This document shows positions 1 through 64,000 of a DNA stretch of 64,000 nucleotides, piece by piece. Every line of letters begins with the position of its first letter. Position 1 is the first letter of the stretch. The notes beneath the pieces are model-generated. The model searched no databases and was not told where the DNA came from. It was given only the letters and a program-made list of their open reading frames with translations. The stretch spans positions 1,472,001 to 1,536,000 of the forward strand of contig CAUVXB020000001.1 of NCBI GenBank assembly GCA_963555825.3. The letters are read 5' to 3'. Origin of the DNA: Alphaproteobacteria bacterium. Lineage in GTDB: Bacteria > Pseudomonadota > Alphaproteobacteria > JAAXGF01. The position numbers and the translations under genes were made by a program.

Positions 1-859
1 CACGACCGTCCAAAGGGCTACTCGCCGCGGCGGCTGACGGCAGACGAGGAAGCGGCGCTGGCGGCGGTCATCATCGCCGGGCCGGAGCCTGAGCGCGACG
101 GGGTTTGCGCCTGGACCCGGGCCGATCTGTGCCGCTGGCTGGAGGAGCGCTTCGCCAAGACCTACCACCCCTCGAGCATGACCCGGGTTCTACGGCGGAT
201 GGGATTTTCCCGCCAGAAGGCGCGCCCGAGCCACCCGCGAAGGGACGCCGAAGCGCAGGAGCGCTTCAAAAAAGGGGGCTTCGCGACATCCTGAAGGCGA
301 CCGCCGCGGCGCATCCCGACAAGCGCCTACAGCTGTGGTTTCAGGATGAAGCGCGCGTCGGCAACAAGGGCCGGGTGTGTCACCGGTGGTGGCGCAGGGG
401 CGAGCGTGCCCCCGGGACGCGTCAAATCGGCTACCAGTGGGCCTACATCTTCTCCGCCGTGCGCCCGGACACCGGCGACGACGTCACCCTGGTGATGCCG
501 AGCGTCAACGCCAAGGTCATGGACCTGTTTCTCGCACACTTCGCCGATACCCTGGACCAGGATGCGCACGCCGTCATGATGTGCGACGGCGCCGGTTGGC
601 ACGACGAGCGCGCCCTCACCGTCCCCGACAACGTCACCTTGGCGCTGTTGCCGCCTTACAGTCCCGAACTCAACCCCGTCGAGCGGGTTTGGCTCTACCT
701 ACGCGAACGCTTCCTATCGCTCCGCGTCCTCGACGACACCGAGGCCATCATCGACGCCTGTTGCCAAGCATGGATCGACCTCATCGCAGAACCGGATCGT
801 ATGCGAACCCTCTGCGCCTATCCATGGATCATGAAGGTGATTTCATAGGCTCACTGGTA
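1..859 (+). mobile_element. IS630-family element type A, partial (5' end outside window); two ORFs joined by a probable -1 frameshift
   Basis: HTH ORF ends ~294, DDE ORF 105-848 (WFQDEAR, CDGAGWH, LPPYSPELNPVE); slippery AAAAAAGGGGG at ~268-278; terminal IR ...GCTCACTGGTA followed by TTA; matches the copy at 15888-17062. Confidence 0.93.
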
Positions 860-919
860 TTATGCGCATGCACAAGGGCCTCGGCCACCCGCATTCGTCC
901 TGCTACGACGAGGTCTGAC

Positions 920-2119
920 GTGGTGAATCGGCGCGCCGTCGCGCTGGCGTGCGCGCTCTACTTCGCCGCGTTGATCGCACTGATCGCCGCGACCGTCGTC
1001 TTCGACATCGACCTCGCGCAAGGCGAGGGCTGGTTCCGCCTGCCGACCGGCTGGTCGCTGCTGCTCGCCGCCATGTACTACGCAGCACCCATCGCGGTCG
1101 CGGCCGTCGTCGGCTATCTGCGCCGTCCCATGCGGAAACACTTCGTCGCCACGGTGACCGTCATCTTCGCCGTTCACGCGGCCTATAGCGTCGCGGTCGC
1201 CGGCATGCGCCTGGCCACCGTCAAGGTCTGGCGGGCCGACATCGAGCAGAGCCATGAGGCGCGGCCGGTGGTCGCCGAATTCGGCCACCGATTCGTCGAC
1301 GACGACGATGACGGCTTGGTAAACCGGGTCGTCCTGGAAGGCAGGCTGGACGCCGACCATCTACCATTCGGCGCCTACACGCTTTACGCCCGGGCGTCGC
1401 ACGGCGGCGCGCCGGGCGTCGGTTTCGGTTACGCCGAAGTCGTCGTCGCGATCGACGCAGAGCAAGTGCACGAGTTCGCATACGAGGTCGATGCACGCTA
1501 CCTGCGCGATCTGGCGGAGGCGGGCCCGTTCGACATCCACCTCGGTCTCAGCCGCCACTTCACCGTCAGCCCGACCGGCAAGCGGATCGTCGCGCTGTGC
1601 CGTTCGGCGGCGTTCCTCTGTCCGACGTCGCGCCTTGGCTACGATCCCGTGCTCTACGACGACATCGTCGAGATCGCGCGTTTCGACGCCGTCGACACGG
1701 TCGCGCTGGCGCCCGAGACGATTCAGCGCAATCAGCTCGTCTTCATGCGCTACCTCGGCGACACCGGGCGCGACGACGACGGCGACGGGCTGTTCGATGC
1801 GCTGATCGTCTCGATCGAGCTCGATTCGATCTATGCCGGCCCGCTCTACATCCAGGCGCAGATCGCAGGCGCCGCCAGCGGCCATGTGCAGCAGACCTCG
1901 CCGATCGGCAAAGGCATCGGACAATTCGACGTCGTGCTCGACGGCGGTCGGTTGCGCGCGTTAGGCCGCGACGGTCCCTACACGCTCGGCGCCTTCGCAT
2001 TGCTCAATAACGACCCCTATTGTCCGGGCGGCGCCTGCGTCATCGAGAACCGGCCGGTGTTCACCGTCTACCTCGATGCCTACACGACCAAGGCGTACCG
2101 CGCCGAGCAGTTCGAGTAG
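920..2119 (+). CDS. membrane-anchored protein with two repeated beta-rich DxDxDG-like domains
   Basis: GTG start after GAGGT; about 3 hydrophobic helices at the N-terminus; repeats 'FVDDDDDGLVNRVV...GPF' and 'GRDDDGDGLFDALIV...GPY'. Confidence 0.7.
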   Translation: MVNRRAVALACALYFAALIALIAATVVFDIDLAQGEGWFRLPTGWSLLLAAMYYAAPIAVAAVVGYLRRPMRKHFVATVTVIFAVHAAYSVAVAGMRLATVKVWRADIEQSHEARPVVAEFGHRFVDDDDDGLVNRVVLEGRLDADHLPFGAYTLYARASHGGAPGVGFGYAEVVVAIDAEQVHEFAYEVDARYLRDLAEAGPFDIHLGLSRHFTVSPTGKRIVALCRSAAFLCPTSRLGYDPVLYDDIVEIARFDAVDTVALAPETIQRNQLVFMRYLGDTGRDDDGDGLFDALIVSIELDSIYAGPLYIQAQIAGAASGHVQQTSPIGKGIGQFDVVLDGGRLRALGRDGPYTLGAFALLNNDPYCPGGACVIENRPVFTVYLDAYTTKAYRAEQFE

Positions 2120-2134
2120 CGGCGCGCCGGCGAC

Positions 2135-3175
2135 TCACGCCGCCGAGCGGAAGGCGGCCGCGGCGATCCTGGTGAACTTCTTGCGATAGGCCGCCGGGGT
2201 CATGCCGACCCGACGCTTGAACAGGCGGCGGAAGAAGGTCGGGTCCTCGTAGCCGACCAAATGACCGATCTCCTCGACGTTGGCGTAGTTCGCCTCGAGC
2301 AGCTGCTTGGCCTCCTCGATGCGGGTCGCCTGCACGTAGTCCATCGGCTGATAGCCGGTCGCCGCCATGAACCGGCGCGCGAAGGTGCGCGATTTCAGCC
2401 CCGACCGCGCAGTCATGCTGGCAACCGGGCTTTCGCAGGCGTAATTCTCGGCGATCCAGGCCTGGCAGTCGCCGATGACGGCGTCGGATTGCTGCACACG
2501 GCTGGTAACCACGGCATAGGGCAACTGGCCTTCCGAATGGCCCGACAGTATGAAAATCTTGGCCGCCTGGATCGCGTGCTCGGGCGAGCTAAGCCGGGCG
2601 ATGACGTAGAGCGCCAGCTCCTGCCACGACGTCACGCCGCCAGTGGTCACGATGCGGTCGTCCTCGCCCGCAAAGGAGAGAATCTCGCCGAGGCGCAGCT
2701 TGACCTTGGGGTAGTGCTTGCGGAACAGATCGCGATAGGCCCAATGCCCCGAAGCCACCTCGCCGTCCAGCAGGCCGGCCTCGGCCAGAACCAACGAACC
2801 CGAGCAGACCGAGCTAACCGTCGAGCCCTTGGCGTACAGGCGCTTGATCCAGTCGATCTCCCGGTCGTAGATACCTCGCGGCGGTGTGTCGATCGGCGTG
2901 TACATGTCGCAGACGATGATGAAATCCGCCTCTTCCAGCGCCTCGATATCGCCGTGCGGCTCGACCATGATGCCGCCGAAGCAGCGGAACGGCTCGGCGC
3001 TGGCCGCGACGATCCTGACATCGAGCACCTCGTCGCCGGTCTTGCCGCTCGTCATTTCACCATAGAGGGCGCCGGCCGTGCTCAACACGTCGTAGAGGCC
3101 GTAGAGCACCGACGGCGACGTCTCGGTCGACGCCAGCAGGCACACCAGCGGTCGCCGGGTATTACTCGCAGTCAT
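2135..3175 (-). CDS. GlxA-family transcriptional regulator (DJ-1/PfpI + AraC HTH)
   Basis: SVCSGSLVLAEAGLLDG motif; C-terminal VGYEDPTFFRRLFKRRVGMTP. Confidence 0.92.
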   Translation of the reverse strand: MTASNTRRPLVCLLASTETSPSVLYGLYDVLSTAGALYGEMTSGKTGDEVLDVRIVAASAEPFRCFGGIMVEPHGDIEALEEADFIIVCDMYTPIDTPPRGIYDREIDWIKRLYAKGSTVSSVCSGSLVLAEAGLLDGEVASGHWAYRDLFRKHYPKVKLRLGEILSFAGEDDRIVTTGGVTSWQELALYVIARLSSPEHAIQAAKIFILSGHSEGQLPYAVVTSRVQQSDAVIGDCQAWIAENYACESPVASMTARSGLKSRTFARRFMAATGYQPMDYVQATRIEEAKQLLEANYANVEEIGHLVGYEDPTFFRRLFKRRVGMTPAAYRKKFTRIAAAAFRSAA

Positions 3176-3302
3176 CGTTCCTCCTCCTCCGCGCTATGTC
3201 AAATTAGCCCCGATTCGCGTCATTACGCCTCTTACGGACGCCGCCGTCCACCATTATTCTCGTGATATTGTGGCCCAGTCCGCGAACAAGAAGGAGGCGA
3301 AC

Positions 3303-4727
3303 ATGCCCGACCAACCAACATCGACATCTTCCCTATCGACAGAAGTTATCGAGGCGTTCGGCGCCAGTCTTCGCGGCGAGCTCGTGCTGCCCGACAGCGA
3401 CGGCTACGACGCGGCGCGGCTCAACTGGAACGGCATGTTCGACAAGCGCCCGGCGCTGATTGCGAGTTGCAGCGGCACCGCCGACGTCATCGCCGCGGTC
3501 GACTTCGCGCGCGACAACGGGCTGCTCACCGCGATCCGCTCGGGCGGCCACAACTCGGGTGGCTCGGGCTCGTGCGACGGCGGCATCATGATCGATCTGT
3601 CGGGCATGAACGCCGTCCACGTCGACCCCAAGACGCGGCGCGCCCGCGTCCAGGGCGGCGCGACCTGGGGCGATTTCGACCGCGAGGCGCAGGTTCACGG
3701 ACTGGCGACGCCGGGCGGCGTCGTCTCGGCGACCGGCGTCGCCGGGCTCTCGCTCGCCGGCGGCCTGGGCTGGCTGCGCGGCAAACACGGCCTCAGCCTC
3801 GACAACATCATCTCGGTCGACATCGTCACCGCCGACGGCGTCCTGCGCACCGCCAGCGAGGACGAGAACGCGGAGCTGTTCTGGGGCATCCGCGGCGGCG
3901 GCGGCAACTTCGGCGTCATCACCTCGTTCGAGTTCCAGGTCCACCCACTCGGCCCGACCGTGATGTTCGCCGGGCCGGTCTACCGCGCCGCCGACGCGGC
4001 GCAGGTGATGAAGGCCTGGCGCGAGTACTTGGCGACCGCGCCCGACGAGATCGGTGGCATGCTGGTCGAGTTTTCCACTGTCGCCGCAGACCCCGAATTC
4101 CCTGAGGAGATATGGGGCGAGAAGGTCATGACGCTGGCTGGCGTCTGGGCCGGCCCGGCCGACGAGGGAGAGGCCGCGGTGCAGCCGCTGCGCGAGCTGG
4201 CCGAGCCGGTGATGGATTACTCGGGCCAGATGCCCTACTGCGACGTCCAGCAACTGTTCGACGCGCTGTTCCCCAAGGGCGTCCACCACGCCTATTTCAA
4301 GTCGGTCTATCTGGGCGATCTCGAGGACGCGGTGATCGACGAGATCGCGCCGCGCATGGCGGATCGGCCGTCCGACCTGACACTGTGCTCGGTCTGGTAC
4401 TTGGGTGCGGCGACCAGCCGCGTCGCGGCCGACGCGACCGCCTTCGGCGCGCGTGACATGGGCTGGATGCTGAGCATCGACGGCATCTGGGAGGACCCGG
4501 CCGACGACGAGACGAACCTCGCCTGGGCGCGCCAGTTCTGGGCCGACATGAAGCACCGGTCAAACGGCCGCGCCTATCTCAACTTCGCCGGCCTCGGCGA
4601 GGAGGGCGAGGAACTGGTGCGCACCAGTTACGGCGCCGCCAACTACGAACGCCTCGCCGCGCTCAAGTTCCAATACGACCCAACCAACCTGTTCCGGCTC
4701 AACCAGAACATCAAGCCGGGCGGGTGA
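3303..4727 (+). CDS. FAD-binding oxidoreductase (berberine-bridge/6-hydroxy-D-nicotine oxidase-like)
   Basis: RSGGH covalent-FAD motif, GGGGNFGV, C-terminal YDPTNLFRLNQNI; AGGAGG RBS. Confidence 0.92.
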   Translation: MPDQPTSTSSLSTEVIEAFGASLRGELVLPDSDGYDAARLNWNGMFDKRPALIASCSGTADVIAAVDFARDNGLLTAIRSGGHNSGGSGSCDGGIMIDLSGMNAVHVDPKTRRARVQGGATWGDFDREAQVHGLATPGGVVSATGVAGLSLAGGLGWLRGKHGLSLDNIISVDIVTADGVLRTASEDENAELFWGIRGGGGNFGVITSFEFQVHPLGPTVMFAGPVYRAADAAQVMKAWREYLATAPDEIGGMLVEFSTVAADPEFPEEIWGEKVMTLAGVWAGPADEGEAAVQPLRELAEPVMDYSGQMPYCDVQQLFDALFPKGVHHAYFKSVYLGDLEDAVIDEIAPRMADRPSDLTLCSVWYLGAATSRVAADATAFGARDMGWMLSIDGIWEDPADDETNLAWARQFWADMKHRSNGRAYLNFAGLGEEGEELVRTSYGAANYERLAALKFQYDPTNLFRLNQNIKPGG

Positions 4728-4781
4728 CGGTATAGTGAAGGGCTGCCTGCCCGCCGCTTCAGGAGAGGATGGAGATCGCTC

Positions 4782-5414
4782 ATGGCCTACGTCGACTGGA
4801 TGATCAAGGGACTGAAGATCGGCGGCTGTAGCTGCGACTACGGCTGCCCCTGCGAGTTCATGGCGCCGCCGACGCGGCGCCCCTGCGAAGGGTACGAGGG
4901 CATGGAGATCGAGGAGGGCTACTTCGGCGACGTCCGGCTCGACGGGCTGCGCACCGCCGGCACCTTCCGCTGGCCCGGCGCGATCCACGAGGGCGGCGGC
5001 GCCTATCAGCCGGTGATCGACAAACGCGCGACCGAGCAGCAGGTCGCCGCGCTGTTCAAGATCCTCGGCGGCGAGGAGCAGGAGCCGACCACCGCCGCCA
5101 ACATCTACGGCTCGACCATCGCGACCGAACACGAGCCGATCTTCGCCGACATCGACTTCGCCTGCGACATCGCGGCGCGCACCGGCCACGTCCGGGTCGC
5201 CGGCGTCATCGACGCCGTCGTCGAGCCGATCCGCAACCCGGTCACCGGCCTGCCGCACCGCGCCGCGATCCGCCTGCCCGAGGGCTTCGAGTTCCGCGAG
5301 GCCGAGATGGCGAGCAGCGACTTCACCGGAACCGGCGAGTTCGCTCTCGATCACAAGAAGCGCTACGGCGCGCTCACCTATGTCGCCTACGGCCCGTACG
5401 GGATTATCGAGTAG
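4782..5414 (+). CDS. DUF1326 family protein
   Basis: N-terminal CSCDYGCPC...CEG motif; WPGAIHEGGG. Confidence 0.85.
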   Translation: MAYVDWMIKGLKIGGCSCDYGCPCEFMAPPTRRPCEGYEGMEIEEGYFGDVRLDGLRTAGTFRWPGAIHEGGGAYQPVIDKRATEQQVAALFKILGGEEQEPTTAANIYGSTIATEHEPIFADIDFACDIAARTGHVRVAGVIDAVVEPIRNPVTGLPHRAAIRLPEGFEFREAEMASSDFTGTGEFALDHKKRYGALTYVAYGPYGIIE

Positions 5415-7335
5415 GCGTGCTGCTCACGCTCGCCGGCGTTTACATGCTGGTCACCGGCTGACACTCAACCCCTCCGATTGACAGCCTTCCGGGGCGGTCC
5501 ATAGAGTGGGCGGCAACGAACCGTCGTATGGGGGAGGCCGTGCCGCAGCCGGGCGTCGAACGCAGGCTCGCCGCGATACTGTCGGCCGACGTGGTCGGCT
5601 ACTCGCGGCTGATGGGCGCCGACGAGGCGGGCACGCTCGGCCGGCTCAAGGCGCACCGCGCCGAGTTCATGGACCCGACCATCGCGGCGCATGGCGGGCG
5701 CATCGTCAAGCTGATGGGCGACGGCGCATTGGTCGAGTTCGCAAGCGTCGTTTCTGCCGTGGATTGCGCCGCCGCGATCCAGCGCGGCATGGCCGAGCGC
5801 AACGCCGGCGAGCCCGAAGCGCGGCGCATCGCGTTCCGCGTCGGCGTCAACCTGGGCGACGTCATCGTCGACGGCGACGATATCTACGGCGACGGCGTCA
5901 ACGTCGCCGCGCGCCTGCAGGAGATTGCCGAGCCGGGCGGCGTGTGCATCTCGGGCGACGCGCAGCGCCAGATCAAGGGCAAGACCGACGCGCGCTTCGA
6001 GGACCTGGGTGAGCGCGAGGTCAAGAACATCGCCGAGCCGGTCCACGTCTACCGCCTGACGACCGCAACCCCAGCGCCAGCGTCGGCCGGGCCCCTCGCC
6101 CTGCCCGACAAGCCGTCGGTCGCCGTGCTGCCCTTCGTCAACATGTCGGGCGACGCCGAACAGGAGTACTTCTCGGACGGCATCACGGAGGACATCATCA
6201 CCGAGCTCACGCGCTTCGGCGAGCTGTTCGTCATCGCGCGCAATTCGTCGTTCTCCTACAAGGGCAAATCGGTCAAGGTGCAGGACATCGGCCGCGACTT
6301 GGGCGTCGCCTACGTCGTCGAGGGCAGCGTCCGCAAGGCGGGCAACCGGGTGCGCGTGACCGCTCAGCTGATCGAGGCGGAGACCGGCAACCACGTCTGG
6401 GCCGAGCGCTACGACCGCGACCTCGAGGACATCTTCGAGGTCCAGGACGAGATCACCCGCGCGATCGTCTCGATCCTGCCGGTGCGGCTGCACGGCGCGC
6501 TGACCAAAAGCGCACTCCGCAAGCCGACCCAGAACCTCACGGCATACGACTATTACCTGCGTGGCCGAGCGGCATATATGCAATCGGTCGGCGAAGACCG
6601 TTCGGCGGTCGACCTGCTTGCAAAGGCGGTTGAGATAGACCCGCGCCTCGCCCACGCATATGCCTTCATGGCGTTGGATTATTCCTATAGCGTCTACGGT
6701 TTACGGCCCCTGGACGAAGACCCGGTTCCGCTGGCGCGCGCGAATATCGAACGCGCGCTCGCCGTCGTGGACGAAGATTCGTTCATCCACGCCATCGCGT
6801 CCGATGTTTATATGATTTTCGGCGATCACGATCTCGCCAGGGGACATGCCGAAAGGGCGATCGCGATCAACCCGAACGATATATGGGTGAGGCATGCCTA
6901 TGGCTTCATGTTGGCCTATAGCGGCGAGCCCGAGAAAGCCGAGACATGGTTGGTCGAGACCCTGCGCCTCGACCCCCACCCGCCAGGTTTCCTGGTCGAA
7001 GCTCTCGCCGAATGCCACTACCTGCTGCACAACTACGAAGCGGTCATCGAGATCTACACGCGGTGGCAGAATCCGCCGCTGCACATGTACACGCAACTCG
7101 CCGCCGCCTACGCGCAACTCGGCCGCATGGACGAGGCCCGCGGCGCGTTCGAGACGTACCAGCGCCTGCGCCCGCCGGACGCCGATTTCGCGTATTACCT
7201 GGCGGCGCATGTGCGCCTGAGAACGGCAGAGCAATAATCCCCCACTGAAGCGGCCGGTCGATCCGGCTGCGGCGGACCAAAATGGGACCGCGTATAGCCT
7301 TCTGTCAGGGTTGCTCTGACTGGAAGGCGGGGGGG

Positions 7336-8835
7336 ATGTATCGGGTGGAGTTGTACGCACGGGTTCGGCGGGCGTGTCATGTCGAGGGGATGAGCACCCG
7401 CGAGGCCTCGCGGGTGTTTGGTGTAGACCGCAAGACGGTCCGTAAGATGCTGTCGTTCTCGGTGCCGCCAGGGTATCGCCGAAGCGCGCCGCCGAGGCGG
7501 CCAAAGCTGGGTCCGTTCACGGGAATCATCGATCGGATCTTGGAAGACGATCGGACCAGCCACCGCAAGCAACGGCACACTGCGAAGCGCATCTTCGACC
7601 GCCTCCGGGACGAGTACGGTTTCACGGGCGGCTACACCATCGTGAAGGACTACGTTCGTGAGCAGGGGCTTCGGTCGCGTGAGGTGTTCGTGCCACTCTC
7701 CCATTCCCCCGGTCACGCCCAGGCGGACTTCGGCGAAGCGATGGCGGTGATCGGCGGCGCGTTACGGAAGATCCACTTCCTTGCCTTCGACCTTCCCCAC
7801 AGTGATGGTTGCTTTGTTGCGGCCTATCCGGCGGAGACGACCGAAGCATTCTGCGATGGCCACAACGCGGCGTTTGCCTTCTTCGGCGGCGTCCCCCGAT
7901 CCATCCTGTACGACAACACCAAGCTGGCGGTTGCCCGGATCCTGGGCGATGGGAAGCGGCAGCGAACGCGCGTCTTCACGGAGCTTCAGTCCCACTATCT
8001 GTTCGAGGACAGGTTCGGCCGGCCGGGCAAGGGCAACGACAAGGGCAAGGTCGAGGGACTGGTCGGCTTCATCCGGCGGAACTTCCTGGTCCCCGTCCCG
8101 CGTGCCGAGAGCTTCGCGGCCCTCAACGATGCTCTCGCCGAACAGTGCCGCCGGCGCCAGGCGGCGCGGCTGCGGGGCCACAAGGAGACCATCGGCGAGC
8201 GTCTCGAGCGGGATCGTCAAGTTCTCTTGCCATTGCCGCCTGCTCCCTATGATGCCTGCGATAAGCGCCCTGGACGGGCGAGTTCGCTGTCGCTGGTGCG
8301 TTACCGCAGCAACGACTATTCCGTGCCCGTGGCCTACGGCCACCGTGAGGTGCTCATCCGGGGCTACGTCGATGAGGTGGTGATCAGCTGCGGGGCCGAG
8401 GTGATCGCCCGGCACCGCCGGTCCTACGACAGCGAGGACCTGATCTTCGACCCGCTGCATTACCTGCCCTTGATCGAGCAGAAGATCGGCGCCCTCGACC
8501 AGGCCGCGCCATTGGCGGGCTGGGACCTGCCCGAGGCCTTCATCACTCTGCGGCGGCTCCTCGAAGCTCGTATGGGCAAGGCAGGCAAGCGCGAGTACGT
8601 CCAGGTGCTCCGTCTACTGGAGACCTTCCGGCTCGAGGAGGTCGAGGGTGCGGTCGGCGACGCCCTGCGGCTCGGCGCAATCGGCTTTGATGCGGTGAAG
8701 CACCTGGTACTGTGCCGCATCGAGCGGCGGCCGCCCAGGCTCAACCTCGACGTCTATCCGTATCTGCCGCGCGCCCGGGTCGCGATGACGTCCGCCAAGT
8801 CGTACATGAGCCTGCTGTCGGGGCTCGGCGCATGA
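7336..8835 (+). CDS. istA: IS21 transposase
   Basis: HAQADFGE, ILYDN, KGKVE DDE motifs. Confidence 0.95.
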   Translation: MYRVELYARVRRACHVEGMSTREASRVFGVDRKTVRKMLSFSVPPGYRRSAPPRRPKLGPFTGIIDRILEDDRTSHRKQRHTAKRIFDRLRDEYGFTGGYTIVKDYVREQGLRSREVFVPLSHSPGHAQADFGEAMAVIGGALRKIHFLAFDLPHSDGCFVAAYPAETTEAFCDGHNAAFAFFGGVPRSILYDNTKLAVARILGDGKRQRTRVFTELQSHYLFEDRFGRPGKGNDKGKVEGLVGFIRRNFLVPVPRAESFAALNDALAEQCRRRQAARLRGHKETIGERLERDRQVLLPLPPAPYDACDKRPGRASSLSLVRYRSNDYSVPVAYGHREVLIRGYVDEVVISCGAEVIARHRRSYDSEDLIFDPLHYLPLIEQKIGALDQAAPLAGWDLPEAFITLRRLLEARMGKAGKREYVQVLRLLETFRLEEVEGAVGDALRLGAIGFDAVKHLVLCRIERRPPRLNLDVYPYLPRARVAMTSAKSYMSLLSGLGA

Positions 8836-9596
8836 CCGACACACCGCAAGTGCTGCTCGCCCACCACCTCAAGACGCTGAAGCTGCCGACCTTCCTGCGC
8901 GAGTACGACAAGATCGCCCGGCAGTGCGCCTCGGAAGGCGTCGATCACGTCCGCTACCTGTTGAGACTCGCCGAGCTCGAGCTGATCGACCGCGAGCGCC
9001 GCATGGTCGAGCGGCGCATCAAGGCGGCGCGCTTCCCCGTGGTCAAGAGCCTCGACAGCTTCGACTTCAAGGTCATCCCCTCGCTCAACAAGGCGCTGGT
9101 CCTGGAGCTGGCCCGCTGCGAGTACATCGAGCGCCGCGAGAACCTCATCGCGCTCGGCAACAGTGGGACCGGCAAGACCCACATCGCCCTCGGTCTCGGC
9201 CTGGCGGCCTGCCAGAAGGGCCTCTCGGTCGGCTTCATCACCGCCGCCGCGCTGGTCCACGAACTCATCGAGGCCCGCGATGACAAGCAGCTGCTGAGGT
9301 TCCAGAAGAAGCTCGCCACCTACAAGCTTCTGATCGTCGACGAACTCGGCTTCGTGCCGCTGTCGAAGACCGGCGCCGAGCTGTTGTTCGAGGTGTTCAG
9401 CCAACGCTACGAGCGGGGCTCGACCCTGGTCACCACCAATCTGCCCTTCGACGAATGGACCGAGGTGTTCGGCTCCGAGCGCCTCACCGGCGCGCTCCTC
9501 GATCGCCTCACCCACCACGTCAACATCCTCGAGATGAACGGTGACAGCTACAGGCTCAACCAGAGCCGCAGGCGTCAAACCCCGACTGCTAACTGA
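8832..9596 (+). CDS. istB: IS21 helper AAA+ ATPase
   Basis: Walker A GNSGTGKT, Walker B LIVDELG, LDRLTHH; ATGA overlap with istA. Confidence 0.95.
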   Translation: MTDTPQVLLAHHLKTLKLPTFLREYDKIARQCASEGVDHVRYLLRLAELELIDRERRMVERRIKAARFPVVKSLDSFDFKVIPSLNKALVLELARCEYIERRENLIALGNSGTGKTHIALGLGLAACQKGLSVGFITAAALVHELIEARDDKQLLRFQKKLATYKLLIVDELGFVPLSKTGAELLFEVFSQRYERGSTLVTTNLPFDEWTEVFGSERLTGALLDRLTHHVNILEMNGDSYRLNQSRRRQTPTAN

Positions 9597-9922
9597 ACCG
9601 ACCACCCAGCCCACGCTTGACCCCGTGGGCCCACAGGTCCCTCCCGCGCGCGCCGCCGCGTCAGCCTGTTGAGGGCACGCCGCGTCGCGCGCGGGGCCCT
9701 CCCGTGGACTACGGGGACAAGCCCGCAGCCGCCAAGCGGTCCCTTCTTACACCGCCGAGGTGGTCCCTTTTTGCTCCGCCATTGACATGCGCCTGTGCAA
9801 GCGCCCCGAAGACGCCGATCACTGGGCCGAGGGCTACCGCAAGGCGGGGCTCGTCGACTAGGCTTGCCAGGCCTGGAAAGTTCGGCCACAGTTCCGCCGG
9901 ATCGACTACGGAGGATCGCGCG

Positions 9923-10903
9923 ATGCTGACGCGGGCTCAGATCGACCAGTACGACGAACACGGTTACCTCGTCATCGAGGGGCTGCTCGACGCCGTGACG
10001 ATCGACGGTCTCAAGCGCGTCACCGACGCGTTCGTCGAGAACTCGCGCGTGGTGGTGGAAAACGACGACATCTACGACCTCGCCCCTTCTCACGCACCAG
10101 GCGACCCGCAGGTGCGGCGCATCAAGGACCCGGTCGACCAACACCCGGCCTACGACGCGGTGATGCGCTCGACCGCTGTGCTCGACGCCATCGAAGGTGT
10201 GATCGGGCCGAACATCCGCTTCGACCACAGCAAGCTCAACATGAAGGCGCCGGGGCGGTCAGGCGCCGCGGTCGAGTGGCACCAGGACTGGGCGTTCTAT
10301 CCGCACTCGAACGACGACATGCTCGCCGTCGGCGTCATGCTCGACGACGCGACCGACGACAACGGCCCGCTCATGATCGTACCGGGCTCCCACCGCGGGC
10401 CGGTCTTCGATCACCACCACGACGGCCGCTTCTGCGGCGCCATCGATAGCGTGGCCGCCGGGCTCGACACGACGCGCGCCGTGGCGTTGACCGCGCCGGC
10501 CGGCTCGATCTCGATTCACCACGTGCGCGCGGTGCACGGCTCGACCGCGAACCGCTCCGATTGCGCGCGCCGGCTGCTGCTGCTGTCCTACGCCGCCGCC
10601 GATGCCTGGCCGTTCCTGGGCGCGCGCGGCCACCGCGGGTTTGACCTCGACGAATTCGATTCGCGCATCGTGCGCGGCCGACCGACGCTGGAGCCTCGCA
10701 TGACGAGCGTTCCGATCCGCATACCGCTGCCCGACGCCGAGCACGACGGTTCGATCTTCGAGAACCAACGGCCCCGCCAGGGCGCCTCGTTCGACGCGCC
10801 GCAGCCGGCACCTGATCCGTCCGCCGATCCACGCCCATCATCGATGCAGCGGGTCTCGAGGCCGCCGGCGCGGCTTGTATGTCATGGGAAGATTTTCCAA
10901 TAA
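9923..10903 (+). CDS. phytanoyl-CoA dioxygenase (PhyH) family 2OG-Fe(II) oxygenase
   Basis: WHQD, VPGSH, HGSxxNxS..R motifs; GGAGG RBS. Confidence 0.9.
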   Translation: MLTRAQIDQYDEHGYLVIEGLLDAVTIDGLKRVTDAFVENSRVVVENDDIYDLAPSHAPGDPQVRRIKDPVDQHPAYDAVMRSTAVLDAIEGVIGPNIRFDHSKLNMKAPGRSGAAVEWHQDWAFYPHSNDDMLAVGVMLDDATDDNGPLMIVPGSHRGPVFDHHHDGRFCGAIDSVAAGLDTTRAVALTAPAGSISIHHVRAVHGSTANRSDCARRLLLLSYAAADAWPFLGARGHRGFDLDEFDSRIVRGRPTLEPRMTSVPIRIPLPDAEHDGSIFENQRPRQGASFDAPQPAPDPSADPRPSSMQRVSRPPARLVCHGKIFQ

Positions 10904-10920
10904 CGATGGCTGCCCGTGGG

Positions 10921-13025
10921 TCAATGTCTGGCAATTTCGTAATCGACAGCGATTCGATCCTTGAGCCACTGACATACTGCGCGAAGCGGGGGTTCGTCGG
11001 CCCGATGCTCGGGCGTGACTAGTGTCCCGATTCCGAAGTTCGCATGATTTTCGCCTGCTGTTCAGCGATTTCGATTGTTCGGAGGCAGAAGCGCTGGATG
11101 GCGCCGAGGATGTCATCGGCGGATTTGGTCCATTTGAAGGGTTTGGGGTTCTGGTTTGTCGTGTCGATGTAGTCGAGGATGGTGCGCTCCAACTCCTTGG
11201 TGGAGCGATGGACGCCGCGCCTGATCTGCTTGTCGGTCAGCAGCCCGAACCAGCGCTCGACCTGGTTCAGCCAGGAGGCGCTGGTGGGTGTGAAATGGGC
11301 CTGCCAGCGCGGCCGTTTGGCGAACCAGTCGCGGATCGCCTTGGTCTTGTGGGTCCCGTAGTTGTCCATGACGATGTGGATGTCGAGATCAGCAGGGACG
11401 TTCGCCTCGACGAGGTCGAGGAATTTGCGGAACTCTCGGGCCCGATGGCGCGGGAAACATTTGCCGATGATCTCTCCCGTGGCGATGTCGAGGGCCGCGA
11501 AGAGAGAGGTCGTGCCGTGGCGCTTGTAGTCGTGGCTGCGCCGCTCCGCCTGCCCGGGGCGCATCGGCAAGAGGGGCTGGGAACGGTCCAGGGCCTGGAT
11601 CTGGCTCTTTTCGTCGACACAGAGAACCAGGGCACGATCCGGCGGCGCCAAATACAGACCGACGATGTCGCGGACCTTCTCCACGAAGAAGGGATCGCTC
11701 GACAGCTTGAAGGTCTCCGAGCGATGCGGCTGCAAGCCGAAGGCCCGCCAGATGCGATGAATGGTCGAGGGCGCGTGGCCGCTCGCCCGCGCCATCGAGC
11801 GAAGGCTCCAATGGGTCGCGTCCGGCGGCGTCTCTTCCAGCGTCAGCCGGACCGCTTCCGCGATGGCGTCATCGCCGATTTGACGCGGCGCGCCGGGGCG
11901 GGGTTCGTCGTACAGACCGTCGAGGCCCTCCGCCGCATAGCGGCGACGCCACTTGCCCACGGTGTCCGCGCTCGCCTCGAGACGAACGGCGATCTCCTTG
12001 TTCTCCAACCCTTCCGCCGCCGCCAAGACGATCCGAGCCCGCCGCGCAAGCCCCTGCGACGTCTTGCGACGACGAGACAGCGCCTCCAATTCGGCGCGCT
12101 CGTCATCGCTCAAAGAGATCGTCACCGCCACTCTCGCCATCAATCGCGCCTCCTAAAAACAAATAGAGACATAATCATATCAATTTATCGATCAGGACAC
12201 TAGATAGTATCGATACTCGGCCTTGCGGCACATACGCATCGGCCTAACCAGCTCTCCACTTACGAGCAGATCTCCCAGTAAAGCGCTCCGCCCCAAGGCG
12301 ACTCCCAAACTGTTTAGTGCCGCGTGAATCATCGAGAGAGAGTCGGTGAATACGAAGCCGGACCGTGCCATCAACTCGTCTTCGTTGACGTCTGCAAGCC
12401 ATGTTGGCCAGCCAATCCAGGGCTGCCGCCTGAATCCATCGATATCGTGAAGTAGATCGAAGTTTCGAAGATCTCGAAGGGTGTGGAGCGGCGGCCCCCG
12501 ATTGAGGAGCTTCGGACTGCAAACCGGGAAGATATCTTCGTCCGTAAGCAATTCAACATGCATGCCGGGCATCGCACCATCGAAATATCGAATAGCGATG
12601 TCCACATTCTCGGATGCGAACACGGACATATCGGTCGATGCATGCAAACGCAGCCTTATATCGGGCAGCCTCTGTGCGAAATTAGCGAGGCGCGGAATGA
12701 GCCAATTTACCACCATCGAAGGGAGTGCCGCGAGCGTAACGGTGCCGGTGAATCTGTCCTTTTGTATGACGGCGGAAGCCTTCGCAATCCGGTCGAGCCC
12801 TTCGGTCAGTTCGGGAAGGTAAGCTTTGCCTTCCTGGGTGAGTTCTAGACCGCGTGGCAGCCGGCGAAAGAGCTGTACACCAAGATGCTCCTCCAAGACC
12901 TTGACCTGCTGGCTAACCGCCGTGGGGGTCACATGGAGCTCGGCGGCCGCTCTAGAAATTCCCCCGTTTCTCGCGGCCGCCTCGAATGCGCGAACGGCAG
13001 TCAACGAAGGTAGCAGACGCGCCAT
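10921..13025 (-). pseudogene. GcvA-like LysR regulator interrupted by IS630 type C
   Basis: LPSLTAVRAFEAAAR HTH; frame continues past the IS as VTPEHRADEPPLRAVCQWLKDRIAVDYEIARH* ending at 10921. Confidence 0.88.
11022..12200 (-). mobile_element. IS630-family element type C, copy 1 (transposase 11019-12143)
   Basis: [20 protein letters not shown]; IR GTGTCC(C/T)GA; TA duplication in CTAG context, stop codon completed by the target TA. Confidence 0.95.
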
Positions 13026-13046
13026 GGGTATCACTCCAAATTTGGG

Positions 13047-13059
13047 TAAGAATTTCTTA
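13047..13059. promoter_or_regulatory. putative LysR binding site (T-N11-A dyad)
   Basis: TAAGAATTTCTTA dyad between the divergent lysR and target gene. Confidence 0.55.
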
Positions 13060-13454
13060 GCCTAACACGAATTATTATTGGTTTGTGGTATGGCTCCCGG
13101 CCTTGCATGATTTGGTTCACTCACCGACTTGTCGAGACCGCTGCGAGGAGACCGGATTATGGGCGCTCTGACATCCGATATGCAAAGGCTGATCCGCGAG
13201 CAGATGCTCGGGTTCGTCGCGTCCGTCGACGAAGACGGAACACCCAATCTGTCACCCAAAGCCACGATGGTTGTGTTGGACGACGATCTCATAATCTTCG
13301 GCAACATACGTTCACCCAACACGGTGGCGAACCTGCGCCGAAATCCCGTCATCGAGATCAACTTCGTCGATCAATTCGTGCGGAAGGGATACCGATTCAA
13401 AGGCACGGCAGAGTACATCGAAAGAGGGACGAAGGAATTTGGAGAGCTGTATGA

Positions 13455-14622
13455 TACCGCATCCGGCTGATCAGTTCGGATAGATGGTTTTGGGCCACCA
13501 GTGGAAGTCGATACGCCCCTTGAAGAGTTCGGGATTGGCATCGAGAGTGAGGCAGCGCCGGGCGACGACGGCGTCGAGTTCCTCGATGGTCTCGAAGTGT
13601 CTGTTTGCGACCGGCTCGTCGAGTACGGGCCAGAGACATTCGGCCGGTTGCAGCTGGGGCGTATAGGGCGGCAAGTAGACGAGGTGGAGGCCTTCCGGCA
13701 CCGTGAGGTTCGGCGCCGTGTGCCACCCGGCGCCGTCGATCACCAGGATGATGATGCGGCTCTGCCCAGCGCCGGCCTCGCGGGCGAAGAGGGCGAGCAG
13801 CTTCTCGAAGAATGGCTTGGAGACACAATTGGAGATGTACCAAAAGGTCTCTCCGCTGGTCGGCGAGACGAGGGCGGTGACGTAGAGCCATTTGAAGCGG
13901 TGGTGGCCGAGCGCCACCGGGCGCATCCCGCGCGGCGCCCAGCAGCGCCGGGCCAATGGCTTCAGACCGAGCCGGTGTTCGTCGCTGGCGAAGACTTCGA
14001 TCGGCGTGCCGGGGTGGCGCTCGGCTTCTTCCGCGACCAGGCGGTGAAGTTTTTTTTAAACGCCTGGCGTTCTTCCTCGCTCGCCGCCCCGGGGTTGTTC
14101 GGCCTGGGCACCTGCAAACTCCACTCGACTGCCTTCAGCGCCTCCCAGCCCCGTTGCGGCGCCACCGTCTCCAAGCCCAGTTCGCCCGCCATCCAAGCCG
14201 CCACCTTCGGCCCAGACCACAAGCCGCCGTCCGCCGGCGGCTTTTTCAGGCGCTCTTTCAACACCGCCAGGACTTCCGGCTTCAGGATCGTCGCCTCGGA
14301 GCCGTTCGAGCGTCGACGATCGCCCAGCGACGACGGGCCGAGCTTGTTGTAGCGAGAAAGCAATTGTTCGAGCCAGCGTTGGCCGAAACTCGTCATCTCC
14401 GACACTTCGCGAACCGTATGGCCTTTGGCCAAAAGCCAGATCACCTGGAAGTGCCGCGCCTCCGTCGCCTCCGACGCCGAGCGATACCGTCCCTCCAACT
14501 CAGAAAGCTGCAAATGTTCCTCGACATGCGCCATGTCCCGCCCCTCCGCGAATCATGACTACGGATCCTAACCCTTTCCGATTCCAACGGGAATCCGTCG
14601 CAACCGAATCATTCAGGCGGAG
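13455..14622 (-). mobile_element. IS630-family element type B, first tandem copy (upstream terminus incomplete)
   Basis: ORFs 13962-14534 and 13471-13956 with an A8 slippery run; IDGAGWH, LPPYTPQLQPAE. Confidence 0.9.
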
Positions 14623-14630
14623 CTGTATGA

Positions 14631-15804
14631 TACCGCATCCGGCTGATCAGTTCGGATAGATGGTTTTGGGCCACCAGTGGAAGTCGATACGCCCCTTGAA
14701 GAGTTCGGGATTGGCATCGAGAGTGAGGCAGCGCCGGGCGACGACGGCGTCGAGTTCCTCGATGGTCTCGAAGTGTCTGTTTGCGACCGGCTCGTCGAGT
14801 ACGGGCCAGAGACATTCGGCCGGTTGCAGCTGGGGCGTATAGGGCGGCAAGTAGACGAGGTGGAGGCCTTCCGGCACCGTGAGGTTCGGCGCCGTGTGCC
14901 ACCCGGCGCCGTCGATCACCAGGATGATGATGCGGCTCTGCCCAGCGCCGGCCTCGCGGGCGAAGAGGGCGAGCAGCTTCTCGAAGAATGGCTTGGAGAC
15001 ACAATTGGAGATGTACCAAAAGGTCTCTCCGCTGGTCGGCGAGACGAGGGCGGTGACGTAGAGCCATTTGAAGCGGTGGTGGCCGAGCGCCACCGGGCGC
15101 ATCCCGCGCGGCGCCCAGCAGCGCCGGGCCAATGGCTTCAGACCGAGCCGGTGTTCGTCGCTGGCGAAGACTTCGATCGGCGTGCCGGGGTGGCGCTCGG
15201 CTTCTTCCGCGACCAGGCGGTGAAGTTTTTTTTAAACGCCTGGCGTTCTTCCTCGCTCGCCGCCCCGGGGTTGTTCGGCCTGGGCACCTGCAAACTCCAC
15301 TCGACTGCCTTCAGCGCCTCCCAGCCCCGTTGCGGCGCCACCGTCTCCAAGCCCAGTTCGCCCGCCATCCAAGCCGCCACCTTCGGCCCAGACCACAAGC
15401 CGCCGTCCGCCGGCGGCTTTTTCAGGCGCTCTTTCAACACCGCCAGGACTTCCGGCTTCAGGATCGTCGCCTCGGAGCCGTTCGAGCGTCGACGATCGCC
15501 CAGCGACGACGGGCCGAGCTTGTTGTAGCGAGAAAGCAATTGTTCGAGCCAGCGTTGGCCGAAACTCGTCATCTCCGACACTTCGCGAACCGTATGGCCT
15601 TTGGCCAAAAGCCAGATCACCTGGAAGTGCCGCGCCTCCGTCGCCTCCGACGCCGAGCGATACCGTCCCTCCAACTCAGAAAGCTGCAAATGTTCCTCGA
15701 CATGCGCCATGTCCCGCCCCTCCGCGAATCATGACTACGGATCCTAACCCTTTCCGATTCCAACGGGAATCCGTCGCAACCGAATCATTCAGGCGGAGTC
15801 GGTA
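14631..15804 (-). mobile_element. IS630-family element type B, second tandem copy, complete
   Basis: IR TACCGCATCCGGCTGA / TCAGGCGGAGTCGGTA; TGA on both flanks; ORFs 15138-15710 and 14647-15132. Confidence 0.93.
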
Positions 15805-15887
15805 TGACAGGTTCGAGCAATGGGGTGACTTGAGCAAAGAAATACAGGGAATCGTGAAATTGAGGGTGGAGCGCGCGCGGCCACTAA

Positions 15888-17062
15888 TACCAGTGAGCCT
15901 ATGAAATCACCTTCATGATCCATGGATAGGCGCAGAGGGTTCGCATACGATCCGGTTCTGCGATGAGGTCGATCCATGCTTGGCAACAGGCGTCGATGAT
16001 GGCCTCGGTGTCGTCGAGGACGCGGAGCGATAGGAAGCGTTCGCGTAGGTAGAGCCAAACCCGCTCGACGGGGTTGAGTTCGGGACTGTAAGGCGGCAAC
16101 AGCGCCAAGGTGACGTTGTCGGGGACGGTGAGGGCGCGCTCGTCGTGCCAACCGGCGCCGTCGCACATCATGACGGCGTGCGCATCCTGGTCCAGGGTAT
16201 CGGCGAAGTGTGCGAGAAACAGGTCCATGACCTTGGCGTTGACGCTCGGCATCACCAGGGTGACGTCGTCGCCGGTGTCCGGGCGCACGGCGGAGAAGAT
16301 GTAGGCCCACTGGTAGCCGATTTGACGCGTCCCGGGGGCACGCTCGCCCCTGCGCCACCACCGGTGACACACCCGGCCCTTGTTGCCGACGCGCGCTTCA
16401 TCCTGAAACCACAGCTGTAGGCGCTTGTCGGGATGCGCCGCGGCGGTCGCCTTCAGGATGTCGCGAAGCCCCCTTTTTTGAAGCGCTCCTGCGCTTCGGC
16501 GTCCCTTCGCGGGTGGCTCGGGCGCGCCTTCTGGCGGGAAAATCCCATCCGCCGTAGAACCCGGGTCATGCTCGAGGGGTGGTAGGTCTTGGCGAAGCGC
16601 TCCTCCAGCCAGCGGCACAGATCGGCCCGGGTCCAGGCGCAAACCCCGTCGCGCTCAGGCTCCGGCCCGGCGATGATGACCGCCGCCAGCGCCGCTTCCT
16701 CGTCTGCCGTCAGCCGCCGCGGCGAGTAGCCCTTTGGACGGTCGTGAAGCCCCTCCAATCCCTTTGCATTGTAACGAACAACCGCGTCGCGAAGCGTTTG
16801 GCGATCCATCCCCGCAAGCCGCGCGGCATCAGCCCGGGGCATCTCCTCCAAAGCATTCGCGATCCCATAGGCCCGCGCCGCCGCTCGACCGTACGATTCC
16901 ACGCGAGCCCAGCGCCGAAGCTCCAAAGGCGTCAAATCATCCCGTATCTTGAGTGCTGATCCCATGACATCCCCCACATCTGGTGGGAGACCATAGAATC
17001 ACAATCCGCCATCATCCGCCATCAATGAATATCCCGAGAGTCAATTCAGGCGCTCACTGGTA
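15888..17062 (-). mobile_element. IS630-family element type A, complete
   Basis: IR TACCAGTGAGC / GCTCACTGGTA, TAA on both flanks; ORFs 16453-16977 and 15899-16642. Confidence 0.95.
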
Positions 17063-17276
17063 TAAGTACTCCGGCATATGATATCGGAGCAACAGAGAAA
17101 GAATTACGGGCGCATTGGCAAGACCATTTCAAGGCTATACAGCCAGAAGATCGATAGTGTTGGCGATTTTCCCCTAAGAGCACGATCAAGGGGATAATCG
17201 ACAAACTCATAGCGGTGATGGATAGGTTTCAGCCGGTTGTCACGTACACGGCTATTGACGGTCGGGTGAAGTTTCG

Positions 17277-17411
17277 CGGATCCGGGATTAGCCATCAGCG
17301 GTCATTCGCGTCGGTGCGCGGAGAGGCGTTAAACGACCGATTTCGACCCGAGGCAGCCATTCGGAGCATGTGGCTCCAATGCCCGGTTTCGGATCACTTT
17401 TCAGTCGTCCA
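17277..17411. repeat. array of 3 degenerate ~33-bp palindromic units
   Basis: ...CAGCGGTCATTCG; AAACGACCGATTTCGACCCGAGGCAGCCATTCG; CAATGCCCGGTTTCGGATCACTTTTCAGTCGTCC. Confidence 0.55.
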
Positions 17412-17423
17412 AACGCGAAGCCG

Positions 17424-17777
17424 CTAGCCGTCGTCGTCGCGCATGCGCCTCAAGACATCGCCCAGGCGCGCGTCCGGGTCGGCTGTCATCGCCTCGACCT
17501 CACGCCACGGGAACAGCCGCGCGATGACATAGGCCGTCAGCCCGACATAGCCCGCTATCACCAGCCAGTGGTCGTAGGCCGACCCTTCGCCGAACAGCGC
17601 GGCGAACAACGCCGGCAGCATGGCGAGCTCGACGCCGACGAGCCCGATGAACAGGCCGATCAGCTTGGCGCGCAGCGTTTGGATCGGACGTCGCCGCAGA
17701 CGGCGGACGAGCGCGATGGCGGCGATCAAGGCGCCGCCGCACAAGGCGAGAACGAGGAGCGTCCCGCCACCGACCAT
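17424..17777 (-). CDS. small membrane protein (3 TM)
   Basis: hydrophobic segments; directly downstream of the thioesterase. Confidence 0.65.
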   Translation of the reverse strand: MVGGGTLLVLALCGGALIAAIALVRRLRRRPIQTLRAKLIGLFIGLVGVELAMLPALFAALFGEGSAYDHWLVIAGYVGLTAYVIARLFPWREVEAMTADPDARLGDVLRRMRDDDG

Positions 17778-17783
17778 CCCGCC

Positions 17784-18173
17784 TTACTCCGGCGGTACCG
17801 GCCGCGGGCGGCCATCGGCATCGATCGCGACGAAGACGAAGGTGCCCTCGGTGACCTTGACCGTTTCGCCGCCGGCGCGCCGGCGCGCCAGGGTCTCGAC
17901 CTTGACCGTGATCGAGGTCGTGCCGGTCGCAACCACGTCGGCGTAGCAGCTCACCAGGTCGCCGACGTAGACCGGCTGATGAAACTCCATGCCCTCGACG
18001 GCGACCGTGACGGCGCGTCCCTTGGCGCGCGCCGCGGCGGCGATGCCGCCGGCGATGTCCATCTGGCTCATCAGCCAACCGCCGAAGATGTCGCCTGACG
18101 GGTTGGTATCGGCCGGCATGGCAAGCATGCGGACGGCCGGCTGGCGTTCCACGATCGGTGTCGGATCGGACAT
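17784..18173 (-). CDS. acyl-CoA thioesterase (YciA-like hotdog fold)
   Basis: AMPADTNPSGDIFGGWLMSQMD motif. Confidence 0.93.
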   Translation of the reverse strand: MSDPTPIVERQPAVRMLAMPADTNPSGDIFGGWLMSQMDIAGGIAAAARAKGRAVTVAVEGMEFHQPVYVGDLVSCYADVVATGTTSITVKVETLARRRAGGETVKVTEGTFVFVAIDADGRPRPVPPE

Positions 18174-18222
18174 GCGGGCTCCTTACACCAAGGAACAGGC
18201 GACGATCACTGGCGCGCCGGCC

Positions 18223-19422
18223 TCACAACTTGATGTGCTCGCCGAGGAATTTGACGCCCATGATGTTGTTGGCGAACTGGCGTACCTCGCAGTTGTAGGC
18301 ATTGCCGCCCGAGATGCGCAGGACGACGAAGCGCGGGCAGTCGAAGTGCGACGGGAACTGCAACCGCGCGCCGCCCTCCGATAGATTGCGCACGACGCAA
18401 TCGACGATCGACGTTTCGTTGTTGAATGAGATCTTGCCGCCCTTGTAGACCTTGAAGCGCGGATGCGACCGATGTTCCTGCTTGTCCATCTGGACGAGGT
18501 TCGCGGCGTCGTCGGCGGCCTCGGCGACCGCGGTCTGGGCCGCGCTCTCGGCGGGTAAGCCAGGCGATTCGCGCACCATGAGCGACAGCAGGGTCGGGTC
18601 GGGCGTTTCGAGCATGCGCAGATAGGCCGACAGCGCCTTGCGCTGCTGGCGCAGTTCGGTCACGTCGTTCGCGATGCCCGCGACGCCGGTGATGTCACCG
18701 TCACGGGTCAGGGCGCGCAAGCTGAGGATGATGATCCGTACGCTGGCGTCGGGACGGCGGACTGTCGCCTCGTGATTGGACACGAAATAACCGTCCTCGA
18801 TCACCTTGGCGACCAGCGCCTCGGCCTCGGCCGGGTCGTCGCTATCGATCAAGCCGGCGAAGGACGCACCGATCAGATCGGCGACCGGCCGGCCCGTCAT
18901 CTCGGCGGTCATCTGGTTCGCGCTGGTGATCTTGCCCTCGATGTTCAGCGAGAAGATCGAGATCGTCGCGCTGTCCATGACCATCTGGAGATGCTCGGCC
19001 TGCTCCTCGATCGTCCGGTTCGCCGCCTCTAGTCCTTGGGCGGCGTTCTTCAGTCCGAGGTGTGTCTTGACGCGAGCGCACAGCAGCGCATCGTCGATCG
19101 GCTTGGCGATCCGGTCGTTGGCGCCCGCCGCCAAAGCGCCCGCGATGCCGTCGGCCGCCTCCGCCAGCATGATGACCGGCAGGTCGGCCGCCGAGTGGGT
19201 CTTGCGGATTTCGTCGAGCACGGCCCGACTGTCCATGTCGGGTATCGTCTCGTCGAGCAGCACGAGGTCCAACGGGCCGTTGCCGATGCGCGCCAGCGCC
19301 TCCCTGCCGCTCACCACGGCCTCGACGCCGCATCCCTCGCGGCCAAGGCAAACCGCCAGGGCCGCCGTCACCGCCTCGTCGTCATCGACCGCGAGGATCG
19401 ATCGTTGGATTGTGTCCGTCAT
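18223..19422 (-). CDS. REC-PAS-PilZ signalling protein
   Basis: ILAVDDD...DLVLLD...KP receiver; PAS; PilZ RxxxR (RSHPR) and NLSEGG. Confidence 0.85.
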   Translation of the reverse strand: MTDTIQRSILAVDDDEAVTAALAVCLGREGCGVEAVVSGREALARIGNGPLDLVLLDETIPDMDSRAVLDEIRKTHSAADLPVIMLAEAADGIAGALAAGANDRIAKPIDDALLCARVKTHLGLKNAAQGLEAANRTIEEQAEHLQMVMDSATISIFSLNIEGKITSANQMTAEMTGRPVADLIGASFAGLIDSDDPAEAEALVAKVIEDGYFVSNHEATVRRPDASVRIIILSLRALTRDGDITGVAGIANDVTELRQQRKALSAYLRMLETPDPTLLSLMVRESPGLPAESAAQTAVAEAADDAANLVQMDKQEHRSHPRFKVYKGGKISFNNETSIVDCVVRNLSEGGARLQFPSHFDCPRFVVLRISGGNAYNCEVRQFANNIMGVKFLGEHIKL

Positions 19423-19689
19423 CGTCGTACCCACGCCCCCCAGAAAACGGCGGGAGGGATCGCTCGATACCCGGTCGATTGGAATTGTGCGCAGAAAAGT
19501 CGACCATAATCCCCCCCCGGAACTTCGACTACGCCGCCGCAACTTAGCGCGTCGGCGCACGGGCCGGAAGCGATTTGGCGATCGCATGCACCATGGTCTC
19601 AACAAACGACATCAATATAACGGTACAATCGCTTGTTATATCTATATAAATTTAAATCATAGGGGTCGGGGACACGGCCGTCCGTATGG

Positions 19690-20031
19690 TTACAGCGCGG
19701 TGAGGTCGAGTTCCAGTTTGGCGCCCAACCAGAGCGCAGAATCGCGGTGATCGACCAGGTCGTCACCGGTCTCGGGATGGATGAAGACGACGAGATCGGC
19801 GTGGTTGAGCATCAGCCACGGGACGATCGCCGGAAACACCTCGGGCGCGAACGCGACCTGGTACATCGCCTTGGGGTGCGGCCCGACGGGCTCCTCGCGC
19901 CAGCGGCCGAGGCGGACGTCGAAGGCGGCGTCGATTTCCTCGCGCAGGCGTTCCGCCGTCGCGCGGTTCGCCTCGTCGAAGTAGATGTGGGCGTGGTAGC
20001 CGTTGATCGTGGCCGTGTCGCGTGCGCTCAT
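19690..20031 (-). CDS. DOPA 4,5-dioxygenase family protein
   Basis: YHAHIYF, PVGPHP, IHPETG..DH..WLG. Confidence 0.9.
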   Translation of the reverse strand: MSARDTATINGYHAHIYFDEANRATAERLREEIDAAFDVRLGRWREEPVGPHPKAMYQVAFAPEVFPAIVPWLMLNHADLVVFIHPETGDDLVDHRDSALWLGAKLELDLTAL

Positions 20032-20366
20032 TCGACGGGCTTGATCCCCTGGCTGTCGAACAGCTCCTTGAGCTCGCCGGTCTGGAACATCTCGCGGATG
20101 ATGTCGCAGCCGCCGACGAACTCGCCCTTGACGTAAAGCTGCGGGATCGTCGGCCAATCGCTGAAGCTCTTGACGCCATCGCGCAGCGGCGAATCGGTCA
20201 ACACATCGATGCCCTTGAAGCGGACACCCAAGTGGCTGAGGATCTCGACCACCGTCGCCGAGAAGCCGCACTGGGGAAACACCGGCGAGCCCTTCATGAA
20301 GACGACGACCTCGTTTTCGGCGACTTCCTGGCTGATGCGCTGGTGCACGGGGTTCTGGTTGTCCAT
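20028..20366 (-). CDS. grxD: monothiol glutaredoxin Grx4
   Basis: PQCGFS, WPTIPQLYVKGEFVGGCDI. Confidence 0.96.
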   Translation of the reverse strand: MDNQNPVHQRISQEVAENEVVVFMKGSPVFPQCGFSATVVEILSHLGVRFKGIDVLTDSPLRDGVKSFSDWPTIPQLYVKGEFVGGCDIIREMFQTGELKELFDSQGIKPVE

Positions 20367-20397
20367 CGCTTTCATTCCTTTCTTGACCGCGGCGCCT

Positions 20398-20637
20398 TCA
20401 GGCGTCGTCGGGTGCGGCGGTCTGCAGCATGAGCGCGTGGAGCGTGTCGCCCATGCGGCCCTGCAGCGCCTTGTAAACCATCTGGTGCTGTTGAATGCGG
20501 CTCTTGCCCTTGAAGGCCGGCGCGATGACCTGCGCCGAGTAATGGTCGCCGTCGCCGCGCAGGTCCTCGATCGTGACCTTCGCGCCGGCGATGCCATCTC
20601 GGATCAGGCGTTCGATCTCGGCGGCGTCCATGGCCAT
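20398..20637 (-). CDS. BolA family protein
   Basis: GDGDHY...FKGKSRIQQHQMVY...LHAL. Confidence 0.93.
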   Translation of the reverse strand: MAMDAAEIERLIRDGIAGAKVTIEDLRGDGDHYSAQVIAPAFKGKSRIQQHQMVYKALQGRMGDTLHALMLQTAAPDDA

Positions 20638-20664
20638 GGCTTTACCCCTTTACCGGCGCACCGT

Positions 20665-22854
20665 TCAACTCGCCGCCATGTAGTTCGGCAGCCAGGCTTC
20701 GTGCGCCTCTCGTAACTCACCCAGCGATATAGGGTTCTCGCCCGACACTGTCAACGAAGCCCCGCCGGTGCGACCGATGGACTGCGCGGGCACGCCGGCC
20801 GCCATCGCCTCGGCGATGACCGTCGCCGCCGCCTCGGCGGGCACGCTGACGACGTAGCGCGCCTGATCCTCTCCGAACAGCCAGGCGTGAAGCGCCGGTC
20901 CGTCTTCGGGCGGCGTCAGCGTCGCGCCCGTGCCGCCGGCGAGCGCCATCTCGGCGACCGCGACGAGCAGCCCGCCGTCCGATACGTCGTGGCAGACGCT
21001 CACCCGGCCCGCCTCGATCAGGCCGCGGGTGAAGTCGCCGTTGCGCTTCTCGGCCACCAGGTCGACCGCCGGCGGCGGGCCCGCCTCGCTGCCGGCCAGC
21101 TCGCGCGCATACAGCGAGGCGCCCAGGTGGCCCCGCGTCTCGCCGATCAGCACCAGCGTCTCGCCGGGCGCGGTCAGCGCCGGCGTCGCCGTGCGATCGA
21201 GATCGGCGATCAGGCCGACGGCGCCGATCGCCGGCGTCGGCTGGATCGCGCGGCCGTTGGTCTCGTTGTAGAACGACACGTTTCCCGAGACGACCGGGAA
21301 GTCGAGCGCGCGGCAAGCCTCGCCGATGCCCTCGACGCAGCCGACGAACTGGCCCATCACCTCGGGCCGCTCGGGGCTGCCGAAATTGAGGCAGTCGGTG
21401 ACCGCGAGCGGCCTGGCGCCGACCGCGGTCAGATTGCGCCACGCCTCGGCGACCGCCTGGGCGCCGCCGGTCTTCGGTCCGGCGGCGCAATAGCGCGGCG
21501 TACAGTCGGTCGAGATCGCCAGCCCCTTGCCGGTGCCGTGGACGCGCACCACGGCGGCGTCGCCGCCCGGTCGCTGCACGGTGTCGGCCATGACCATGTG
21601 GTCGTATTGCTCCCAGACCCAGCTCTTGTCGCAGAGATCGGGGCAGCCGAGCAAACGCGCGAGGCATTCGGCGACGCTCGCCGATACCTCCCCGATGTCG
21701 GCCTCGGGCGCGTCGGCCGGCGGGTCCCAAGGCCGATCGTATTTCGGCGCCGCCTGGACGAGCGGCGCGATCGGCAGATCGGCGACCGTCACACCGCCCG
21801 CCTTGAGCACCATTCGCCCGCTGTCGGTGATGACGCCGATCACGGCGAAATCGAGTTCCCATTTGCGGAACACTTGGGTCGCCTGTTCGACGGCGCCCTC
21901 GGCGAGCACCATGAGCATGCGCTCCTGGCTCTCCGACAGCATGATCTCGTACGCGCTCATGCCGTCCTCGCGGCGCGGCACGGCGTCGAGATCGAGCTCG
22001 ATGCCGACGTCGCCCTTGGCGGCCATCTCGAACGACGACGAGGTCAGTCCGGCGGCGCCCATGTCCTGGATGGCGACGATGGCGTCGCTCTCCATCAGCT
22101 CGAGACAGGCCTCGATGAGGAGCTTCTCGGTGAACGGGTCGCCGACCTGCACGGTCGGCCGCTTGGCCTCCGAATCGTCGTCGAACTCGGCCGAGGCCAT
22201 GGTCGCGCCGTGGATGCCGTCGCGCCCGGTCTTCGAGCCGACGTAGACCACCGGGTTGCCCACCCCGCTCGCCGCCGAATAGAAGATTCGCTCGGCGTCG
22301 GCGATGCCCACGGTCATGGCGTTGACCAAGATGTTGCCGTCGAACGAGTGGTGGAAGGTGCATTCGCCGCCGACGGTCGGCACGCCGACGCAGTTGCCAT
22401 AGCCGCCGACGCCGGCGACGACGCCGGCCACCAGGTGGCGCGTCTTGGCGTGGTCGGGGCTGCCGAAACGCAGCGCGTTCAGATTGGCGACCGGCCTGGC
22501 GCCCATGGTGAAGACGTCGCGCAGGATGCCGCCGACGCCGGTCGCCGCGCCCTGGTAGGGCTCGATGAACGAAGGATGGTTGTGGCTCTCCATCTTGAAC
22601 ACCGCCACCTGGCCGTCGCCGATGTCGATCACACCGGCGTTCTCGCCCGGCCCGCAGATCACCCAGGGCGCCTCGGTCGGCAGCGTCGCGAGCCACTTGC
22701 GCGACGACTTGTACGAGCAGTGCTCGGACCACATGACCGAGAAGATGCCGAGCTCGGTCGGGTTCGGCGCGCGGCCAAGGATGTCACAGGCCGCGTCGTA
22801 CTCGTCGTCGGTCAGCCCCATCAGGTCGTTGGGGCGGGTCGCGGGGCCGCTCAC
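20665..22854 (-). CDS. purL: phosphoribosylformylglycinamidine synthase subunit PurL
   Basis: [33 protein letters not shown]. Confidence 0.98.
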
Positions 22855-23540
22855 CCGAGCGCCTCGACGAGGGAGTCGAACATCGCCCGGCCGTCGTCGC
22901 CGCCGAGCGCCCGATCGGCGAGGCGTTCCGGGTGCGGCATCATGCCGAGCACGTTGCCGGCGGCGTTGAACACGCCGGCGATGTTGTCGCGCGAGCCGTT
23001 CGGGTTGGCGCCATCGGTCAATTCTCCATCGGGCGTGGTGTAGCGAAAGGCGATCCGGTCGTTGTCCTCGAGCGCCTTGAGGCCGTCGTCGTCGACGTAG
23101 TAGTTGCCGCCGTGGTGGGCGACGGGCAAGCGCACCACCTGGCCGCGCTGGTAGCGACCGGTGAACATGGTGCCGCCGACCTCGACGCGCAGATGCACAT
23201 CGCGGCAGACGAACTTCAAATGCTCGTTGTCGAGCAGCGCGCCGGGCAGCAGGCCGGCCTCGGCGGCGACCTGGAAGCCGTTGCAGACCGCGAGCACCGG
23301 CGTGCCCGCCTTGGCGCGCGCGCAGACCTCGCGCATGACCGGCGAATGCGCCGCCATAGCGCCGGCGCGCAGGTAGTCGCCGTAAGCGAAGCCGCCTGGC
23401 AGCACGATCAGGTCGAGCGCCGGCAGCTCGGCGTCGCCGTGCCAGACCATCAGCGGCGGCGCGCCCATGGCGTCGGCAAGCGCAACCTGGATGTCGCGAT
23501 CACAGTTGGATCCGGGGAAAACGACGACGGCGGCCTTCAC
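22851..23540 (-). CDS. purQ: FGAM synthase glutaminase subunit PurQ
   Basis: FPGSNCD, GDYLR, CNGFQ, MMPHPER. Confidence 0.97.
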
Positions 23541-23769
23541 GCGAGGGCGACTTTCCGAAAACCGTTACGGGCACCTGCCGGCCCCGCTCGGGGACCGGCG
23601 CGGCGATCCTATGCCGAGCCGCCCGCCGGTTCAAGCGCGCGTCGCGACAGGGCGGAGAAATCGAACTATTTTGCGCGCGTGTAACTCGTCGGCACCATTG
23701 GCGCTGGTCTTACGGCCCGGCTCTCGAATGAATCTCTCTTCATGCATCCTCGATCACCGGCGCAGTCTT

Positions 23770-23941
23770 GAACAAACCGACTTGCCGGCCATGTCCGGAC
23801 GTTCGACGCGGGCCACCGAACGGCCGAGTTCGGCCAAGAACGGTCGTTCGGCTTGGCTGCCTGGAGGGCCCGTTCGGATCAGAAAGCGGACGTTCGAGGA
23901 CCACAGTGTCGAAGGTCAAGTGTAGCTCTTATCGGACACTG
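23770..23941. repeat. array of 4 degenerate ~33-bp palindromic units, period 46-48 bp
   Basis: units start at 23770, 23818, 23864, 23911; best unit GAACGGCCGAGTTCGGCCAAGAACGGTCGTTCG; three end in CGG(A/T)CGTTCG. Confidence 0.65.
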
Positions 23942-24034
23942 TAGAGCACCGAAGTTACTCGGGCAGCATATTGTACTACTACACGCTAAGAGAAGACGGG
24001 ACCCACTCTCGCGCCGACCAAGCCAGCCTATCTA

Positions 24035-26139
24035 TCACTTAAGGAACTTCAACAGCTCGGAGATTGTCTGGGCGGGCTGTTCCTCCGCCAGATAGTGACC
24101 GGCATCCAAAGCTCGCCCGGAAAGCTGGGATGCCTTTTTTTTCCAAATTTCCATCACGTCGAAACACTGCTCCATTACGCCCCTTGCTCCCCAAAGTGAG
24201 TCGGACCCGATTTCCTTGGACACAGAATTGGCTTAATCGAAGTGTCCAAGGAGGACCGGAACATGACCGACAATTTTGAGAACAAAGTTGCTGTTGATGG
24301 GCCTGTGGTAAACGAGGGCGAGCTTGGCTCGTCCACGTTTTCCCCGGGCCAGGTTTCGCCGGCAGGCCCGCTGGGACTTGGCCAGCGGTGGACGGTGACG
24401 CGCAAGCGTGAGGTTGCCCTGCGGCTTTTGCGTGGCGAGCCGGTGGAACTTTTGTCGCGGCAGTTGGGCGTGGAGATTTTCCGGCTCGAGCAGTGGCGTG
24501 AGAAGGCGATCGCCGGGATCGATGCCTCGCTCAAGGAACGCAAGGGCGATCCGGTGAAGGCGGAACTGGACATCGCCATGAAGCGGATCGGGGAGTTGAT
24601 CATGCAGGTGGAACTGCTGGAGGCCAAGACGGAGACGTCCGGCCCTTTGGGGCGGCGGAGGTCGCGGCGATGAGTGCCGCCACCTCTCCCGGCACGGGTT
24701 TGGCCTACGGCCTCCAGCGGGTCTGTGCGGCCTGGGGTTTTGCCCGTTCCTCGTTCTACGCCATGAAATCCCGGCAGCAGGCCACCGCTGAGCGCCCACC
24801 AGCAAAGCGCCGGGGACCGAAGCCCTCGATCTCGGACGAGGCTCTGCTGGTGGCCATCGAGGCCGACCTGGAGGCATCCCCCTGGGAGGGCGAGGGACAC
24901 CGCAAGGTCTGGGCTCGGCTTCGGGTCTGTCGTGGCATCCGTGTTTCCCGCAAGCGGGGGCTCCGGGTGATGCGCGAGAACAACCTGCTCTCGCCCCATC
25001 GCTGCCGCCGCCGTGGCGGAAATCCCCATGTCGGTGAGATCATCACCCATGCCCCCAACCTCATGTGGGGCACGGACGGCGTTCGGGTGTTCACGGTGGA
25101 CGACGGCTGGGGCTGGATATTCACCGCCATCGAGCATTGGAACGCCGAGTGCGTCGGCTGGCATGTGTGCAAGCGAGGCGACCGCTTCGCCGCCCTTCAG
25201 CCGATCTCCATGGGGCTTGCGAGGCTGTATGCCTCGACCTCCGCCGGTGCGGCGCGGGGGCTGGCCTTGCGGATGGATCACGGCTCCCAGTATCTGTCGG
25301 ACCACTTCACCAACCAGATCAAGTTCTGGGGCATCCAGCCGTCCTACGCCTTCGTCGAACAGCCCCAGACCAACGGCGTCGCCGAGAGGTTCAATCGCAC
25401 GCTCAAGGAACAGATCATCCATGGCCGCATCTACCGCAACATCGCGGAGCTGCGGAACGCCGTCCGCGGGTTCGTCGAACAGTACAATGCCCAGTGGATC
25501 GTGGAGAAGAACGGCTACCTGAGCCCCGCTCAAGCTCGTCAGGCGTGGCACACCGCGATGTCACTCAGGCCCGCCGCATGAGACAAACTTGTGTCCAAGG
25601 AACCGGGTGCGATACAGAACGTAATACGCAGGGTCTGAACCGATCATTCTTTCGGGTAAGTCTGGCGGCTGAGCGAGAAAAAAATTGGACCAGTAAAGCA
25701 GCGCAAATTCCCGGCTGATGTGCGCGTATAGTTCAAGTGTGGGCACGATATCGAGAAAGGCAACTTTGGAAACACGCTCCGGAAAATCCAAGGTCATTCG
25801 GTGCGCAACCCGAGCACCAATGTCGTGGCCGGCCAGATAAAAATTCTCGAAACCGAGCGCCGACATGAGCTCCACTTGGTCACAGGCCATCCTCCTATTT
25901 GAGTAAGTCGAGTGGTCTCCCACGTCACGCGGCTTGCCGCTGTCTCCCTGGCCTCGAAGGTCCGCAGCAATGACGGTGAAGTGCTCCGCCAATTCCGGAG
26001 CAACCTTGTGCCACATTGCGTGAGTCTGGGGAATTCCATGAAGCAGCAGCAACGGCGGCCCTTCGCCGCGCCGCACAAAATGGATGTTCACGTCGCTGAC
26101 AACAAGATCATTGGATTCGAAACCCTGGAACATCGTCAT
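24035..26139 (-). pseudogene. haloacetate dehalogenase-like alpha/beta hydrolase interrupted by IS3
   Basis: LLLHGIPQ, DLRGQGDS, GHDIG; C-terminal LWG...GHYLAEEQP at 24035-24196. Confidence 0.88.
24197..25616 (+). mobile_element. IS3-family element (orfA ~24263-24673, orfB 24670-25581)
   Basis: IR TGAGTCGGACCCGATTTCCTTGGACACA / TGTGTCCAAGGAACCGGGTGCGATACA; WGTD, DHGSQY, NGVAERFNRTLKE. Confidence 0.92.
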
Positions 26140-26273
26140 CCATTTCCTACTACGCCTTCACGTAGCGCCCCTGCTTGAGAGTTTACGGGTACACCGCCGT
26201 TCATACGCGACCGCTCTAGTATTACTCAATTGATGTATTTTGCTCCAAGCGTATGTTTTTGTTATACTCGGGT

Positions 26274-27188
26274 ATGCGTGAGTTACCGAATCTGAACGCG
26301 ATTCGTGCATTCGATGCAGCGGCTAGGCATAGCAGCTTCACACGGGCGGCCGACGAACTTGGTGTCAGCCACGCTGCCGTTAGTCGGCATGTGCGCAATC
26401 TAGAGGTCGAGTTGGGCGTCGAACTGTTCGAGCGACACGCACGCCACATCGTGCTAACGGGCGAAGGCAGCCTGTTCGCACGCACCGCTGCAGAATCACT
26501 ATCTGGACTGGAACTCGGGACTGGGCGGCTTAGGCGCGGCGGCGGCCGCAGCACGGTAATTCTTGACGTCGAATCGGACCTCGCCACGCGATGGTTGATG
26601 CCGCTTCTGACAGATGAGACCCTCAGTGCACTCAACGTCAATCTCGATATTCGCATCCGGCCTGATCCACCACGCGCCGTACTTGGTGAAGCTGACCTCG
26701 CGTTAACTTTGGGTGCGGTATCCTGTGCTGGATTCAAGGCCACGCCGTTCTTGGATTACGACGTGTTCCCGGTTGCAGCGCCTTCGCTGCTGGCCTGTGG
26801 CTTAGAACAGGAGAATGCCATCTTCTATACCTCCCATCGTTTGATCCATGAGCGCGGCGTCTACTGGTGGCGTAGCTTTTTCGACGCAATGGATTTCAAT
26901 TTTGACGATGCGGCCGGGCATCTGTTTTTCAACCGTTCGCATCTTTGCATTGACGCTGCTGTCCGTGGGCTGGGGCTCACCATTGGCGACGATGTAGTTT
27001 GCCGCGATCATCTCTCATCAGGTTCACTTGTTCGGCTTTCTGGCCCCACCCTTCCAAACCGCGCGCGTTACTACCTCCTGGTACCCGACACGACATCGCT
27101 TTCGGGGCCGGTCAGGCGGGTACGCGATTGGCTAAGAGAGAGTACAACGCAACCAAACCAGCAAAACTTGGCAGATCACTGGAGATAG
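26274..27188 (+). CDS. GcvA-like LysR regulator
   Basis: LPNLNAIRAFDAAARHSSFTRAADEL; divergent from the hydrolase. Confidence 0.92.
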   Translation: MRELPNLNAIRAFDAAARHSSFTRAADELGVSHAAVSRHVRNLEVELGVELFERHARHIVLTGEGSLFARTAAESLSGLELGTGRLRRGGGRSTVILDVESDLATRWLMPLLTDETLSALNVNLDIRIRPDPPRAVLGEADLALTLGAVSCAGFKATPFLDYDVFPVAAPSLLACGLEQENAIFYTSHRLIHERGVYWWRSFFDAMDFNFDDAAGHLFFNRSHLCIDAAVRGLGLTIGDDVVCRDHLSSGSLVRLSGPTLPNRARYYLLVPDTTSLSGPVRRVRDWLRESTTQPNQQNLADHWR

Positions 27189-27313
27189 TTTCGTCCATTC
27201 CTGGCTATGGGCGCCTCAATTTTTGCTCCGACCAGACGACGGCTTTTCGATCTGAAAGCCGACGTCCGGCTCAGCGATCGTGAAGGACCGAAACGGGTCG
27301 ATTGCGGGCGAAA
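27189..27313. repeat. array of 2-3 degenerate palindromic units cut by IS21
   Basis: GACGACGGCTTTTCGATCTGAAAGCCGACGTCC and, 47 bp later, GAAGGACCGAAACGGGTCGATTGCGG. Confidence 0.6.
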
Positions 27314-30300
27314 TGTCAATGGCGGAGCAAAAAGGGACCACCGTGGCGGTGTAAGAAGGGACCACTTGGCGGCTGCGGGCTTGTCCCCTAGTCCATGGGA
27401 GGGCCCCGCGTGCGACGCGGCGTGCCCTCAACAGGCCGACGCGGCGGCGCGCGCGGGAGGGACCTGTGGGCCCACGGGGTCAAGCGTGGGTTGGGTGGTC
27501 GGTTCAGTTCGCCGTCGGGGTTTGACGCCTGCGGCTCTGGTTGAGCCTGTAGCTCTCGCCATTCATCTCGAGGATGTTGACGTGGTGGGTGAGGCGGTCG
27601 AGGAGAGCGCCGGTAAGCCGCTCGGAGCCGAACACCTCGGTCCATTCGTCGAACGGCAGATTGGTGGTGACCAGGGTCGAGCCCCGCTCGTAGCGCTGGC
27701 TGAACACCTCGAACAGGAGCTCGGCACCGGTCTTGGACAGCGGCACGAAGCCGAGTTCGTCGACGATCAGAAGCTTGTAGGTGGCGAGCTTCTTCTGGAA
27801 CCTCAGCAGCTGCTTGTCATCGCGGGCCTCGATGAGCTCGTGGACCAGTGCGGCGGCGGTGATGAAGCCGACCGAGAGGCCCTTCTGGCAGGCCGCCAAG
27901 CCGAGACCGAGGGCGATGTGGGTCTTGCCGGTGCCGCTGTTGCCGAGCGCGATGAGGTTCTCGCGGCGCTCGATGTACTCGCAGCGGGCCAGCTCCAGGA
28001 CCAACGTCTTGTTGAGCGAGGGGATGACCTTGAAGTCGAAGCTATCGAGGCTCTTGATCACGGGGAAGCGCGCCGCCTTGATGCGCCGCTCGACCATGCG
28101 GCGCTCGCGGTCGATCAGCTCGAGCTCGGCGAGTCGCAACAGATAGCGGACGTGGTCGACGCCTTCCGAGGCACACTGCCGGGCGATCTTGTCGTACTCC
28201 CTCAGGAACGTCGGCAGCTTCAGCCTCTTGAGGTGGTGGACGAGCAGCACCTGCCGTGTGTCGGTCATGCGCCGAGCCCCGACAGCAGGCTCATGTACGA
28301 CTTGGCAGACGTCGTCGCGACCCGGGCGCGCGGCAGGTACGGATAGACGTCGAGGTTGAGTCTGGGCGGCCGCCGCTCGATGCGGCACAGTACCAAGTGC
28401 TTCACCGCATCGAAGCCGATTGCGCCGAGCCTGAGCGCGTCGCCGACCGCACCCTCGACCTCCTCGAGCCGGAAGGTCTCCAGCAGACGGAGCACCTGGA
28501 CGTACTCGCGCTTGCCCGCCTTGCCCATGCGGGCTTCGAGCAGGCGTCGCAGAGTGATGAAGGCCTCGGGCAGGTTCCAGCCCGCCAACGGCGCGGCCTG
28601 GTCGAGGGCGCCGATCTTCTGCTCGATCAAGGGTAGGTAATGCAGCGGGTCGAAGATCAGGTCCTCGCTGTCGTAGGACCGGCGGTGCCGGGCAATCACC
28701 TCCGCGCCGCAAGAGATAACGACCTCGTCGACGTAGCACCGGATCAGCACCTCGCGGTGGCCATAGGCCACGGGCACCGAGTAGTCGTTGCCCCGGCAGC
28801 GCACCAGCGACAGCGAGCTCACCCGTCCAGGGCGCTTGTCGCAGGCATCGTATGGTGCCGGGGGTAGAGGCAAGAAGGCTTCCCGGTCCCGTGCGAGGCG
28901 CTCGCCGATGGTCTCCTTGTGACCCCGCAGCCGCGCCGCCTGGCGCCGGCGGCACTGTCCCGCGAGAGCATCGTTGAGGGCCTCGAAGCTCTCGGCCCGC
29001 GGGACGGGGACCAGGAAGTTCCGCCGGATGAAGCCGACCAGTCCCTCGACCTTGCCTTTGTCGTTGCCCTTGCCCGGCCGGCCGAACCTGTCCTCGAACA
29101 GATAGTGGGATTGAAGTTCCGTGAAGACGCGCGTTCGCTGCCGCTTCCCATCGCCCAGGATGCGGGCGACTGCCAGCTTGGTGTTGTCGTACAGGATGGA
29201 GCGGGGGACGCCGCCGAAGAACGAGCTATGTCCGAAAGTTGGTGACGGAGCTATCAGGCGGCGTGTTTGGTTATCTTGATTCCGTCCTTGAACGGCACTC
29301 CTTCGACGAGTTCGGCGAGTTGATTTGATCCGTCCAGCTTCCGCCATTTCCGCCTGGCACTCAAGATCAGTTTGAAGGCCATGGCGAGCGCCGTCTTGCG
29401 GCTCAGGCACCCCTTGGTCTTCACGGTCCTCAGGCGCACCGTGGCGAAGGTGCTTTCGATGGGGTTGGTGGTGCGGATGTGCTTCCAGTGCTCGGCCGGG
29501 AAGTCGTAGAAGCTCAGCAGGCGTTCACGGTCCTTGACCAGGCGCTCTGCGGCCTTGTGGTATTTTGCGCCGTAGGCTGCGATGAAGAAGTCGAAGGCGG
29601 CTTCGGCGTCGGCCCTAGTCTCGGCCATCCAGATGTCGTGCAGATGGCCCTTGGCTTTGGCCTGCAGGGATTTGGGCATCTGGTTGAGCACGTTGGCGGT
29701 CTTGTGGACCCAGCAACGCTGCACCCTGGTCTCTCCGTAAACCTCGCGTAGCGCCTTCCAGAAGCCCAAGGCGCCGTCGCCGACGGCCAACTCGGGGCCG
29801 GTCTCCAAGCCCCGGCGCTTGAGATCAAGCAGCAGTTCCTTCCAGCTTTGCGCGCTCTCTCGATAACCGTCGACCATGCCGACGATGTCCTTGTTGCCCA
29901 TGGCGTCGGCGCCGATGATCACCAGAACACACTGTTTGTCATGGTCCATGCGAGGCGAGAAGTAGACCCCGTCGGCCCAAAAATAGACGTAGCGCCGAGC
30001 CGAAAGGTCGCGCTTTTGCCAGGCTTCGTATTCGTCCCACCAGACCGCTTTCAGCCGGCCAATGGTGCTGGCCGTCAGGCCCGGCGCGTCCGGTCCCAGC
30101 AGCGCCGCCAGGGCCTCCGAAAAGTCGCCGCTGGAGATGCCCTTCAGATAAAGCCAGGGCAGAAGCGCCTCGACCGACTTGGCGCGCCTGAGATAAGGCG
30201 GCAGGATCGATGACGTGAAACGGATGCGCCCGCCCGTGGCCTGTGGATCTCGGTCTCGCACTCTTGGCCGCTTCACCGTCACAGCTCCGATCCCGGTCTG

Positions 30301-30587
30301 AACCTCGCGTTCCGGCATGTGCCCGTGACGGACAATACGGCGCCGGCCCGAAGCGTCGGTCAAATCGGCATGGGCTTCAATATGGGCGGCAACTTCCGCT
30401 TCAATCGCCTGGCCAAGCAACTGCCGGGCGCCGGCGCGCAATATCTCCGTCAGCGGATCGTCGAAAATCGACTCTGGCTGGCGCAACGCAACAACTGTAT
30501 CGTCTTTCATGGCGTATCCCTTTCTTCGGTATTGGCGTCTTCATCAACGCCAGGATACGCCGCCTTCATTCTCCATCACCAAGATTC

Positions 30588-31708
30588 CCGGTTGCAGCGC
30601 CTTCGCTGCTGGCCTGTGGCTTAGAACAGGAGAATGCCATCTTCTATACCTCCCATCGTTTGATCCATGAGCGCGGCGTCTACTGGTGGCGTAGCTTTTT
30701 CGACGGAGGATTTCAATTTTGACGATGCGGCCGGGCATCTGTTTTTCAACCGTTCGCATCTTTGCATTGACGCTGCTGTCCGTGGCGACCCTGTTCGCCA
30801 GCCCCGACTTCCTGCTCGGATGGAACGACGCGGATCGTCGACCGGCTAGGCGCAGCTCACCATTGGCGACGATGTAGTTTGCCGCGATCATCTCTCATCA
30901 GGTTCACTTGTTCGGCTTTCTGGCCCCACCCTTCCAAACCGCGCGCGTTACTACCTCCTCGGTACCCGACACGACATCGCTTTCGGGGCCGGTCAGGCGG
31001 GTACGCGATTGGCTAAGAGAGCTGTACAACGCAACCAAACGCAGCAAAACTTGGCAGATTCGTTTCTTCGAGCAGGGCGTCGGGCGCCTCAATTTTTGCT
31101 CCGACCAGAAGGACTCGACGACCACGGCTCCGACGTCCGGCTCAGCGATCGTCCGACCGAAACGGGTCGATTGCGGGCGAATGCCCGGTCAATCTCGGAG
31201 CAAAAAGGGACCACCGTGGCGGCCGGAAGTAAGAAGGGACCGTGGATTGGCGGCTGCGGCCTTGTCCCCAAGTCCATGGGAGGGCCCCGCGTGCGACGCG
31301 GCGTGCCCTCAACAGGCCGACGCGGCGGCGCGCGCGGGAGGGACCTGTGGGCCCACGGGGTCAAGCCGTGGGCCGGCGGTCGGTTCAGTTCGCCGTCGGG
31401 GTTTGACGCCTGCGCGCCTGTAGCTCTCGCCATTCACTCGAGGATGTTGACGTCGGGTGAGGCGGTCGAGGAGGCGCTCCTCAAGCCGCTCGGAGCCGAA
31501 CACCTCGGTCCGGATTCGTCGAACGGCAGATTGGTGGTGACCAGCCGTCGAGCCCCGCTCGTAGCGCTGTCTGAACACCTCGAACAGGAGCTCGGCACCG
31601 GTCTTGGACAGCGGCACGAAGCCGAGTTCGTCGACGATCAGAAGCTTGTAGACGTGGCGAGCTTCTTCTGGAACCTCAGCAGCTGCTTGTCATCGCGGGC
31701 CTCGATGA
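30588..31708 (+). repeat. indel-riddled duplicate of ~26768-27834 (lysR 3' half + IS21 end + istB 3')
   Basis: long near-identical blocks interleaved with small indels and foreign patches. Confidence 0.85.
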
Positions 31709-31715
31709 TTCGTGC

Positions 31716-33323
31716 ATGTTTACTTTACGCGGCGACGGACCGGAGAATTGTTTGATCGCTGGTCCGATTTCGGGGACAAACGTCGGCGCCTGATGGAGCA
31801 ATCCTGGGCCGGGGTTTTTCGGAACCATCTGCTTGTCGAACTTCCGGTTGACGATCTTTGCCGTCACCTTGATGAACGCATGGGCCGACCATCGAAGGAT
31901 CTACACGTTGTCATCGGGGTCTTGCTTTTGCAGCAGCTGCACGATCTGAGCGATGCAGAGACCGTCGAGGCCCTGGCCTTCAATATGGCGTGGCACTATG
32001 CCTTGGACGTGCGCAGCGAAGCGGACAGCTATTTCTGTGAGAAAACCCTGCGCAACTATCGCCGTCTGTTTATCGAACAAGGTCTCGATGAATTGCTGTT
32101 CCGGTGTTTGACGGATCGGCTGGTGCAGGGGTTCTCTGTCGATACCAGCCACCAACGCATGGATTCGACGGCCCTTCGTTCGGCAATGCGGGCGCTGACA
32201 CGACTTGGTATCGTTGTTGAGAGCATCTCGAAGTTTGCCCGTGAGCTTGAGCGATATCATCCCGGTCTGCACGAGCAGATCAGCAAGGAGGTGATCCGCC
32301 GCTATGTCGATCGCGAGGGTAATGGCGCGTTCGCGAATACGGCGCCGAGTGTTTCAAAACGGCGCCTCGGCGAAGCGGGTCAGTATCTCCTAGCCCTGGT
32401 GCTGCAATTCCGTGACACGGCGGCGGCAAAGCTTTTCAGTTTTGCGATCCTGGAGAGGGTTCTGCGCGATCAGTTCGAGATCGTTGATGATGAGTATGGC
32501 GATCGTGACGCAACGCGCGCCGCGATTCGAGATCCAAAGGATGTGCCGTGCGATACCGTCGGCAATCCGGCCGACCCGGACGCGAGCTACAACGCGCACA
32601 AGGGTCAAGGATACATGGCGCAGATCGTCGAAACCTATTGTGAAGATGTCAGTAACGAGGCGGTTGCCGCGACACCGGACCTCATCACCCACGTGGAGGT
32701 CCACAAGATGACGGTGCATGACGGCCATCGCTTAGCCGATGCGCTGGATGATCTGAGCGAGCGCGCGCTGACGCCGGCGGTGATGCTGGGTGATTCACAT
32801 TACGGTTCCAGTGACAACATGGCTCTGACGCGCGAACAGAACATCAATCTCGTGGCGCCCGCACGACCGCCGAAAGGCGCCGTCTCGGGACGGTTGACGT
32901 TGGAGGATTTCACTCTCAACGAAGAAGGCTTGGTCTTGCGCTGTCCCAATAACGTCGAACCGGTTTCAGCCTCGCTCGCCAAAGCCAAGCTGCAGGCCCG
33001 TTTCGACCTCTCCATCTGCCAAAAATGTCCCGATAGGCTTACTGCGATGTCCCGTGCAGGCGGCCAAGCGTGACGGCCAATTTTCCCGCTTTCAATATAC
33101 CCCGGCCAGGGCTGCCAACCAAAAGCGCCGGCTTTATGAACAAAGCGATGCCTTCCGCGACGTCTACAGATGGCGGGCCGGCATAGAAGCGACCATGTCG
33201 CGATTAAAGTACCAGATGAACCTGGCTCACCTACGCATTCGCGGCATGCCGGCCATGCGCTACGTGGTCAATCTGCGTGCCCTCGGCCTCAATATCCGAC
33301 GCTGCGCGGCAATCGCACCATAA
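31716..33323 (+). pseudogene. IS1182/IS5-like (DUF772-type) transposase with frameshifts near 31730 and 33040
   Basis: GRPS..L...QQLHDLSD, MDST, DPDASY, GDSHY, YRWRAGIEATMS; right end ...TTTTACCGCCCCGTCAAG at ~33467. Confidence 0.78.
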
Positions 33324-34150
33324 AAAACGAAGCCAAGGAGAAGCCAAGGGTAGGTAATATCAGGTTTTATCCACCAGCAACGCGGAGACAGGCAAATATT
33401 CTTCACCGAACCGCAAAGACCTGTACAAGCACGCCATCGGCCAACAACTTTTTACCGCCCCGTCAAGATTCAGCTATAGCTCCCGAAGAACGCAACCGCC
33501 GCGTTGTGGCCATCGCAGAACGCCTCGGTCGTCTCCGCCGGGTAGGCCTTCACGAAGCAGGCATCACTGTGGGGAAGATCGAAGGCAAGGAAGTGGACCT
33601 TGCGCGCCACGCCGCCGATCACCGCCATCGCCTCGCCGAAGTCCGCCTGGGCGTGGCCGGGGGAATGGACGAGCGGCACGAACATCTCGCGCGACCGAAG
33701 CCGCCGCTCACGGACATAGTCCTTCACGATGGTGTAGCCGCCGGTGAACCCGTACTCGTCCCGGAGACGGTCGAAGATCCGCTTCGCCGTGTGCCGTTGC
33801 TTGTGGTGGCTGGTCCGATCGTCTTCCAGAATCCGATCGATGATCCCCGTGAACGGACCCAGCTTCGGCCGCCGTGGCGGCTTGCCGCGGCGATACCCCG
33901 GCGGCACCGAGAACGACAGCATCTTGCGTACCGTCTTGCGGTCCAGCCCGAACACCCGCGAGGCCTCGCGGGTGCTCATTCCCTCGACACGACACGCCCG
34001 CCGGACCCGCGCGTACATCTCCACCCGATACATCCCCCCGCCTTCCAGTCAGAGCAACCCTGACAGAAGGCTATACGCGGTCCCATTTTGGTCCGCCACA
34101 GCCGGATCAACCGGCCGCTTCAGTGGGGGATTATTGCGCCGCCGTTCTCA

Positions 34151-36488
34151 GCCCGATGTTGGTGTTCCTGTGATGCAGCGAGTGGGCCAGATCGTAGAGC
34201 GGCTGCCAATGCAGCAGGCGGTGAATGAAATAGAAGTGCACCGAGTTCGAGAACGGGATCGCGACGAACAGGGCCACGAACCAGACCGGATTGGTGTCCC
34301 AGCTTAGCAAGGGCAGCACGTCGTTGGCATAGGCCCACATGAAGAAGACCTCGTAGGCCGTCCACAGCGTGACGCCGCTCGCACAGCTCCAGAACATGTT
34401 GTCCCAGACCTGGGTGCGCGCGAAGAACCTGGGGTCGTTCCGGCTGGGTGCGAGTCTCGCATGGCAGTGATGTCTGCGGCTTGGTTCGTTGAGTTCAGGC
34501 AGCGATTGCCATGGCTGCTGCACGTGGACTGATGTTGTCGTTGGCCGGTGTGTCGGTTGCGCTGATCAGGGCCTTCCATGCCCGCTCGAAGCGGCCGGAT
34601 TTGATCAGGGCGCGGAAGGTCAGAACAGCCTGTCCGCCGACGATCCGCCAGCGCATGCCGGAGCGCTTCATGCGCTGTGTCACCAGGGTCTTGTTGGCAG
34701 CTTCGACCACGCCTGAGCCGATGGCGATGCCCTCTTCCTTCAGGGCGTGGTAGCGCATGCGATGGCGATGCTTGCGGAAGAAGGCGAGTTCCCGCTCGGT
34801 CTCGGCCCGGTCCGGCGCAGCGGCGGCATCGCGAAGGTGGCGCAGCGCCCGGATCACCTTGGCGACGCCACGGGGATCGTGACGGAGGATCTCGCGGTAC
34901 TTCTCGAACCAGCCGGGCGCCACGGCATGGTCGGACGCGGTTTGCAGATGTTCGCAAGCATGCCAGAAGTCGATCACCTCGGTTTCGGGCGACAGGGTCT
35001 CCAGGAAGGTCCAGTTGTCGGCGGCGCCATCGGCGATAGCGACGATCCCGATCTCGGGGCGTGCTCGCCTGATGTGTGCGACTTCGCTTGCAAGCTGCGC
35101 CTTCAGCGTGAGCTTGCCGCTCTCCGGCATGCGGCCGAGATAGAGGGTCTTCAGGCGCTTGCCCTCGGCGTCGTGGAAGGAGACCGTGCCGCAGGCAGCC
35201 TCGCGCCAGGAGGCCTTGGCGCGACCGTCCTCGCCGGGTCTCAGCGGCACCATGACGCCGTCGAGGGAGACCGAGGCGGTGGTCGCGTCCTGCGGTATGC
35301 CCTCGGCCTCACGGATGCTGCCCAGCGTCTCCGGGCCGAGGCTCTCCCAGCATTCGTGCATGCTCAGGGTCAGGCGCTGCAGGGTGCTCACCGACGGCGT
35401 CATGGCGCCGGTCTTCGCAAAGAACGCCGCCGCTTCCCGGGCCGTGCAGTGACCCATCATCAGCAGACCGAGCTCGGCCGCCGGCCGCGTCAGGTAATCG
35501 TCGACGAGGCCCAGGCTCTCGTCGACCGGCACCGGCGATGCCCCGCTCGCGCCGCTGCGGTAACGCGCTCGCCGGTAGGTCACCGGACCGAGCGAGGTCA
35601 TGATCGTCTTCGGCGTCACCGCGACCCGGAACCAGCTCTGCCCGTCCCGCTCGATCCGGGAAGCGCCATCGTCCCGGTTCTCGATGACGGCGCCCATGAC
35701 ATCGCGAGCGAACTCGTTCGTGGCCTCACGCACCCGCAACTCGACCTCCTCGGGCGCCTCGGGGCGCGGCTCGGAACGAAGCTCCTCGCGACACAGTGCG
35801 AGCACCCGGGCGGCCGCCTCGACGACCCGAGGAGGCAGGCCGGAAAGATCGATGGACGAAGGCGCCGGAGGCGGGGATACTGCCATGGGAATGCTCCCGA
35901 TGTTGGGTTTCGAGACACGGCATCGTACCGCTTCTGGCGGTGCGGAGCGTTCCCACCTTCCCCTGCTCGACCCTGCCGTCGTAACAAAATCCTGCCTTGG
36001 AGCGGCCCATTGTCACGAATAGCCGATTTCGGCCGTTCGTCTCGACACAAAAAACGCACTAAATCAATGACTTAGATTTTCCATACCAGACCCACACCCT
36101 TCCGGCTCTGCTCGCGCGGATCGAACTTGTGCCGCTCGCCCTGTCTCTTGAACGTGTAGAAAAACAGATGCAGGCCGCCGGCCACCAGCATTATCAGGCC
36201 CAGATTGCGCGCGAACATCTGCAGGATCCAACCCGCCTCGAGCGTCACGCAGCGCTCCAGCGCGGGTTGCAGCCAGAACCAGACGATGGCGGCCGTTACC
36301 ACATAGGTAAGCTGCACCGACCATAGGTAGCGGATGGACGTGAGCCATCTGAGCGCCGAAACTGGTTTCAGCGGGAAAACGAAGACCGGGACACCCTGCA
36401 AAGGCAATGGCGGGTGCCAGGCCCAGGGGCTCTTCTTAGCAGTGGCCGCGTGATCTCGGAGGCTCGCTTCGGATATCGTGCCAGACAT
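34151..36488 (-). pseudogene. sterol desaturase/fatty-acid hydroxylase family protein, split by ISKra4 and 3'-truncated by IS21
   Basis: HFYFIHRLLH and HSLHH His boxes; frame rejoins across the TSD (...DPREQSRNDPRFF...). Confidence 0.88.
34446..36099 (-). mobile_element. ISKra4-family element (transposase 34495-35886), 8-bp TSD TTCCGGCT
   Basis: IR GGGTGCGAGTC / GACCCACACCC; SLDG, ADGA, DFWHA, IGSGVVEAA...RMKRSGMRW. Confidence 0.9.
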
Positions 36489-36571
36489 CGTCGCCCTCAT
36501 CCCATGCCGCCGCTTCGGAAATTGACACCCGCGACGGCCATACCGTCAAGTGCAATACGCAGGCTGCGGCA

Positions 36572-37183
36572 TCAATCCGGGTCGGCGTCGTAGACGCTGA
36601 GCCGCATCGGCGTCGACGTGCCGCCCAGGATGCGGTCCGACGAGCACGCGGTCACGACGACGGTGCAGTCGAGATCGACGCTGAGCGTCACGAAGTCGCC
36701 GGGTTGGCTCATGGTCAGGCCGATGAAGAAACTGCCGTCGGCGGCCGGCGGCGTGTTCTGGAAGATGTTGACGGGATCGAGCTGGACGACGTGTTCGATG
36801 CCGGCGGCGCGCACCGCCGCGAAATAGTTGTCGCGGCAGTTCGGATGGTCGGGCATGCCCCTGCCGGCGAACCAGACGTGGTTGCACGACGCGAACAGCA
36901 TGTCGTGGAAGCCGGGCGATTGGTCCTTGGTGAAGGTCAGGATCGGGCGGTCGCGGGTGGTGAAGAACGACTGGCCGACGCGGGGGAACAGGTTGCGGTT
37001 GTGAAGCCGCGTGACCGACGGCGAGAGAAACTCGTCGTGGTCGGCGGCGGCAACCGCGAACAGATCGCCGATCTGCATGCCCTCGAGGTCGGTGAGCCGG
37101 ACGAACTGCCCGGCCTTGGCCGTGATAAATCCGCCCGAATAACCCGCGATGTCGACCGACGTAAACGGTTCACGATCCGTCAT
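36572..37183 (-). CDS. urea carboxylase-associated (DUF1989) family protein
   Basis: LEGMQIGD, HDMLFASC, NCRDN, VNIFQN, TACS. Confidence 0.88.
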   Translation of the reverse strand: MTDREPFTSVDIAGYSGGFITAKAGQFVRLTDLEGMQIGDLFAVAAADHDEFLSPSVTRLHNRNLFPRVGQSFFTTRDRPILTFTKDQSPGFHDMLFASCNHVWFAGRGMPDHPNCRDNYFAAVRAAGIEHVVQLDPVNIFQNTPPAADGSFFIGLTMSQPGDFVTLSVDLDCTVVVTACSSDRILGGTSTPMRLSVYDADPD

Positions 37184-37260
37184 TGACGCTTCCTATCCCC
37201 GCCGACGTTGTCCTAGGCGCCATGTTAAACCCGCTATCATCCGTGGCAAGTCAGACCGGC

Positions 37261-38091
37261 TCAGTCGGCGTCCCACACTGGCGAGAACTCGAAATCGCAG
37301 ATCCGAAGGTGGCGCGGCCGCAGGGCGTCGATCGCCGCCATCTCGGCCGCGTCGAGTTCGAAATCGAAGACGTCGAGGTTTTCGCCGATGCGCGCGGCCT
37401 TGCTCGAACGGGGAATCGCGACGACGCCGTCCTGTTGGACCTGCCAGCGCAGGGTGACTTGGGCCGGCGTCTTGCCGTGGGCGCCGGCGGCCCGGGTGAT
37501 CGGCGCCTCGGTGAACAAGTCGGAGCCGCGCGCGAGCGGACAATAGGAGACCACGGCGAGGCCGTGCTTGCGGCATGCCGCAAGCACGCGGTCCTGGTTC
37601 AGCAAGGGATGGTATTCGATCTGGTTGCAAGCCAGCGGATGGTCGGACAGGGCGACCGCCTCCTCGACCAGGGCGACGGTGAAGTTCGACACGCCGATGT
37701 TGCGCGCCAGGCCGCGCTCGCGCACCTCGTTCAGCGCCTTCATCGATTGGCCGAGCGGCACCGTCTTCGAGGGCCAGTGGATGAGGGCGAGGTCGACGTT
37801 ATCGACCGCGAGCCGTCGCAGGCTCGCCTCGAGGGAGCGTTGCAAATCGTCGCCGGCGATATCGGTCGGCCAGACCTTGGTCGTCAGGAAGACCCGATCG
37901 CGCGGCACATCGGCGGCGCGCAGCCCCTCGCCGACGGCCGCTTCGTTTTCGTAGGACGAAGCGGTATCGACGTGCCGGTAGCCCGCCCGGAGCGCCGCCG
38001 CGACGCAGCGCGTTGCCGCCTCGCCGCGCAGCGTCCAGGTGCCCAGCCCGAGCGCCGGAATGTTCGCGCCGTTGGCGGATACATGATGCAT
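37261..38091 (-). CDS. aldo/keto reductase (2,5-diketo-D-gluconate reductase-like)
   Basis: LGLGTW, GYRHVDTA..Y, LIHWP, IGVSNF, NQIEYHP. Confidence 0.93.
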   Translation of the reverse strand: MHHVSANGANIPALGLGTWTLRGEAATRCVAAALRAGYRHVDTASSYENEAAVGEGLRAADVPRDRVFLTTKVWPTDIAGDDLQRSLEASLRRLAVDNVDLALIHWPSKTVPLGQSMKALNEVRERGLARNIGVSNFTVALVEEAVALSDHPLACNQIEYHPLLNQDRVLAACRKHGLAVVSYCPLARGSDLFTEAPITRAAGAHGKTPAQVTLRWQVQQDGVVAIPRSSKAARIGENLDVFDFELDAAEMAAIDALRPRHLRICDFEFSPVWDAD

Positions 38092-38211
38092 GCTCCCGTC
38101 GCCCCTTCTCCGACCGTCCACGATCGACGAGACTAGCGAAGCCCTCGGCAGAGCGCCAGAGTCGGACTTTGCGATTGACCGCCATCGCCTTGTTACTCAG
38201 GATCATCGCCC

Positions 38212-39327
38212 ATGGCCGACTATGTCATCATTGGTGGCGGCGTCAACGGAACGGCAGTGGCGTGGACGCTGGCGAAAACCGGCGCCGCGGTCACACTGCT
38301 CGAAGCGCGGCGCGTCGCAGGCGCGGCTTCGGGCGGCCCGGCCCGGCGTGGCGTCCGGGCCAACGGGCGCGATGCGCGCGAGCTGCCGCTGATGCGCGAC
38401 GCCTACGACCTCTGGCCGGGCCTGCACGAACAACTCGATGCGCCGCAGTTCTACGAGCGGACCGGGCACCTGATGCTCATCGAGCGCGACCAGGACCTTG
38501 CCGAGGCGGAGGCCAGGGTCTGGCTGCAGAACCGCCACGGCATCGAGACCCGACTGCTCGACGCCGGCGCGCTGCGCGCGATGGAACCGCGGGTCAGCGA
38601 TGCGGTGAAGGCGGCGGTCCATTGCCCGGACGACGGCGTCGCCGACCACGGCGCCACGACCAAGGCCTTCGCCGCGGCCGCCGTCGCGCGCGGTGCCGAG
38701 ATCGTCGAAGGCGTCGTGGCGCGCCGTCTCGTCGTCGAGACCGACCGGGTGACCGGCGTCGAAACCGCCGCCGGAGACTGCGTGCCCGTCGAACGCGGCG
38801 TCTTCATTCTTGCCAATAGCGGCGTCCGCGAATTCGTCGCGCCCCAGGTGACCCTGCCGGTCTGGAACCTCGTCCTCCAGGTTCTGATCACCGAGCCAGT
38901 GGAAACGCCGCCGATGCGCCACCTGATCGGCCATGCCCATCGCACCGTCTCGCTCAAGGCCGAGGCCAGCAACCGGGTCATGATCTCGGGCGGCTGGCCC
39001 GGGCAATGGAATTCGGCAACCGACGAAGGGACGCCGTTGCAGGCCTCGATCGACGGCAACCTGGCCGAAGCGGTGGCGGTCTATCCCGACCTCGAAGGCG
39101 TGGCTATCGAGACCGCCGACGCCAGCCATCTGGAATCGGCAAGCATCGATGGAATTCCGATCATCGACATGCTGCCGGGCCTGGCGAACGCCTATTACGC
39201 GACCGGCTGGACCGGCCATGGCTGGGCGATCGCGCCGGTCGTCGCCCGGTTGCTCGCCCAATGGGCGGTCATCGGCCGCCGGCCCGAGCTACTCGCGCCG
39301 TTCGCCTACAGCCGGTTCGATAATTAG
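38212..39327 (+). CDS. FAD-dependent oxidoreductase (DAO/sarcosine oxidase beta-like)
   Basis: IIGGGVNG Rossmann motif; ATGWTGHGWAIAP. Confidence 0.9.
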   Translation: MADYVIIGGGVNGTAVAWTLAKTGAAVTLLEARRVAGAASGGPARRGVRANGRDARELPLMRDAYDLWPGLHEQLDAPQFYERTGHLMLIERDQDLAEAEARVWLQNRHGIETRLLDAGALRAMEPRVSDAVKAAVHCPDDGVADHGATTKAFAAAAVARGAEIVEGVVARRLVVETDRVTGVETAAGDCVPVERGVFILANSGVREFVAPQVTLPVWNLVLQVLITEPVETPPMRHLIGHAHRTVSLKAEASNRVMISGGWPGQWNSATDEGTPLQASIDGNLAEAVAVYPDLEGVAIETADASHLESASIDGIPIIDMLPGLANAYYATGWTGHGWAIAPVVARLLAQWAVIGRRPELLAPFAYSRFDN

Positions 39328-39462
39328 GGTCGGCGATATCGGATTTTCCAGCCCGCGACGGCGGGCCGCCGACCGTTCGGCCAGTCCATGTGGGATCAAG
39401 AGTGGCTTGCGCGGCGATCGAGCGCAGGTCAGCAAAGCTGACCGCACAAATAACTAACACCG

Positions 39463-39705
39463 TTAATCGCCGAGCTCGATCGCGTAGTCCTCGACCACCG
39501 TGTTGGCGAGCAGGCGGTTGCACATCGCCTCGACTGCCGCTTGCGCCTTGTCGCGGTCGGTCTCTTCGAGTTCGATCTCGATGTACTTGCCCTGGCGGAC
39601 TTCATCGACACCCGAGAATCCGAGCCGCCCGAGCGCCTGGGCGATCGCCTTGCCCTGCGGATCGAGGACGCCGGTGCGCGGCGTGATGTGGACGCGCGCC
39701 TTCAC
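39463..39705 (-). CDS. purS: FGAM synthase subunit PurS
   Basis: [21 protein letters not shown]; GTG start overlapping the purC stop. Confidence 0.96.
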
Positions 39706-40472
39706 TGCATCACCCTGGGGCCTTTGTAGTCGCCGGGCCGGCCGCTCTCGGGCAGGATGCCGAAGCGCCGCGCGACTTCCTGGTAGGCCTCCTCGACGTT
39801 GCCCATGTCGCGCCGGAAGCGGTCCTTGTCCATGCGCTCGCCGGTCGACATGTCCCACAGCCGGCAATTGTCGGGGCTGATTTCGTCGGCGATGACGATC
39901 TGCAACTCGTCGTCGTTGGTGTAGAGGCGGCCGAACTGCAGCTTGAAGTCGATCAGGCGGATACCGATGCCGAAGAACAGGCCGCTCAAGAAGTCGTTCA
40001 CGCGGAGCGCCAGCGACATCATGTCGTCGAGGTCGTGGGTACTGGCCCAGCCGAAGGCAGTGATGTGCTCTTCCGAGACCATCGGATTGGACAGCTCGTC
40101 CGAGTTGTAGCGGTACTCGACGATCGAGCGCGGCAGCGGCGTCCCCTCGGCGATGCCCAGTCGGGTCGAGATCGAGCCAGCCGCGACATTGCGCACGACG
40201 ATCTCGATCGGAATGATCTCGACCGCCTTGATCAATTGCTCGCGCATGTTGAGGCGGCGCACGAAGTGCGTCGGCACCCCGATGTCGTTGAGCCGGCTCA
40301 TGATGTGTTCGGAGATGCGGTTGTTCAACACACCCTTGCCGGTGATGATGCCGTGCTTAGTGTTGTTGAATGCCGTCGCATCGTCCTTGAAGTACTGCAC
40401 GAGCGTGCCCGGCTCGGGACCCTCGAACAGCGTCTTGACATGGCCTTCGTAAACCTTTTTTCGGCGAACCAT
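39702..40472 (-). CDS. purC: SAICAR synthetase
   Basis: [41 protein letters not shown]; atypical residues noted in findings. Confidence 0.93.
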
Positions 40473-40591
40473 GGGTCCACTTTCACGATTGGAGGCCCGG
40501 CGCAGCGGCTAGGCAAGGACCATGCGAAAGCCGGCTGAACGCCGACCGCACAGGGCAAGAACATAGTCTATATGCGATGCACAAACAATTA

Positions 40592-41621
40592 CCTGATTAC
40601 GCACTTTACTCAGCCGGATTGATGTGGTACAAATCATGAACATTTGGTCGTTTTTCTGGAGGTTCACAATGCCACGCAACAAGGTTCAGTTCCAGAAGGG
40701 GCTCAGCGAGCCGCGTTTTCGTGAGTTGTACGGTACCGAGGAGCAGTGTCGCGAGGCCCTGTTCCGCTGGCGCTGGCCGGAGGGGTTCGCCTGCCCCCGA
40801 TGTGGCGCCACGCGCCATTGCGAGATCGCCGGGCGAAAACTCTACCAATGCGCCGCCTGCCGTCATCAAGTCTCGCTGACCGCCGGCACGCTCTTCCACG
40901 CGACCAAGCTGGCGCTGACCCTGTGGTTCTCGGCGATCTATCACATGACCCAATCGAAGAAAGGGATCTCCTCCCTCGAACTCGGCCGGCGGCTCGGCGT
41001 CACCCAGACCACGGCCTGGAAGATCAAGCAGAAACTGATGCAGTCCATGCTCGAGCGCGACGCCAAATTGCCGCTCACCGGGCGGGTGGAGATGGACGAT
41101 GCCTACCTCGGCGGCCGCCGTTCCGGGGCCAAGCGCGGCCGGGGCGCGCCGGGCAAGACGCCGTTCGTCGCCGCCGTCCAGACCACGGCGGAGGGCCAGC
41201 CCGTGCGCATCAAGCTGCGCCGCGTCAAGGGCTTCCGCAAGAGCGAGATCGCCAAGATGGCCAAGCGCGACCTGAGCCCTGGGGCGACCGTTTTCAGCGA
41301 CGGGCTCAACTGCTTCACCGCCGTCACCACGCGGGGCTGTGCGCATCATCCGATATCCACCGGCTCCGGACCCGGGGCCGTCGCCGTGCCCGCCTTCAAA
41401 TGGGTCAACACCACCCTCGGCAACCTCAAAAACACCCTGCGCGGTACCTACCATGCGATCCGACCCAAGCATGTGCCGCGCTACCTGGCGGCGTTCCAGT
41501 ACCGATACAACCGCCGCTACCGGCTCGCCGACATGATCGAAGCCCTCGGCCGCGATGCCCTGCGCACGCCGCCCATGCCATATCGGCTCCTGAAATTGGC
41601 TGAGGTTAGTGCGTAATCAGG
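40592..41621 (+). mobile_element. IS1595-family element (transposase 40669-41616), 8-bp TSD AACAATTA
   Basis: IR CCTGATTACGCACT / AGTGCGTAATCAGG; Zn ribbon CPRC..CAAC, VEMDDAY, SDG. Confidence 0.95.
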
Positions 41622-41654
41622 AACAATTATGCAAGGGGCGCGGAACGGCGCGGC

Positions 41655-42398
41655 CTACAGCGCGACGTCGGTGAATGGCGACCTATCGGGCGGCCCGCCG
41701 GCAAAACGCCAGATCGCGCGATTGCGCTCGGCCGACAGCGCAATCAACGAACTCGACACCGTGCCGAAGCCGATATCCGATTCGATCGTCATCGCCGAAT
41801 CCGGGATATTCGCGTCGTCCGTCTCCCGGCAACCCAGCAACGCTTGCCACGCGCGCCAGTCGCCCGAGCCGGGATCGGGCGCCGCGACGGCGTGGAAACG
41901 CGGCAGATAGAGCCGGATTCGAGGGCTCGTCGCATCGTTGAGATCGCCGGCGGTAACGATCGAAACGCCATTGGGCACCGCGAATTGCTCGATTTCCGGC
42001 GTGCCGTCGGCGTTGCGCAACCAATATGCGAAATGGCGATCGGCGACAATCAGGTTGAAGGCCCGATAGGCGTCGCCGTCGACCATCGACAAAGCCTCGG
42101 CCGCCGAAGCGGCATCGTTGTGTGCCAGCGCGGCGAGCGGCAGTTCGCCCCGGCTCCGCTTGTCGGGGTCGGCGCCGAGCGAGCCGCGCCGGTTCGAAAC
42201 CGCCGCAACGACGCCCGCGTCGTTGACGCCGAGCCAGGTACCACCGGCGGTCTCGTCGCGACCCGCCGTCACGTCGGCTTGCGCCGGCCAATGGCGCGCC
42301 GGCGGCTGCCATGGCCGGTCGCGCATCTCGTCGCGGTTGGCGGCGAGGACGAGCGGCCAAGCATGGCCCGGCCGGCGCAAGAGAACGATAGTGCACAT
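41655..42398 (-). CDS. NRDE/TANGO2 family protein
   Basis: MC...AANRDE...RP, GGTWLG, SRG, FNL, FGT. Confidence 0.93.
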   Translation of the reverse strand: MCTIVLLRRPGHAWPLVLAANRDEMRDRPWQPPARHWPAQADVTAGRDETAGGTWLGVNDAGVVAAVSNRRGSLGADPDKRSRGELPLAALAHNDAASAAEALSMVDGDAYRAFNLIVADRHFAYWLRNADGTPEIEQFAVPNGVSIVTAGDLNDATSPRIRLYLPRFHAVAAPDPGSGDWRAWQALLGCRETDDANIPDSAMTIESDIGFGTVSSSLIALSAERNRAIWRFAGGPPDRSPFTDVAL

Positions 42399-42481
42399 GG
42401 CGGCATCCGTACCTATATTAGGGGCGACGGACAAGCGCCGTCTGGCAGGGAACCACCATCAATGCGGGGGATAGCGCACCG

Positions 42482-42802
42482 ATGAAAGCCTTCGACAAGC
42501 GCAAGGACGAAGCCGAGACCCGGTACAAGCACAGCGAAGAACTGGAATTCAAGGCCGGTGCCCGGCGCAACAAGCTGCTCGGGCTGTGGGCGGCGGAGCA
42601 AATGGGCATCACGGGCGATAGCGCGGACGCCTACGCCAGGGAGGTGGTCATCGCCGACTTCGACCGCCCGGGCGACGACGACGTGCTGGAAAAGGTGCAC
42701 AAGGACCTGACCGACAAGGGCCTCGATATATCGGCGAAACGGGTCCGCAAGGAAATGGACCAGCTGATGGAAGTCGCGCGTGAGCAGGTGCGCAACGAAT
42801 AG
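42482..42802 (+). CDS. DUF1476 / F1Fo-ATPase inhibitory zeta subunit
   Basis: EFKAxARRNKLLGLWAA, YAREVV.ADF..PGDDDV. Confidence 0.9.
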   Translation: MKAFDKRKDEAETRYKHSEELEFKAGARRNKLLGLWAAEQMGITGDSADAYAREVVIADFDRPGDDDVLEKVHKDLTDKGLDISAKRVRKEMDQLMEVAREQVRNE

Positions 42803-42816
42803 GCGGCCGACGGTCT

Positions 42817-43349
42817 AGCCCGGATTTCTCACCAAGGACAGGCGCGTCATCGCGTCGGGCGGTCGCCGATCCGCCAGGAGAAGGCCGCGGCGCATAGCCC
42901 GGGCTACGCGCAAGGCCTTCGACGCCGCGCCCGCCCGGCGCGACCCTTAAGGGCGGCGGATCTCGGACGACAGGCCGCGTCAAAGCGCTTGCCCGATGCG
43001 CGAGTACTCACTTGCACGATGCCACGGTACGTAAGACGGCCTTGCGTGGTCGTCCGGCAAGGCGCCCGGCGCGCCGCGATGCTGGACGCATCACAAGCGC
43101 CGGGCAACGCCGCCGGCGGCCGCGCAAGGCCGCCCTGCGGGTCGCGTTTCCCGCCCCCTCGGGGCGTCGGGAACGCTCTGCGATGCCAAGGCATCGCCGT
43201 CACGCCCCCGACTGCCGAGGAAACGGGAAACGCGATCCTACGTGCCGTGGAATCGTGCAAGGGAGTACTGGCATCGCGCGGCACGCTTTTCCTAGCCTGT
43301 CGGCCGATATCCGCCGTGCCGCACCTGTCCGTGGTGAGAAAGCCGGGCT
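42817..43349. mobile_element. MITE-like palindromic element (outer) with ~30-bp TIRs
   Basis: AGCCCGGATTTCTCACCAAGGACAGGCGCG versus reverse complement of CGCACCTGTCCGTGGTGAGAAAGCCGGGCT: 27/30 match. Confidence 0.7.
43007..43265. mobile_element. MITE-like palindromic element (inner), flanked by TA
   Basis: TIR CTCACTTGCACGATGCCACGGTACGTA / TACGTGCCGTGGAATCGTGCAAGGGAG. Confidence 0.7.
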
Positions 43350-43355
43350 GCCCCT

Positions 43356-44669
43356 TCAACCGTCTCCGAACACGCGATCGAAGATCTCGTCGACCCGGGC
43401 CGTGTGATAGGCCGGGTCGAACAGGCCGTCGAGGGCAGACGCGTCGAGCTTGGCCGCCACCTCCGGATCCGCCGCGAGCCGATCGCGAAAACTACCGCCT
43501 TCGTCCCACACCACCATCGCATTGCGCTGCACGGCCGCGTAGGCCGCCTCGCGCGACACGCCCGTCTGAGTCAACGCCAAGAGGACGCGCTGCGAATAGG
43601 CCAGGCCGCCAAGTGCGTCGAGATTGCGCGCCATCGCGTCCGCGTGGACGACCAATTTGTCGATCACGCCGGTCAGCCGCGCCAGCGCGAAGTCGAGCGC
43701 GATCGTCGCGTCGGGCGCCATGACGCGCTCGACCGATGAATGCGAGATGTCGCGCTCGTGCCACAGCGCGATGTTCTCGAGCGCCGGCGTCACCGCAGCG
43801 CGCACGATACGTGCGAGGCCGGTCAGGTTTTCGGTCAGGATCGGGTTGCGCTTGTGCGGCATCGCCGACGATCCCTTCTGACCGGGCGAGAAGTATTCCT
43901 CGGCCTCGCGCACCTCGCTGCGTTGCAAGTGGCGGATTTCGATGGCGAGGCGCTCGATCGAGCCGGCGACGACACCGAGCGTGGCGAAGAACATGGCGTG
44001 GCGGTCGCGCGGGATGACCTGCGTCGAGACTGGCTCGACCGCAAGACCCAGCTTGTCGGCAACATGTGCCTCGACACTCGGGTCGATGTTGGCGAAGGTG
44101 CCGACGGCGCCCGAGATCGCGCAGGTCGCGACGCCGCGCCGCGCCGCCTCGAGCCGTTCGCGGTTGCGCGCGAACTCGGCATAGGCCTGGGCCAGTTTCA
44201 ACCCGAAGGTGGTCGGCTCGGCATGGATGCCGTGGCTGCGGCCAACGCACAGCGTGTCCTTGTGCTCGAAGGCGCGCCGTTTCAACGCCTTGAGGAGCGC
44301 ATCGATGTCATCGAGCAGCAGGCGCGCCGCACGGTCGAGTTGAACCGCGAAACAGGTGTCGAGCACGTCGGACGACGTCATGCCCTGATGGACGAAGCGC
44401 GCCTCGTCGCCGACATGCTCGGCGAGATAGGTCAGGAAGGCGATGACGTCGTGCTTGGTCTCGCGCTCGATTTCCTCGATGCGCGCGACGTCGACGTCGT
44501 CGAGCGCAGGCTGGCCGCGTTGCCAGACGGCCCGCGCGGCCTCGGCTGGCACGACGCCGAGTTCAGCGAGTGCGTCCAAGGCATGCGCCTCGATCTCGAA
44601 CCAGATGCGATATCGCGTTTCGTCCCGCCAGATATCGCTCATCCCGGGACGGCTGTAGCGTGGGATCAT
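43356..44669 (-). CDS. purB: adenylosuccinate lyase
   Basis: MIPRYS, TKHDVIAF, GRSHGIHAEP, GSSAMPHKRNP. Confidence 0.98.
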   Translation of the reverse strand: MIPRYSRPGMSDIWRDETRYRIWFEIEAHALDALAELGVVPAEAARAVWQRGQPALDDVDVARIEEIERETKHDVIAFLTYLAEHVGDEARFVHQGMTSSDVLDTCFAVQLDRAARLLLDDIDALLKALKRRAFEHKDTLCVGRSHGIHAEPTTFGLKLAQAYAEFARNRERLEAARRGVATCAISGAVGTFANIDPSVEAHVADKLGLAVEPVSTQVIPRDRHAMFFATLGVVAGSIERLAIEIRHLQRSEVREAEEYFSPGQKGSSAMPHKRNPILTENLTGLARIVRAAVTPALENIALWHERDISHSSVERVMAPDATIALDFALARLTGVIDKLVVHADAMARNLDALGGLAYSQRVLLALTQTGVSREAAYAAVQRNAMVVWDEGGSFRDRLAADPEVAAKLDASALDGLFDPAYHTARVDEIFDRVFGDG

Positions 44670-44769
44670 TCGGTACTCCCCCATGAAGCGGCAAAACATA
44701 TCACCATTTAACGGGCGAACCCATCGGACAGGGGGCAAAATCCACCGGACCGCGCGATTTTCGCCTCTG

Positions 44770-45378
44770 CTAAACGCTCGTGATCGGGGTGTAGCCGGGC
44801 TGGGCTGCGACGCGCGCGAGCCACGCCCGCAGCGCCGGATAACCCGCCAGGTCGAAGCCGCCCTCGTCGGCGACATGGGTGTAGGCGTAGAGCGCGATGT
44901 CGGCGATCGTGCAGCGCGGGCCGACGAAATAGTCGCGTTCGCGCAAGTGTCTTTCCATGACGCCGAGCGCGGCGTGGCCCTGGGCCCGCTTGTCCTCGAG
45001 CGCCGCGCGTTTGGCGTCGTCGAGCGCGAGGTGCTTCAGCCAGAAGCGCGCCGTGGCGATGTTCGGCTCGTGGCTGTACTGCTCGAAGAACATCCAGCGC
45101 AGCGCCTCGGCTCGGCCACGCCGGTCGTCGGGCAGGAACGGTGTGCCCTCGGCGAGGTAGTACAGGATGGCGTTCGATTCGGGCAGGAAGGAGCCGTCCT
45201 CGAGCTCGAGCACGGGGATGCGGCCGTTGGCGTTCTTGGCCAGGAACGCGGGCGTCCGCGTCTCGCCCTCGACGATGTTGTATTCGATCAGCTCGAAGGA
45301 CGACCCGAGCATCGAGAGCAGCAGGCGCACCTTGTAGCCGTTGCCCGAGTCCGAATAGTCGTGCAGCCGCAGCGTCAC
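44770..45378 (-). CDS. glutathione S-transferase family protein
   Basis: SGNGYKV, NANGRIPVL, ESNAIL, IADIALYAY. Confidence 0.93.
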   Translation of the reverse strand: MTLRLHDYSDSGNGYKVRLLLSMLGSSFELIEYNIVEGETRTPAFLAKNANGRIPVLELEDGSFLPESNAILYYLAEGTPFLPDDRRGRAEALRWMFFEQYSHEPNIATARFWLKHLALDDAKRAALEDKRAQGHAALGVMERHLRERDYFVGPRCTIADIALYAYTHVADEGGFDLAGYPALRAWLARVAAQPGYTPITSV

Positions 45379-45772
45379 GGCGCCCCGCCCGCGTCGGTGA
45401 TCTCAGCCGGCAGGTTGTGCTCGAAGCGCTTGAGACCGTGTATCTCGGGCAGCCATGGCGCCCGGCCGTCCCACAGAAGCTCGTATCCCGGCCTCAGCGC
45501 ATGGGGTTTGTCGAGCGCCCCGAGATAGACGTCGAAGCTGTCGGTATCGGCCCACTCGGAGAACAGCGGCGAGCCACATTGCGGGCAGAAATGCCGCCAG
45601 CCCTCGGGCGAGGACTGGAAATGGTCGGTCTCGCCCTGCTCGATGCTGAAACGCTCGCGCGGGAACACCGCGAAGGCGAGGAACGACGAACCCGAGTTGC
45701 GGCGGCAGGTCTCGCAGTGGCAGAGCCCGACCCGCAGGGGCTCCCCCGCGGCGCGAATGCGCACGGCCCCGT
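45375..45772 (-). pseudogene. GFA/CENP-V family protein lacking its N-terminal CxC motif
   Basis: CHCETCRR and FCPQCGSPL present; expected GGCxCG replaced by ...KPDG. Confidence 0.7.
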
Positions 45773-45818
45773 CCGGCTTAACCAATTCGGGAAGAGTCAG
45801 CCTCATCGCGAATCGGTC

Positions 45819-46244
45819 TTACCCGCCGTCGGGTCGCCCTGTGGTGCGGTCCAGCAGGCCGGGGTGTTTCAGCTTGATGACGATGTCGTCCGGAAGCTTG
45901 CGGCGGTCGAGGACTTTGACCTTGTTCAACTCGAAGGGGAGTGGCACGCGCCCCATCACCCGATCGCCGTAACCGAATTCGACCTCGCCTCGCTCCGGCA
46001 AGGCCACGGGGAAGTAGCCAAGGAGCGCCAAATTGTCGTCGGCGACGTCGGTCCAGGAGCTGGGCAGCATCTTCTTGTCGTCATCGCTGGGGATGATGCG
46101 TACAAAGGGTTCGGCGCCGCGGTGAGGGAAATACGATCCCGTGATCTTTACTTCAACCATCAACTGTGGATACTCTTTCATCTCCACGACCACCTCCCGC
46201 GTGTGCATTTCCAATTCCTTGTGCGGCGTGATTGATGTGAACAT
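45819..46244 (-). CDS. hypothetical protein
   Basis: 141-aa ORF with coding-like composition downstream of the hydrolase. Confidence 0.6.
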   Translation of the reverse strand: MFTSITPHKELEMHTREVVVEMKEYPQLMVEVKITGSYFPHRGAEPFVRIIPSDDDKKMLPSSWTDVADDNLALLGYFPVALPERGEVEFGYGDRVMGRVPLPFELNKVKVLDRRKLPDDIVIKLKHPGLLDRTTGRPDGG

Positions 46245-46261
46245 GGATTTATCCCATCGTT

Positions 46262-47575
46262 CTACTGGGTGAATTCGATGTCGTCGATGGCGATCTCGCC
46301 CTGCGCCTTCACACTAAACTGGAGGCTTAAGGTCACGACGTCGCCTAAGTTTACCTTGTCGACGTTCAAGCACACGATCGTATAGGACTTGAGCGGGATA
46401 CGCACTGTACGCATCGCTGACTTGATGAGGCTGGTGTCGTTTCTGGCGTGAGGGTATGGGATTGCCGCGAAGGCACTGACCCGAATGGCGCGTTCGCTGC
46501 CGGCGGAATCCTTCAGTGCCACGCGCAGGTCCTGGGACTGGTTGACCGGGTTGGCGGCGCTACCGGCCTTCTGTGCAATACGAAAGCTCAGCGTCTCGAA
46601 CGCCGTCAGGTCGCGATCACCCACAGGGATCGTGACGGTGATCATGTCGCCGGTGCCGTTCCATTCCAGTTGCAGGCCCGCACTGTCGTGCGGCGACTTG
46701 GGATCCATCGCATGGAGCGCATTCTCGGTGGGATCGGCTGGCAGACCGGTCTGGGCCACGGTGCCGCCCATGAGCGTGGTCTGCTGCCAGCTCGTCGCGG
46801 TGTGCGGTCCCTCGAAGTCATCGAGCACCTTGACGCTGGTTGCGTCCTTGTACTGGGGATAGATTTCGATGGCGCCGCCCAGGGCCTGGGTGACCGTCTG
46901 TGGCTGCCATTCGCCCTTGAAGATACCCGCCCACTTGGCCTCGGGCTGCAGGTGGAGGCGGAAGAAGGCGTTCATATAGCCTTTGGAGATGTTTTTCTGG
47001 TGGATGGGGTCGAGGGCGTTGAGCTGATCAGAAAGGCTGGCGTCGTAGTTCGTGGTAATGAATCCGTTGTGGGTGGCTCCGTAAACGAAAGCCATCGATT
47101 TCTGGGCGCCTGAAGCCCGGTCATAGAGCGAGAAGCCCGTCTGAAGGACGGTGTAGCCAGATGTCCAGGTGCCGCCGTAGATGTCTCCGTCGAGCGAACC
47201 GTAGAGCACGAAGAATGGCGTGGCATGGCCCCCGCCCAACACCTCCGTGCCATACTGATCGGTCGGCGCCAGGGCGATGACGGCATTGATCTGGTGGCCC
47301 AACGCGTTCTCCTGGTTGAGGCGCGCGGCCTTGACGACAGCCTCGCCGCCCCGGCTGTGCCCCATAATGCCGATATTGTTCTGCACCGTGGCCCCGAAGT
47401 CTGCGTTGAGGATGGTCAGGTGCTCGAACAGAACGTTGGCCCGGCCCAGACCTCTCATGCCGTGCGAGGTCGAGTTATAGCGGCAATCGACGCTGGCGGC
47501 GATGAAGCCGTTGTGGGCGAAATGCTGCAGCAAAAAGTCATAAGTCGTGTAGTCCTGGCCATTGCCGTGCACAAT
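46262..47575 (-). pseudogene. alpha/beta hydrolase with C-terminal beta domain, 5' end removed by IS21
   Basis: VHGNG, GHSRGG nucleophile elbow, GSLDGD, GATHN. Confidence 0.8.
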
Positions 47576-49181
47576 TGTCAATGGCGGAGCAAAAAGGGAC
47601 CACCTCGGCGGTGTAAGAAGGGACCGCTTGGCGGCTGCGGGCTTGTCCCCGTAGTCCACGGGAGGGCCCCGCGCGCGACGCGGCGTGCCCTCAACAGGCT
47701 GACGCGGCGGCGCGCGCGGGAGGGACCTGTGGGCCCACGGGGTCAAGCGTGGGCTGGGTGGTCGGTTCAGTTAGCAGTCGGGGTTTGACGCCTGCGGCTC
47801 TGGTTGAGCCTGTAGCTGTCACCGTTCATCTCGAGGATGTTGACGTGGTGGGTGAGGCGATCGAGGAGCGCGCCGGTGAGGCGCTCGGAGCCGAACACCT
47901 CGGTCCATTCGTCGAAGGGCAGATTGGTGGTGACCAGGGTCGAGCCCCGCTCGTAGCGTTGGCTGAACACCTCGAACAACAGCTCGGCGCCGGTCTTCGA
48001 CAGCGGCACGAAGCCGAGTTCGTCGACGATCAGAAGCTTGTAGGTGGCGAGCTTCTTCTGGAACCTCAGCAGCTGCTTGTCATCGCGGGCCTCGATGAGT
48101 TCGTGGACCAGCGCGGCGGCGGTGATGAAGCCGACCGAGAGGCCCTTCTGGCAGGCCGCCAGGCCGAGACCGAGGGCGATGTGGGTCTTGCCGGTCCCAC
48201 TGTTGCCGAGCGCGATGAGGTTCTCGCGGCGCTCGATGTACTCGCAGCGGGCCAGCTCCAGGACCAGCGCCTTGTTGAGCGAGGGGATGACCTTGAAGTC
48301 GAAGCTGTCGAGGCTCTTGACCACGGGGAAGCGCGCCGCCTTGATGCGCCGCTCGACCATGCGGCGCTCGCGGTCGATCAGCTCGAGCTCGGCGAGTCTC
48401 AACAGGTAGCGGACGTGATCGACGCCTTCCGAGGCGCACTGCCGGGCGATCTTGTCGTACTCGCGCAGGAAGGTCGGCAGCTTCAGCGTCTTGAGGTGGT
48501 GGGCGAGCAGCACTTGCGGTGTGTCGGTCATGCGCCGAGCCCCGACAGCAGGCTCATGTACGACTTGGCGGACGTCATCGCGACCCGGGCGCGCGGCAGA
48601 TACGGATAGACGTCGAGGTTGAGCCTGGGCGGCCGCCGCTCGATGCGGCACAGTACCAGGTGCTTCACCGCATCAAAGCCGATTGCGCCGAGCCGCAGGG
48701 CGTCGCCGACCGCACCCTCGACCTCCTCGAGCCGGAAGGTCTCCAGTAGACGGAGCACCTGGACGTACTCGCGCTTGCCTGCCTTGCCCATACGAGCTTC
48801 GAGGAGCCGCCGCAGAGTGATGAAGGCCTCGGGCAGGTCCCAGCCCGCCAATGGCGCGGCCTGGTCGAGGGCGCCGATCTTCTGCTCGATCAAGGGCAGG
48901 TAATGCAGCGGGTCGAAGATCAGGTCCTCGCTGTCGTAGGACCGGCGGTGCCGGGCGATCACCTCGGCCCCGCAGCTGATCACCACCTCATCGACGTAGC
49001 CCCGGATGAGCACCTCACGGTGGCCGTAGGCCACGGGCACGGAATAGTCGTTGCTGCGGTAACGCACCAGCGACAGCGAACTCGCCCGTCCAGGGCGCTT
49101 ATCGCAGGCATCATAGGGAGCAGGCGGCAATGGCAAGAGAACTTGACGATCCCGCTCGAGACGCTCGCCGATGGTCTCCTT

Positions 49182-50707
49182 ATATGAGGCGTTTGCTGTC
49201 AAGGTGGATTTAATCTACGCGGCACATGATCGTCTCTTCCATTGGTTATGGCTTTGTATCCAGGGCGGGTCTTGCGATGAGTTCCGTGTTTCGTGCGAGT
49301 GATCGCATCACCTTATATCCGGCAGCTCCGATCCGGCTTGCCACAATGCTGTATACATGGACCATCACAGGACGGGGATGGGACTAATCTTGTGGACGGC
49401 ACCTTCGCCAAGGAGACATGCAGTCACACATCCAACCTGCCAACAAGCGTTCCCATCGGGGAATGAAGCCCGTTAGAACGCTGAGCTGATCCGCAGTCCT
49501 ATTTGACGACAGCACCCACCGGGATCAGCCCGGTTTCCAGATACCGCCAAAGCGCGATCGCCAGTTTGCGGGCCAGGGCGACGATCATGACGCGCCTGAT
49601 GCGCCCCTTCTGACCTTGGGTGCGGTCATGGAACCACTGGGTCAGAGCGCTATCGGGTTGATGGCGGACCCAAAGCCATGCGGCTTCGATCATGGCAACC
49701 CGTGCCAGCCGATTGCCCGCCTTGGAGATGCCTTGGCTGCGGCGCCCGTCGCCGCTGTCATAGGCACTGGGCGTGATCCCGATATAGCTTGCCACCTGTC
49801 GGCGATTGGCGAACTGGCGATAATAGACTTCCCGTGCGAGCGTCGTGGATAAGGCCGGGCCGAGGCCCTTTAAGCGCAGCAGCTGGTGACGCTTGCTTTC
49901 CGTGGCCACACACGGTGTCGGCGCTTGATCACGCTCACGCTCGACCTCGACGATCTGCGCTTGGACCTGGGCCAGTCTCGCGATCTCCCGCGCGATCTCG
50001 CGGCCGAGACGGTCCGGCAGGGGTCGGCCGTCTCCGGTGACCAGCGCCGCCGGTGTCAAGGTCTTGTAGCGCGCCTTGACATTGATGCCGCGAATGCCCT
50101 GACCGAATAGCAGACCCTTGATCCGGTTGATGTGGGCGGTTCGCTCGCGGACCAATCGGTCACGTTCCCGATGAGAGCGGCGAAGGTCCTCCTCCGCGAC
50201 GCTCGGAATCACCACCATGGAGCAGACATGACGCTCGCCGCGGCACCAGGCGATCAGCGTATGAAGAATATTCTCGACATCGATGCGGTCGGTCTTCACC
50301 CGCCGCGCCCGGCGGTTGACCCGCAAGCTGGCCGGCTCCATGACCAGACACTCGATGCCGCGCTGCTCGAGGAACCGCGCCAACCAGAAGCCGTCGTAGC
50401 CGGCCTCGTAGCACAGCGTTATCGTCGGCGTTCGACCCGTCACCTTGACCACCCGGTCCCGCGCCGCGTCCAGCTTGGCCATCAGTCCTTCAGCGTCGCC
50501 GCCCTTGATCGGATGCAAGCTCGGATTGCCCCGCCCCGGAGCCTGGATCGCCAAAAGCCAGCTGTTCTTGCTCAACTCCAGTGCCGCATAAATAGCGTGT
50601 TCATTGGAGGTCGATACCGGAAACTGTGCCATCGTGTCGCTCCTTCTGATCGAGGTTGAAATAATCGAAGGAGCTTGAGGCTGCGTCCTTCAGCCTCATA
50701 GCATCTT
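49182..50707 (-). mobile_element. IS110-family, IS1111-group element (recombinase 49499-50632)
   Basis: ALELSK, YEAG, VKTDRID RuvC-like residues and TPSAYDSG; sub-terminal IR TATGAGGC/GCCTCATA; CTT core at both junctions; long 3' non-coding end. Confidence 0.94.
49295..49440 (-). ncRNA. putative bridge/seekRNA with target- and donor-binding loops (transcript limits uncertain)
   Basis: guide-like segments 49410-49417, 49389-49395 (target) and 49346-49350, 49312-49318 (donor), each pair flanking a hairpin. Confidence 0.8.
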
Positions 50708-51713
50708 GTGGCCCCGCAGCCGCGCCGCCTGGCGCCGGCGGCACTGTTCGGCGAGAGCATCGTTGAGGGCCGCGAAGCTCTCGGCACGCGGGACGGGGAC
50801 CAGGAAGTTCCGCCGGATGAAGCCGACCAGTCCCTCGACCTTGCCCTTGTCGTTGCCCTTGCCCGGCCGGCCGAACCTGTCCTCGAACAGATAGTGGGAC
50901 TGAAGCTCCGTGAAGACGCGCGTTCGCTGCCGCTTCCCATCGCCCAGGATCCGGGCAACCGCCAGCTTGGTGTTGTCGTACAGGATGGATCGGGGGACGC
51001 CGCCGAAGAAGGCAAACGCCGCGTTGTGGCCATCGCAGAATGCTTCGGTCGTCTCCGCCGGATAGGCCGCAACAAAGCAACCATCACTGTGGGGAAGGTC
51101 GAAGGCAAGGAAGTGGATCTTCCGTAACGCGCCGCCGATCACCGCCATCGCTTCGCCGAAGTCCGCCTGGGCGTGACCGGGGGAATGGGAGAGTGGCACG
51201 AACACCTCACGCGACCGAAGCCCCTGCTCACGAACGTAGTCCTTCACGATGGTGTAGCCGCCCGTGAAACCGTACTCGTCCCGGAGGCGGTCGAAGATGC
51301 GCTTCGCAGTGTGCCGTTGCTTGCGGTGGCTGGTCCGATCGTCTTCCAAGATCCGATCGATGATTCCCGTGAACGGACCCAGCTTTGGCCGCCTCGGCGG
51401 CGCGCTTCGGCGATACCCTGGCGGCACCGAGAACGACAGCATCTTACGGACCGTCTTGCGGTCTACACCAAACACCCGCGAGGCCTCGCGGGTGCTCATC
51501 CCCTCGACATGACACGCCCGCCGAACCCGTGCGTACAACTCCACCCGATACATCCCCCCCGCCTTCCAGTCAGAGCAACCCTGACAGAAGGCTATACGCG
51601 GTCCCATTTTGGTCCGCCGCAGCCGGATCGACCGGCCGCTTCAGTGGGGGATTATTGCTCTGCCGTTCTCACCATCTGGGGAATCTCGGATTAGCCCGCC
51701 AGGGGCGGCGGTC

Positions 51714-52625
51714 ATGGCGCAAATTCAATCGATCAGTCCCGACACCTCGGCCGACCAGGCGATGGCCATCCTCGATCGTGACGGCGCGGTCATCTACGAG
51801 CGCCTTCTCGACGCTGAGACGATCGAGGTGATCCAGGCCGAGCTCGGCAGCTATCTCGACCGCTCCTATCTCGGCGAGGGCGAGTTCTGGGGGTTCAAGA
51901 CCAAGCGAATCAGTAGCCTGGTGGCGAAGTCGCGGACCTTCGCCGAGCGGGTCGCGCCCAACCCGGTGATCCTCGCGGTCATGGACCAGCTCCTCGGGCC
52001 GCGCTGCGAGCGCTACCAACTCCACGTCACCCAGACCGTCAACATCGGCCCCGGTGAAGGGGAGCAGATCCTGCACCGCGACGACGGCTTGCTGCCCTTC
52101 GTCCATCCCGGCCCCCAGGCACTCTGTAACACCATGTGGTCGCTCACCGACTTCACGGCGGAACTCGGCGCGACGCGGGTGATCGTGGGAAGCCACCAGT
52201 GGGACGACCAGCGCCTGCCCGGCGCGGACGACGAGACCGCCCAGGCGATCATGCCGCGCGGTTCCTGCCTGATCTACGTCGGCTCGGTCTGGCATGGCGG
52301 CGGCGCCAACCGGACAGCGGATCAGTGGCGCACCGGGATGATCTGCGGCTACAGCCTGGGCTGGCTGCGCCAGGAGGAAAACCAGTACCTCGCCGTGCCG
52401 CCGGCGGTTGCCAAGGACCTGCCCGAGCATGTCCAGCACCTGATCGGTTACAAGCTTCACGGCGGCTTCCTCGGCTGGGTCGAGGGACACGACCCCCATA
52501 TCGTCCTCGAAGACCGCTACAGCGACGTCATGCCCGCCTCGCCAGAGGGCGGCGAGGCCACCGCGGAAACCCAGATGCTCAAGACTGCCACACTTGGCGA
52601 TCCCCGCTTCATCACCCTGGGCTGA
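51714..52625 (+). CDS. phytanoyl-CoA dioxygenase family protein
   Basis: LHRDD, GATRVIVGSH, WHGGGAN, GWLRQEENQY. Confidence 0.92.
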   Translation: MAQIQSISPDTSADQAMAILDRDGAVIYERLLDAETIEVIQAELGSYLDRSYLGEGEFWGFKTKRISSLVAKSRTFAERVAPNPVILAVMDQLLGPRCERYQLHVTQTVNIGPGEGEQILHRDDGLLPFVHPGPQALCNTMWSLTDFTAELGATRVIVGSHQWDDQRLPGADDETAQAIMPRGSCLIYVGSVWHGGGANRTADQWRTGMICGYSLGWLRQEENQYLAVPPAVAKDLPEHVQHLIGYKLHGGFLGWVEGHDPHIVLEDRYSDVMPASPEGGEATAETQMLKTATLGDPRFITLG

Positions 52626-52724
52626 GTTCGGTCTCGCGAGGCCGCGACGCCTACGCCGCGCGCTCGGGCGAGATTGACGACCTAGTGCTCGCGGCTGCGC
52701 AGGCGGTGTGGCGTTGCCAGTCGC

Positions 52725-52803
52725 TGAGTCCGTTTCCCGCTCGAAACGAGACATCCGCGACGACGTCGCTTGAGGTCCACTCATGCCCCTTTGCGGTCAT
52801 TCC
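52725..52803. repeat. 2 degenerate palindromic units ~47 bp apart
   Basis: TGAGTCCGTTTCCCGCTCGAAACGAGACATCC; GAGGTCCACTCATGCCCCTTTGCGGTCATTCC. Confidence 0.5.
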
Positions 52804-53263
52804 GTCGTTTGAAAGCCAAGACGCGCATCCATGCCGAGCGGTTGCGTCTGACGCTCGATCACAGTCGCGATGACGATACCGCCGTCGTCTCACCGGTCCC
52901 GACCCATACCGACGTCGCGAGCCGCGCCAGCAGGCACCTTGAAACGGTGACGCGTGAACTGAACGACCGACCCGCACCGGCCTGATCAAGCCCCGCCACG
53001 GCGTGCTCGAAATCTGCGACGTGCCCCGGCCCGCGCGATTGGTCGAAGAGGTCGCCGGTCGGTAACCGCCGCTCAAACGGCGGCCATCGGAATTTCCCCA
53101 TCATTTGTGCGAAATCCCACAGCCGGTGTCTCGGCACGATTGCATCGTGTCCGTGCGGCGACGTTCGCCGAGCCCTGGCACTGCAAAAATTTTGAATTTC
53201 GAGCGGCGCCGGCTCCGATTGCCGCACCGGGATGTTCTTCGTCCCCGATGCCACGCAACCGAG

Positions 53264-53587
53264 ATGCATGAAAGTGAGGCGAAAGTGCAAGAGTTACTGG
53301 GTCATGTGATGTCGCCGCGCTGCCTGTTGATCGCCAACGAGGCGGTCGAACTCGACTATTTGGCGTTGTCCTACCGCGAGCAGGGCCGCTACATCGAAGC
53401 TGAGCAGCTGCTGAAACGCTCGCTCTTGATTCGAAAGCAGGCGCTCGGGCCCGAGCACCCCGATGTTGCCATGAGTCTCGAGAACTATGCCAGCCAGCTT
53501 CGCGAGACCGGGCGCGACGCCAAGGCCACGCGGCTCGAGACCCGCGCCCAGGCGATCCACGCCAAGAACGTCGAGGCGGGCTTGTAG
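53264..53587 (+). pseudogene. tetratricopeptide-repeat protein fragment
   Basis: LALSYREQGRYIEAEQLLKRSL..LGPEHPDVAMSLENYA; no convincing start. Confidence 0.65.
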
Positions 53588-53751
53588 GATAAAGGCCGTT
53601 TGTAACGTTTACCGGTCGTCACGGTGGGGACCGGCCGAGGAGCTCCCGAGACCGAGCAGCTGGTCAAAGCGAGGCAACCGCGAACCCGTGATGTCAGGCT
53701 CGTCGAGGCGAGTCGATCGGCTTTCATCGGTAGCAGACCAGGGAGCTAATC

Positions 53752-54291
53752 ATGCGAAATTCAGCAAAACTATTTGTCGTGGTAATGTTGGTTTTTTTCG
53801 TAGCAGCCTGCTCATCCGGCGTGACACGCGCGCCAGAGATCGGGTTGCAGAGCCCGCAGTTCGATGAGCCGGGAGAAAAGGCTGGAAGCCTGAGCGTCAA
53901 CCTAACGGAAGAAGCGCGAAAAGAGGTCACCGAGAACTTCAAATTTGACCAAGGGCATCTGCATGAGACGATCCGTCGTGCCCTCGAAGTAAACAATCTG
54001 CTCTCGGCGAACCCCGACCCCTCGCTGCCAAGCGTAGTGGTCATGGTGACCTCGGTCCGCGTCAGGTCCAATTTTTCTGCTGTTATGTTCGGCTTCATGG
54101 CGGGGGATGATCACATCGACGGCGACGTGTTGGTTCACGCGGCCAACGGGAGCGAGTTGCAAAGGTTCAGTGTCTCGGCATCCTACGCCCTGGGTGGTTT
54201 GGCGGGCGGTCAGGACAGTGCACGGATGGGCTGGCTCTATGAAAGCTTCGCCGAGCGCATGATGGAAGAGCTGACAGGTAAATCCAAGTAG
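53752..54291 (+). CDS. lipoprotein (DUF4410-like)
   Basis: signal peptide with lipobox VAAC; MFGFMAGDD; GGGAG RBS. Confidence 0.75.
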   Translation: MRNSAKLFVVVMLVFFVAACSSGVTRAPEIGLQSPQFDEPGEKAGSLSVNLTEEARKEVTENFKFDQGHLHETIRRALEVNNLLSANPDPSLPSVVVMVTSVRVRSNFSAVMFGFMAGDDHIDGDVLVHAANGSELQRFSVSASYALGGLAGGQDSARMGWLYESFAERMMEELTGKSK

Positions 54292-54321
54292 CCTATATTT
54301 GCAGTGACGCGGAGACCTGCA

Positions 54322-54738
54322 ATGCAGCGTTATTGTCCGTATCTCGTAATCATGATTTTGCTCGCGACGGGGCCGGTCTTTGCGGTCGCTCCCAACGGCG
54401 TCGATACCGTCTTGCCTTGGTCGCCCATATCGAACCATCTATGGTTAGCCGGTTCATCGAGGGAAACCACTGGCCCCGTTGGCAACCTGTCAAAGATGGA
54501 GCGGCTTGAATGGCGCATCGGGGCTGTTGTGGCTGGGGGTGAGCTGTGTGGATATTACAGCAAGGCCGCAAAGGTCAGTTCTTTCATGGCAGCATCGCCC
54601 TATTTCAAGAAAGGAATTTCCCAATCGGGGCGCTTTGATTTCGCTACAGGATGCGGCAGTTATGAAAAAGCGCTCGATAATTTGATTGGTCGAAAAAAGG
54701 ATTGGGAAACTTATTTAGCGGCAACATATTCCAGTTAA
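54322..54738 (+). CDS. hypothetical exported protein (AT-richer)
   Basis: GGAG RBS, signal-peptide-like N-terminus, Cys pair. Confidence 0.5.
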   Translation: MQRYCPYLVIMILLATGPVFAVAPNGVDTVLPWSPISNHLWLAGSSRETTGPVGNLSKMERLEWRIGAVVAGGELCGYYSKAAKVSSFMAASPYFKKGISQSGRFDFATGCGSYEKALDNLIGRKKDWETYLAATYSS

Positions 54739-54977
54739 GATACCTCGACAGCTTCCAAAGAGGATAGACGCCAGACCGCGGCGCTCGCGCCGCCGCCGGA
54801 AGAGAGTATTCCTATTGCGGAAGACGACCTGTTGACGGATGGAAACGTCAAACGAGTCGTCATGGAATTTTATAACGCTCGCAAAATAAGAAGGCCGGGC
54901 AGTTGGGCAGGCAGTTTTCGCGTGAGCAATATGGACGAAGTTGTTGAAATCACATTAAATAATATGGGGCTGTCCTA

Positions 54978-56156
54978 GTGTCCCGATTCCGAAGTTCGCA
55001 TGATTTTCGCCTGCTGTTCAGCGATTTCGATTGTTCGGAGGCAGAAGCGCTGGATGGCGCCGAGGATGTCATCGGCGGATTTGGTCCATTTGAAGGGTTT
55101 GGGGTTCTGGTTTGTCGTGTCGATGTAGTCGAGGATGGTGCGCTCCAACTCCTTGGTGGAGCGATGGACGCCGCGCCTGATCTGCTTGTCGGTCAGCAGC
55201 CCGAACCAGCGCTCGACCTGGTTCAGCCAGGAGGCGCTGGTGGGTGTGAAATGGGCCTGCCAGCGCGGCCGTTTGGCGAACCAGTCGCGGATCGCCTTGG
55301 TCTTGTGGGTCCCGTAGTTGTCCATGACGATGTGGATGTCGAGATCAGCAGGGACGTTCGCCTCGACGAGGTCGAGGAATTTGCGGAACTCTCGGGCCCG
55401 ATGGCGCGGGAAACATTTGCCGATGATCTCTCCCGTGGCGATGTCGAGGGCCGCGAAGAGAGAGGTCGTGCCGTGGCGCTTGTAGTCGTGGCTGCGCCGC
55501 TCCGCCTGCCCGGGGCGCATCGGCAAGAGGGGCTGGGAACGGTCCAGGGCCTGGATCTGGCTCTTTTCGTCGACACAGAGAACCAGGGCACGATCCGGCG
55601 GCGCCAAATACAGACCGACGATGTCGCGGACCTTCTCCACGAAGAAGGGATCGCTCGACAGCTTGAAGGTCTCCGAGCGATGCGGCTGCAAGCCGAAGGC
55701 CCGCCAGATGCGATGAATGGTCGAGGGCGCGTGGCCGCTCGCCCGCGCCATCGAGCGAAGGCTCCAATGGGTCGCGTCCGGCGGCGTCTCTTCCAGCGTC
55801 AGCCGGACCGCTTCCGCGATGGCGTCATCGCCGATTTGACGCGGCGCGCCGGGGCGGGGTTCGTCGTACAGACCGTCGAGGCCCTCCGCCGCATAGCGGC
55901 GACGCCACTTGCCCACGGTGTCCGCGCTCGCCTCGAGACGAACGGCGATCTCCTTGTTCTCCAACCCTTCCGCCGCCGCCAAGACGATCCGAGCCCGCCG
56001 CGCAAGCCCCTGCGACGTCTTGCGACGACGAGACAGCGCCTCCAATTCGGCGCGCTCGTCATCGCTCAAAGAGATCGTCACCGCCACTCTCGCCATCAAT
56101 CGCGCCTCCTAAAAACAAATAGAGACATAATCATATCAATTTATCGATCAGGACAC
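54978..56156 (-). mobile_element. IS630-family element type C, copy 2 (transposase 54975-56099)
   Basis: matches 11022-12200; CTAG at both junctions. Confidence 0.95.
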
Positions 56157-56190
56157 TAGCTAAGCGGCATGCTTAGGCTAGGATGGCGGG

Positions 56191-56329
56191 ATGTACGAGA
56201 GGAAAAGCCGGCTCAGTGATTGGAAGCGCGGTCGTCTGATTGAGCACTTCGTTGCGGGTACGACGGCTCGGGCAGCAGCCGAACTGGTTGGCGTCCACCG
56301 GAACACGGCGGCCTCGTTTTATACTCGGC
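56191..56329 (+). pseudogene. IS1595/IS1016-type transposase 5' remnant cut by IS21
   Basis: MYERKSRLSDWKRGRLIEHFVAGTTARAAAELVGVHRNTAASFYTR. Confidence 0.78.
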
Positions 56330-58899
56330 TGAGAACGGCAGAGCAATAATCCCCCACTGAAGCGGCCGGTCGATCCGGCTGCGGCGGACCAAAATGGGAC
56401 CGCGTATAGCCTTCTGTCAGGGTTGCTCTGACTGGAAGGCGGGGGGGATGTATCGGGTGGAGTTGTACGCACGGGTTCGGCGGGCGTGTCATGTCGAGGG
56501 GATGAGCACCCGCGAGGCCTCGCGGGTGTTTGGTGTAGACCGCAAGACGGTCCGTAAGATGCTGTCGTTCTCGGTGCCGCCAGGGTATCGCCGAAGCGCG
56601 CCGCCGAGGCGGCCAAAGCTGGGTCCGTTCACGGGAATCATCGATCGGATCTTGGAAGACGATCGGACCAGCCACCGCAAGCAACGGCACACTGCGAAGC
56701 GCATCTTCGACCGCCTCCGGGACGAGTACGGTTTCACGGGCGGCTACACCATCGTGAAGGACTACGTTCGTGAGCAGGGGCTTCGGTCGCGTGAGGTGTT
56801 CGTGCCACTCTCCCATTCCCCCGGTCACGCCCAGGCGGACTTCGGCGAAGCGATGGCGGTGATCGGCGGCGCGTTACGGAAGATCCACTTCCTTGCCTTC
56901 GACCTTCCCCACAGTGATGGTTGCTTTGTTGCGGCCTATCCGGCGGAGACGACCGAAGCATTCTGCGATGGCCACAACGCGGCGTTTGCCTTCTTCGGCG
57001 GCGTCCCCCGATCCATCCTGTACGACAACACCAAGCTGGCGGTTGCCCGGATCCTGGGCGATGGGAAGCGGCAGCGAACGCGCGTCTTCACGGAGCTTCA
57101 GTCCCACTATCTGTTCGAGGACAGGTTCGGCCGGCCGGGCAAGGGCAACGACAAGGGCAAGGTCGAGGGACTGGTCGGCTTCATCCGGCGGAACTTCCTG
57201 GTCCCCGTCCCGCGTGCCGAGAGCTTCGCGGCCCTCAACGATGCTCTCGCCGAACAGTGCCGCCGGCGCCAGGCGGCGCGGCTGCGGGGCCACAAGGAGA
57301 CCATCGGCGAGCGTCTCGAGCGGGATCGTCAAGTTCTCTTGCCATTGCCGCCTGCTCCCTATGATGCCTGCGATAAGCGCCCTGGACGGGCGAGTTCGCT
57401 GTCGCTGGTGCGTTACCGCAGCAACGACTATTCCGTGCCCGTGGCCTACGGCCACCGTGAGGTGCTCATCCGGGGCTACGTCGATGAGGTGGTGATCAGC
57501 TGCGGGGCCGAGGTGATCGCCCGGCACCGCCGGTCCTACGACAGCGAGGACCTGATCTTCGACCCGCTGCATTACCTGCCCTTGATCGAGCAGAAGATCG
57601 GCGCCCTCGACCAGGCCGCGCCATTGGCGGGCTGGGACCTGCCCGAGGCCTTCATCACTCTGCGGCGGCTCCTCGAAGCTCGTATGGGCAAGGCAGGCAA
57701 GCGCGAGTACGTCCAGGTGCTCCGTCTACTGGAGACCTTCCGGCTCGAGGAGGTCGAGGGTGCGGTCGGCGACGCCCTGCGGCTCGGCGCAATCGGCTTT
57801 GATGCGGTGAAGCACCTGGTACTGTGCCGCATCGAGCGGCGGCCGCCCAGGCTCAACCTCGACGTCTATCCGTATCTGCCGCGCGCCCGGGTCGCGATGA
57901 CGTCCGCCAAGTCGTACATGAGCCTGCTGTCGGGGCTCGGCGCATGACCGACACACCGCAAGTGCTGCTCGCCCACCACCTCAAGACGCTGAAGCTGCCG
58001 ACCTTCCTGCGCGAGTACGACAAGATCGCCCGGCAGTGCGCCTCGGAAGGCGTCGATCACGTCCGCTACCTGTTGAGACTCGCCGAGCTCGAGCTGATCG
58101 ACCGCGAGCGCCGCATGGTCGAGCGGCGCATCAAGGCGGCGCGCTTCCCCGTGGTCAAGAGCCTCGACAGCTTCGACTTCAAGGTCATCCCCTCGCTCAA
58201 CAAGGCGCTGGTCCTGGAGCTGGCCCGCTGCGAGTACATCGAGCGCCGCGAGAACCTCATCGCGCTCGGCAACAGTGGGACCGGCAAGACCCACATCGCC
58301 CTCGGTCTCGGCCTGGCGGCCTGCCAGAAGGGCCTCTCGGTCGGCTTCATCACCGCCGCCGCGCTGGTCCACGAACTCATCGAGGCCCGCGATGACAAGC
58401 AGCTGCTGAGGTTCCAGAAGAAGCTCGCCACCTACAAGCTTCTGATCGTCGACGAACTCGGCTTCGTGCCGCTGTCGAAGACCGGCGCCGAGCTGTTGTT
58501 CGAGGTGTTCAGCCAACGCTACGAGCGGGGCTCGACCCTGGTCACCACCAATCTGCCCTTCGACGAATGGACCGAGGTGTTCGGCTCCGAGCGCCTCACC
58601 GGCGCGCTCCTCGATCGCCTCACCCACCACGTCAACATCCTCGAGATGAACGGTGACAGCTACAGGCTCAACCAGAGCCGCAGGCGTCAAACCCCGACTG
58701 CTAACTGAACCGACCACCCAGCCCACGCTTGACCCCGTGGGCCCACAGGTCCCTCCCGCGCGCGCCGCCGCGTCAGCCTGTTGAGGGCACGCCGCGTCGC
58801 GCGCGGGGCCCTCCCGTGGACTACGGGGACAAGCCCGCAGCCGCCAAGCGGTCCCTTCTTACACCGCCGAGGTGGTCCCTTTTTGCTCCGCCATTGACA
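56330..58899 (+). mobile_element. IS21 copy 4 (istA 56448-57947, istB 57944-58708), no TSD
   Basis: 2570 bp, same length and ORF translations as copy 1. Confidence 0.96.
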
Positions 58900-59537
58900 A
58901 TGACCGGCGCGGCGCCGGCCTGGACGCCGAGGCGCGCGCCGCCGTCGACTTCGAGCTCGACTGCCTGCTTGTTGCACAGATCGAGCATCATCCGGCAGGT
59001 GACGTTGCCTTCCTTCTTCGAGCCGCCCGTCAGGTGCCGTACACCGCCCAGCGCGAGCATCTGCGAGCCGTATTCGGCGGTCGTGACATGGCCGACCTGC
59101 TCGCCCTCGCAGCGCACCGCCGCCTGCTCGGGGCCGATGTAGCGGTCGGTGTCGATCTTCATCTTGATGCCGCAGTAGCTGAAGATGCCCTCGGTCACCA
59201 CGGTCACCATGTCGACGCCGTCGTGCTCGGCGGCGACGATGAAGGGCGCCGGCTTGTAGTCGGGGTACGTGGTGCCCGAGCCGATGCCGGTCAGGAAGGC
59301 CGGCCCCTTCGAGATCAGGTCGCCGTCCCAGTCGCCGGCGAGGAACGGCACCATGCGGCCGTCCTCGTCGAGCGTCTTGCGCGCCATGACCACCGGGTCG
59401 GTGCGCGTCAACACGCCGTCGGCGTTGGCGTAGCGGTCGCAGGCGCCGGTTCGCCCGGGCCGGATGCGGCACAGCACCGGGCAGGCGTCGCAGATGACGA
59501 CGTCGTCGCGCCCGCGTTTACCGGCGGCCTCGGTCAT
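58900..59537 (-). pseudogene. 6-hydroxynicotinate reductase homolog, 3'-truncated by IS21
   Basis: ICDACPVLC...GACDRY, GSGTTYPDYKPAPFIV, VTEGIFSYCG. Confidence 0.82.
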
Positions 59538-62281
59538 GCTTCCCTCCCCGCTTCGTTGGCGAGGATGGCGGCGCGCACCCGGTCGGGTGTCGCCGGCAGG
59601 CGGCGGATGCGCGCGCCGGTGGCGTGGTGGATGGCGCCCAGGATCGCCGGTGCGGTCGGGACCAGCGCCGGCTCGCCGATGCCTTTGGCGCCGTAGGGGC
59701 CGAGTGGCTCGGCGTCATCGACCGATATGCAGTCGATCTCGGGCACGTCGCCGAAGGTCGGGATCAGATAGTCGTGCAGGTTCTCGCTGACGCCGGGGAT
59801 GTATTCCTCCATCAGCGCGAAGCCGATGCCCTGGGCGACGCCGCCGTGGATCTGTCCCTCGACCTGGACCGGATTGATCGCGCGCCCGACATCGTGCGCC
59901 GCGACGATGCGCCGCGGCTTGACGGTGCCCAGCTCGACGTCGACCTCGACCTCGGCGATCTGCGCGGCGAAGCCGTAGGTCGCGTAAGGCACCCCCTGCC
60001 CTTCGGCGTCGAGCGTCGTGGTCGGCGGGTCGAAATGCCCCTCGCCGAGCAGCACGTCGCCGTTGGCGTCCTCGGCCAATCCGGCGAGATCGATGGCGCG
60101 GCCGGCGTCGCCCTCGCGCACCACGACCCGGCCGTCACCGATCTCGATGGCCGCGGCGTCGCCGGTGTTGGCGAGGCGCAGGATCTGCCCGCGTAGGTTG
60201 AGACCAGCCAACTCGGCGGCCTTGCCGGAGACGAAGGCTTGGCGCGACGCCGAGGTCTTGCCGGCGTCGGCGGTCCGATCGGTATCGCCCATGACCAGCG
60301 CGAACAGCGCCATCTCGACACCCAACGCGTCGGCGCAGATCTGCGTCATGATCGTGTTGGAGCCCTGGCCGATGTCGACCGCGCCGTTGTACAGCGTGAG
60401 CGTGCCGTCGCGCTTCAGCCCGACGCGCATGGTCGACGGGTTCGACAGCGAGGTGTTGCCGATGCCGTACCACATGCAGCCGATGCCGACGCCCTGCCGC
60501 AGGCTCGTCGCGCCCGCGTTGAAGGCTTCGGCCGCCGCGCGGCGCTCGCGCCATTGGGGCTTGAGCGCCTCGAGGCAGGCGACCAGGCCGCAGCTCGCCT
60601 CGAGCGTCTGGCCGGTCGCCGTCGTGTCGCCCGCGCGGATCGCGTTGATCAGGCGGAACTCGAGCGGATCGATGTCGAGCCGCTCGGCGAGTTCGTCGAT
60701 CAGACCCTCGTGGACCAGCGCGCCCTGCGGCACGCCGAAGCCACGGAAGGCGCCACTCGGCGGCGCGTTGGTGTAGATCGCCCGGCCGCGCGCCTCGATC
60801 GCCGGTACGCGGTAGGGCCCGGTGGCGTGGACCGGCACCCGGTTGGCCACGGTCGGCCCCCATGAGGCATAGGCGCCGGTGTCGAAGTCGGCATGGAACG
60901 CGAGCCCGGTCAGCCGGCCGTCGTGCGTGCAGCCCATCCGTCCGGTCATACGCGCCGGGTGGCGCTTGGTCGTCGCGGCCATCGATTCGGGCCGCGTGTA
61001 GACGGCGCGCACGGGCCGATTCAACAGCCAGGCGGCGATCGCGACGATCGGTTGCAGCGAGACGTCGAGCTTGCCGCCGAAACCGCCGCCGCAGGCGCTC
61101 GGGATAATGCGTACCCGGTCCGGCGCGACGCCCAGGACGCGGGCGACCTCCTCGCGGTCCATGTAGGGCGCCTGGGTGCACGCGCCGACCTCGATGCGAT
61201 CGCCGACGCGCCGCGCATAGCCCGCCTCGGGCTCGATATAGGCGTGCTCGACAGAGCCGGTCTCGAAATGGCCTTCGGCGACGACGTCCGACGCCGCAAG
61301 CGCGGCCTCGACGTCGCCGCGGCGCACCAGCCCCTCGATCAGCACGTTGCCGGGTTTGTCGGCGTGGAGCCGCGGCGCGCCCGGCAACATTGCCGCGTCG
61401 ATGCCCACGATCGGCTCGAGCACCCGCCAGTCGATCGGCACCTCCTCGTCGCGGATCGCCGTGACCGTCGCCTGGTCGCCGACCAGCGCGACCGCCGGAT
61501 CGCCACGGTAGCGCACGTAGCCGTCGGCCAGCACCGGCTGGTCCTTGATGTCGGGATAGATGCCGAAGCCGTTGAGGCCCGGCACGTCGGCCGCACTCAG
61601 AACGCGCACCAGGCCAGGGTGGCGCGCGAAGACGTCGTCGAAGGCGCCCAGCGTGAAGCGCGCATGGGCGTGCGGCGAGCGCACCAAACGGAGCCACAAG
61701 GCGTCGGCCAGCGCGACGTCGTCAGCGAACATCTCGGCGCCGGTCAGCTTGGCGATGCCGTCGGTCTTGGGCACCCGCGCGCCGACCGCGCATCCGGCAG
61801 GCGGCATCGGCGAAGCTACCGTGCCGGCGACGTCGAGCACGGCGTCGACGATCTTGCGATAGCCGGTACAGCGGCACAGTACGCCACCCAGCGCGTCGAC
61901 CGCCTCGGCCTCGGTCGGCCGGGGTTTGCGCCGCAACAACTCGGTCGCCGCCATTAGCATGCCCGGCGTGCAGATGCCGCATTGCGCCGTGCCGTGCCGG
62001 TGGAACGCCTGCTGCAGGTCGGACAAGCCGCCGCTTCCGCCGAGCCCCTCGACGGTGACCACGTCGCGCCCCGCGACCTGACCGACCGGGACCATGCAGG
62101 CGCAGACCTGAGCGCCGTCGAGCAATACCGTGCAGGCGCCGCAATCGCCGGCGTCGCAGCCGATCTTGGTGCCGGTGAGCCCGGCCTCGCGCCGCAGCAC
62201 GGTAGCGAGCCGCTCGATCGGCCGCGCCTCGACTAACGTGGTCTCGCCATTCAGGGTGAAGCGCAGGCTCTGCGTGTTCAT
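59534..62281 (-). CDS. xanthine/nicotinate dehydrogenase-family protein, fused 2x[2Fe-2S] + molybdopterin subunit
   Basis: GCDAGDCGAC, QCGICTPG, CRCTGY; GGGFGGK, AFRGFG, AKGIGE. Confidence 0.92.
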   Translation of the reverse strand: MNTQSLRFTLNGETTLVEARPIERLATVLRREAGLTGTKIGCDAGDCGACTVLLDGAQVCACMVPVGQVAGRDVVTVEGLGGSGGLSDLQQAFHRHGTAQCGICTPGMLMAATELLRRKPRPTEAEAVDALGGVLCRCTGYRKIVDAVLDVAGTVASPMPPAGCAVGARVPKTDGIAKLTGAEMFADDVALADALWLRLVRSPHAHARFTLGAFDDVFARHPGLVRVLSAADVPGLNGFGIYPDIKDQPVLADGYVRYRGDPAVALVGDQATVTAIRDEEVPIDWRVLEPIVGIDAAMLPGAPRLHADKPGNVLIEGLVRRGDVEAALAASDVVAEGHFETGSVEHAYIEPEAGYARRVGDRIEVGACTQAPYMDREEVARVLGVAPDRVRIIPSACGGGFGGKLDVSLQPIVAIAAWLLNRPVRAVYTRPESMAATTKRHPARMTGRMGCTHDGRLTGLAFHADFDTGAYASWGPTVANRVPVHATGPYRVPAIEARGRAIYTNAPPSGAFRGFGVPQGALVHEGLIDELAERLDIDPLEFRLINAIRAGDTTATGQTLEASCGLVACLEALKPQWRERRAAAEAFNAGATSLRQGVGIGCMWYGIGNTSLSNPSTMRVGLKRDGTLTLYNGAVDIGQGSNTIMTQICADALGVEMALFALVMGDTDRTADAGKTSASRQAFVSGKAAELAGLNLRGQILRLANTGDAAAIEIGDGRVVVREGDAGRAIDLAGLAEDANGDVLLGEGHFDPPTTTLDAEGQGVPYATYGFAAQIAEVEVDVELGTVKPRRIVAAHDVGRAINPVQVEGQIHGGVAQGIGFALMEEYIPGVSENLHDYLIPTFGDVPEIDCISVDDAEPLGPYGAKGIGEPALVPTAPAILGAIHHATGARIRRLPATPDRVRAAILANEAGREA

Positions 62282-63120
62282 GACTGGCCACCGAGCCGGT
62301 CGAGCGCGCGGCGCACCAGGGTCAGCGCGGCGTCGGCGCGATAGGTGGCGGGTCCGCGTACATCGTCGATCGGGCTGAGCGAAGCGAGATGCGCCGCCGT
62401 CACGGCCGCGCCCAGCGTGCCGTCGAGCGGCCGGCCGATCAGCTCGGCCTCGAGGCCGTCCAGACGCCGCGCGACCTCGGAGCAGGCGCCGACCGCGATC
62501 CGCGCGGCGGCGACGGCGCCATCGTCGGTCGTCTCGACGCTGGCCGCGACCATGACGATCGAGATTACCAGATACTTGCGCGCGCCGAGCTTGACGAAGG
62601 TCGAGCGGGCGCTCGGCGCCAGCTTGGGCACCAGGACGGCGGTAACCATCTCGCCGCGGGCGAGGACCGTGCGCCGGTTGCCGGTAATGAATTGGCCGAG
62701 CGGCACGCGGCGCACGCCGCCCGCCGACGCGACCTCGACCTCGGCGTCGAGCGTCAGCAGCGGCGGCACGCCGTCGGCCGCGGGCGAGGCGTTGCACAGG
62801 TTGCCGCAGACAGTGCCGGCGTTCTGGATTTGCATGCCGCCGACTTCGCGCGCGGCGAGCTTGAGGCCATCGAAGCAGGGCGGCAGATCGGCGGCGATCA
62901 GTTCGCTCCAGCGCGCCAGCGCGCCGATCCGGTAGTGCTCGCCGTCCAGGGCGATGCCGCGCAGCGCGACGATATCGGTGATGTCGAGGACGTCGTCGTC
63001 GAGCGCCCGGCCGACCCGCGCCGGGTAGAAATCGGTGCCGCCCGCGACGATCGTCAGGGGCGCGGCGCCAAGCGCGTCGAGCGCTTGGGACAACTCAGCC
63101 GGCCGCAGGTAGCTTGCCAT
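62278..63120 (-). CDS. xanthine dehydrogenase-family FAD-binding subunit
   Basis: AGGTD, QIQNAGTVCGNLCNASPAAD, PIDDVR. Confidence 0.93.
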   Translation of the reverse strand: MASYLRPAELSQALDALGAAPLTIVAGGTDFYPARVGRALDDDVLDITDIVALRGIALDGEHYRIGALARWSELIAADLPPCFDGLKLAAREVGGMQIQNAGTVCGNLCNASPAADGVPPLLTLDAEVEVASAGGVRRVPLGQFITGNRRTVLARGEMVTAVLVPKLAPSARSTFVKLGARKYLVISIVMVAASVETTDDGAVAAARIAVGACSEVARRLDGLEAELIGRPLDGTLGAAVTAAHLASLSPIDDVRGPATYRADAALTLVRRALDRLGGQS

Positions 63121-63211
63121 CGAAGGCGCCGTTCACCATTGCGAAAAATCGTTCGTGTACATATGAATTTCGCTTAACCTCGCCGAATTTGTCAAGCTCT
63201 GATCCTCCGGA

Positions 63212-64000
63212 TTACTCGAAGGGCCTGCCGAAATAGGTCGCGAGCCACAGCCCGAGCAGGTAGAGGCTGATCAGCGACTGGGCGCCGGAGACGACGCGCA
63301 CCCAGCCCGTCGCGCGCAGCACGAAGCCGCGCGGCTGCAGGCGGGCGAGCCAGCCGTCGACGGCGATGTCGCGCCAGCCGATGTGCAGCGCCGAAAACAC
63401 GCTGAAATAGAGCGCGTGGCGCAACGTGGCTGCACCCGAGGCGTGCAGTCGTTCGACGGCGACATCGCGTGTCAGGGTCGGATCGACGCCACCGTCGATG
63501 CGACCGTCGGGCCACAGCCGGTAGATACCGCCTCCCGCGTCCCTGGCGATGGCGGCGGCGTAGACGACCGCCAGGACAAGCGCGAGGACGGCGGCGACGA
63601 CGAGGGCGCGCAGCGGATAGAAGCCATAGCCCGTCGTCCACTCGAACAGCACCAGGCGCAGGGCGCCCTTGATCCCCGCCACGACATCCTTCTCGCCGCG
63701 CGTCAAGGCATGGCGTGTGATGCCGCCCTCGATCGCGAAGGTCGCGGCGCGTTCGAGGTCGCGAAGGCCCGCCTCGCGCAGCAGGGCGCGAAGCCTCACC
63801 AGCGCGCCCGACTTGCCCGGCGCGAAGCGCACCGTCTCGAGGCCGCGCAGGCCCGTGAGATAGCCCCCCGCCGGCGCGAGATCGGGCTGGTAGACGGCGC
63901 CGGTCAGGTCGGCGTCGGCCAGCTTGGCGCCGCCGAGCGTCATCTGGGTCAGCGTCGCGCCGCTCAAATCGGCGCCCCTGAGATCGGCGTCGTCGAGCCG
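63212..64000 (-). CDS. pentapeptide-repeat membrane protein (5' end outside window)
   Basis: ADLRGADLSGATL..AKLADADLTGA repeats; TM-ALYFS-TM C-terminus. Confidence 0.78.
   Translation of the reverse strand, partial: RLDDADLRGADLSGATLTQMTLGGAKLADADLTGAVYQPDLAPAGGYLTGLRGLETVRFAPGKSGALVRLRALLREAGLRDLERAATFAIEGGITRHALTRGEKDVVAGIKGALRLVLFEWTTGYGFYPLRALVVAAVLALVLAVVYAAAIARDAGGGIYRLWPDGRIDGGVDPTLTRDVAVERLHASGAATLRHALYFSVFSALHIGWRDIAVDGWLARLQPRGFVLRATGWVRVVSGAQSLISLYLLGLWLATYFGRPFE

Follow-up and report, generated by a model that had tools for sequence, protein, structure and literature searches.

The window analysed here, a stretch of 64,000 nucleotides of alphaproteobacterial DNA, carries what is very probably an IS1111-type element of the IS110 family, predicted to encode a seekRNA or bridge RNA of about 160 nt in its right end and landing mostly in copies of an IS21-family element. 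The conserved RNA scaffold, the target segments that track the flanks of related elements, and the compensatory changes in the stems together point to this assignment. The original prediction had proposed a bispecific seekRNA/bridge RNA, and this reading is supported by the order of the segments, by copies that all adjoin the same motif, and by the covariation of guides and flanks. By analogy with experimentally studied systems, we infer that the RNA is synthesized, that it is bound by the protein, and that its targeting is reprogrammable.

Following ISEc11, ISPa11, ISKpn4 and IS621, the element would be excised as a circle with the junction CATATAAG|ATGCT, after which the RNA-loaded recombinase would pair this junction with a matching target and swap strands at the AAG core, and insertion would leave AAG on either side. 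Such RNA-directed pairing of junction and target would make insertion specific in both site and orientation, and each insertion into istA truncates IstA.

Element boundaries and ends

Both junctions can be read directly on the minus strand, as CCAC-AAG|ATGCT on the left (50711-50700) and CATAT-AAG|GAGAC on the right (49186-49174), and the exact element is therefore 49179-50704, minus strand, 1526 bp in length when the right-hand copy of the AAG core is counted. The same limits are indicated by 11 full genome copies with 99.8–100% identity and by empty-site contigs from RNA libraries that skip 1526 nt. The insertion point within IS21 istA is CCAC-AAG|GAGAC; the left target and core, CCAC-AAG, are the final istA bases ahead of the element (50705..50711, minus) and are identical to the predicted 3' guide, and istA restarts at the right target GAGAC (49174..49178, minus), which is complementary to GTCTC in the predicted 5' guide segment. 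All sequence strings named in the original prediction were found at their positions when read on the minus strand, and only its start coordinate, 49182, needed correction, as it lies 3 nt away from the true right end at 49179.

The left non-coding end is short (72 nt, 50633..50704, minus) and the right non-coding end, which holds the RNA structure, is long (320 nt, 49179..49498, minus); their terminal sequences, ATGCTATGAGGC and CTCATATAAG, respectively, are kept in relatives. Subterminal inverted repeats of 8 bp, perfect and conserved among relatives, begin 4 nt inside either end, with TATGAGGC at 50693-50700 on the left and GCCTCATA at 49183-49190 on the right (both minus). The right non-coding end also contains a TTGACA -35-like hexamer (49197-49202, minus), which in the circle would form a candidate junction promoter, TTGACA-17 nt-GATGCT; a scan of 49100-50800 found no sigma-70-like promoter, and the sole terminator-like match in the scan of this interval is the right subterminal repeat pairing with the flank.

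Transposase and group membership

The transposase/recombinase gene (49499..50632, minus) encodes 377 aa, with an N-terminal RuvC-like domain (PF01548, DEDD_Tnp_IS110, E 1.1e-9) and a C-terminal domain (PF02371, Transposase_20, E 1.6e-16) that both exceed the curated cut-offs, and on this domain content the protein is an IS110-family DEDD-type transposase. Among 62 distinct relatives, there is little or no variation at E76, D115, D118 and S293-G294, the SG pair lying within GITPSAYDSG, and 62/62 sequences have Glu (E19) as the first acidic residue, in the motif A-[IL]-E-L-S-K. We take E19 to be the equivalent of the first D of the DEDD tetrad, an assumption made from the usual G-I-D-x-x-K motif and not from a structural alignment. 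A search of the PDB returned remote matches only (ISCro4 and IS621), and no solved structure of the IS1111 RNA-guided type surfaced in it.

The IS1111 assignment made in the original prediction agrees with the IS110-family domains, the short left and long right ends, the 8-bp repeats, and the RNA structure at 49289-49451 in the right end, downstream of the transposase gene. Subterminal inverted repeats of 7–17 bp are given for the IS1111 group in the portions of Durrant et al. (2024, PMC11208160) used here, a range into which the repeats of the window element fit. For IS1111 seekRNAs, the sections of Siddiquee et al. (2024, PMC11187229) drawn on here describe a top-strand-complementary segment lying 5' of the bottom-strand-complementary one, with the two overlapping in the target; the window element shows this arrangement, since the top-strand-complementary GTCTCCTT comes before the bottom-strand-complementary CCACAAG, and the AAG core belongs to both. 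It is nevertheless conceivable, if unlikely, that the element belongs to an IS110-group lineage in which the downstream position of the non-coding RNA is a coincidence, rather than to the IS1111 group proper. The transposase, at 377 aa, lies outside the 330–350 aa quoted for IS1111 transposases, its identity to IS4321/IS5075 by tblastn is a mere 23.6%, the 8-bp repeat is close to the lower limit of the published range, and IS110-type lineages with a 3' non-coding region are noted in the same sections of Siddiquee et al. (PMC11187229). Against this, subterminal repeats, end lengths, RNA position and segment order all have the published IS1111 organisation, and the IS4321 alignment covers residues 58-362, whereas those with IS621 (E 7e-8) and ISCro4 are confined to residues 218-369.

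Predicted guide RNA in the right end

The IS1111-type seekRNA or bridge RNA is predicted as a long form of 163 nt (49289..49451, minus), with target- and donor-binding stem-loops, from an RNAalifold consensus and from a match of 167 bits to the covariance model R1. The predicted target-binding stem-loop (49373..49438, minus) is closed by the stem GGATG.G.GACT / AGTC.CATCC, in which GGATG (49433-49429) pairs with CATCC (49380-49376) and GACT (49425-49422) with AGTC (49385-49382). Within this loop, GTCTCCTT (49417-49410) is followed by the internal hairpin GGCGAAGGTGCC (49409-49398), by GT (49397-49396) and by CCACAAG (49395-49389), so that the hairpin stands between the two guide segments. The predicted 5' target guide, ATGTCTCCTT, is 10 nt long (49410..49419, minus), contains the 8-mer GTCTCCTT and has AAG-GAGAC(AT) of the top strand as its complement; written as (A)(T)GTCTCCTT, it would pair with the core and right target AAG-GAGAC. 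The 3' target guide, CCACAAG (49389..49395, minus), is a copy of the left target and core, and is therefore complementary to the bottom strand. The predicted donor-binding stem-loop (49295..49368, minus) has a similar layout, with AGCAT (49350-49346) and ATATAAG (49318-49312) separated by the hairpin GGCAAGCC..GGAGCTGCC, which reads GGCAAGC..GCTGCC at 49342-49321. Here AGCAT is complementary to the left end ATGCT and ATATAAG copies the right end and core, and together they are complementary in like manner to the joined element ends CATAT-AAG-ATGCT. The stem-loop of about 65 nt and the two-loop unit of about 163 nt agree with the published sizes of IS1111 seekRNAs, which are 70–100 nt for the short form and 145–170 nt for the long form.

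The matches to the target are not explained by chance: when the 320-nt right end was shuffled 20,000 times with its dinucleotide content preserved, 39 shuffles contained the 8-mer, 535 the 7-mer and 0 both. A scan of 48500-51500 against Rfam 15, at E values up to 1, gave no match. The fold of the right end and of its 156-nt core is no stabler than that of shuffled sequences (z +1.5), and minimum free energy therefore lends the structure no support.

Contigs from RNA libraries cover the right non-coding end in 4/4 libraries, but these data are assembled contigs that may include DNA and from which strand, ends and binding are not readable. In runs X18 and X19, contig cover is confined to 49174-49576 and leaves the body of the transposase gene uncovered, a pattern that was not weighed as small-RNA evidence. 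The circle junction, with the right end rejoined to the left, is absent from the four RNA-library contig sets, an observation that was likewise not weighed either way.

Conservation and covariation in relatives

Homologues are present in 2/13 genomes of the same taxonomic order, and further relatives were drawn from wider collections, where the clade amounts to thousands of homologues, with a transposase of 377 aa whose first acidic residue is Glu, and with dozens of differing guide pairs. Both the scaffold and the donor loop are conserved across 160 related loci, and the target-loop segments vary alongside their own flanks; an alignment of 14 right ends shows an invariant scaffold and donor loop and variable target-loop segments. 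Matches to the covariance model R1 lie 30–60 nt past the transposase stop codon (81 matches in 86 sources; 76 in 81 sources). Compensatory changes, affecting both sides of the pair, occur in 31/41 stem pairs, and helix 3, the target-binding stem, has 10 pairs, 7 of them changed on both sides, with 96.8% of cells paired. Overall, 87.9% of pair cells are paired, against 35–44% with slid partners, and the observed values are reached by 0/500 shuffles, although these counts lean towards the modelled structure because the alignment was fitted to that model. The donor loop is nearly invariant in relatives, and its 5' segment covaries with the left end, in the combinations ATGCT/AGCAT, ATCCT/AGGAT and ATTCC/GGAAT.

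The covariation check across homologues envisaged in the original prediction bore it out, in that the guide segments track the flanks in both genome and metagenome relatives. The genome set comprises 79 covariance-model matches of at least 140 nt, which reduce to 71 unique rows, and in it a right flank is available for 26 distinct 5' loops and a left flank for 19 distinct 3' loops; loci without an exact donor 7-mer right end or without a match to the left-end pattern were left out of the counts. On the right, complementarity extends for 5 nt or more from the junction in 17 of the 26 loops, compared with 32/744 cross pairs, and on the left an identity of at least 7 nt is found in 12 of the 19, compared with 18/628. 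Among metagenome loci, the guides agree with the right flank in 19/27 cases versus 73/828 cross pairs, and with the left flank in 22/29 versus 20/1266. The cross-pair null is inflated because the controls contain related guides. Agreement between guide and flank does not hold everywhere: fewer than 5 flank bases match in 9/26 (genome) and 8/27 (metagenome) distinct 5' loops, and in several close relatives 6/7 bases match between guide and flank.

These data also bear on the view that the protein or a DNA structure, and no RNA, determines specificity, with the transposase recognising the motif itself and the matching strings being remnants of the target or binding sites working at the DNA level. 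For this view it may be said that the RNA is known here from sequence only, that the donor segment ATATAAG, which occurs at two places in the right end, doubles as the literal right end of the element, and that the fold is thermodynamically ordinary. The matching segments, however, lie in internal loops of stems kept paired by the compensatory changes in 31/41 pairs, which imply that a single-stranded fold is under constraint; the target appears in reverse complement in one segment and as a direct copy in the other, as suits pairing with both strands; and the guide segments of relatives shift with their flanks while the proteins remain 80–89% identical. A requirement for RNA has, moreover, been shown by experiment for ISEc11, ISPa11, ISKpn4 and ISEc21, and specificity without RNA is considered highly improbable.

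The closest agreement of the guide is not with IS21. Its longest match is CCACAAGGAGACAT, and IS21 matches 12/14 bases; the identical guide pair occurs in the relative L130, which has an 86%-identical transposase and lies outside IS21. The guides of relatives address a REP-like hairpin, ATGTCCGCTT-N8-AAG|CGGACAT; the guide of the window element differs from theirs by 3–4 bases over its two segments, and 3–4 base changes in the loops accompany the shift from a hairpin repeat to a target in coding sequence. The description of the RNA in the original prediction as programmed against IS21 istA accordingly holds as far as the guide matches a 12-mer in istA, and goes too far in view of the longer match elsewhere, the same guides outside IS21, and 69 targets left empty. 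Among foreign loci, element L023 of G003 (right flank GGGAGACCAT) was considered as a candidate inside IS21 istA and was set aside, as tblastn with both IstA halves found no flanking istA; the same search against 85 foreign loci gave a weak rve match in L072 only.

Insertion sites and the host IS21

The interrupted host gene is represented by an istA N-terminal part cut by the insertion (50705..51607, minus; Pfam rve, E 1.1e-6, 29.3 bits, under the gathering cut-off of 32.6 bits) and by an istA C-terminal part (48528..49178, minus; Mu-transpos_C_2, E 5.9e-22, above the curated cut-off), followed by istB of the same IS21 copy (47767..48651, minus; IstB_IS21, E 9.1e-71, above the curated cut-off). 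The interrupted istA frame stops at a TGA within the left end of the element (ORF 50696-51607). By this arrangement of domains, an IstA with rve and Mu-like C-terminal parts and then IstB, the host element is of the IS21 family.

The genome holds 11 full copies of the window element, in a single orientation relative to the motif. Flanks were recovered for these and for 3 left-end fragments, with YYAY-AAG on the left in 14/14; the right flank is GAGAC, and AAG is present at both junctions, in 11/11 full copies. The tabulation of insertion sites, which the original prediction had named both as a check and as a possible refutation through unrelated targets, thus places every full copy and fragment at the same motif in one orientation. 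Seven of the full copies lie in istA and 4 elsewhere, namely 1 at the only non-IS21 exact 12-mer and 3 at one-mismatch sites. At 3/4 non-IS21 sites, the left target carries a C-to-T difference, which would give a C:A mismatch and no wobble pair, and at three non-IS21 sites the right flank reads GAGACAT, with 7 flank bases matched versus 5 in IS21.

The pre-insertion target, CCAC-AAG-GAGAC (CCACAAGGAGAC), had been given in the original prediction and is real, being present in 69 uninterrupted genome copies, every one of them in an IS21 istA context; from base composition, 0.75 occurrences would be expected in the genome. Two of these unoccupied exact targets lie in other IS21 copies in the window (8178..8189 and 57290..57301, both on the plus strand), and a further 46 one-mismatch sites are unoccupied. 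IS21 supplies most landing sites because the 12-nt address sits in the istA of an element with more than 60 copies in this genome; of 61 full-length copies analysed, 54 are empty and 7 are occupied. In contigs from 3/4 runs, 49178 is joined to 50705, with exactly 1526 nt skipped.

How the occupied IS21 copies arose is a separate matter. The element may have inserted once and then spread as an IS21::IS composite mobilised by IstA and IstB in trans, rather than by repeated RNA-guided homing. The junctions are identical in 7/7 occupied IS21 copies, 4/7 of these equal the IS21 consensus across 2570 bp, more than 50 intact IS21 copies could provide IstA and IstB, and the 69 targets remain unoccupied, all of which would suit such a history. 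One occupied copy, however, belongs to an IS21 sub-lineage defined by two minor alleles, whose 6 other members are all empty and whose alleles are shared by none of the remaining occupied copies, and a mosaic relic with a different spacer adjoins the same istA junction. The motif is also occupied outside IS21, by four full copies and one fragment, which implies that the element finds the sequence on its own. A single insertion with subsequent spread is considered a rather unlikely account of the pattern in IS21, although the copies that lie in IS21 could in part have spread as composites mobilised in trans. The allele patterns support only two independent insertion events.

It is doubtful, and considered quite improbable, that the element is a hyperparasite retargeted by RNA onto an expanding IS21 in a sponge-associated bacterium, using it as a renewable safe harbour and measurably curbing its activity. 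If true, this would be a natural case of RNA reprogramming turning one mobile element against another.

Significance and comparison with known systems

RNA-guided recombination by IS110/IS1111 elements is already known, and the element is a clear natural example of it; as the mechanism was described in 2024, no new principle is involved. Its interest lies in a natural specificity experiment within one genome, where 11 insertions stand beside 69 empty targets of identical sequence and 46 one-mismatch sites that are likewise unoccupied, and in a conserved scaffold with dozens of natural guide pairs, which should be useful for working out how IS1111-type RNAs pair. The IS21 istA gene is also added to the few genes of mobile elements that IS110-family elements are known to target. 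Among the papers listed in a literature search, none was on an IS110/IS1111 element directed at IS21 istA, and no description of the clade was found in the portions of the IS1111/IS110 guide-RNA literature that were consulted; published per-element ISfinder RNA predictions may include relatives.

In the IS1111 family, seekRNAs were demonstrated by experiment in ISEc11, ISPa11, ISKpn4 and ISPst6, according to the sections of Siddiquee et al. (2024, PMC11187229) used here. Like these, the window element has a long 3' non-coding region behind the gene for a DEDD-type transposase, inverted repeats in subterminal position, a top-strand segment 5' of the bottom-strand segment with overlap in the target, and similar short and long RNA sizes, and the hairpin-like repeat targeted by its close relatives is comparable to the REP sequences used by ISPa11. 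Unlike them, it has a longer protein (377 aa) with a first catalytic acid that is apparently Glu, its target is a linear sequence of 12–14 nt within a coding gene, and it is known here from sequence alone; the protein is also distant from named IS1111-group transposases, a comparison limited to IS4321/IS5075.

ISEc21, of the IS110 family, targets a conserved region of IS3-family transposase genes, as reported in the same sections of PMC11187229. The window element is probably like it in being an RNA-guided member of the IS110 family, and in both the natural target is linear and falls within another insertion sequence, in its transposase gene. [quoted passage not shown]

With IS621, whose bridge RNA is described in the portions of Durrant et al. 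(2024, PMC11208160) and Hiraizumi et al. (2024, PMC11208158; PDB 8wt6) drawn on here, the window element shares a predicted two-loop RNA, with separate target and donor loops in each of which two segments would pair, one with each strand, about a short core, and a serine in an SG motif together with a putative RuvC-like acidic tetrad. The two differ in that the IS621 RNA lies in the left end and its core is CT (2 nt), whereas the RNA of the window element lies in the right end and its core is AAG, and protein similarity is detectable over the C-terminal residues given above only; no handshake guides were identified in the window element. Finally, IS4321/IS5075 resemble the window element as IS1111-type elements homing into another mobile element at a fixed position and orientation; their target is a transposon terminal repeat, whereas that of the window element is transposase coding sequence.

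Anatomy of the Element and Its Host Gene

On the minus strand, the istA reading frame runs ...GGC CAC AAG, is interrupted there and resumes with GAG ACC ATC, both junctions being read directly. The inserted element starts with ATGCTATGAGGC at 50704 and ends with GCCTCATATAAG at 49179, a length of 1526 bp with one AAG copy counted; the strings and coordinates of the original prediction were all correct except for the right boundary, placed at 49182, 3 nt from the true end. The halves of the split gene match Pfam rve and Mu-transpos_C_2 and the neighbouring gene matches IstB_IS21, which places the host in the IS21 family. A single ORF of 377 aa, the transposase gene tnp (49499–50632, minus strand), with matches to Pfam DEDD_Tnp_IS110 and Transposase_20, lies between non-coding ends of 72 nt (left) and 320 nt (right), and a perfect 8-bp inverted repeat, TATGAGGC/GCCTCATA, is located 4 nt inward from either end. 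The window copy has two extra bases at 49221–49222, in the spacer that separates the RNA structure from the right end, giving a matched length of 1520 nt versus 1518 nt in the other ten full copies of the genome; the shorter form is found in RNA-library contigs. In the left end (50633–50704), a possible hairpin, GAGGCTG-AAGGACG-CAGCCTC, directly follows the subterminal repeat, and a second possible pairing, CTCCTTC...GAAGGAG, would sequester the tnp ribosome-binding site. Both pairing sequences vary in a compensatory-looking manner among close relatives, and translational control of tnp is a possible role.

At residue 19 of the transposase (codon at 50576–50578), within the motif A-[IL]-E-L-S-K, all 62 distinct relatives have Glu. 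Judged by motif position, we take this to be the usual site of the first catalytic Asp in IS110-family enzymes, in which case the tetrad would be E-E-D-D instead of D-E-D-D.

A Predicted Guide RNA in the Right End

The original prediction read the right end as encoding a seekRNA or bridge RNA, predicted here at 49289–49451 (minus strand), a reading supported at the sequence level by structure, guide–flank covariation and site specificity. In its target loop, the 5' segment GTCTCCTT corresponds to the right flank AAG|GAGAC and the 3' segment CCACAAG to the left flank CCACAAG|. When the 320-nt right end was shuffled 20,000 times with dinucleotide composition preserved, the target 8-mer arose in 39 shuffles, the 7-mer in 535 and both in none.

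Transposase homologues in public data number in the thousands, many of them 85–90% identical, and their names, if any, are only "IS110 family transposase" or "transposase". We compared 80 loci from genome assemblies (49–89% identity, mostly alphaproteobacterial MAGs) and 80 from metagenomes. Fourteen aligned right ends have an invariant scaffold and an invariant donor loop (AGCAT..GGCAAGCCGGATCGGAGCTGCC GGATATAAG), and both target-loop segments vary from element to element. RNAalifold, applied to 13 sequences, gave two stem-loops, each with a small hairpin between the sides of its internal loop, and a covariance model built on this alignment found matches on the coding strand, shortly past the tnp stop (81 in 86 sources and 76 in 81 sources). 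In the first set (60 distinct rows), standard pairs fill 87.9% of pair cells versus 35–44% with partners slid, 31 of 41 pairs have changes on both sides and 0 of 500 shuffles reach the observed values; the alignment behind these counts was fitted to the covariance model and so favours the structure, and the same helices were already present in the independent MAFFT/RNAalifold run on the 13 sequences. Two foreign loci contain second matches: L058:3639–3738, a partial target-binding stem-loop with other guide segments directly upstream of the main RNA structure, and L065:4614–4783 (minus strand), a full structure about 800 nt off on the opposite strand, which probably belongs to a neighbouring element.

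The guide segments change together with the flanks. At the related locus L045, the 5' segment GTCCGCTT accompanies the right flank AAG|CGGAC and the 3' segment CCAAAAG the left flank CCAAAAG|; L047 has the same 5' segment, GTCCGCTT, and right flank, AAG|CGGAC, with GGTAAAG as 3' segment and left flank (GGTAAAG|), L044 has GGTAGAG and GGTAGAG|, and at L048 the 5' segment GGTAGCTT faces the right flank AAG|CTGCC with one U:G pair. After exclusion of loci without locatable ends, exact matches were counted outward from the junction, with one value per distinct loop sequence. Right-flank matches of at least 5 nt were found for 17 of 26 own pairs versus 32 of 744 cross pairs at genome loci, and for 19 of 27 versus 73 of 828 at metagenome loci; left-flank matches of at least 7 nt were found for 12 of 19 versus 18 of 628 and for 22 of 29 versus 20 of 1266, respectively. 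Guides follow flanks in both sets, with misses: 9 of 26 (genome) and 8 of 27 (metagenome) distinct 5' loops fall under the threshold, and several close relatives have a guide–flank match of 6/7. The donor loop likewise tracks the left end (ATGCT/AGCAT, ATCCT/AGGAT, ATTCC/GGAAT), with exceptions such as L066, where ATGCT occurs with AGGAT.

Four metatranscriptome libraries from two studies contain contigs that span the right non-coding end; the empty istA junction is also present in three of the four, and loose contig ends in two runs correspond to flanks of the genomic copies L002 and L006. Such contigs indicate presence only, strand, ends and amount lying beyond them, and DNA carry-over is possible. 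One contig of run X18 (49174–49534) stops at 49174 directly against an Illumina adapter, 5 nt beyond the right end of the element, which may be an assembly artefact.

Insertion Sites in the Genome

The assembly (6.04 Mb, 2 contigs) contains 11 full copies of the element, 99.8–100% identical, plus fragments. Seven full copies (L001, L003, L004, L005, L008, L009, L011) share the identical istA context with the truncated copies L012 and L013, and four full copies lie outside istA, with the flanks GTCCACAAG|GAGACGAGC (L002), CATCACAAG|GAGACATCG (L006), AGCCATAAG|GAGACATAC (L007) and GGTCACAAG|GAGACATTG (L010); a left-end fragment, L016, follows GGCTACAAG. Copies in unrelated targets, named beforehand as one finding that would count against the reading, are absent from this tabulation: the 11 full copies and these three truncated ones all adjoin the motif, in one orientation relative to it. 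The exact 12-mer CCACAAGGAGAC, for which base composition predicts 0.75 occurrences per genome, is found uninterrupted 69 times, in IS21 context in 69 of 69 cases; no unoccupied exact 12-mer occurs outside IS21 in the genome, the single exact non-IS21 site (L002) being occupied, and 46 one-mismatch sites are unoccupied. Within the window, two exact targets stand empty and one further site has a single mismatch.

L002 (G000:C2:3453085–3457602) interrupts a large serine recombinase gene (Pfam Resolvase, Recombinase, Zn_ribbon_recom), a paralogue of which, with CCATAAGGAGAC, is unoccupied; the sites of L006, L007 and L010 gave no Pfam match. The element is co-oriented with istA (49499–51607, minus strand) and with open frames at L002, L006 and L010, and therefore read-through from host genes could transcribe tnp and the RNA when integrated.

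Origin of the Guide and Spread in IS21

The original prediction described the guide as programmed against IS21 istA. The guide does fit istA, and IS21 supplies most of the sites in this genome. That it evolved for IS21 is not supported, because L130, a metagenome locus with an 86% identical transposase, has exactly the guide pair of the window element and lies outside IS21, at a homologue of the L010 site, and because longer matches occur elsewhere. Pairing of the 5' guide can extend to 10 nt (ATGTCTCCTT): L006, L007 and L010 match GAGACAT on the right with one mismatch on the left, and the IS21 and L002 sites match perfectly on the left and over GAGAC only on the right. No IS21 istA adjoins any of the 85 foreign genome loci. 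The nearest relatives occupy a hairpin-like repeat, ATGTCCGCTT-N8-AAG|CGGACAT, whose left arm is their 5' guide, and, compared with their guide pairs, that of the window element has two changed bases in its 5' segment and one or two in its 3' segment. The left flank of L130, GGTAAAG, does not fit its own 3' guide; the right flanks of L130 and L010 agree over at least 36 nt and their left flanks differ, which suggests either that element copies were rearranged with one another or that both descend from one ancestral site.

One IS21-family element has expanded massively in this genome, DNA of which is found in sponge metagenomes; many fragments accompany 61 full-length copies (2570 bp; 54 empty, 7 occupied). 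In the window, copies lie at about 7218–9787, 27311–29221 (diverged), 47576–51671 (occupied) and 56330–58901. Part of the spread may have proceeded as IS21::IS composites instead of by homing into empty copies, a question on which the near-identity of the IS21 copies has little power: 38 are identical to the consensus, four occupied ones among these. The occupied copy near C2:2145762 has two minor alleles common to six empty copies and present in no other occupied copy, which speaks for two or more independent insertion events in IS21. A 5'-truncated mosaic relic (G000:C1:1251402–1251634) adjoins the same istA junction, with 100% identity through the RNA region (element positions 1292–1442) and the last ~30 nt and a strongly diverged spacer between them, suggesting a second element variant or relaxed constraint on the spacer.

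Classification and Proposed Mechanism

By its organisation, the element qualifies for the IS1111 group, since its subterminal repeats, short left and long right end, RNA in the right end and 5' position of the top-strand segment fit published criteria, which include subterminal repeats of 7–17 bp (PMC11208160) and a 5' segment for the top strand (PMC11187229). The protein evidence is weaker: the transposase has 377 aa versus a quoted IS1111 range of 330–350 aa, is 23.6% identical to that of IS4321/IS5075 over residues 58–362, and matches IS621 and ISCro4 only at residues 218–369. The feature is real and its interpretation as a guide RNA is supported, and the kind of system is already known. 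ISEc21, of the IS110 family, is a precedent for targeting the transposase gene of another insertion sequence, its targets being IS3-family genes (PMC11187229); IS4321 and IS5075, in the terminal repeats of Tn21, are a related case. No published report of IS21 istA as the target of an IS110/IS1111 element was found in the literature search results.

Beyond the anatomy, site specificity, conserved covarying structure and guide–flank covariation established by sequence comparison, the steps of a mechanism can be proposed from experimentally studied relatives, as described in PMC11187229, PMC11208158, PMC11208160 and PMC12288879. The element would be excised to a circle, whose junction would create a promoter that drives the transposase and the RNA. 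A weak candidate for this promoter, invisible to the promoter scan, is a conserved TTGACA located 18 nt inside the right end, with GATGCT 17 nt further in the circle. The recombinase would then take up the processed RNA, target and donor DNA would both pair with this RNA, and strands would be exchanged at the AAG core, of which only AG is common to every relative in this clade.
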